DNA of 18,877 bases from assembly GCA_044870765.1 (NCBI GenBank), contig JBIOZG010000031.1, forward strand, positions 1 through 18,877. The letters are read 5' to 3'. The stretch is from Nitrososphaeraceae archaeon. GTDB lineage: Archaea; Thermoproteota; Nitrososphaeria; Nitrososphaerales; Nitrososphaeraceae. The notes under the pieces were generated by a model that worked only from the letters and a program-made list of their open reading frames with translations, searched no databases and was not told the origin of the DNA. The position numbers and the translations under genes are program-made. Of this stretch, positions 1-18,877 are shown piece after piece. Position 1 is the first letter of the stretch; the number at the start of each line of letters is the position of its first letter.

Positions 1-208
1 ATCCACATCCCACATCCAAATATCTTGGATTTGGAGAAATTGATTTTGCTAGGGCAACCACACGCAGCACGTCTACTTTTCGATAACCAAAATACGTACC
101 GCAAATATATGGAAATATAAAACGTTCGTGAAATGTAAATTTGCTATTTTTTTTGAATTCTTGATATTTTAAGTATGCTTCACGAAGATCATTAATTTGA
201 AAAGGCAT
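1..208 (-). CDS. Class I SAM-dependent methyltransferase, N-terminal part (runs off the window edge)
   Basis: Translated by hand from the ATG at 208: MPFQINDLREAYLKYQEFKKNSKFTFHERFIFPYICGTYFGYRKVDVLRVVALAKSISPNPRYLDVGCG. The frame is open to the edge and ends in SAM-binding motif I (LDVGCG). Not in the ORF track. Confidence 0.85.
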   Translation of the reverse strand, partial: MPFQINDLREAYLKYQEFKKNSKFTFHERFIFPYICGTYFGYRKVDVLRVVALAKSISPNPRYLDVGCG

Positions 209-314
209 GCATTAATAGACTAGAAATTTTACTCAAATTTAACCTATTATTTTAATTTTTAAATAACATGGCAATTTGACAATTAATCGACAACTTGTTT
301 AGTATCGAATTGCC

Positions 315-328
315 AAAAGGCTTATAAA
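315..328 (+). promoter_or_regulatory. Archaeal BRE/TATA promoter for the 350..565 gene (probably leaderless)
   Basis: Purine-rich AAAAGG followed by CTTATAAA, ending about 21 nt upstream of the ATG at 350. Confidence 0.6.
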
Positions 329-349
329 GTTCTTCTCTGACTTTTCAGT

Positions 350-565
350 ATGCGTAAATTTGATGAATGGTGGAATTCTGTTCCCGCTGATCTGAGGACA
401 AAAGCGAAAAAAGGTGATGAAGGAAACAAACCATTGTTAAACCAGGTTAACTATGTTTTACTTCATCTTCATCTAGCTGGAAAACACGATGCAAAACCAA
501 GTCATGATGAATTGAAGGATTGGCTTCACAGCGGTCAAGTTGACGTATTAAGGATGAACAAGTAG
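350..565 (+). CDS. Small hypothetical protein (71 aa)
   Basis: ATG start, well-positioned TATA box, T-rich terminator downstream and protein-like composition. No family motif recognised. Confidence 0.75.
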   Translation: MRKFDEWWNSVPADLRTKAKKGDEGNKPLLNQVNYVLLHLHLAGKHDAKPSHDELKDWLHSGQVDVLRMNK

Positions 566-577
566 TCAACTTATCCA

Positions 578-606
578 TTTTCTTTTTTATTAGTTCTAGT
601 TTTTTT
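578..606 (+). terminator. Oligo-T archaeal terminator
   Basis: TTTTCTTTTTT and a T7 run just after the stop at 565. Confidence 0.5.
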
Positions 607-677
607 ATAACAGTGTTTTGCTTTAAGCATAGTGTTTAAATAGTTTCGAACATATGCTCCTTTAGTGATTTAGTAGA

Positions 678-971
678 TTGCCTATTGCAATACTTCCAGA
701 TGTTGATGAACAAAGATGTATCGGCTGTGCACTATGTGTCGAAATTTGTACCGCTCTCGGTCCAGATGTATTGAGGGTAAAACCAGTTGAGGGATGGAAG
801 AGAGGTAAAGCTTTTGTATTCTATCCTGAAAGATGCATTTCAGATGGCGCATGTGTAGGCGTTTGTCCAACTCATGCTATATTCTGGATGAGACCAATGG
901 AATACACAGCAGGACAACCAGTTGCTTTACACAAGAACGGTGTATTCGACAAGGGTTGGGAAGAAGGCTAA
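678..971 (+). CDS. Dicluster 4Fe-4S ferredoxin
   Basis: Motifs CIGCALCVEIC and CISDGACVGVCP. TTG start, TATA-like TTTAAATA at 635-642, T-tracts after the stop. Confidence 0.93.
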   Translation: MPIAILPDVDEQRCIGCALCVEICTALGPDVLRVKPVEGWKRGKAFVFYPERCISDGACVGVCPTHAIFWMRPMEYTAGQPVALHKNGVFDKGWEEG

Positions 972-992
972 GAAATTTTCACAATACTTCCA

Positions 993-1010
993 TTTTTTAA
1001 TTTTATTTTT
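993..1010 (+). terminator. Oligo-T terminator after the ferredoxin gene
   Basis: TTTTTTAATTTTATTTTT about 20 nt after the stop. Confidence 0.5.
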
Positions 1011-1162
1011 ACATTATTAATAATTTAATTAAAAGTTAATGCTATTACGAAATAGTCAAAAGAGCATATTCGTTTAGATTTCCAAGCTAGATCATAAAGA
1101 TAAAGATAGATTCCAATCCAGTAAGTTTATGCACTAAAAATCAGCTATGCGGGTTAGAGATC

Positions 1163-1780
1163 CTAAACTAAATACTTGTTGTAATCAGCTATCTTGGAAG
1201 CTCTTTCATAATTAAGAATTTGGTCCTCAAAACCCAATGTATAACCAATCTCATCTATGCCTTCCAATAGCATTTTTTTCCTGGTCGAATCGATATTGAA
1301 GTTCATTTTTTTCCCAGATATAGAAATTGTTTGTTTCCGTAAACTGATCTCTGCGAATGTATCTGTGTTGTTGACTACATTGAAAAGGTATTCTATGTCA
1401 TTTTGACCAAGATATATCGGTAATAATCCTCTTTTAAAGCAGTTATTATAGAATATGTCTGCAAACGAGGAGGCTACTACAACCCTAATACCATAATCAA
1501 ACAATGCCCAAACGGCATGTTCCCTGGAACTTCCACATCCAAAGTTGTCTCTTGTCAATAAGATTTGTCTTTTCTCAAATTTTGGGTCATTGAGAATGAA
1601 GTCCTTCTTAGGTCTTCCATCATGGCCAAAACGCCGATCATAAAAAAGAAAGTCACTATATCCACTTTTTTGGATGAGTTTCAGAAATTGTTTGGGTATT
1701 ATCTGATCAGTATCTACGTTCGTCATGTCCAACGGAATCATTTGGCTTCTGATATCAACAAAGCGTTCCAGATGTATCAC
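1163..1780 (-). CDS. leuD: 3-isopropylmalate dehydratase small subunit
   Basis: Motifs NVDTDQIIPKQFL, NFGCGSSREHAVWAL and SFADIFYNN. Lies 4 nt downstream of leuC. GTG start. Confidence 0.97.
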   Translation of the reverse strand: MIHLERFVDIRSQMIPLDMTNVDTDQIIPKQFLKLIQKSGYSDFLFYDRRFGHDGRPKKDFILNDPKFEKRQILLTRDNFGCGSSREHAVWALFDYGIRVVVASSFADIFYNNCFKRGLLPIYLGQNDIEYLFNVVNNTDTFAEISLRKQTISISGKKMNFNIDSTRKKMLLEGIDEIGYTLGFEDQILNYERASKIADYNKYLV

Positions 1781-1784
1781 CAGA

Positions 1785-3221
1785 TTATAACCAATCTCTT
1801 ACATCAACAAAATGTCCTTCTATGGCACATGCTGCAGCCATTATTGGACTTACAAGATGTGTTCTTCCGCCAGCACCTTGTCTACCCTCAAAATTCCTAT
1901 TAGACGTACTTGCGCAACGTTCACCTGGTAATAAAATGTCGGGATTCATTCCAAGACACATACTGCAACCTGACTCCCTCCACTCAAATCCTGACTCCTT
2001 GAAAACTGTATCCAGTCCAAGCTTTTCAGCATCTGATTTGACCTTTTTGGATCCTGGAACTACCATGGCTCTTACTTTGGCTGATATCTTTCTTCCTTTA
2101 ACAACTAATGATGCCTCTATCAGATCTTCTAATCGAGAATTCGTACAAGATCCTATAAAGACTCTGTCTACGTGCAATTTAGTCAGAGGCGTTCCTGGCT
2201 CTAAATTCATGTATTCCAGTGCTCTGACAGCCAGCTTCCTCTTGTTCTCATCGCCTTGTGCAAATTCCTCCGGCGAAGGGATAGAGTCGGTTATGTCAAC
2301 AACCATAGATGGGTTTGTGCCCCAAGTTACTTGAGGTGCAAGATCAGTAACATTAATCGTTTCAACTCGATCAAATTTTGCGTTAGCGTCACTTTTTAGA
2401 TTTGCTCTCCAATATTCTATCAGTCCTTCCAATTCTGGTTCTTTGGGAGCATATTTCCTTCCCATTAGATACTTGAATGTTGTTTCGTCAGGTGCGATTA
2501 ATCCAGCTCTCGCTCCCCCTTCAATAGACATATTACATATAGTCATTCGCTGTTCCATTGATAATCCAGAAATTACATCTCCTCTGTATTCGATTACAGT
2601 GCCAGTACCTCCATCCGTGCCTATTTTACGAATAATTTTGAGTATGATATCCTTAGAGGTTATAGCATGATTTTTTCTCGGGTTGCCTTCAATCTTGATT
2701 AAGAAAGATTTTGGTTTGTACATCCATATACATTGAGTAGCAAGAACATGCTCGACCTCGCTAGTTCCAATTCCAAAGGCAAGAGCTCCGAATGCACCAT
2801 GCGTTGATGTATGACTGTCACCGCAAACAATGGTAGTACCAGGCAATGTGAAACCAAGTTCTGGTCCAATTACATGAACTATACCTTGCTCTGGACTATC
2901 AATATCATAGATAGTTATCCCAAATTCTTTGCAATTTCTTGTCAGCGTTTCCAATTGCATCTTCGATACACTATCAACTATGGGAAGTGTTCTATTTTCA
3001 GTCGATACATTATGATCCATCGTCGCAATTGTTAGTTCGGGGTGCCTAACCTGTCTGCCGCTTTGCTTTAGACTTGCAAAAGCTTGAGGAGACGTAACTT
3101 CATGTACTAGGTGCCGGTCAACATAAATTAATGAAGGGCCAATTGTGTAGTCGATATTCTTATCCTCATCATCCATAACCACATGACTATCCCAAACCTT
3201 GTCAAAGAGCGTTTTTCCCAT
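1785..3221 (-). CDS. leuC: 3-isopropylmalate dehydratase large subunit
   Basis: Motifs [42 protein letters not shown] and [15 protein letters not shown] at 3221 preferred; an in-frame TTG at 3227 is the alternative. Confidence 0.98.
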
Positions 3222-3344
3222 TATCAACCTTATTGTTAGTTGATTCCGAATATAATCATATTACTAGCAACGTCTGATTTGCGATAAAGAATTAAACTAT
3301 AAAGTGACAATGCTTAAATTTAGTATTCATAGAAATTAGTTCTA

Positions 3345-4013
3345 ATGTTTCAGCATGACAATAAGAACTATGAAGAGTATGTTATGAACCACATAAAGAA
3401 AGGAACGACTACATGTGCTTTGACATGCAAGGATGGAGTTGTTCTAGCAGCCGACACAAGAGCTAGCGCTGGTTATTTTATTGTAGATAGAAATGTTATG
3501 AAAATCCAAAATATAGACGAACATTTAGGCATGACAATTGCTGGGGGTGTCGCTGATGCTCAAAATCTGGTCGATCTTTTGAGGTATAATGCAAATCTGT
3601 ACAGATTATCAAACAACCAAAAATTGATTCCTGTTAAATCTGCAGCAAGGCTGTGTTCTAATGTTCTCTTCAACCAGAGATACTATCCTTATTACGTACA
3701 AATAATCATGGCAGGATTTGACAAGAATAGTGAGGGTGCACAAATATACAACATTGACCTATTCGGTTCCATGACCACTGAAAGGTTTATTTCAACAGGC
3801 AGCGGCTCTCCGGTTGCATATGGATACTTGGAGTCAGAATACAAAAAAGACCTTAGTGTAAATGAAGCATACAAAATAGCAATACATGCAATTGCTGCAG
3901 CTATTAGAAGAAATTCAGGAACCGGTAATAACATCAACGCTGTCATTATAGACAAGGATGGATACCGAGAGTTATCTAAGGAAGTAAAGGACGCAGTACA
4001 CGCTGTTTATTGA
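3345..4013 (+). CDS. psmB: Proteasome subunit beta (catalytic type with propeptide)
   Basis: Propeptide followed by KKG|TTT (N-terminal Thr nucleophile), plus GVVLAADTRAS and TGSGS. The start could be a later Met. Confidence 0.96.
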   Translation: MFQHDNKNYEEYVMNHIKKGTTTCALTCKDGVVLAADTRASAGYFIVDRNVMKIQNIDEHLGMTIAGGVADAQNLVDLLRYNANLYRLSNNQKLIPVKSAARLCSNVLFNQRYYPYYVQIIMAGFDKNSEGAQIYNIDLFGSMTTERFISTGSGSPVAYGYLESEYKKDLSVNEAYKIAIHAIAAAIRRNSGTGNNINAVIIDKDGYRELSKEVKDAVHAVY

Positions 4014-4289
4014 CAAGCCCCTCCATTCTCTTAATTTAATACTTCTACTTTTCCTTGTTTGATGAGTCTAGCTAATAGATTCAAATCAAAAATCCGATAT
4101 GTAATAATCATAAATTGATTAATATCCAAGATAGAAAATATCAAAAACTCAAAGGTCAGGTAAAATGCTTTATTCAAAAAAACAAGAAAATAGATCATTC
4201 AATGATTCTTAACAACATGAACATAGACTATGATACTCTGATGCGAATAATAGCTGAATTAAAAAGTGACGGGGATTTGATATAAGTGA

Positions 4290-5000
4290 CTACTCGATAT
4301 GTTCCAGTAATGTTTTCTGACTTTCTTCATCAACATCATTATATGCATTATCCAATATTTTCCGTATTCTTTGAGCACGTGCAGTCCCAAATCCAGGGAT
4401 TTTGGCCAGTTCGGCGGCCGATGCGTTTAATGCTCTCTTGGGAGTGTTGAATTCTCTCAGCATTTTTACAGCAAACATACCACCTACTCCAGGTAAAGAA
4501 GAAAGAACAGATAATTGCTGTATTTGCTCTGAGGTCTGCTTTCTAATTTTTCGTAATAGGGGTCCGTATGAATATTTTTTCGATAGCTTGTTTGCAATAG
4601 CAATGAGAAAACTTGTTGTATGTTCAATGTTTGGCGTATGAACTAAAGGTATCTTAAAATCTAAAACTATCGTGATAAGCGAATCATAAACTAACTGAAT
4701 TTTTTGGTCATAGCTACGGAAGGATTTGTTAGAATCAGATTTCAGATCTTCAATGATATTTCCTTCAACAATTAATAGCGGTGAAGAAAAATGTTTTATG
4801 AGCTGCGAACACTGAATAAATAACCTTCCATCATAAAAAGAACTTAACAAATCAGAAATAGTTTTCCTTTCGATTGCTACATTGTTGAAGACAATATAAT
4901 CTCCAACTTTCAAAGTAGCAAAGTCTACAAAAACCCCTGATTGCTTCAGCAATTCTGGAATTCCACTGTTTCTTTCTCTTTTATCGACCACTATCCTCAA
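4290..5000 (-). CDS. xpf: Short-form XPF/ERCC4 structure-specific endonuclease with HhH2 domain
   Basis: Motifs VDKRE, GDY...ERKTISD and DGRLFIQ. Two HhH motifs (LPGVG, IPGFG). No helicase domain. TTG start. Confidence 0.93.
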   Translation of the reverse strand: MRIVVDKRERNSGIPELLKQSGVFVDFATLKVGDYIVFNNVAIERKTISDLLSSFYDGRLFIQCSQLIKHFSSPLLIVEGNIIEDLKSDSNKSFRSYDQKIQLVYDSLITIVLDFKIPLVHTPNIEHTTSFLIAIANKLSKKYSYGPLLRKIRKQTSEQIQQLSVLSSLPGVGGMFAVKMLREFNTPKRALNASAAELAKIPGFGTARAQRIRKILDNAYNDVDEESQKTLLEHIE

Positions 5001-5058
5001 GAATCATCTACATAGGAAATATCACTAAAGTTTTAAAAATATTGGTATATTATTAGTG

Positions 5059-5131
5059 AGCCTCTAGTGGGACTCGAACCCACGGCCTAAGGTTTACGAA
5101 ACCTTCGCTCTACCAACTGAGCTATAGAGGC
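5059..5131 (-). tRNA. tRNA-Thr (anticodon CGU), intronless, CCA not encoded
   Basis: Reverse complement folds into a cloverleaf: acceptor GCCTCTA/TAGAGGC, anticodon arm AAGGT-TTCGTAA-ACCTT, T arm GTGGG-TTCGAGT-CCCAC, discriminator U. Confidence 0.97.
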
Positions 5132-5265
5132 CTGACATGGTTACATTTTCAATCAGATAGCCAATTTAACTATTTTCTAATTTTGATACAGTATTTTGTA
5201 CTTCCCGCTGATTTTCATATTATCGTAAAACAAGATTAAATAGTTGAAAATTCAAGTTTTCAAAA

Positions 5266-6603
5266 GTGAAAATTTCAATCTCTGGTATTCGTGGTATCTT
5301 TGGACAAGATTTGAATCTACACGCCATTATGAATTTTTCAAGATTATTTGCGTCATTTATCATTAATAATTCTACTAAAACAGAGAATAAATGTCTGGTT
5401 GCAAGAGATACAAGGCCTTCAAGTTATTTAATTTTTCAAACAGTATCAGCAGCAATTATGGAACAAGGAATAAATGTGTTGGACTTGGGCATCGCTCCAA
5501 CACCATTCGTATTTCATGAATCAATAAAGTATGGTAACGGTATAATAGTAACAGCATCTCATAATCCTTTTGAATGGAACGGTTTAAAATTTATAATCAA
5601 TGGAAGGGGAATTTTTGAAAAAGAACTTGATTTAATTCAACATGAAAATATCCTATCAAGCACGCAATTTGGAGAAATGTATACGTTAAATTCAAACTAT
5701 ATATCCGATATTCTTGAATTATTGAGAAAGAGTGGATATCTTGACAATAGAAAAAAAAGAAATACAATCGGCTTGGATCCTGGAGGAGGAGCTATATCTT
5801 CATATATTCCAAAATTATATAATCCATTAAATCAAGAATTCTACACAATTAATGACATTGCAGGTATCTCATCAAGATCTCCCGATCCTACAACAGATGA
5901 CTTGCTTGAACTAAGAAAGCTTGTAGTGTCTAAAAAGCTAGATTTGGGATTTGCATTTGACATGGATGCAGACAGGCTTGTAGTAGTGGATAAAAATGGT
6001 AACAAGCTTTCACCAGATCTTACGCTTTTATTATGCATTGCAAGTGTGTTAGACCATGGAGCAAAAAAATTTGTCGCCAGTTTAGATACTAGCAATAGTA
6101 TTAAAAACATTATAACTGAATATGGTGGATCTTTATATCATTCTAAAGTTGGAGAAGCTAATGTAGTAAAAGAAATACTCCGGTTAAATGCAGATGCCGG
6201 TGGTGAGGGAAGCAGTGCCGGGTTTATTATGCCAAAATTTGACATGTGTAGAGATGGCATATTGGCCAGCGCAATTATCTCCTCATTAAGTGATGAACTA
6301 TACAACCATTGTATGGAAATTGCATCAAAATACTCAACTATTAGATCAAAAATTCCTATGGAATCGAGTTTTCAGAAACAAGTAATAGAAAAATTCGGAG
6401 ACAAATTTCAGGAAAAGTCCTATGAAATAGTAAAGATGGACGGGACGAAAATTATGATTGATGATAATTCTTGGATTCTAATTAGATCCTCTAATACAGA
6501 ACATGCTGTTAGAATTTCAGTAGAATCAACTCCGGATAATGTTCTAACTCTTTTTAACGAAGTTAAACAAAAGGTGTTGTCTATTTATGAAGAGATTAAA
6601 TGA
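5266..6603 (+). CDS. Phosphomannomutase/phosphoglucomutase (alpha-D-phosphohexomutase family)
   Basis: Motifs SGIRG, RDTR, phosphoserine loop TASHNP, metal loop DMDADR, GGEGS and IRSSNTE. GTG start with TTAAATA at 5236-5242. Confidence 0.94.
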   Translation: MKISISGIRGIFGQDLNLHAIMNFSRLFASFIINNSTKTENKCLVARDTRPSSYLIFQTVSAAIMEQGINVLDLGIAPTPFVFHESIKYGNGIIVTASHNPFEWNGLKFIINGRGIFEKELDLIQHENILSSTQFGEMYTLNSNYISDILELLRKSGYLDNRKKRNTIGLDPGGGAISSYIPKLYNPLNQEFYTINDIAGISSRSPDPTTDDLLELRKLVVSKKLDLGFAFDMDADRLVVVDKNGNKLSPDLTLLLCIASVLDHGAKKFVASLDTSNSIKNIITEYGGSLYHSKVGEANVVKEILRLNADAGGEGSSAGFIMPKFDMCRDGILASAIISSLSDELYNHCMEIASKYSTIRSKIPMESSFQKQVIEKFGDKFQEKSYEIVKMDGTKIMIDDNSWILIRSSNTEHAVRISVESTPDNVLTLFNEVKQKVLSIYEEIK

Positions 6604-7600
6604 AAGAGAAATTATAGATCTCTTTATTTCATATTTCAATAACCCCTTACTTGATAAGGTAAAGAGAGATGACTTGGTAATTTCTCCGCTCAAAAATAGC
6701 ATGATAAAGCAAGCGATCAAAACAAACGGGATGAACATTGTATTAAAAAGTGATATGTTAGTTGAAAGCACGGATGCGCCAAAAATTATGAAACCATGGC
6801 AAATAGCAAGGAAGAGTATATTGGCCTGCGTAAGTGATTTTGCTTCCAAAGGCATACGACCCTATGCATGTCTTATTTCTATTGGAATACCCAGAAAATA
6901 TTCAAAAAAAGACATAATTGATCTGGCGACTGGATTTTCGCTTGCATCAAAGGAGTACAAAGTACCAATATTGGGAGGAGATACCAATGAATCTAAAGAG
7001 TTAACTATTGACTGTAATATGGTGGGCATTACTTCTTTATCACGTAATAAAATTCCAAGTAGAAACGGTGCAAATGCTGGTGATTTAATAGTAACATCCG
7101 GAAAATTTGGATATACTTTATCAGGATTGAAAATAATCCTATCTCACCTGCACGCAGAAAAAAAATTTAAAGCAAAATCTGTGTCGTCGGTAACGTTCCC
7201 AAAACCAAAAGTTGAATTTGGATTCCGGCTTGCAAAATACTTTTCATCTTCAATTGACTCTAGTGATGGGCTATCTTCCTCCCTATACGAACTTGCTAGA
7301 GAAAGTAACAAGGTTGACTTAATTATTAATAAAATCCCTAAACCAAAGGAATTGTGCCATTTCGCTAGTTTGAATTCCATCAGTACCGAGGATTTGCTTT
7401 TTTTTGGTGGAGAAGAATATGAAACCGTTGCTACAATCCCAAGACCAAATTTCAAGAAAATGCTCAAGGAGGCTAAAAAGCACAGAATCCATGTATTTCA
7501 TATTGGTGAGGTATTAACAGGTAGAGGAAATGTTCTCTATGAAAAAGAAGGAATACTCAAGGTTGTTAGAGATAAAGGATTTGTCCATTTTGCAAAATAA
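6587..7600 (+). CDS. thiL: Thiamine-monophosphate kinase
   Basis: Motifs NEREII, SDMLVE, VSDFASKG, GGDTN, IDSSDGL and GGEEYE. Overlaps the upstream gene by 17 nt. Confidence 0.92.
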   Translation: MKRLNEREIIDLFISYFNNPLLDKVKRDDLVISPLKNSMIKQAIKTNGMNIVLKSDMLVESTDAPKIMKPWQIARKSILACVSDFASKGIRPYACLISIGIPRKYSKKDIIDLATGFSLASKEYKVPILGGDTNESKELTIDCNMVGITSLSRNKIPSRNGANAGDLIVTSGKFGYTLSGLKIILSHLHAEKKFKAKSVSSVTFPKPKVEFGFRLAKYFSSSIDSSDGLSSSLYELARESNKVDLIINKIPKPKELCHFASLNSISTEDLLFFGGEEYETVATIPRPNFKKMLKEAKKHRIHVFHIGEVLTGRGNVLYEKEGILKVVRDKGFVHFAK

Positions 7601-7639
7601 AATTTTGCGAACATAATCTCTAAAATGTTGTTTGAGGGT

Positions 7640-8047
7640 TTATACTCTTCTACCCCTACGGCCACCGGGTTTCCTCGTTGTATCATGAGGAATTGGAGTT
7701 ACATCATCAATCCTGCCTATCCTAAATCCCGCTCTGGCAAGCGCCCTAATTGCAGCCTGAGCACCGGGTCCTGGAATTCGTGGTCCTACGCCTCCAACAG
7801 CTCTTACTCTTATATGCAAAGCGTTGATACCTTTGGTTTTTGCAATATCCGCTGCGGCTACTGCAGATTTCATTGCAGCATACGGAGATGATTCATATCT
7901 GTCGGCAGTCACATGTCTCCCGCCAGAACTAAAGGCAATAGTTTCAGCCCCGCTAATATCCGTGATATGAACTAAAGTGTTATTATAACTACTAAATATG
8001 TGGGCTACACCCCATTTGTACTGAATTACTTCTTCAACTTCTGACAT
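7640..8047 (-). CDS. rps11: 30S ribosomal protein S11 (uS11)
   Basis: Motifs [27 protein letters not shown] and [21 protein letters not shown]. Confidence 0.98.
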
Positions 8048-8216
8048 TAAATCGTTAAATTAAATTTTTCAAAGGGTGTTAAAAACCTATCCTACTTGTA
8101 TACAGGCAATTAGATTGATTCTCATATTTTAAACACAATACTAGTAACTAATAAGTCAACTAAATACACAAACAACAGCACAACTTTAATGAAGTGGATT
8201 ATCCTGTAAATTATTT

Positions 8217-8381
8217 ATGAAATGGTTCAATCATGACAAAACAGACGAGGAACCTAAGCTGATAGCTTGCAAGTATTGTGATATGAAGTTTCAGGACAAA
8301 GAACGATTAAAAAGACACACCAGGAAAGCCCACAGTGAAAAAGGTGGAGACATGCCAAAGTTCAATCTTTTTGGTAATTAA
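8217..8381 (+). CDS. C2H2 zinc-finger microprotein (54 aa)
   Basis: Translated by hand: MKWFNHDKTDEEPKLIACKYCDMKFQDKERLKRHTRKAHSEKGGDMPKFNLFGN. Pattern C-x2-C-x3-F-x5-L-x2-H-x4-H. TATA-like CTTTAAT at 8184-8190. Below the ORF track cutoff. Confidence 0.85.
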   Translation: MKWFNHDKTDEEPKLIACKYCDMKFQDKERLKRHTRKAHSEKGGDMPKFNLFGN

Positions 8382-8401
8382 AGTCCGTATAGACGATAAA
8401 C

Positions 8402-9388
8402 ATGTTTCCACTTCATGATGACACCCAGAGAATCCACGGTAGACCGTACGTAACTTACCTGCTAATTGCCATTAATGCTATAGTTTTTTTAGTAGAAGTG
8501 ATTGCTACAGCAAATTTTTCTAATGAAGTGGCAACAAATACTTTGTTCCAAAACTATGGTGCTATTCCATATAAAATACTTCAAGGTGATATATTTTCGG
8601 CTGTAAGTGCAATGTTTCTTCATGGTGGTATAGCTCACCTTATAGGCAATATGTTATTTCTGTTTGTGTTTGGGGACAATATTGAAGACAAATTTGGTCG
8701 AATAAAATTTGTCCTTTTATACATTGGTTGGGGCCTAGCAGCAGCATTCGCCCACAGTTTCTACGCAATGTCTACAGGCGAAGGAGGAATTCCTGCTATT
8801 GGTGCATCAGGAGCAGTTTCAGGAGTGCTAGGAGCATATGTTGTGCTATTTCCAAGAGCAAAGATATTTACGGTAATTGCTGCATTTTTTATTACAACGG
8901 TAAGAATACCGGCCATAGCATACATTCCTTTTTGGTTTGTAATGCAAGTTATCTTCAGTCTACTGAACCAATCTGGTGGTGTGGCCTATGTTGCACATAT
9001 AGGAGGCTTTCTCGCGGGATTGCTAACAGGCTACTTATTGAAGAACATGGTTACTAGAGATGGAATGGTAACACCGCAAATACGATATCCAACAAGTGAT
9101 CGGCAAAAAATTAGTAATATCCCAGATATGACTATTCATACTCAACCAGAGGTCATCAAAGGATCTAATTTTTATGAAATTATTGCCGAAATGCCAGGAC
9201 TGGCGTCCCAGTCAGATATACAGGCAAACTATGACCCGAACTCTCAGAGTATAAGGATATTTACCAGCGGTCCGAGAAAATATGACATAAACGTTAGAAT
9301 ATCTGATATCCAAGATGGAAATATCAAAATTGATCAAATAGAATATCTCAATGGGATAGTACGAATTAGAATATCAAAACAACTTTGA
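8402..9388 (+). CDS. Rhomboid intramembrane serine protease with C-terminal Hsp20/alpha-crystallin-like domain
   Basis: MFLHGGIAHLIGNM, catalytic GASG and AHIGG, multiple transmembrane segments. The soluble ~80-aa C-terminus has EIIAEMPG and YLNGIVRIRISK. Confidence 0.93.
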   Translation: MFPLHDDTQRIHGRPYVTYLLIAINAIVFLVEVIATANFSNEVATNTLFQNYGAIPYKILQGDIFSAVSAMFLHGGIAHLIGNMLFLFVFGDNIEDKFGRIKFVLLYIGWGLAAAFAHSFYAMSTGEGGIPAIGASGAVSGVLGAYVVLFPRAKIFTVIAAFFITTVRIPAIAYIPFWFVMQVIFSLLNQSGGVAYVAHIGGFLAGLLTGYLLKNMVTRDGMVTPQIRYPTSDRQKISNIPDMTIHTQPEVIKGSNFYEIIAEMPGLASQSDIQANYDPNSQSIRIFTSGPRKYDINVRISDIQDGNIKIDQIEYLNGIVRIRISKQL

Positions 9389-9425
9389 TATTTTTGATGC
9401 TTTAAACTTTGTAAATATATCTGAA

Positions 9426-9869
9426 TTATTTTGTTATTTGATCAATAATTGATGAATCATATAAGCTTCTACTTAATTCCCTGTATTTCTTATTAATAAA
9501 ATCTAGAGATTCAACAAGCTTCTTTGATTTTCCATATTTGAATCGAACTAACTCTTTGTGTTTCCAAAAATGCTTTGCATCTGCAACGTATATAGTCGTA
9601 AAATAATCAGGGCCAATAAGATTATCTGGTAACTTGATATTGTAGGGGAAAAGATATTCTACACCAAACCATTCGTCCCCGTCAGGATAATCATTACCGG
9701 TCATAATATCAAAATAAAGATGTAGTTTATCCTCTACAGTGAATCCTTCGTCTTTTATGAGAGGGTGTCTAATATTAGATTTGTGATAATCAATTTTTAG
9801 CAATTCTACTTCAAAATAAGTTTTTATTATTGCTCGCCTAAAAATTTCATTGGATTCCCTCAGATTCAA
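9426..9869 (-). CDS. Hypothetical protein (147 aa)
   Basis: Long open frame in AT-rich DNA filling the gap between rhomboid and tRNA-Ser. TTG start. No motif recognised. Confidence 0.75.
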   Translation of the reverse strand: MNLRESNEIFRRAIIKTYFEVELLKIDYHKSNIRHPLIKDEGFTVEDKLHLYFDIMTGNDYPDGDEWFGVEYLFPYNIKLPDNLIGPDYFTTIYVADAKHFWKHKELVRFKYGKSKKLVESLDFINKKYRELSRSLYDSSIIDQITK

Positions 9870-10014
9870 AGATAATATAATAACACATGATAACTATTTT
9901 ATAATCTTTTTAGCAGAAGAATGAAAAATTTGTTATGCCAGCTTGAAATCGATTGAATATATGGAATCATCTACATAATTAATATAATAGCAAAAAATCT
10001 AAAACATCACTTAG

Positions 10015-10098
10015 GCGGGGGTCGCCTAGCCTGGTAGGGCGTGGGATTGCTAATCCCATGTTCGCAAGAACTCGTGGGTTCGAATCCCACTCCCCGCG
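10015..10098 (+). tRNA. tRNA-Ser (anticodon GCU), long variable arm, intronless
   Basis: Acceptor GCGGGGG/TCCCCGC, anticodon arm TGGGA-TTGCTAA-TCCCA, variable arm GTTC-GCAA-GAAC, T arm GTGGG-TTCGAAT-CCCAC, discriminator G. Confidence 0.96.
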
Positions 10099-10366
10099 CT
10101 TCTCTTAGGGTTTTATCCCAAAATTATAAATGGAAAAAGCTAAGAATTTCAATTGTATCAGCAATTGCCAATAGCCTCAACCAAAACATCGCAGCGCTTT
10201 GATGCAAAAGTTAGAGTTTGTCCAGCAGTTATCGACTAATTCAAATAATCACTAGCTCAACTATTGCCCAAAGAAAGTATTCTGGAAATAAGAAAAATGA
10301 TGAACTAATCCTTAGAAAACAGAGTGACAATAAAAAGAAAGATATGAAAAAGGGAAGAAGAAAGGA

Positions 10367-10519
10367 TCACTTTTCTTCCAATTCCTTTATCCTCTCCCTA
10401 ATACCTTGAACTTCCTTCTCAAGACCATCACTGTATTCTTTTAGCAAAGCAATCCTCTCTTCCCTTGTTAGAAAGTTTCTAACTTGATCTACTCCTATCC
10501 CGCAGCATCCGAATCCCAT
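10367..10519 (-). CDS. Small Cys-Cys coiled-coil protein (50 aa, DUF5320-like)
   Basis: Translated by hand: MGFGCCGIGVDQVRNFLTREERIALLKEYSDGLEKEVQGIRERIKELEEK. Shine-Dalgarno GGAGGTGA at 10531-10524, heptad pattern, T-rich tracts downstream on the minus strand. The DUF5320 resemblance is from memory. Confidence 0.85.
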   Translation of the reverse strand: MGFGCCGIGVDQVRNFLTREERIALLKEYSDGLEKEVQGIRERIKELEEK

Positions 10520-10541
10520 TCAATCACCTCCCTACTCTCCA

Positions 10542-10600
10542 TTATCGGTCATACGATATATAGCAAAACCATGTATTTATATATATCGGACATCCAATAT
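10542..10600. promoter_or_regulatory. Divergent promoter with central TATA element and two palindromic operator-like sites
   Basis: TTATCGGT-CA-TACGATAT (10542-10559) and ATATCGGA-CA-TCCAATAT (10583-10600) flank ATTTATATATA (10575-10585), which reads as a TATA box on both strands. Confidence 0.7.
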
Positions 10601-10608
10601 TACGTACA

Positions 10609-10911
10609 TTGCGAAGTATTGATAGTGAATGTTGCGATATGAGAGGATTATTGGGATTTCTAATCCTCTTTTTACTCTCAAAAAAGCCAATGCACGGTCA
10701 AGAAATAGCTAATGAGCTGGCAAAAAGAAGGGGAGAAAAACCTAGCCCAGGAACAATTTATCCAGCTCTTAGGAGTCTCAAAGATCTTGGATTCCTAGAT
10801 GAAGAGAAAGAAGGCAAGATCATAACGTATGCACTTTCTCCTAAAGGAGAAAAAGCCTTTGAAATAGCCAAGAAAAGGTTCACGAAGACATTTTTGGGAG
10901 TCATCACATAA
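10609..10911 (+). CDS. PadR-family winged-helix transcriptional regulator
   Basis: LILFLLSKKPMHGQEI, SPGTIYPALRSL and YALSPKG. N-terminal CCDMRG. TTG start about 25 nt after the TATA box. Confidence 0.92.
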   Translation: MRSIDSECCDMRGLLGFLILFLLSKKPMHGQEIANELAKRRGEKPSPGTIYPALRSLKDLGFLDEEKEGKIITYALSPKGEKAFEIAKKRFTKTFLGVIT

Positions 10912-11048
10912 ACTAGATTTTGCGCATGTTTTTCGTCCTAAGTGCAAATAATATTAGTACACATTATTATCCGCCTGTACGGTAAAAGTTCATTTGAAAT
11001 AGTTTACAGAATAAATCATAAAGTGATACGAGTCCACTTAACCATGCT

Positions 11049-11348
11049 TTGATTACAATTAAAAATGACTTGGACACAATAGATTCAATTCTATATGAGA
11101 CTCTAAAAATAACCCCATTTAAAAGGGATTATGACATCTCATTTGGGAAAATTGCAACTATTCTAAATCGTTACAATCTAAATGAAAATTCAAGAAATCT
11201 TCGCTTTAGATTTACTTTGTTTATGCAAGAATTTTTTGATTCTATTCCACAAGATCAATGGGACCTAAAAGATCCGAAATTCATAAAACAATCCGAAGAC
11301 TTTGCAATGAGAAAATTCAAGGAATGGGTAATAGAACAAGTGACGTAA
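11049..11348 (+). CDS. Hypothetical protein (99 aa)
   Basis: Open frame with protein-like composition and no competing ORF. TTG start uncertain. Confidence 0.6.
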   Translation: MITIKNDLDTIDSILYETLKITPFKRDYDISFGKIATILNRYNLNENSRNLRFRFTLFMQEFFDSIPQDQWDLKDPKFIKQSEDFAMRKFKEWVIEQVT

Positions 11349-11431
11349 AGAGTTCACTTCTCAAACTTGAGATATCACATGTGTTTTTAATATGCAATCA
11401 GATAAGTTTCATTGACATGATATTTAGTACT

Positions 11432-11773
11432 TTATGAAGGAGTAGCTTTTTCTCCGGAATTTAATGGTTCGAGTTCCACAATCAGGCCTTGGTCCCAATC
11501 GTATTTTACTCTCATCAAGTTTGAGACCTGTGCAGCTAACTGAGATTCCTTCAAGGGTTCGACTAATCTTGCGTGACCATTAAATGTCAGTCTGTTAATT
11601 CTGAATGAAATTTTAGGATCATGACTAATGTTTCTAACCCAGTGTGCCACTTTCCCTAGTTCTGACATTACGTAATATTTTCTGTTATTCTTTACATACC
11701 ATATTTCTATTCTATGTTGTTTACCGGTTTTCCAACCGGTCGTTGTCAAATATAGAAATTGTGGGTCAGTCAA
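11432..11773 (-). CDS. Deazaflavin (F420)-dependent nitroreductase-family / split beta-barrel oxidoreductase (DUF385-like)
   Basis: Motifs LYLTTTGWKTGKQHRIEIWY and HWVRNISHDPKI, matching the family pattern LTTTGRKSG...W..N...P.V. Confidence 0.85.
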   Translation of the reverse strand: MTDPQFLYLTTTGWKTGKQHRIEIWYVKNNRKYYVMSELGKVAHWVRNISHDPKISFRINRLTFNGHARLVEPLKESQLAAQVSNLMRVKYDWDQGLIVELEPLNSGEKATPS

Positions 11774-11953
11774 GGGCTCATCAAATTGTGCCTATAGTTA
11801 ATACCACGCAAAACTATCATAAAACCTTAACCAATATTATTGATATGTTGTTTGCCCGAAAATACAGATGTGGCTCAGACTCTAAAGCAAAGTATGAATT
11901 CATAGAATTTATATCAACCAGGCGATGATCTATATGAAAAATGAATAATAAAT

Positions 11954-12203
11954 ATGGATGCATATTTAGAAGAAGAGCTATACGACATTCTTACATATTG
12001 TATACAAAATTCTGATGCTACAGATTTTGAAGAAAAAACAAAGAGTATTTACAATTGGTAAAGAGCTTTATTCTGATGGAGGAATTGACACTATGGAAAA
12101 TATGTTTTATTCAATTGAATTTAGAATAAAAGATGAAATCGGCAAGGATGCCAAATCCTATCGATCCTGGTGGAACGACATATCAAGCGAATGGAAATAT
12201 TAG
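11954..12203 (+). pseudogene. Small acidic hypothetical protein gene split by a frameshift at an A6 run (or a sequencing error)
   Basis: ATG at 11954 gives MDAYLEEELYDILTYCIQNSDATDFEEK and stops at 12061. The +1 frame continues QRVFTIGKELYSDGGIDTMENMFYSIEFRIKDEIGKDAKSYRSWWNDISSEWKY. The frames join at the A6 run 12033-12038. Confidence 0.7.
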
Positions 12204-12270
12204 AGCTTAAAATAAATCGATTTTGTTACAGGTAATGCATGTTTTTTTATATTCTTATCTATAGAATTCC

Positions 12271-12290
12271 CAAATGTTGTCAAATGTTGT
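12271..12290. repeat. Perfect 10-bp tandem duplication
   Basis: CAAATGTTGT occurs twice in a row in intergenic DNA. Confidence 0.85.
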
Positions 12291-12359
12291 GTAAAAATCA
12301 AAGAGAAGAATTTTTTTTACAAATAAATACAATAAAGTAGTATTAGAAATTATAACGAA

Positions 12360-12548
12360 TTGAATCTGTATAGATCGGTAACAGCTTGCGCACTATGTCA
12401 TCAACTTACTCCCACTGAGACGATGATCAATACAAGACTGGGAAAAGTATGCATAAAATGTGATATCCAAATGACCAAAACGAGTAATCAAACCAGGATA
12501 AGCAAAACAAGTAAGACACCTAAGAAATTAATAAAACCATTAAAGTAA
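12360..12548 (+). CDS. Putative small zinc-binding protein (two CxxC motifs, basic tail)
   Basis: CALC-x17-CIKC followed by a K/T/S-rich tail. TTG start. Short, so uncertain. Confidence 0.55.
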   Translation: MNLYRSVTACALCHQLTPTETMINTRLGKVCIKCDIQMTKTSNQTRISKTSKTPKKLIKPLK

Positions 12549-12604
12549 CAGAATTTTGATATTTTATAATACTTATATGTAAAGCAATAGCCAGTTAATG
12601 ATCG

Positions 12605-13501
12605 ATGCACAGTCAGATTATGAGATCTGAGCGAAGGAAGAATTACGAACTTTGTAAAATACCCAATTGCCATCCTTTTGTAAAATGGGCCGGTGGCAAG
12701 GGCCAATTATTACCTCAAATAATGTGTCATATTCCACAAAAGTTTGCCAGATATTTTGAACCATTCCTCGGAGGAGGAGCGGTATTCTTTCATATCGCTC
12801 CCTATAATAGGAACGCAATTCTTTCTGACATAAACGCAGATTTAATTAATGTTTATATAATCATAAGAAATAATGTAGAAGAGCTTATTGCGGCTTTAAA
12901 TTATCACCAAACTGAATACAACAAGTCTCCAAAAAGATACTACTATGAATTACGAGATTCAAAAAAAGCATTTAATAATATAGAGAGAGCTGCACGGTTC
13001 ATAACACTAAATAAAACATGCTACAATGGACTATATCGTGTAAATAAAAACGGTTTGTTTAACGTTCCAATTGGAAGATACAAAAACCCACTCATCTGCG
13101 ATACGAATAACTTAAGGAAAGCGAGTATGGTGCTAAGACACCCTGGGTCCTCATTGAGAATCGGCGATTACAAGAAAATATTAGGAGAAAAAGCCGAGAA
13201 GGATGATTTTGTATATCTTGATCCACCATTTCATCCTGTCAGCAATACTGCAAATTTTACCAGTTATACCAATAATGGTTTTACGCTTGAAGATCAGAAA
13301 GACCTTGCAGTTTTGTTTAAAGAGCTGACAAGAAGAGGATGTAAACTCTTACTTAGTAACTCAAATACTGAGGAAATTAGAAGGCTTTATTCAGACTATT
13401 CTCATTTTACTGAAATAACCAGTGCGAACAGATCTATTAACGCAATTGGGTCTAGAAGGATGGGGCATGAAGAATTGCTAATAAGAAATTACTCGCAATA
13501 G
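12605..13501 (+). CDS. dam: DNA adenine methyltransferase, Dam/DpnM (D12, alpha class)
   Basis: Motifs KWAGGK, EPFLGGGAV, YNGLYRVNKNG.FNVPIG, YLDPPF and LLSNS. Confidence 0.93.
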   Translation: MHSQIMRSERRKNYELCKIPNCHPFVKWAGGKGQLLPQIMCHIPQKFARYFEPFLGGGAVFFHIAPYNRNAILSDINADLINVYIIIRNNVEELIAALNYHQTEYNKSPKRYYYELRDSKKAFNNIERAARFITLNKTCYNGLYRVNKNGLFNVPIGRYKNPLICDTNNLRKASMVLRHPGSSLRIGDYKKILGEKAEKDDFVYLDPPFHPVSNTANFTSYTNNGFTLEDQKDLAVLFKELTRRGCKLLLSNSNTEEIRRLYSDYSHFTEITSANRSINAIGSRRMGHEELLIRNYSQ

Positions 13502-13718
13502 GGAAAAAACAAATAGTGGGTAGCCAATAATCAATTCCTACTTTAACTGTGTATCTTGAGAGTAACTGCTGTCTTACTAATATATGGAAAAGAGATAACA
13601 AAGATAAACAAAATACAAAGTCCTGTCTTGATTTTTATTTTTTTGCTTCATTTATAATATCTACACTTGATTAATATCCTACGACGTGGTTAATTTCATG
13701 GCATGTAATATCACTGCA

Positions 13719-13726
13719 TTTATAAC
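13719..13726 (+). promoter_or_regulatory. TATA box of the acyl-CoA synthetase gene (probably leaderless)
   Basis: TTTATAAC ends about 24 nt upstream of the ATG at 13750. Confidence 0.6.
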
Positions 13727-13749
13727 TATGTAGACAAAATTATTTTTGT

Positions 13750-15870
13750 ATGGATTCGCAGAGTGAAACATACAAAAATAGCGTATTTCTTTCACCGAAA
13801 TCAATTGCGATTATAGGAGCCTCCGAAAAACCAGGAATAGGAAGGGCTATTTTTACCAACATCAAGAATGGCTATAAAGGTAAAATCTATCCCGTCAGCC
13901 CTACTAACGAGTATGTTTCTGGAATTAAGGCATACAAGAGTGTTCTTGACATACCAGAGGATATAGATCTTGCAGTGGTGGCAACTCCAAACAAGATAGT
14001 TCCAAAGGTAATGGAAGAAGTCGGAATGAAGAAGATTCAGGGTTCCATTATCGTTTCAGCCGGCTTCAAAGAAGTTGATGAACAGGGAGCTATTCTTGAA
14101 AGGGAAGTGGCTGCAATATGCAAAAAATACGGTACCAGGGTCATCGGCCCAAATTGTCTGGGTATAATGAGTCTATCTAAACAGAACATGATGAATTCCA
14201 CGTTTCTGAAGATTACACCAAAGCATGGAAATATTGCCCTTGTGTCACAGAGTGGAGCTATTTGTGCTGCTACTGTAGAAGATGCTATGGCACAGGGAAT
14301 AGGTTTCTCAAAGGTAATTAGTATGGGAAACAAAATAGACGTTGATGAAAATGACATATTGGAGTTATTATGCCATGATCCGGAAACTTCTGTTATCATA
14401 ATGTACCTTGAAGATATCCATGATGGCAGAAGGTTTATGGACATTGGCAGGAAAACCACGAAGCAATTCAAGAAACCAATAGTTGTGATAAAGTCTGGCA
14501 GAACTCCAGAAGGGGCAAAGGCCGCAATGTCTCATACAGGTGCATTAATGGGAGCCGACGAGGTTTACGATGCGCTATTTTTGCAGAGCGGTGTAATTAG
14601 AGTTGATACCATGCAGGAACTTTTTGATTTAGCAACTGCATTTTCTAAACAGCCAGTTCCCAAAAGCGACGAAGGAACCGTGATTGTTTCAAACGCAGGT
14701 GGACCTGCCATAATATCCACAGATGCATGCTCAAAATATGGAATGAAGCTAGCGGACATAAGCAGTTCAAGAGAGGAAATATCAAAGGTGATACCGGCCC
14801 ACGGGTCTGCAAGGAACCCAGTTGATATTGTAGGAGATGCGGATTTCAATCGATTTGAAAAGGTCCTGAATGAAGTGGTCTCAAATCCAAATGTAGGCTC
14901 AATTGTTACCATGTGTACTCCATCTGCTACTCTTGATTATAATGATCTTGCTAGAACTATAGTCAAGATCACAGCCAATTCTGGAAAAACCTCTCTTGCA
15001 GCGCTTATGGGCCTTGCAGAAGGAACAGAAAATAAACAAATCCTTTCTGACGGAGGTATACCGTATTTTCCATATGCTGAACCAGCAATTAGAACACTAA
15101 AAGCAATGTACGAATTTTCTAATTGGAGTACAGGAAAAGAATCTGAAATAAGAATATTTGATGTTGACAAGGAAAAAGTCAAACAAGTTTTCGATAGCGT
15201 AAGGGAGGAAGGGAGAAAACATCTTTTGGAAGAAGAGGGTTACGATGTACTTAACGCATATGGATTTCCAAGACCGAAAAGTTATCTCTGTACAAGTGAG
15301 GAAGAATGTGTAACGAGGGCCGAGGAAATTGGATATCCTGTAGTTATGAAAATTGCATCCCAAGATATAATCCACAAATCAGATGCTGGAGGAGTAAAGG
15401 TAGGAGTCAAAAATAAGCAACAAGTTTCGTCCTCATTCAACGAAATAATTGCTAATGCAAAGAACTACAAGAAGGAAGCCAACATTAAGGGAGTTCTCGT
15501 TCAGCAGATGATAGAATCTGCAAGAGAAACAATTCTGGGTGCAAAACACGACAAGTTATTTGGTCCTTTAATCATGTTTGGTCTTGGTGGAATCTATGTT
15601 GAAGCATTAAAGGACGTTGTGTTCAGACTCGCACCAATTGATGAACAAGAAGCAATGAAAATGGTTGAATCAATAAAAACATACAAGATATTGAAAGGTA
15701 TAAGAGGTCAGCCACCCTCGGATATAAAGGCATTAATTGAATGCCTACTACGATTATCTCAACTGGTTACAGATTTTCCCGAGATTACTGAATTCGATAT
15801 GAATCCATTACTGGTACTGGAAGAGGGAAAAGGAGCATGCGCTGTTGATGTTAGAATAGGCCTTGCATAA
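13750..15870 (+). CDS. ADP-forming acyl-CoA synthetase, most likely 4-hydroxybutyrate--CoA ligase of the thaumarchaeal 3HP/4HB cycle
   Basis: Fused alpha-beta order: SPKSIAIIGAS, GPNCLG, SQSGAIC, phospho-His motif SHTGAL, then ATP-grasp HKSDAGGV and FGLGG. MMNSTFLKITPK and VEDAMAQGIGFS match my recollection of N. maritimus Nmar_0206. The 3HP-CoA synthetase has the reverse domain order. Confidence 0.88.
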   Translation: MDSQSETYKNSVFLSPKSIAIIGASEKPGIGRAIFTNIKNGYKGKIYPVSPTNEYVSGIKAYKSVLDIPEDIDLAVVATPNKIVPKVMEEVGMKKIQGSIIVSAGFKEVDEQGAILEREVAAICKKYGTRVIGPNCLGIMSLSKQNMMNSTFLKITPKHGNIALVSQSGAICAATVEDAMAQGIGFSKVISMGNKIDVDENDILELLCHDPETSVIIMYLEDIHDGRRFMDIGRKTTKQFKKPIVVIKSGRTPEGAKAAMSHTGALMGADEVYDALFLQSGVIRVDTMQELFDLATAFSKQPVPKSDEGTVIVSNAGGPAIISTDACSKYGMKLADISSSREEISKVIPAHGSARNPVDIVGDADFNRFEKVLNEVVSNPNVGSIVTMCTPSATLDYNDLARTIVKITANSGKTSLAALMGLAEGTENKQILSDGGIPYFPYAEPAIRTLKAMYEFSNWSTGKESEIRIFDVDKEKVKQVFDSVREEGRKHLLEEEGYDVLNAYGFPRPKSYLCTSEEECVTRAEEIGYPVVMKIASQDIIHKSDAGGVKVGVKNKQQVSSSFNEIIANAKNYKKEANIKGVLVQQMIESARETILGAKHDKLFGPLIMFGLGGIYVEALKDVVFRLAPIDEQEAMKMVESIKTYKILKGIRGQPPSDIKALIECLLRLSQLVTDFPEITEFDMNPLLVLEEGKGACAVDVRIGLA

Positions 15871-15920
15871 ATCTACCAGAAAACTACTTTTCTATTTCTT
15901 AATAGCTCTTCCAATTCTAG

Positions 15921-16745
15921 TTATTCATTAGTAATTTTTTTACCGCATTCAGAACAAAACAGTGCATCGCTTTCATTTTGATAATTACAATACGAGCATT
16001 TACCTAATTGAATGGATTCTGAAGATTCTGAATTCTCGAGCAAAATAATATCGCCAATTTTGGAAATACTTTTCCATGCGACTTCAACATTTTGATTGTT
16101 GGCCTTTTTAGGAATCTTTAGATTTATTTCCACTTTTCCTCTTGAAGTCCTTTTGAGACCAATTTCTTGTACATTCCCTATCAGCATAGCATCCCAATCA
16201 TATGCTGGCATACCAATGAGGGATTGAATCGAAATAAAGTCACTTTGGGTAGTCGGAGTTGGTGGTAGGGTAGATTGGCCTGTGTTTGATTTGAGACTTT
16301 TACCAGTATCTTTAATCTCAGATATATCAGGAGTACTTGGTAATTCCGATTGCGAGGATTTTGATTCTTGTTCCTGTTGTGACTGAGACTCTTCGGGAGC
16401 ATCAAATTTTCTATACTGTGCAATAATACTCTTACAGGTCTTACACTTGTATTCACCCTTTTCATATAGTGTCACACCTTCACCTAGATCTTCATTAGGA
16501 TTTTCGAAATTAATGTTCGGTGACCCCTGATAATCTTTGTCACATTTGTTACAATGATAATTTACAAATCTATCCGTGGGAAGTCGCCCTATTCCTGCCA
16601 GAAATAATTCTGGTCCTCCTAAATTTCCTTTTTTTTGCTCTTCATCTGTAACGTGAGCGATAACATAGCCTCCAGAGCCGCGTAATTTTTTCTCCCGCAG
16701 ATCTTGATTTTGATCCTGATCCTCCATCATATTTTTTATATTCAT
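15921..16745 (-). CDS. Zinc-ribbon / PRC-barrel-like multidomain protein
   Basis: CNKC...CKTC, then an S/Q/T/P-rich linker, a PRC-like segment (SLIGMPAYDWDAMLIGNVQEI...VAWKSISKIGDIILL) and a C-terminal CSYC-x10-CSECG. The start may be one of the next two Met codons. Confidence 0.85.
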   Translation of the reverse strand: MNIKNMMEDQDQNQDLREKKLRGSGGYVIAHVTDEEQKKGNLGGPELFLAGIGRLPTDRFVNYHCNKCDKDYQGSPNINFENPNEDLGEGVTLYEKGEYKCKTCKSIIAQYRKFDAPEESQSQQEQESKSSQSELPSTPDISEIKDTGKSLKSNTGQSTLPPTPTTQSDFISIQSLIGMPAYDWDAMLIGNVQEIGLKRTSRGKVEINLKIPKKANNQNVEVAWKSISKIGDIILLENSESSESIQLGKCSYCNYQNESDALFCSECGKKITNE

Positions 16746-16984
16746 CTGTAGAATTTAAATTATAAAGTCTAGACTAAACAAACTTCTTATTTGCAGAGAT
16801 ATTACAAATTGAATTGATAATTAATTTCAATATCAATTGATAAAACTTTACATCATCACACTTATATCTCCGTTGTAAGGACAATAAGTTAACTAAAGCT
16901 GCGGCAGATAAGTTAAGTTAATACTAAATCTTTCCAGATCTTCCGTGACTTTTGTCAAATATAAAACAAAATGTGAATTAGAAA

Positions 16985-18250
16985 ATGGTTTCATTTGAAG
17001 AATTAGGTCTAAATATGTCTATAGTTAAGGCTGTCAAGGAAATAGGAATGGAAAATCCTTTTCCTATTCAAGAACATTGTATTCCACTTATTTTAAAAGG
17101 TAAAGATGTCATAGGACAGGCGCATACAGGTACCGGCAAGACCGCTGCTTTTTCTCTTCCAATAATAAGTAGTTTAAAATCGCGAGGACCAATCCAAGCA
17201 TTAGTACTCGTTCCTACAAGAGAACTGGCTATGCAAGTTAGTACTGAAATTAGAAAATTTTCAAAATATGTGGGAATAAGGAGTTTAGCCATTTACGGAG
17301 GACAGAGTATTAACATACAAAAAGATCAGCTAAGAAGGGGAGTGCAAATTATTGTGGCAACACCTGGCAGACTAATAGATCATTTGAAACAAGGAACGAT
17401 TCAATTAGAAGATGTAAAGTTTGTAGTGTTAGATGAAGCTGACCGAATGCTTGACATGGGATTTATAGATGACATTAAATTCATACTTTTTTATGTTAAT
17501 GAGCGAAGGCAAACATGCCTGTTTTCAGCAACGATGCCGATTGAAATTCTAAGATTATCTAGGGAGTACATGAAAGAACCAGAACAAGTTAGACTCAATG
17601 AAGATGAAATTAGTTTAGAAACTATCGATCAATCTTATCTAATTGTAGAAGAACGAGAAAAATTCAAACATCTCTGTAATTTTATTAAGAATAGAGAAAA
17701 AGGGCAACAAACGATTGTTTTTGTTGCTACAAAACAACGAACTCAGAGGATAGCTGATGATTTGAATAAAGAAGGTTTCAAAGTTATTACAATTCATGGA
17801 GACCTGTCTCAAAGACAGAGGGATTACTCAATGAACAGGTTCAAGAACGGAAGCGAAGATATCCTTGTAGCAACGGATATTGCTGCGAGGGGTATAGATG
17901 TTCCGACGGTTGGAAATATTATCAATTATGATATTCCTGAAGACCCATTGATCTATTTCCATAGAATTGGGAGAACTGCACGGGCAGGCGCAAGTGGTAA
18001 GGCAATCTCATTAGTTTCAAGCAGCAGGTATGAAGATTTTGCAAGGATTCTTAAACGTACTGAACTTACAGTCAAGAGGCTTAATGATGAAATAGGACTT
18101 GAGGTTCCTACATTGTCTGTGAACAGGAATAGAGTGAATAGACAAAGGTCATTCAACTATAATAGTCAAAGTAGAAGAAGATTTGGGTATAGCCGAGGAA
18201 TGAGTAGAGGTCGGTACCACAACACCCATAGTCAGTATAGAAGAGGATAA
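16985..18250 (+). CDS. DEAD-box ATP-dependent RNA helicase (DeaD/CshA-like)
   Basis: Q motif PFPIQ, AHTGTGKT, PTRELA, TPGRL, DEAD, SAT, ARGID and HRIGRTAR. R/G/S-rich C-terminal tail. Confidence 0.97.
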   Translation: MVSFEELGLNMSIVKAVKEIGMENPFPIQEHCIPLILKGKDVIGQAHTGTGKTAAFSLPIISSLKSRGPIQALVLVPTRELAMQVSTEIRKFSKYVGIRSLAIYGGQSINIQKDQLRRGVQIIVATPGRLIDHLKQGTIQLEDVKFVVLDEADRMLDMGFIDDIKFILFYVNERRQTCLFSATMPIEILRLSREYMKEPEQVRLNEDEISLETIDQSYLIVEEREKFKHLCNFIKNREKGQQTIVFVATKQRTQRIADDLNKEGFKVITIHGDLSQRQRDYSMNRFKNGSEDILVATDIAARGIDVPTVGNIINYDIPEDPLIYFHRIGRTARAGASGKAISLVSSSRYEDFARILKRTELTVKRLNDEIGLEVPTLSVNRNRVNRQRSFNYNSQSRRRFGYSRGMSRGRYHNTHSQYRRG

Positions 18251-18776
18251 GTAAGTAGGCAAATTAATAATATATCAAGTAACGAAGACAACATTTTTGC
18301 AAAGATAGTAAATACCTACAAGAAAAATTTTGGTATAATTTTCTTTGAGTCATGTTAGGTATAATCGGTTCTTATCTCCGTATCTACTAATCAGAGAATA
18401 CGCAAACCTGAAATTTGTGAGAAACAAATCTAATTTTACGACAATCAAAGCGTTAATCTAAGTGCTTCTATTAATTAACTTTCGAATTAACTGATACAAT
18501 TTATTTAGAAAAGGAAACAATCTTCTAGAAAAATATAGAATATCTAAAAAGTATATATATTTTGTTAGACATTTATAATATGCATAAACACCAGCTGGGA
18601 TTATTGGCTGTTCTTGTTCATCACATCCGAAAGTCCCAGTTGTTTTCATGTTTATTCTGATAAATCTACATCGTGAATAATCTATCTTGTAATCTTGAGG
18701 CAAGTATATGCAAAATATAGTTTAACTTTTTAACGCTTTAATAACAATCTAGCGATGGAGATTATTCCTAGACAAA

Positions 18777-18877
18777 ATGAAATCTAAAAGTAGAAGGTAT
18801 GCAACAAAAATAAAATTCACAGTGAAGGAGATGGAATTCCTTTCGAACAATGAGGATTAGCAGTCTAGTTACTCAAA
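18777..18877 (+). pseudogene. Possible disrupted 5' end of a pyridoxamine-5'-phosphate-oxidase-like gene
   Basis: MKSKSRRYATKIKFTVKEMEFLSNNED then TAG at 18858-18860. Removing one base gives ...NNEDCSLVT, resembling the F(T/S)..E..FL..NE.CR(L/I)AT start I recall for this family. Cut by the window edge. Confidence 0.3.

Follow-up and report, generated by a model that had tools for sequence, protein, structure and literature searches.

A gene for a 54-residue zinc-finger (ZF) microprotein and a gene for a rhomboid protease fused to an α-crystallin-like domain form a two-gene module that is kept together in soil ammonia-oxidizing archaea (Nitrososphaerales), pointing to an undescribed regulator-plus-protease module. 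The window, namely the whole stretch of 18,877 nucleotides that was analyzed, belongs to contig JBIOZG010000031.1 of a Nitrososphaeraceae archaeon, and the locus lies within it as follows.

8182..8194, plus strand: promoter-like box AACTTTAATGAAG, with its TATA-like part at 8184-8190 (TTTAAT at 8185-8190), from the sequence and its conservation
8196..8204, no strand assigned: near-palindrome GGATTATCC between the TATA-like box and the ATG, partly conserved, a speculative candidate operator
8217..8381, plus strand: ZF microprotein gene, 54 aa, ATG to TAA, from homology, dN/dS and an AlphaFold2 model
8268..8333, plus strand: finger proper, C18 to H39, CKYCDMKFQDKERLKRHTRKAH, from the ligand-pattern scan, alignment and fold matches
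8334..8378, plus strand: microprotein tail, conserved and predicted to be disordered, SEKGGDMPKFNLFGN, with the family motif P-x-x-N-[PL]-F-G, from the alignment and pLDDT
8382..8401, plus strand: spacer of 20 nt between the microprotein and rhomboid genes, from the sequence
8402..9388, plus strand: rhomboid protease gene, 328 aa, fused to an α-crystallin-like domain, from Pfam PF01694 and the fold
8807-8809 and 8996-8998, plus strand: rhomboid catalytic codons, Ser136 and His199, respectively, from the alignment
9146..9385, plus strand: C-terminal α-crystallin (Hsp20-like) β-sandwich, rhomboid residues 249-328, from AlphaFold2, Foldseek and a weak NCBIfam score
9391..9395, plus strand: T5 run just past the rhomboid stop codon, a possible archaeal oligo-T terminator, from reading of the sequence

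This layout bears out the first-pass annotation, which had described a 54-residue ORF with a C2H2 finger (found at 8217-8381, with the ligands C18-x2-C21-x12-H34-x4-H39), an interval of 20 bp before the rhomboid ATG (the stop codon ends at 8381 and the ATG begins at 8402), and a TATA-like element about 27 nt upstream (26 nt separate the end of TTTAAT from the ATG). An Rfam search of the window returned two tRNAs only, with no match at this locus.

The genome scan for related loci required the peptide HSEKG[GS]DM or C[KE]YCDMK, variant microproteins being missed, and among the records of the resulting 62 loci no cultured strain is named. The rhomboid gene lies directly downstream of the microprotein gene, on the same strand, in 60 of the 62 loci (60 of the 61 archaeal ones), which disposes of the concern, raised beforehand, that homologues might never stand next to the rhomboid. 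One locus, L058, has a microprotein homologue but no rhomboid in the 3.9 kb that follow. The pair is kept across at least three different flanking contexts: S11, which is the divergent neighbor of the microprotein gene, an AIR-synthase-like gene and ORF147 flank it in the close clade to which the window belongs; AspRS, an HVO_A0261_N-like gene, cytochrome b and a plastocyanin-like gene occur in other clades; and an L11 or thermosome gene is found in Nitrososphaera. Literature searches found no paper describing the microprotein-rhomboid pair and none on a C2H2 zinc finger in Nitrososphaera, and a search on rhomboids in Nitrososphaera, judged from titles and abstracts, gave nothing relevant.

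The microprotein homologues fall into 30 clusters at 56-96% identity, and the median dN/dS is 0.06-0.07 for the microprotein compared to 0.13-0.19 for the rhomboid, in pairs with a rhomboid dS of 0.05-1.5. The window and locus L001 differ at six synonymous and no non-synonymous sites in the microprotein gene. This pattern of substitution marks the small ORF as a genuine gene whose protein is under strong purifying selection, and the reservation that it might not be conserved falls away. Six loci were left out of the alignments and the dN/dS calculation, namely L005, whose rhomboid is broken at 207 aa, L031 and L052, both truncated by the contig end, L032, which contains a run of N, L058, which lacks the rhomboid, and L062, a bacterial chance match. 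The description of the gene as unannotated does not extend to the family, whose members are named "uncharacterized C2H2 Zn-finger protein" by JGI and "hypothetical protein" by NCBI.

The microprotein is a classical C2H2 finger by the spacing of its ligands and its modeled fold, and it is predicted to bind zinc. Its translation combines the classical ligand spacing with a hydrophobic core of F25 and L31, of which F25 is invariant and position 31 is Leu or Met throughout the family; C18, C21, F25, H34, K37, A38 and H39 are identical in 57 of 57 aligned sequences. The pattern C-x2-C-x12-H-x3-5-H occurs 61 times in the six frames of the 62 loci and the window, every time in this gene. Pfam zf-C2H2 (PF00096) matches with a score of 22.9 bits (E of 1.1e-4), not reaching the gathering cut-off of 25.2. 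The family profile matches classical poly-finger proteins, with 1091 library proteins at E ≤ 0.001, and it matches CTCF at 6e-10 as well as fingers of ZBTB17, ADR1, WT1 and Zif268. It also matches 6skg_Bo, a 47-aa archaeal "nucleic acid-binding protein, containing C2H2 zinc-finger", with an E of 5e-4. In the AlphaFold2 model, the finger (residues 15-38, pLDDT 73-85) adopts a β-β-α fold of two short strands and a helix at residues 28-38. Structural similarity search using Foldseek revealed matches to DNA-bound fingers, with ZFAT, CTCF, tramtrack and WT1 among the proteins matched and an RMSD of 0.8-1.4 over 27-29 residues; the E values of these matches exceed 0.04 because the domain is so short.

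The finger carries basic residues (K24, R30, R33 and K37) that are invariant or nearly so in the family; set against Zif268, they fall on the phosphate contact and on positions +3 and +6 of the helix. Acidic residues stand at positions -1 (D27) and +2 (E29) of the helix, and the basic N-terminal KRKKK of most relatives is replaced by the acidic HDKTDEEPK in the window. The tail is the most conserved part of the microprotein outside the finger: N50 and F52 are invariant, and at least 90% of the sequences retain each of E41, P47 and G53, and likewise F4 near the N-terminus. The tail is modeled with a pLDDT of 54-56, and the invariance of N50 and F52 within a segment predicted to be disordered is the mark of a protein-docking motif, which suits a protein adaptor as well as a regulator.

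The downstream gene encodes a rhomboid that looks active and has the catalytic residues of the family. Pfam Rhomboid (PF01694) covers residues 63-213 with an E of 4.3e-31 and 108.5 bits against a cut-off of 22.6. The Ser of the G-x-S-G motif, the catalytic His and the H-x4-H-x3-N motif are all present, with G134, A135, S136, G137, H199, H74, H79 and N83 invariant in 57 of 57 rhomboids; the catalytic roles are assigned by comparison with GlpG. GlpG is the top fold match in Foldseek (E of 1e-5 to 1e-3, target TM 0.62-0.75, about 200 columns) to an AlphaFold2 model with a pLDDT of 72.9 and low confidence at residues 160-173. At the N-terminus, M1, P3, D6, D7, R10, H12, G13 and P15 are invariant in the peptide MFPxHDDxxRxHGRPY, and the C-terminal domain is also conserved in the alignment.

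The C-terminal 80 residues of the rhomboid have, in the model, an α-crystallin fold. Residues 250-326 are all strands with a pLDDT of about 78-83, and the domain superimposes onto Sulfolobus solfataricus Hsp20.1 (4rzk_B) with an E of 7e-5, a target TM of 0.71 and an RMSD of 3.2 over 82 columns; E values of 1e-3 to 3e-3 were obtained for further small heat-shock proteins, and 3vqm, 4yl9, 3w1z and 3gla are among the matches. The rhomboid-Hsp20 fusion that had been read from the letters is thus real at the level of the fold, whereas the sequence scores stay below the cut-offs: the archaeal Hsp20 family NF041800 of NCBIfam matches at an E of 1.3e-4 with 21.6 bits, where the cut-off is 140, Pfam reports no Hsp20 at E ≤ 0.1, and a PDB sequence search finds Hsp26 at an E of 0.26. 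By analogy with the topology of GlpG, the domain is predicted to be cytoplasmic. Literature search found no paper describing a fusion of a rhomboid with an α-crystallin domain.

As the TATA-like box ends 26 nt before the ATG of the microprotein gene, its mRNA is probably leaderless or nearly leaderless. The promoter box AACTTTAATGAAG is invariant in 24 close loci, although synonymous sites are near saturation across them, and CTTTAA/TTTAAT occurs at -48 to -18 in 26 of 26 short-spacer loci. The box ACTT[AT]3T (ACTTWWWT) precedes the microprotein start in 37 of 61 loci compared to 3 of 132 other genes, with a background of 0.010 per 40 nt, a count that is post hoc and draws on clades that are not independent. 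The palindrome at 8196-8204 reads GGATWATCC or GGATATTCC in most close loci, and GGGTAATCA or GGCTAATCA in others.

The spacer between the two genes is 14-84 nt long across the family, with exceptions of 319 nt (L025) and 344 nt (L027). In the window and in L001-L005, which are its five nearest relatives, the region from -48 to -18 before the rhomboid ATG contains no TATA-like hexamer (0/6). This fits one transcript, and the two genes may be co-transcribed in the window. The first-pass annotation had argued that the spacer leaves no room for a promoter; this is not a family-wide rule, since ACTTWWWT lies 31-39 nt before the rhomboid ATG in 13 of the 34 relatives with spacers of at least 41 nt. 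A count of TATA-like hexamers before the rhomboid in 24 of the 34 long-spacer loci was withdrawn as circular, because 32 of the 164 upstream regions from which the hexamers had been derived were themselves rhomboid upstream regions. With hexamers re-derived without these regions, the counts are 3 of 34 long-spacer loci, 7 of 26 short-spacer loci and 252 of 1892 coding control windows, by a method that is noisy at this sample size. A search for a common operator, as a 7-mer shared by the region upstream of the microprotein gene and the spacer, found one in 15 of 31 loci, where shuffled sequences lead one to expect 13.9, and hence no signal.

Since the finger looks nucleic-acid-binding, a role as a transcription regulator is at least as likely as one as an adaptor of the protease, and we slightly favor the former. 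We tentatively propose, at something short of even confidence, that the microprotein is a dedicated regulator of the module that acts on nucleic acid. In this model, the promoter-like box would drive the leaderless gene of the 54-residue C2H2 finger; the finger would bind the promoter regions of both genes of the module and thereby control their transcription, as Brz does for the adjacent bop; and the conserved disordered tail, P-x-x-N-P/L-F-G, would be the protein-contacting part, with a sensor or the transcription machinery as its partner. The same logic is seen in stress operons that begin with the gene of their own repressor, such as HrcA or CtsR. The nucleic-acid type of the predicted finger, its basic residues, the conservation of the promoter signals and the precedents of Brz and AFV1p06 argue for this proposal. 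It is weakened by the acidic D27 and E29, the acidic N-terminus, the lack of a common 7-mer, the only partial conservation of the palindrome and the solitary microprotein of L058; moreover, a single classical finger rarely binds DNA specifically alone, and regulation as such leaves the conserved disordered tail, with N50 and F52, unexplained.

That tail suits the reading proposed in the first-pass annotation, which we find rather doubtful, namely that the microprotein is a protein adaptor or regulatory subunit that binds the cytoplasmic face of the rhomboid and tunes its substrate choice or activity in membrane-protein quality control. The tail, conserved and predicted to be disordered, and the N-terminal F4, kept in at least 90% of the sequences, would dock on the α-crystallin domain or on the peptide MFPxHDDxxRxHGRPY, and both the N-terminal residues and the C-terminal domain of the rhomboid are conserved. 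ClpS with ClpA is the model case, in which a small adaptor gene lies directly upstream of the protease partner. Both proteins should be cytoplasmic, given the similarity to GlpG and the basic residues that flank the membrane helices; rearrangements have left the pair intact in 60 of 62 loci; and a putative fusion is seen in P0062, a library protein of 168 aa that is truncated at its end, where ZF residues 1-40 run directly into the first residue of the rhomboid. In addition, membrane proteostasis appears among the functions tabulated for prokaryotic rhomboids in a review, with Began 2020 and Liu 2020 as the sources (PMC9263693). Against an adaptor stand the invariant basic residues at the DNA-contact places of DNA-binding fingers and the microprotein of L058 that lacks a neighboring rhomboid, as well as, more weakly, a word search among proteins of 96-2000 aa that turned up no fused microprotein-rhomboid. 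Moreover, the groove between β4 and β8 of α-crystallin domains is filled by an I/V-x-I/V motif (the title of entry 3vqm notes a bound C-terminal peptide), and reading of the alignment found no such I-x-I type motif in the tail; a C-terminal HbYX-type motif is likewise absent from the microprotein. When the microprotein was modeled together with zinc and the full rhomboid, the predicted complex scored 0.00, which counts neither way, as the prediction was run without controls and the fold of the partner was itself uncertain in it.

The two-gene arrangement could also be a shared transcription unit and nothing else, as in the glpE-glpG-glpR genes of E. coli, with the microprotein serving a function unrelated to the rhomboid, such as a small RNA- or ribosome-binding protein. 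The profile match to the 47-aa archaeal C2H2 protein in 6skg (E of 5e-4), which we take to be a ribosome structure, would fit such a role, as would the divergent S11 neighbor in the window clade and the retention of the microprotein without a rhomboid in L058; a literature search on a C2H2 protein in the Thermococcus kodakarensis ribosome cryo-EM gave nothing relevant. However, the S11 neighborhood is confined to the close clade, whereas the rhomboid neighborhood is found in 60 of 61 archaeal loci in varied contexts, and a chance neighbor would be lost in rearrangements, so that we consider this unlikely. Quite unlikely, too, is a sequestered regulator, a chaperone-titration switch in which the α-crystallin domain would hold the tail at the membrane until unfolded clients release the finger onto the promoter. 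It would account for both the nucleic-acid-type finger and the docking-type tail and fits the strict pairing with a rhomboid that bears an α-crystallin domain, but it needs two unproven interactions, inherits the weaknesses of both single models, and has no archaeal precedent that we found. Cast as a chaperone-gated transcription switch, in which damaged membrane proteins would free the finger to act on the rare ACTTWWWT box of its own and the rhomboid gene, the idea is similarly improbable; if true, it would be an archaeal stress circuit in which a C2H2 finger of the eukaryote type links an intramembrane protease to gene expression and no membrane-anchored factor has to be cleaved.

To our knowledge, the roles of prokaryotic rhomboids are poorly understood, and almost nothing is known of them in ammonia-oxidizing archaea. 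Classical C2H2 fingers are rare outside eukaryotes. The pair thus provides a testable handle on the control or targeting of archaeal rhomboids and on the role of single archaeal C2H2 fingers. As a protein of 54 aa and a soluble domain of 80 residues are easily and inexpensively produced, the mechanisms could be separated by standard binding assays.

Our slightly favored reading, a regulator of the module, finds its closest parallel in Brz of Halobacterium salinarum. The gene of this small zinc-finger protein is reported to lie immediately before bop and to point the same way, and bop mRNA to depend on the protein, in a paper that also proposes a large family of small proteins regulating adjacent genes (PMC2253796). 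Both loci have a small zinc-finger gene immediately ahead of a membrane-protein gene on the same strand, regulation being known for Brz only. Brz, however, is described with a CPxCG-related motif (PMC2253796), whereas the microprotein has CKYC...H...H and no CPxCG. Brz also comes from another phylum and has another target. AFV1p06 of an archaeal virus (PDB 2LVH) is reported to have a single C2H2-type finger and disordered ends within about 59 aa and to bind DNA (PMC3541406). The microprotein shares with it one classical-type finger with termini predicted to be disordered and a similarly small size, DNA binding being known for AFV1p06. Compared to AFV1p06, whose fourth zinc ligand is given as Glu (PMC3541406), the microprotein has all four Cys/His ligands. 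That study presents it as the only characterized C2H2 example from an archaeal virus and reports no homologue in Thaumarchaeota (PMC3541406). AFV1p06 is, moreover, viral, with neither a rhomboid neighbor nor an N-P-F-G tail. The eukaryote-type fingers of CTCF, Zif268, WT1 and tramtrack resemble the microprotein in the pattern C-x2-C-x3-F-x5-L-x2-H-x4-H, the predicted β-β-α fold and the basic helix. The H-T-G-E-K-P stretch is the linker rule of C2H2 finger arrays, and the H-S-E-K-G stretch of the microprotein recalls it. Nevertheless, eukaryote-type fingers come in arrays, whereas the microprotein is a single finger in 54 aa with a Pfam score just below the cut-off.

The rhomboid resembles E. 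coli GlpG, Bacillus subtilis YqgP and human RHBDL4 in its predicted six-helix core, Ser-His dyad and cytoplasmic domain. YqgP and RHBDL4 have extra cytoplasmic domains of their own, and Haloferax RhoII probably has an N-terminal AN1 zinc finger, although a literature search on a rhomboid AN1 finger in Haloferax volcanii found no confirmation; the extra domain of the window rhomboid differs in being a C-terminal α-crystallin domain. That domain shares the α-crystallin β-sandwich of the archaeal small heat-shock proteins, S. solfataricus Hsp20.1 and Hsp14.x (4rzk_B, 3vqm and 4yl9). Compared to these, it lacks the N-terminal arm and a C-terminal I-x-I extension of its own, scores far under the family cut-offs by sequence, and is fused to a membrane protease.

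The microprotein gene and the rhomboid gene lie in tandem on the forward strand, flanked by genes on the reverse strand.

7640-8047, minus strand: ribosomal protein S11, upstream of the zinc-finger gene and divergent from it
8182-8194, plus strand: TATA-like block AACTTTAATGAAG, with 26 nt from its TTTAAT end to the zinc-finger ATG
8217-8381, plus strand: zinc-finger ORF, ATG to TAA, 54 codons, protein MKWFNHDKTDEEPKLIACKYCDMKFQDKERLKRHTRKAHSEKGGDMPKFNLFGN
8402-9388, plus strand: rhomboid protease, 328 aa (PF01694, E 4.3e-31, residues 63-213)
9426-9869, minus strand: ORF147, a 147-aa ORF downstream of the rhomboid gene and convergent with it, without a Pfam or NCBIfam family

The zinc-finger stop codon lies 20 nt before the rhomboid ORF, and ORF calling in the window (G+C 35.6%) found no other-frame ORF of at least 40 aa overlapping the zinc-finger ORF. 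The finger shows the classical spacing C18-x2-C21-x3-F25-x5-L31-x2-H34-x4-H39 and matches Pfam zf-C2H2 with 22.9 bits (E 1.1e-4), narrowly below the cut-off of 25.2. Its homologues form 30 clusters in a set of 5.8 billion proteins (E 7.8e-30 to 5.6e-10, 56-96% identity). Several clusters are named "uncharacterized C2H2 Zn-finger protein" by JGI, and one homologue is an NCBI "hypothetical protein" of a Nitrososphaeraceae archaeon; because these records carry homologues, the family is already annotated publicly, though unnamed, and the first-pass description "unannotated" does not apply to it as a family.

A genome scan, which took one genome per species, relied on either of two peptide patterns so that divergent homologues escape, and misses rhomboid-alpha-crystallin genes without the microprotein, yielded 62 loci, 61 of them in Nitrososphaerales-type archaeal assemblies. 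One candidate, L062, was rejected as a chance match within a 462-aa actinobacterial ORF. In the 57 sequences whose partner gene is complete, residues C18, C21, F25, H34, K37, A38, H39, N50 and F52 are invariant, and at least 90% of them also have F4, Y20, M23, K24, R30, K32, R33, E41, P47 and G53. The dN/dS (Nei-Gojobori) is 0.06-0.07 for the microprotein versus 0.13-0.19 for the rhomboid, over pairs with a rhomboid dS of 0.05-1.5; against locus L001, the zinc-finger gene has six synonymous and no non-synonymous differences. In six-frame translations of the 62 loci and the window, the C2H2 pattern occurs 61 times, every time as the zinc-finger gene, and a chance origin of the pattern is not tenable. 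The homologue clusters, the low dN/dS and the confinement of the pattern bear out the 54-aa ORF as a real gene.

In 60 of the 62 loci, tblastn with the window proteins placed a rhomboid gene immediately 3' of the zinc-finger gene and in the same orientation. The only loci without it are the false match L062 and L058, in which the zinc-finger homologue has the tail ...SNPNPFGGF, an Lrp/AsnC-domain ORF precedes and a histidine-phosphatase gene lies ~600 nt downstream. The spacers measure 14-84 nt, with exceptions of 319 nt (L025, 649-967) and 344 nt (L027, 3616-3959), the latter holding only short mechanical ORFs, including a 71-aa GTG ORF (3743-3958). As flanks of the pair, the S11 gene, an AIR-synthase-like gene and ORF147 are confined to the closest loci: L001-L023, L032 (where ORF147 is missing) and, in part, L025-L027. 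In L024, L030, L048 and L061, which belong to several distant clades, the order is an aspartyl/asparaginyl-type tRNA synthetase, an HVO_A0261_N-like gene, the pair, an unknown ORF of 204 aa, cytochrome b and a plastocyanin-like gene (the pair and the genes behind it at ~6200-9250); the last two encode respiratory-chain membrane proteins. Of the Nitrososphaera loci, two were inspected (L041 and L046): both have ribosomal protein L11 upstream of the pair, and L046 also has a thermosome gene downstream of the rhomboid gene. As the flanking genes vary between loci, the pair has survived several rearrangements, and this persistence is the strongest evidence of a functional link between the two genes.

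Some loci and neighboring features merit description. In L005 (5184-6160) the rhomboid ORF ends after 207 aa and the remainder matches in another frame, as a frameshift, an error in sequencing or a pseudogene would produce; the zinc-finger gene of this locus is intact (98% identity). L032, from a record titled Candidatus Bathyarchaeota, has an N run over the zinc-finger start, is 91% (zinc finger) and 84% (rhomboid) identical to the window, and carries the S11 and AIR-synthase-like flanks; its contig looks like Nitrososphaeraceae sequence under another bin's name. On the promoter side of S11, the block AAATTTTTyAAAGGGTGTTAAAAACCTATCCTACTT (within 8048-8100) is invariant in 24 close loci and presumably represents the promoter and 5' region of this divergent gene. 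ORF147, a conserved unknown outside the pair, recurs in L001-L023, L025 and L027 at 75-99% identity; those of the more distant loci that were inspected lack it. The window also holds tRNA genes at 5059-5131 (minus strand) and 10015-10098 (plus strand; Rfam RF00005, 75.2 and 55.4 bits), the second overlapped by a mechanical 53-aa ORF (10041-10202), and a PadR-family transcription regulator (10609-10911, plus strand, E 2.1e-12), which recurs 1.4-2.2 kb beyond the pair in some close loci, namely L001-L005, L011, L015, L017 and L019.

The TATA-like box upstream of the zinc-finger gene was recovered essentially where first described, 26 rather than about 27 nt from the ATG. Measured against the usual archaeal TATA-to-start distance, which serves as the yardstick, the mRNA is expected to be leaderless or nearly so. 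The surrounding block, TAGCAyAACTTTAATGAAGyGG, shows no variation among the 24 closest loci, even though synonymous sites among them are close to saturation. At -48..-18 of the rhomboid gene, neither hexamer list gave a TATA-like hexamer in the window or L001-L005 (0/6), which would fit co-transcription. In spacers of at least 41 nt, a conserved A/T-rich block (GACTTTAATCC, GACTTATTTCC or AATTTATCCGAT) follows the zinc-finger stop, and in most of these loci its distance to the rhomboid ATG is 31-39 nt. A "promoter hexamer" in 24 of the 34 long-spacer loci was discarded as circular, 32 of the 164 training regions being those same spacers; with the spacers left out of training, a hexamer precedes the rhomboid in 3/34, versus 13% of coding control windows. 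The motif ACTT[AT]3T, taken from the zinc-finger promoter, precedes the zinc-finger gene in 37 of 61 loci; upstream of the rhomboid it occurs in 13 of the 34 loci with long spacers and in 2 of the 26 with short ones, and upstream of other genes in 3 of 132 (background 0.010 per 40 nt). These counts are post hoc, and the 13 positive rhomboid loci, which come from a few clades, do not count as independent. The same rare box before both genes in some clades suggests that they may be under common control. The earlier claim that there is no room for an intergenic promoter thus stands for this window, with its 20-nt spacer, but fails family-wide, because long-spacer relatives carry the block or the ACTT[AT]3T box before the rhomboid.

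In an alignment of 57 rhomboid sequences, G134-A-S136-G, H199, H74, H79 and N83 are invariant, which we take, by comparison with GlpG, to be the catalytic dyad and oxyanion motif; the protease has the look of an active enzyme. In its AlphaFold2 model (pLDDT 72.9), a helical core is followed by a linker of low confidence (residues 220-245) and seven strands (250-326). Structural similarity search using Foldseek gave GlpG of E. coli and H. influenzae as top PDB matches (E 1e-5 to 1e-3), and matched the C-terminal part to the alpha-crystallin domain of S. solfataricus Hsp20.1 (4rzk_B; E 7e-5, TM 0.71 on the target), in addition to Hsp14.0 (3vqm), Hsp14.1 (4yl9), S. pombe Hsp16.0 (3w1z) and Xanthomonas HspA (3gla). 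The proposed rhomboid-Hsp20 fusion is thereby upheld at the level of the predicted fold, with a weak sequence match: the last 80 residues hit the NCBIfam archaeal Hsp20 model at E 1.3e-4, far under the cut-off. JGI already labels some relatives [quoted passage not shown]. The N-terminal peptide is also conserved, with M1, P3, D6, D7, R10, H12, G13 and P15 invariant in the same alignment. This peptide and the alpha-crystallin domain should face the cytoplasm, since the GlpG core is N-in, C-in and the membrane helices are bordered by basic residues; the microprotein would be cytoplasmic too, as it has neither signal peptide nor membrane segment.

The AlphaFold2 model of the microprotein comprises a β-hairpin and a helix (residues 28-38; pLDDT 73-85), whereas residues 1-10 and 40-54 score low (51-56). 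The finger superposes on the DNA-binding fingers of ZFAT, CTCF, tramtrack, WT1 and Zif268 with rmsd 0.8-1.4 over 27-29 residues, at Foldseek E >0.04 for this very short domain. The family profile matches CTCF (6e-10), ZBTB17, ADR1, BCL11A and others, as well as 6skg_Bo, a 47-aa archaeal "nucleic acid-binding protein, containing C2H2 zinc-finger" (E 5e-4; profile 7-39 on chain 10-42) from what we take to be a Thermococcus ribosome entry. Its 1091 matches at E <= 0.001 in a representative library of 1.84 billion proteins are mostly long multi-finger proteins, with about a dozen small full-length relatives. One library protein, P0041 (104 aa), is a two-finger paralogue with a microprotein-like N-terminus of 44 residues (MKWFGHHETDNKPKLLSCKYCNTKF...) and a second C2H2 finger replacing the N-P-F-G tail. 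Most clades have the tail ...EKGGDMPxxNPFG, and one clade has ...ENEDFTPNANPFGGF; conserved yet predicted to be disordered, the tail has a pattern typical of a short docking motif.

We lean, tentatively, towards the microprotein being a regulator that acts on nucleic acid, rather than an adaptor. The finger belongs to the DNA-binding type, and its backbone-contact and +3/+6 positions are invariant or nearly so; the promoter block is unusually conserved, and a near-palindrome, GGATTATCC (8196-8204), lies between the TATA-like box and the start codon. Brz offers a direct precedent (PMC2253796), and AFV1p06, a single C2H2-type finger of an archaeal virus, is reported to bind DNA (PMC3541406). However, there is only one finger, D27 and E29 are acidic at positions -1 and +2, the window's clade has lost the N-terminal basic stretch, a search for an operator shared by the zinc-finger upstream region and the spacer did no better than chance, and the conserved tail is left unexplained.

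That tail would suit the first-pass proposal of an adaptor or regulatory subunit of the rhomboid, which we consider possible but rather doubtful. The strict pairing and the predicted sharing of the cytoplasm with the rhomboid domains also favor it, as does P0062, a single truncated protein (168 aa, C-terminal end missing) in which zinc-finger residues 1-40 join rhomboid Met1 exactly, without tail and spacer; such a protein could arise from a natural in-frame fusion or as an artefact of assembly or gene calling. Nevertheless, the I-x-I motif with which alpha-crystallin grooves are filled is missing from the tail, and a word search among proteins of 96-2000 aa found no fused forms, a weak counter-argument. 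A combined model, a "sequestered regulator", would account for both finger and tail, and seems improbable to us. A function unrelated to the rhomboid is likewise unlikely, being hard to reconcile with 60/61 conserved adjacencies.

The regulator reading finds its closest likeness in Brz, a small zinc-finger protein whose gene immediately precedes bop, is oriented the same way and is required for bop mRNA (PMC2253796); the zinc-finger gene likewise sits directly 5' of its partner. AFV1p06 resembles the microprotein in having one C2H2-type finger with disordered ends, as predicted here, and PMC3541406 reports no homologue of its family in Thaumarchaeota. In a literature search that covered open-access PMC and bioRxiv, we found no published description of the zinc-finger-rhomboid pair or of a rhomboid-alpha-crystallin fusion. 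Altogether, the classical C2H2 finger, the rhomboid and the alpha-crystallin domain are each of a known kind, and what is new is the conserved module of a microprotein and a protease-chaperone fusion.

What the first reader, a model, noticed from the sequence alone, without database searches (positions are those of the whole stretch)
9143..9388. Rhomboid protease carries a C-terminal alpha-crystallin/Hsp20-like domain
Seen: after the last transmembrane helix and a ~30-aa linker comes QPEVIKGSNFYEIIAEMPGLASQSDIQANYD...RKYDINVRI...IEYLNGIVRIRISK. Known: archaeal small heat-shock proteins have the pattern (D/E)V...V.AE(M/L)PG....I.V...RKY...Y.NGVL.(I/V). Familiar rhomboid appendages are N-terminal cytoplasmic domains, zinc fingers or ubiquitin-binding modules, and I do not know of a characterised Hsp20 fusion. 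Inference: a chaperone domain that recruits unfolded substrates or small HSP oligomers to the protease, loosely analogous to ERAD-linked rhomboids.
Basis: partly seen in the sequence, partly recalled or inferred. Interest (0 to 1): 0.7.

Follow-up and report, generated by a model that had tools for sequence, protein, structure and literature searches.

The report
Rhomboid protease with tethered crystallin domain
A membrane-embedded protease of soil ammonia-oxidising archaea carries, on a flexible tether inside the cell, a stripped-down copy of the small-heat-shock-protein fold; the combination is conserved across the family, has not been characterised, and may couple chaperone-type recognition to the cutting of membrane proteins.

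Summary
ORF 8402..9388 (+, 328 aa) is a rhomboid protease (Pfam PF01694, E 4.3e-31). Its catalytic residues S136, H199, H74, H79 and N83 are invariant. A poorly conserved, disordered 33-residue basic linker follows. Residues 248-326 then form a seven-stranded beta-sandwich (AlphaFold2 pLDDT 86.8). All 8 best PDB matches at E<=1e-3 are alpha-crystallin domains of small heat-shock proteins. The top match is the S. solfataricus Hsp20.1 ACD (TM 0.71/0.72).

Sequence support is weak. NCBIfam archaeal Hsp20 gives E 1e-5, far below its cut-off. Pfam HSP20 gives no hit.

The domain is minimal: it has no N-terminal region, no beta6 loop and no C-terminal IxI tail. It is as constrained as the protease core (dN/dS 0.11 vs 0.14; linker 0.30). 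It shares one ORF with both catalytic motifs in 77 of 80 Nitrososphaeraceae-type loci. Charge distribution and rhomboid geometry place it in the cytoplasm.

A 54-aa C2H2 zinc-finger gene sits directly upstream in 76 of 80 loci.

Function is inferred, not shown. I favour a tethered client or partner-binding adaptor for membrane-protein quality control. This is a new variant of a known kind. Some database names already flag the fusion, but my searches found no paper on it.

The parts
8402..9388 (+). Whole gene: rhomboid protease with C-terminal ACD-like domain, 328 aa plus stop codon
   Evidence: ORF list and translation. Full-length relatives were found in 75 of 80 loci with the same N-terminal motif.
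8402..8446 (+). Conserved cytoplasmic N-terminal segment MFPLHDDTQRIHGRP (residues 1-15)
   Evidence: M1 F2 P3 D6 R10 H12 G13 P15 are invariant in 32 of 32 sequences. Mean pairwise identity is 0.87.
8447..9043 (+). Six-helix rhomboid core (residues 16-214). S136 (8807-8809) lies in GASG, H199 (8996-8998) in AHIGG, and H74/H79/N83 on TM2.
   Evidence: Pfam PF01694 E 4.3e-31. These residues are invariant in 32 of 32 sequences. The full-length model matches GlpG structures with TM (target) 0.60-0.74.
9044..9142 (+). Basic, poorly conserved, predicted-disordered linker (residues 215-247), with a short conserved motif near its end (family consensus RPxIEDV, about residues 237-243)
   Evidence: pLDDT is below 50 for residues 219-245. 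Mean pairwise identity is 0.30 and dN/dS 0.295. Net charge is +3.6. The motif is visible.
9143..9385 (+). Minimal alpha-crystallin-like (HSP20-like) beta-sandwich, residues 248-328. The seven strands are 250-253, 257-263, 273-278, 283-288, 295-299, 307-316 and 319-327.
   Evidence: AlphaFold2 pLDDT 86.8. Foldseek top hit 4rzk_B, E 7e-5, TM 0.71/0.72. NCBIfam Hsp20 E 1.1e-5. Seventeen residues are invariant. dN/dS is 0.108.
8217..8381 (+). Conserved upstream partner gene: a 54-aa one-finger C2H2 zinc-finger protein with a conserved C-terminal tail (family consensus DMPNxNPFGF). It lies 20 nt upstream of the rhomboid start.
   Evidence: It is present upstream on the same strand in 76 of 80 loci. 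C18 C21 H34 H39 are invariant. Its profile matches classical C2H2 fingers in the PDB at E 3.8e-12. Physical or functional linkage to the rhomboid is not shown.
8182..8190 (+). Promoter-like AACTTTAAT box ending 27 nt before the zinc-finger start codon
   Evidence: The exact motif occurs in 21 of 28 upstream regions examined, mostly 24-28 nt from the start codon used. Reading it as an archaeal TATA/BRE element is an inference.

Best explanation
SHOWN OR STRONGLY SUPPORTED. The gene encodes a catalytically intact six-helix rhomboid intramembrane serine protease. Its last helix is followed by a flexible, basic linker of about 33 residues and then a compact seven-stranded HSP20-like beta-sandwich most similar to archaeal sHSP alpha-crystallin domains. 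The fusion is fixed across Nitrososphaeraceae-type archaea, and the added domain is as constrained as the catalytic core.

INFERRED. (1) The domain sits in the cytoplasm. The catalytic Ser and His must lie at the outer ends of parallel helices TM4 and TM6, and the loops follow the positive-inside rule. (2) It is a bare ACD without the N-terminal region, the beta6 loop or the IxI tail, so it cannot build a canonical sHSP oligomer. It most likely works as a single tethered binding module. (3) The mechanism I favour is as follows. The tethered ACD sweeps the cytoplasmic face around the protease. It binds exposed hydrophobic or non-native cytoplasmic segments of membrane proteins, or IxI-type peptide motifs through its beta4/beta8 edge. 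This raises the local concentration of those clients so that their transmembrane segments enter the rhomboid active site. The enzyme would thereby act as a stress-linked membrane-protein quality-control protease. This is functionally analogous to the way the cytosolic domain of B. subtilis YqgP facilitates substrate cleavage and is needed for its FtsH-adaptor role.
For: Rhomboid identity:
- Pfam E 4.3e-31.
- S136, H199, H74, H79 and N83 are invariant in 32 of 32 sequences.
- The full-length model matches GlpG with TM (target) 0.60-0.74.

ACD fold:
- pLDDT 86.8 and pTM 0.77.
- All 8 PDB matches at E<=1e-3 are sHSPs; the top is the Sulfolobus Hsp20.1 ACD (TM 0.71/0.72, rmsd 2.4 A over 84 columns).
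- The same chain is recovered at rank 8 with the full-length model.
- NCBIfam archaeal Hsp20 gives E 1.1e-5 for the window and hits 4 of 11 family members.

Constraint and fixation:
- dN/dS is 0.108 for the ACD, 0.137 for the core and 0.295 for the linker, over 248 pairs.
- 77 of 80 loci carry both catalytic motifs in the same ORF as the domain.
- The core tree and the ACD tree each recover the window's clade with one change.

Flexible tether: pLDDT is below 50 for residues 219-245.

Cytoplasmic side: net charge is +3.6 for the linker and +2.9 for loop 4-5, against -2.0 for L1, -1.0 for loop 3-4 and -0.6 for L5.

Precedents:
- The YqgP cytosolic domain facilitates substrate cleavage and is needed for its FtsH-adaptor role; the authors propose that extramembrane domains underlie the diverse functions of bacterial rhomboids (passages read in PMC7231995).
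- A review reports that Hsp20.1 dimers protect substrate from heat-induced aggregation and that archaeal sHSPs bind membranes (passages read in PMC9133787).
Against: - No experiment or expression data bear on function.
- Sequence-level membership in HSP20 is weak. Pfam gives no hit at E<=10. PDB sequence searches give only E 0.28-0.8 for sHSPs. hhalign against E. coli IbpA/IbpB gives probability 2% over 22 columns. The ESM Atlas gave no usable hit.
- The domain lacks the N-terminal region, which in sHSPs is a main client-binding part (recalled knowledge). It also lacks the elements needed for oligomers, so classical holdase behaviour cannot be assumed.
- CS/p23 domains, which are specific protein-protein adaptors and not holdases, match the model almost as well (9q8o_B TM 0.68).
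- The full-length model is only moderate (pLDDT 71; the four other models scored 51-58). Segment 154-178 is uncertain, so the six-helix count rests partly on geometry arguments.
- Rhomboids cut transmembrane segments. A cytoplasmic chaperone-like module is not obviously needed for that.
Confidence: 0.45

Rival explanations
1. The sandwich is a specific docking module of the CS/p23 kind and not a holdase. It would bind one defined partner, such as the co-located C2H2 zinc-finger protein, the thermosome, the proteasome/AAA machinery or LonB. It would either hand cleaved fragments on or receive a regulatory signal.
For: - CS domains of Sgt1 are among the structural matches (9q8o_B TM 0.68; 2xcm and 2jki). 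Entry 2xcm is described as a complex of the Sgt1 CS domain with the RAR1 CHORD2 domain.
- The 54-aa zinc-finger gene lies directly upstream in 76 of 80 loci, while other neighbours are kept in only 9-25 of 80.
- The zinc-finger protein has an invariant C-terminal N-x-F-G tail that looks like a short docking motif.
- Haloarchaeal rhomboid RhoII carries an N-terminal AN1 zinc finger (passage read in PMC4343526), a second link between archaeal rhomboids and zinc fingers.
- Invariant surface-type charged residues (E259, E263, R321, R323) suit a specific interface.
Against: - No Pfam CS hit.
- sHSP ACDs outrank CS domains in the fold search.
- The only sequence-level signal is to archaeal Hsp20.
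- Adjacency is not binding.
- In 16 of 28 upstream regions examined, a second promoter-like box precedes the rhomboid gene. Co-transcription is therefore not assured outside the window's clade.
Confidence: 0.25
2. The ACD is a self-association module that dimerises or clusters the protease, or folds back on it to gate activity. On this reading it regulates the enzyme and does not select clients.
For: - ACDs are the dimer building blocks of sHSPs (abstract of PMC10778692 in the listing).
- The closest structure, the Hsp20.1 ACD, comes from a paper titled 'an unusual dimeric Hsp20.1' (reference list seen).
- The long flexible linker would allow pairing between neighbouring molecules.
Against: - The beta5-beta7 connection is only 6 residues (289-294), so the strand-swapped beta6 dimer of non-metazoan sHSPs is impossible (dimer modes are recalled knowledge).
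- Position 296, five residues before P301, where I recall the conserved dimer-interface Arg of sHSPs, holds M/L/I. This alignment is by eye.
- In the full-length model the domain does not pack on the core with confidence.
Confidence: 0.12
3. The domain is a membrane or heat sensor. Like some free sHSPs it binds destabilised lipid bilayers, and it thereby tunes rhomboid activity to membrane state.
For: A review of archaeal sHSPs reports that Sulfolobus Hsp20 dimers bind and stabilise membranes under heat stress (passages read in PMC9133787). The tether holds the domain within about 30 residues of the bilayer.
Against: I saw no amphipathic or lipid-binding feature. The domain's net charge is slightly negative (-0.8), which does not favour binding to anionic surfaces. 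No data were available on archaeal tetraether lipid binding.
Confidence: 0.08
4. The resemblance to sHSPs is only a generic small beta-sandwich, or the domain is an evolutionary relic with no chaperone-related role.
For: - No Pfam HSP20 hit.
- The profile search of the PDB ranks designed Ig-like proteins (E 0.004) above sHSPs (E 0.8).
- Three Ig-repeat proteins appear among the 18 representative hits.
Against: - Foldseek probability is 1.00, and all 8 matches at E<=1e-3 are sHSPs.
- NCBIfam Hsp20 gives E 1e-5 over the whole domain.
- The family consensus shows LP and NG(I/V) motifs where sHSPs have them (sHSP motifs are recalled knowledge).
- A dN/dS of 0.108 and 17 invariant residues exclude a decaying relic.
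Confidence: 0.05

Closest known systems
Bacillus subtilis rhomboid YqgP (GluP) with its cytosolic N-terminal domain
   Same: An active prokaryotic rhomboid whose soluble cytoplasmic appendage controls which substrate is cut and when, and which takes part in membrane-protein quality control (passages read in PMC7231995).
   Different: In YqgP the appendage is N-terminal, binds Mn2+/Zn2+ and showed no similarity to known structures. YqgP also has an extracellular TPR domain and works with FtsH. Here the appendage is C-terminal, HSP20-like and archaeal, and no partner protease is known.
Haloferax volcanii RhoII (rhomboid with N-terminal AN1 zinc finger)
   Same: An archaeal six-helix rhomboid with an accessory cytoplasmic module. 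A zinc finger is associated with the protease (passages read in PMC4343526 and PMC9263693).
   Different: In RhoII the zinc finger is fused and of the AN1 type, and there is no ACD. Here the zinc finger is a separate C2H2 gene product, and the fused module is an ACD.
Sulfolobus solfataricus Hsp20.1 alpha-crystallin domain (PDB 4rzk)
   Same: The best structural match (TM 0.71/0.72, rmsd 2.4 A, 84 columns, 19% identity). It is of similar size, 87 residues.
   Different: Hsp20.1 is a free cytosolic sHSP with N- and C-terminal regions that forms oligomers and dimers. The window's domain is fused to a membrane protease, ends two residues after the last strand and has no flanking sHSP regions.
CS/p23 domains (e.g. 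Sgt1 CS binding Hsp90 and the RAR1 CHORD2 domain)
   Same: The same HSP20-like sandwich without a beta6 loop, used as a monomeric protein-protein adaptor. Structural matches reach TM 0.58-0.68.
   Different: There is no sequence or Pfam signal for CS. These domains rank below the sHSPs, and they are eukaryotic co-chaperone modules.
Mammalian RHBDL4 and the Derlins (ERAD-linked rhomboid-like proteins)
   Same: A rhomboid-fold protein that uses a cytosolic recognition element to select faulty membrane proteins. This is recalled knowledge; the ERAD analogy is drawn in PMC7231995.
   Different: Recognition there is through ubiquitin-interacting motifs and p97 recruitment. There is no chaperone fold, and no homology of the accessory parts.

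Membership tests
Rhomboid intramembrane serine proteases (Pfam PF01694, MEROPS S54) | Match to the family profile above its curated cut-off | tested here: met
   108.5 bits against a cut-off of 22.6, E 4.3e-31, residues 63-213
Rhomboid intramembrane serine proteases (Pfam PF01694, MEROPS S54) | Catalytic Ser in GxSG (TM4) and His in TM6, plus the TM2 H-x4-H-x3-N motif (motif definitions recalled from GlpG work) | tested here: met
   G134-A-S136-G, A198-H199-I-G-G, and H74/H79/N83 are all invariant in 32 of 32 aligned sequences. Both catalytic motifs occur in 77 of 80 loci.
Rhomboid intramembrane serine proteases (Pfam PF01694, MEROPS S54) | Six-helix rhomboid fold | tested here: met
   The full-length AlphaFold2 model (pLDDT 71) matches E. 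coli and H. influenzae GlpG with TM (target) 0.60-0.74. There are 36 matches at E<=1e-3. Segment 154-178 has low confidence.
Rhomboid intramembrane serine proteases (Pfam PF01694, MEROPS S54) | Intramembrane proteolytic activity | not testable with these tools
   Needs a cleavage assay.
Small heat-shock proteins / HSP20 (Pfam PF00011; NCBIfam NF041800) | Match to the family profiles at their curated cut-offs | tested here: not met
   Pfam gives no HSP20 hit at E<=10 for the window or for any of 11 family members. NF041800 scores 21.6-25.4 bits against a cut-off of 140, although E is 1e-5 over profile positions 78-150 of 162.
Small heat-shock proteins / HSP20 (Pfam PF00011; NCBIfam NF041800) | Alpha-crystallin-domain beta-sandwich fold | tested here: met
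   Foldseek finds 8 of 8 matches at E<=1e-3 to be sHSP chains. The best is 4rzk_B, E 7e-5, TM 0.71/0.72.
Small heat-shock proteins / HSP20 (Pfam PF00011; NCBIfam NF041800) | Variable N-terminal region and C-terminal extension with an I-x-I/V anchoring motif (definition recalled; the IXI/V motif is also named in the abstract of PMC12925178) | tested here: not met
   The domain is preceded by the linker to TM6. The protein ends 2 residues after the last strand, and most relatives end 0-3 residues after the conserved K326.
Small heat-shock proteins / HSP20 (Pfam PF00011; NCBIfam NF041800) | Beta6-containing loop used for dimerisation in non-metazoan sHSPs (recalled) | tested here: not met
   Only 6 residues (289-294) join the fourth and fifth strands of the model, which has seven strands in all.
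Small heat-shock proteins / HSP20 (Pfam PF00011; NCBIfam NF041800) | ATP-independent holdase activity and oligomer formation | not testable with these tools
   Needs aggregation-suppression and SEC-MALS assays.
CS/p23 domains (HSP20-like superfamily) | Fold match and family profile match | tested here: inconclusive
   Fold matches are 9q8o_B TM 0.68 (rank 21), 2xcm_C and 2jki_S. These rank below the sHSPs, and no Pfam CS hit appears at E<=10.

The most novel reading that the evidence does not exclude
The rhomboid-ACD protein and the small C2H2 zinc-finger protein encoded directly upstream form a dedicated archaeal module for membrane-protein quality control. The chaperone-fold domain, tethered to an intramembrane protease, selects damaged or orphan membrane proteins for cleavage. 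The zinc-finger protein acts as regulator, adaptor or hand-over factor. This would be a prokaryotic counterpart of ERAD-type client selection, built from an sHSP fold instead of ubiquitin recognition.
Probability: 0.15. Interest if true: 0.8.

Novelty: new variant of a known kind. Interest (0 to 1): 0.6.

Why it matters
Few prokaryotic rhomboids have a known substrate or a known way of choosing one, and archaeal ones are almost unstudied (reviews read). Here an accessory domain of a recognisable fold has been kept under strong selection across a whole family of environmentally important soil ammonia oxidisers. That gives a concrete, testable handle on client selection.

If the tethered ACD binds non-native proteins, it would show a chaperone fold wired directly to an intramembrane protease. 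It would also extend the emerging view of rhomboids as quality-control enzymes to archaea, which as I recall generally lack FtsH. The domain is also a natural minimal ACD (no N-terminal region, no beta6 loop, no IxI tail). That makes it useful for asking what the bare sandwich can bind.

The conserved pairing with a one-finger C2H2 protein adds a second uncharacterised component. Relatives named from the cultured species Nitrososphaera viennensis exist for the zinc-finger protein, so biochemical follow-up is feasible.

Tried and rejected
- Complex prediction. I folded the linker plus ACD (A3, residues 215-328) with the zinc-finger protein (A4). The verdict was 'no answer' (score 0.00, mark 0.32, partner fold uncertain). 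It counts neither for nor against binding. Only one job was allowed, so the ACD homodimer and the full-length protein with the zinc-finger protein were not tried.
- Pfam on the C-terminal piece and on 11 family members found nothing relevant.
- PDB sequence searches with one sequence and with a profile gave sHSPs only at E 0.28-0.84. Designed Ig-like proteins ranked higher over partial stretches.
- hhalign of the family profile against E. coli IbpA/IbpB matched only the last two strands, with probability 2%.
- The ESM Atlas gave no usable hit and holds no model.
- I searched for free-standing relatives. Among 1.84 billion representatives there were 18 hits at E<=1e-3. Six carry a Pfam rhomboid match. 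Three are large Ig-repeat proteins matched over short stretches, which I take as spurious. Of the other nine, eight are short or partial pieces that look like the C-termini of the same fusion, and one (P0130) is the oddity described next.
- A profile search of 42-156-aa proteins gave 56 hits at E<=10 among 867 candidates. The 18 whose sequences I read are fragments of this family or internal-start calls, plus P0130. No canonical sHSP appeared.
- P0130 (147 aa, from a 967-nt contig) has the domain behind a Cys-rich N-terminus. I tested it as a possible zinc-finger-ACD fusion, but hhalign against the zinc-finger profile gave probability 1%. Rejected.
- The listing of cluster members could not be run because the database was switched off. 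Accession-level names for the window's own cluster are therefore unchecked.
- I rejected a seventh transmembrane helix in residues 155-175. The catalytic Ser and His need an odd number of crossings between TM4 and TM6, 42 residues cannot hold three, and the segment carries R152, K154 and R168.
Full report
**What is there.** The window (GC 0.32-0.42) is ordinary chromosomal DNA of a Nitrososphaeraceae-type archaeon.
- The genes around the finding are housekeeping genes: aconitase-family large and small subunits, a proteasome subunit, an ERCC4 nuclease, a phosphoglucomutase-family protein, an AIR-synthase-related protein, ribosomal protein S11, a PadR regulator, a D12 methyltransferase, an ADP-forming CoA ligase and a DEAD-box helicase. 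There are also tRNA-Thr and tRNA-Ser genes.
- The ORF 8402..9388 (+) encodes 328 residues.

**The protease part.**
- Pfam Rhomboid matches residues 63-213 at E 4.3e-31.
- I aligned 32 full-length relatives, which are 49-84% identical to the window protein. G134-A-S136-G, A198-H199-x-G-G and H74/H79/N83 are invariant in all of them.
- The full-length AlphaFold2 model is of moderate quality: pLDDT 71, with the other four models at 51-58.
- It shows helices at 16-36, 77-98, 100-124, 135-149, 176-188 and 193-219. It superposes on GlpG structures with TM (target) 0.60-0.74, with 36 matches at E<=1e-3.
- By these criteria the enzyme should be active.

**The appended domain.**
- Residues 240-328 were folded with a 22-row alignment. 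The model has pLDDT 86.8 and pTM 0.77.
- It has seven strands, at 250-253, 257-263, 273-278, 283-288, 295-299, 307-316 and 319-327.
- Foldseek against the PDB returns 8 matches at E<=1e-3, and every one is a small heat-shock protein. They are Sulfolobus Hsp20.1 ACD (4rzk_B, E 7e-5, TM 0.71/0.72, rmsd 2.4 A), StHsp14.0, SsHsp14.1 and S. pombe Hsp16.0.
- Further down come a phage sHSP, yeast Hsp26 and bacterial HspA. From rank 21 onward come CS domains of Sgt1, with TM up to 0.68.
- The full-length model recovers 4rzk_B at rank 8 among the GlpG entries.

**Sequence-level evidence is thin.**
- NCBIfam NF041800 (archaeal Hsp20) aligns residues 251-327 to profile positions 78-150 of 162 at E 1.1e-5. 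The score is 25 bits against a cut-off of 140. It hits 4 of 11 diverse family members.
- Pfam HSP20 is silent at E<=10.
- PDB sequence searches give sHSPs only at E 0.28-0.84.
- hhalign against E. coli IbpA/IbpB matches just the last two strands, with probability 2%.
- The ESM Atlas gave nothing.
- I conclude that this is a divergent member of the HSP20-like fold, closest to archaeal ACDs. It is not a full sHSP.

**How it differs from an sHSP.**
- The sandwich is preceded by the tether to TM6 and not by an sHSP N-terminal region.
- It ends two residues after the last strand, and in most relatives 0-3 residues after K326. There is therefore no C-terminal extension and no IxI motif.
- Only six residues (289-294) join the fourth and fifth strands. 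Non-metazoan sHSPs carry the beta6 dimerisation loop at that position (sHSP anatomy is recalled knowledge).
- The family consensus keeps sHSP-like landmarks...KLPD... before the penultimate strand and YLNGI(A/V)RIRL in the last.

**Conservation and spread.**
- A search of the 90%-clustered protein set with residues 225-328 gave 111 proteins, all carrying the rhomboid Pfam domain. All but one are 70-94% identical. Sources name them as Nitrososphaeraceae or Nitrososphaerota.
- Several JGI names already read 'rhomboid family serine protease/HSP20 family molecular chaperone IbpA'.
- HMMER over 1.84 billion representatives found 18 proteins at E<=1e-3. Six have a rhomboid Pfam match and three are Ig-repeat proteins that I take as spurious. 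Of the other nine, eight are short pieces of the same fusion and one is P0130, a 147-aa oddity.
- A scan of one genome per species found 117 relatives, of which 80 were kept. By title, 65 of the 80 are Nitrososphaeraceae. Seventy are Nitrososphaerales, three are labelled Nitrosopumilales by their submitters, and seven have no order given.
- In 77 of 80 loci the domain shares an ORF with both catalytic motifs. L005 has neither motif in a 141-aa frame, and L051 and L079 keep only the His motif in shortened frames. These three may be frameshifts or assembly breaks.
- The scan used the single peptide pattern [YV][LI]NGI[VAI]R[IV]R[LI]. More divergent versions would have been missed.
- Mean pairwise identity is 0.65 for the core, 0.30 for the linker and 0.60 for the ACD.
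- Nei-Gojobori dN/dS, over the 248 pairs with dS between 0.1 and 1.2 among 76 coding sequences, is 0.137 for the core, 0.295 for the linker and 0.108 for the ACD.
- Trees built separately from the core and from the ACD each place the window's 22-member clade on one side of a single branch. Each also separates that clade from Nitrososphaera with one change. This agrees with a single old fusion inherited vertically, although it does not prove it.

**Side of the membrane.**
- The catalytic Ser (start of TM4) and His (start of TM6) must sit together near the outer leaflet. An odd number of crossings therefore lies between them, and 42 residues allow only one. TM6 then ends in the cytoplasm, as in GlpG (established topology, recalled).
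- Across the 32 sequences the putative outer loops are net negative: L1 -2.0, loop 3-4 -1.0 and L5 -0.6.
- The putative inner loops are net positive: loop 4-5 +2.9 and the linker +3.6.
- The linker is predicted to be disordered, with pLDDT below 50 for residues 219-245. The ACD is thus a cytoplasmic domain on a leash of about 30 residues. This is inferred and has not been measured.

**A conserved neighbour.**
- Twenty nucleotides upstream, on the same strand, lies a 54-codon ORF (8217..8381).
- tblastn finds it directly upstream of the rhomboid gene in 76 of 80 loci. By contrast, S11 is kept in 24, the AIR-synthase-like gene in 22, the downstream 147-aa ORF in 25 and PadR in 9.
- Of the four loci without it, three are cut by contig ends (L051, L071, L073). 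One, L033, has no C2H2 ORF within 1 kb upstream.
- The gaps between the two genes are 18-84 nt in 72 of the 76 loci and 167-367 nt in the other four.
- The protein is a single classical finger, C-x2-C-x12-H-x4-H, with all four ligands invariant. It has a conserved N-terminal hydrophobic-basic stretch and a conserved tail...GGDMPNxNPFGF.
- Its profile matches CTCF-type fingers in the PDB at E 3.8e-12. More weakly, it matches two small archaeal C2H2 proteins deposited with large assemblies: 6skg_Bo at E 6.8e-5 and 9qf4_Bk at E 1.2e-3.
- A search found 239 relatives at E<=1e-3, of which the best 120 are listed. All named ones are Nitrososphaera, Nitrososphaeraceae, Thaumarchaeota or Thermoproteota, including N. 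viennensis.
- An AACTTTAAT box ends 27 nt before the zinc-finger start codon in the window. It is exact in 21 of 28 upstream regions examined.
- A second box, AGACTT[AT][AT]T, lies 30-37 nt before the rhomboid start in 16 of 28 regions. It is absent in the window and its four closest clade members in that sample.
- Co-transcription is therefore plausible here but not general.
- Whether the two proteins touch is unknown.

**Mechanism.** I favour the reading that the tethered minimal ACD is a binding module that brings clients or partners to the protease.
- The strongest arguments are as follows: (1) its fold; (2) selection on it as tight as on the catalytic core; (3) the flexible tether; and (4) the YqgP precedent. 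The cytosolic domain of YqgP facilitates substrate cleavage and is needed for its FtsH-adaptor role, and its authors propose that the varied extramembrane domains of rhomboids explain their diverse roles.
- A review reports that dimeric Sulfolobus Hsp20.1 protects substrates and that archaeal sHSPs act at membranes.
- Against a classical holdase role, the regions that sHSPs use for oligomerisation are missing, as is much of their client-binding region. CS/p23-type adaptors also fit the model nearly as well.
- I therefore give the client-capture model 0.45 and a specific-partner docking model 0.25. Self-association or gating gets 0.12, membrane sensing 0.08, and 'generic sandwich or relic' 0.05.

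**Comparison with what is known.**
- In working principle the closest systems are YqgP, haloarchaeal RhoII with its AN1 zinc finger and, by recall, RHBDL4 and the Derlins.
- In structure the closest is the Hsp20.1 ACD.
- The protein is a member of the rhomboid family. It is not a member of the sHSP family as defined by profiles and by flanking regions, but it carries an ACD-type fold.

**Novelty.**
- Ten full-text searches combined rhomboid with Hsp20, alpha-crystallin domain, small heat shock protein, Nitrososphaera, ammonia-oxidizing archaea, domain architecture and related terms. None returned a paper describing this fusion.
- Subscription journals and InterPro were not searchable, and preprint supplements were closed.
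- Automatic annotation has noticed the fusion.
- I rate it a new variant of a known kind, of moderate to good interest. It offers a testable handle on how a prokaryotic rhomboid picks its clients, in an ecologically important and cultivable lineage.

Noticed in passing
window 8217-8381 (+); the same position in L001-L080: A 54-aa single-finger C2H2 zinc-finger protein gene sits directly upstream of the rhomboid-ACD gene in 76 of 80 loci, although the wider neighbourhood changes. The tail GGDMPNxNPFGF and the N-terminal hydrophobic-basic stretch are conserved.
   Followed up: partly
window 8182-8190 (+), and upstream of the rhomboid start in Nitrososphaera-type loci: Two conserved promoter-like boxes. 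AACTTTAAT lies about 27 nt before the zinc-finger start (21 of 28 regions). AGACTT[AT][AT]T lies 30-37 nt before the rhomboid start (16 of 28 regions) but is absent in the window's clade.
   Followed up: partly
window 9110-9130 (about residues 237-243) and the A3 alignment: Inside the otherwise variable linker there is a short conserved motif (family consensus R-P-x-I-E-D-V; NIPDM in the window), about 6 residues before the first strand of the ACD. Its role is unknown. It could be a docking peptide.
   Followed up: no
window 8402-8446: The first 15 residues (MFPxHDDxxRxHGRP) are the most conserved part of the protein, with mean pairwise identity 0.87. They are predicted to be cytoplasmic and of low model confidence.
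   Followed up: no
protein P0130 (147 aa, from a 967-nt contig): This is the only relative of the domain without visible rhomboid sequence. A Cys-rich N-terminus and a Pro-rich spacer precede the sandwich. It is not related to the C2H2 neighbour (hhalign probability 1%).
   Followed up: partly
PDB chains 6skg_Bo and 9qf4_Bk, against the zinc-finger profile A4: The zinc-finger profile also matches two small archaeal C2H2 proteins (47 and 64 aa) at E 6.8e-5 and 1.2e-3. I recall 6skg as an archaeal ribosome entry, but this was not checked. The match covers only the finger.
   Followed up: no
window 9426-9869 (-): A 147-aa ORF convergent with the rhomboid gene has no Pfam or NCBIfam family. It is kept in 25 of 80 loci, all within or near the window's clade.
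   Followed up: no
loci L005, L051, L079: In these three genomes the frame carrying the ACD is shortened and lacks one or both catalytic motifs. Several short 'HSP20' gene calls in the protein sets start at internal Met codons within TM5 or the linker. These are probably frameshifts or assembly errors, not free-standing ACD genes.
   Followed up: partly
window 12605-13501 (+): A D12-class N6-adenine DNA methyltransferase (Pfam E 3.2e-67). No restriction partner was looked for.
   Followed up: no
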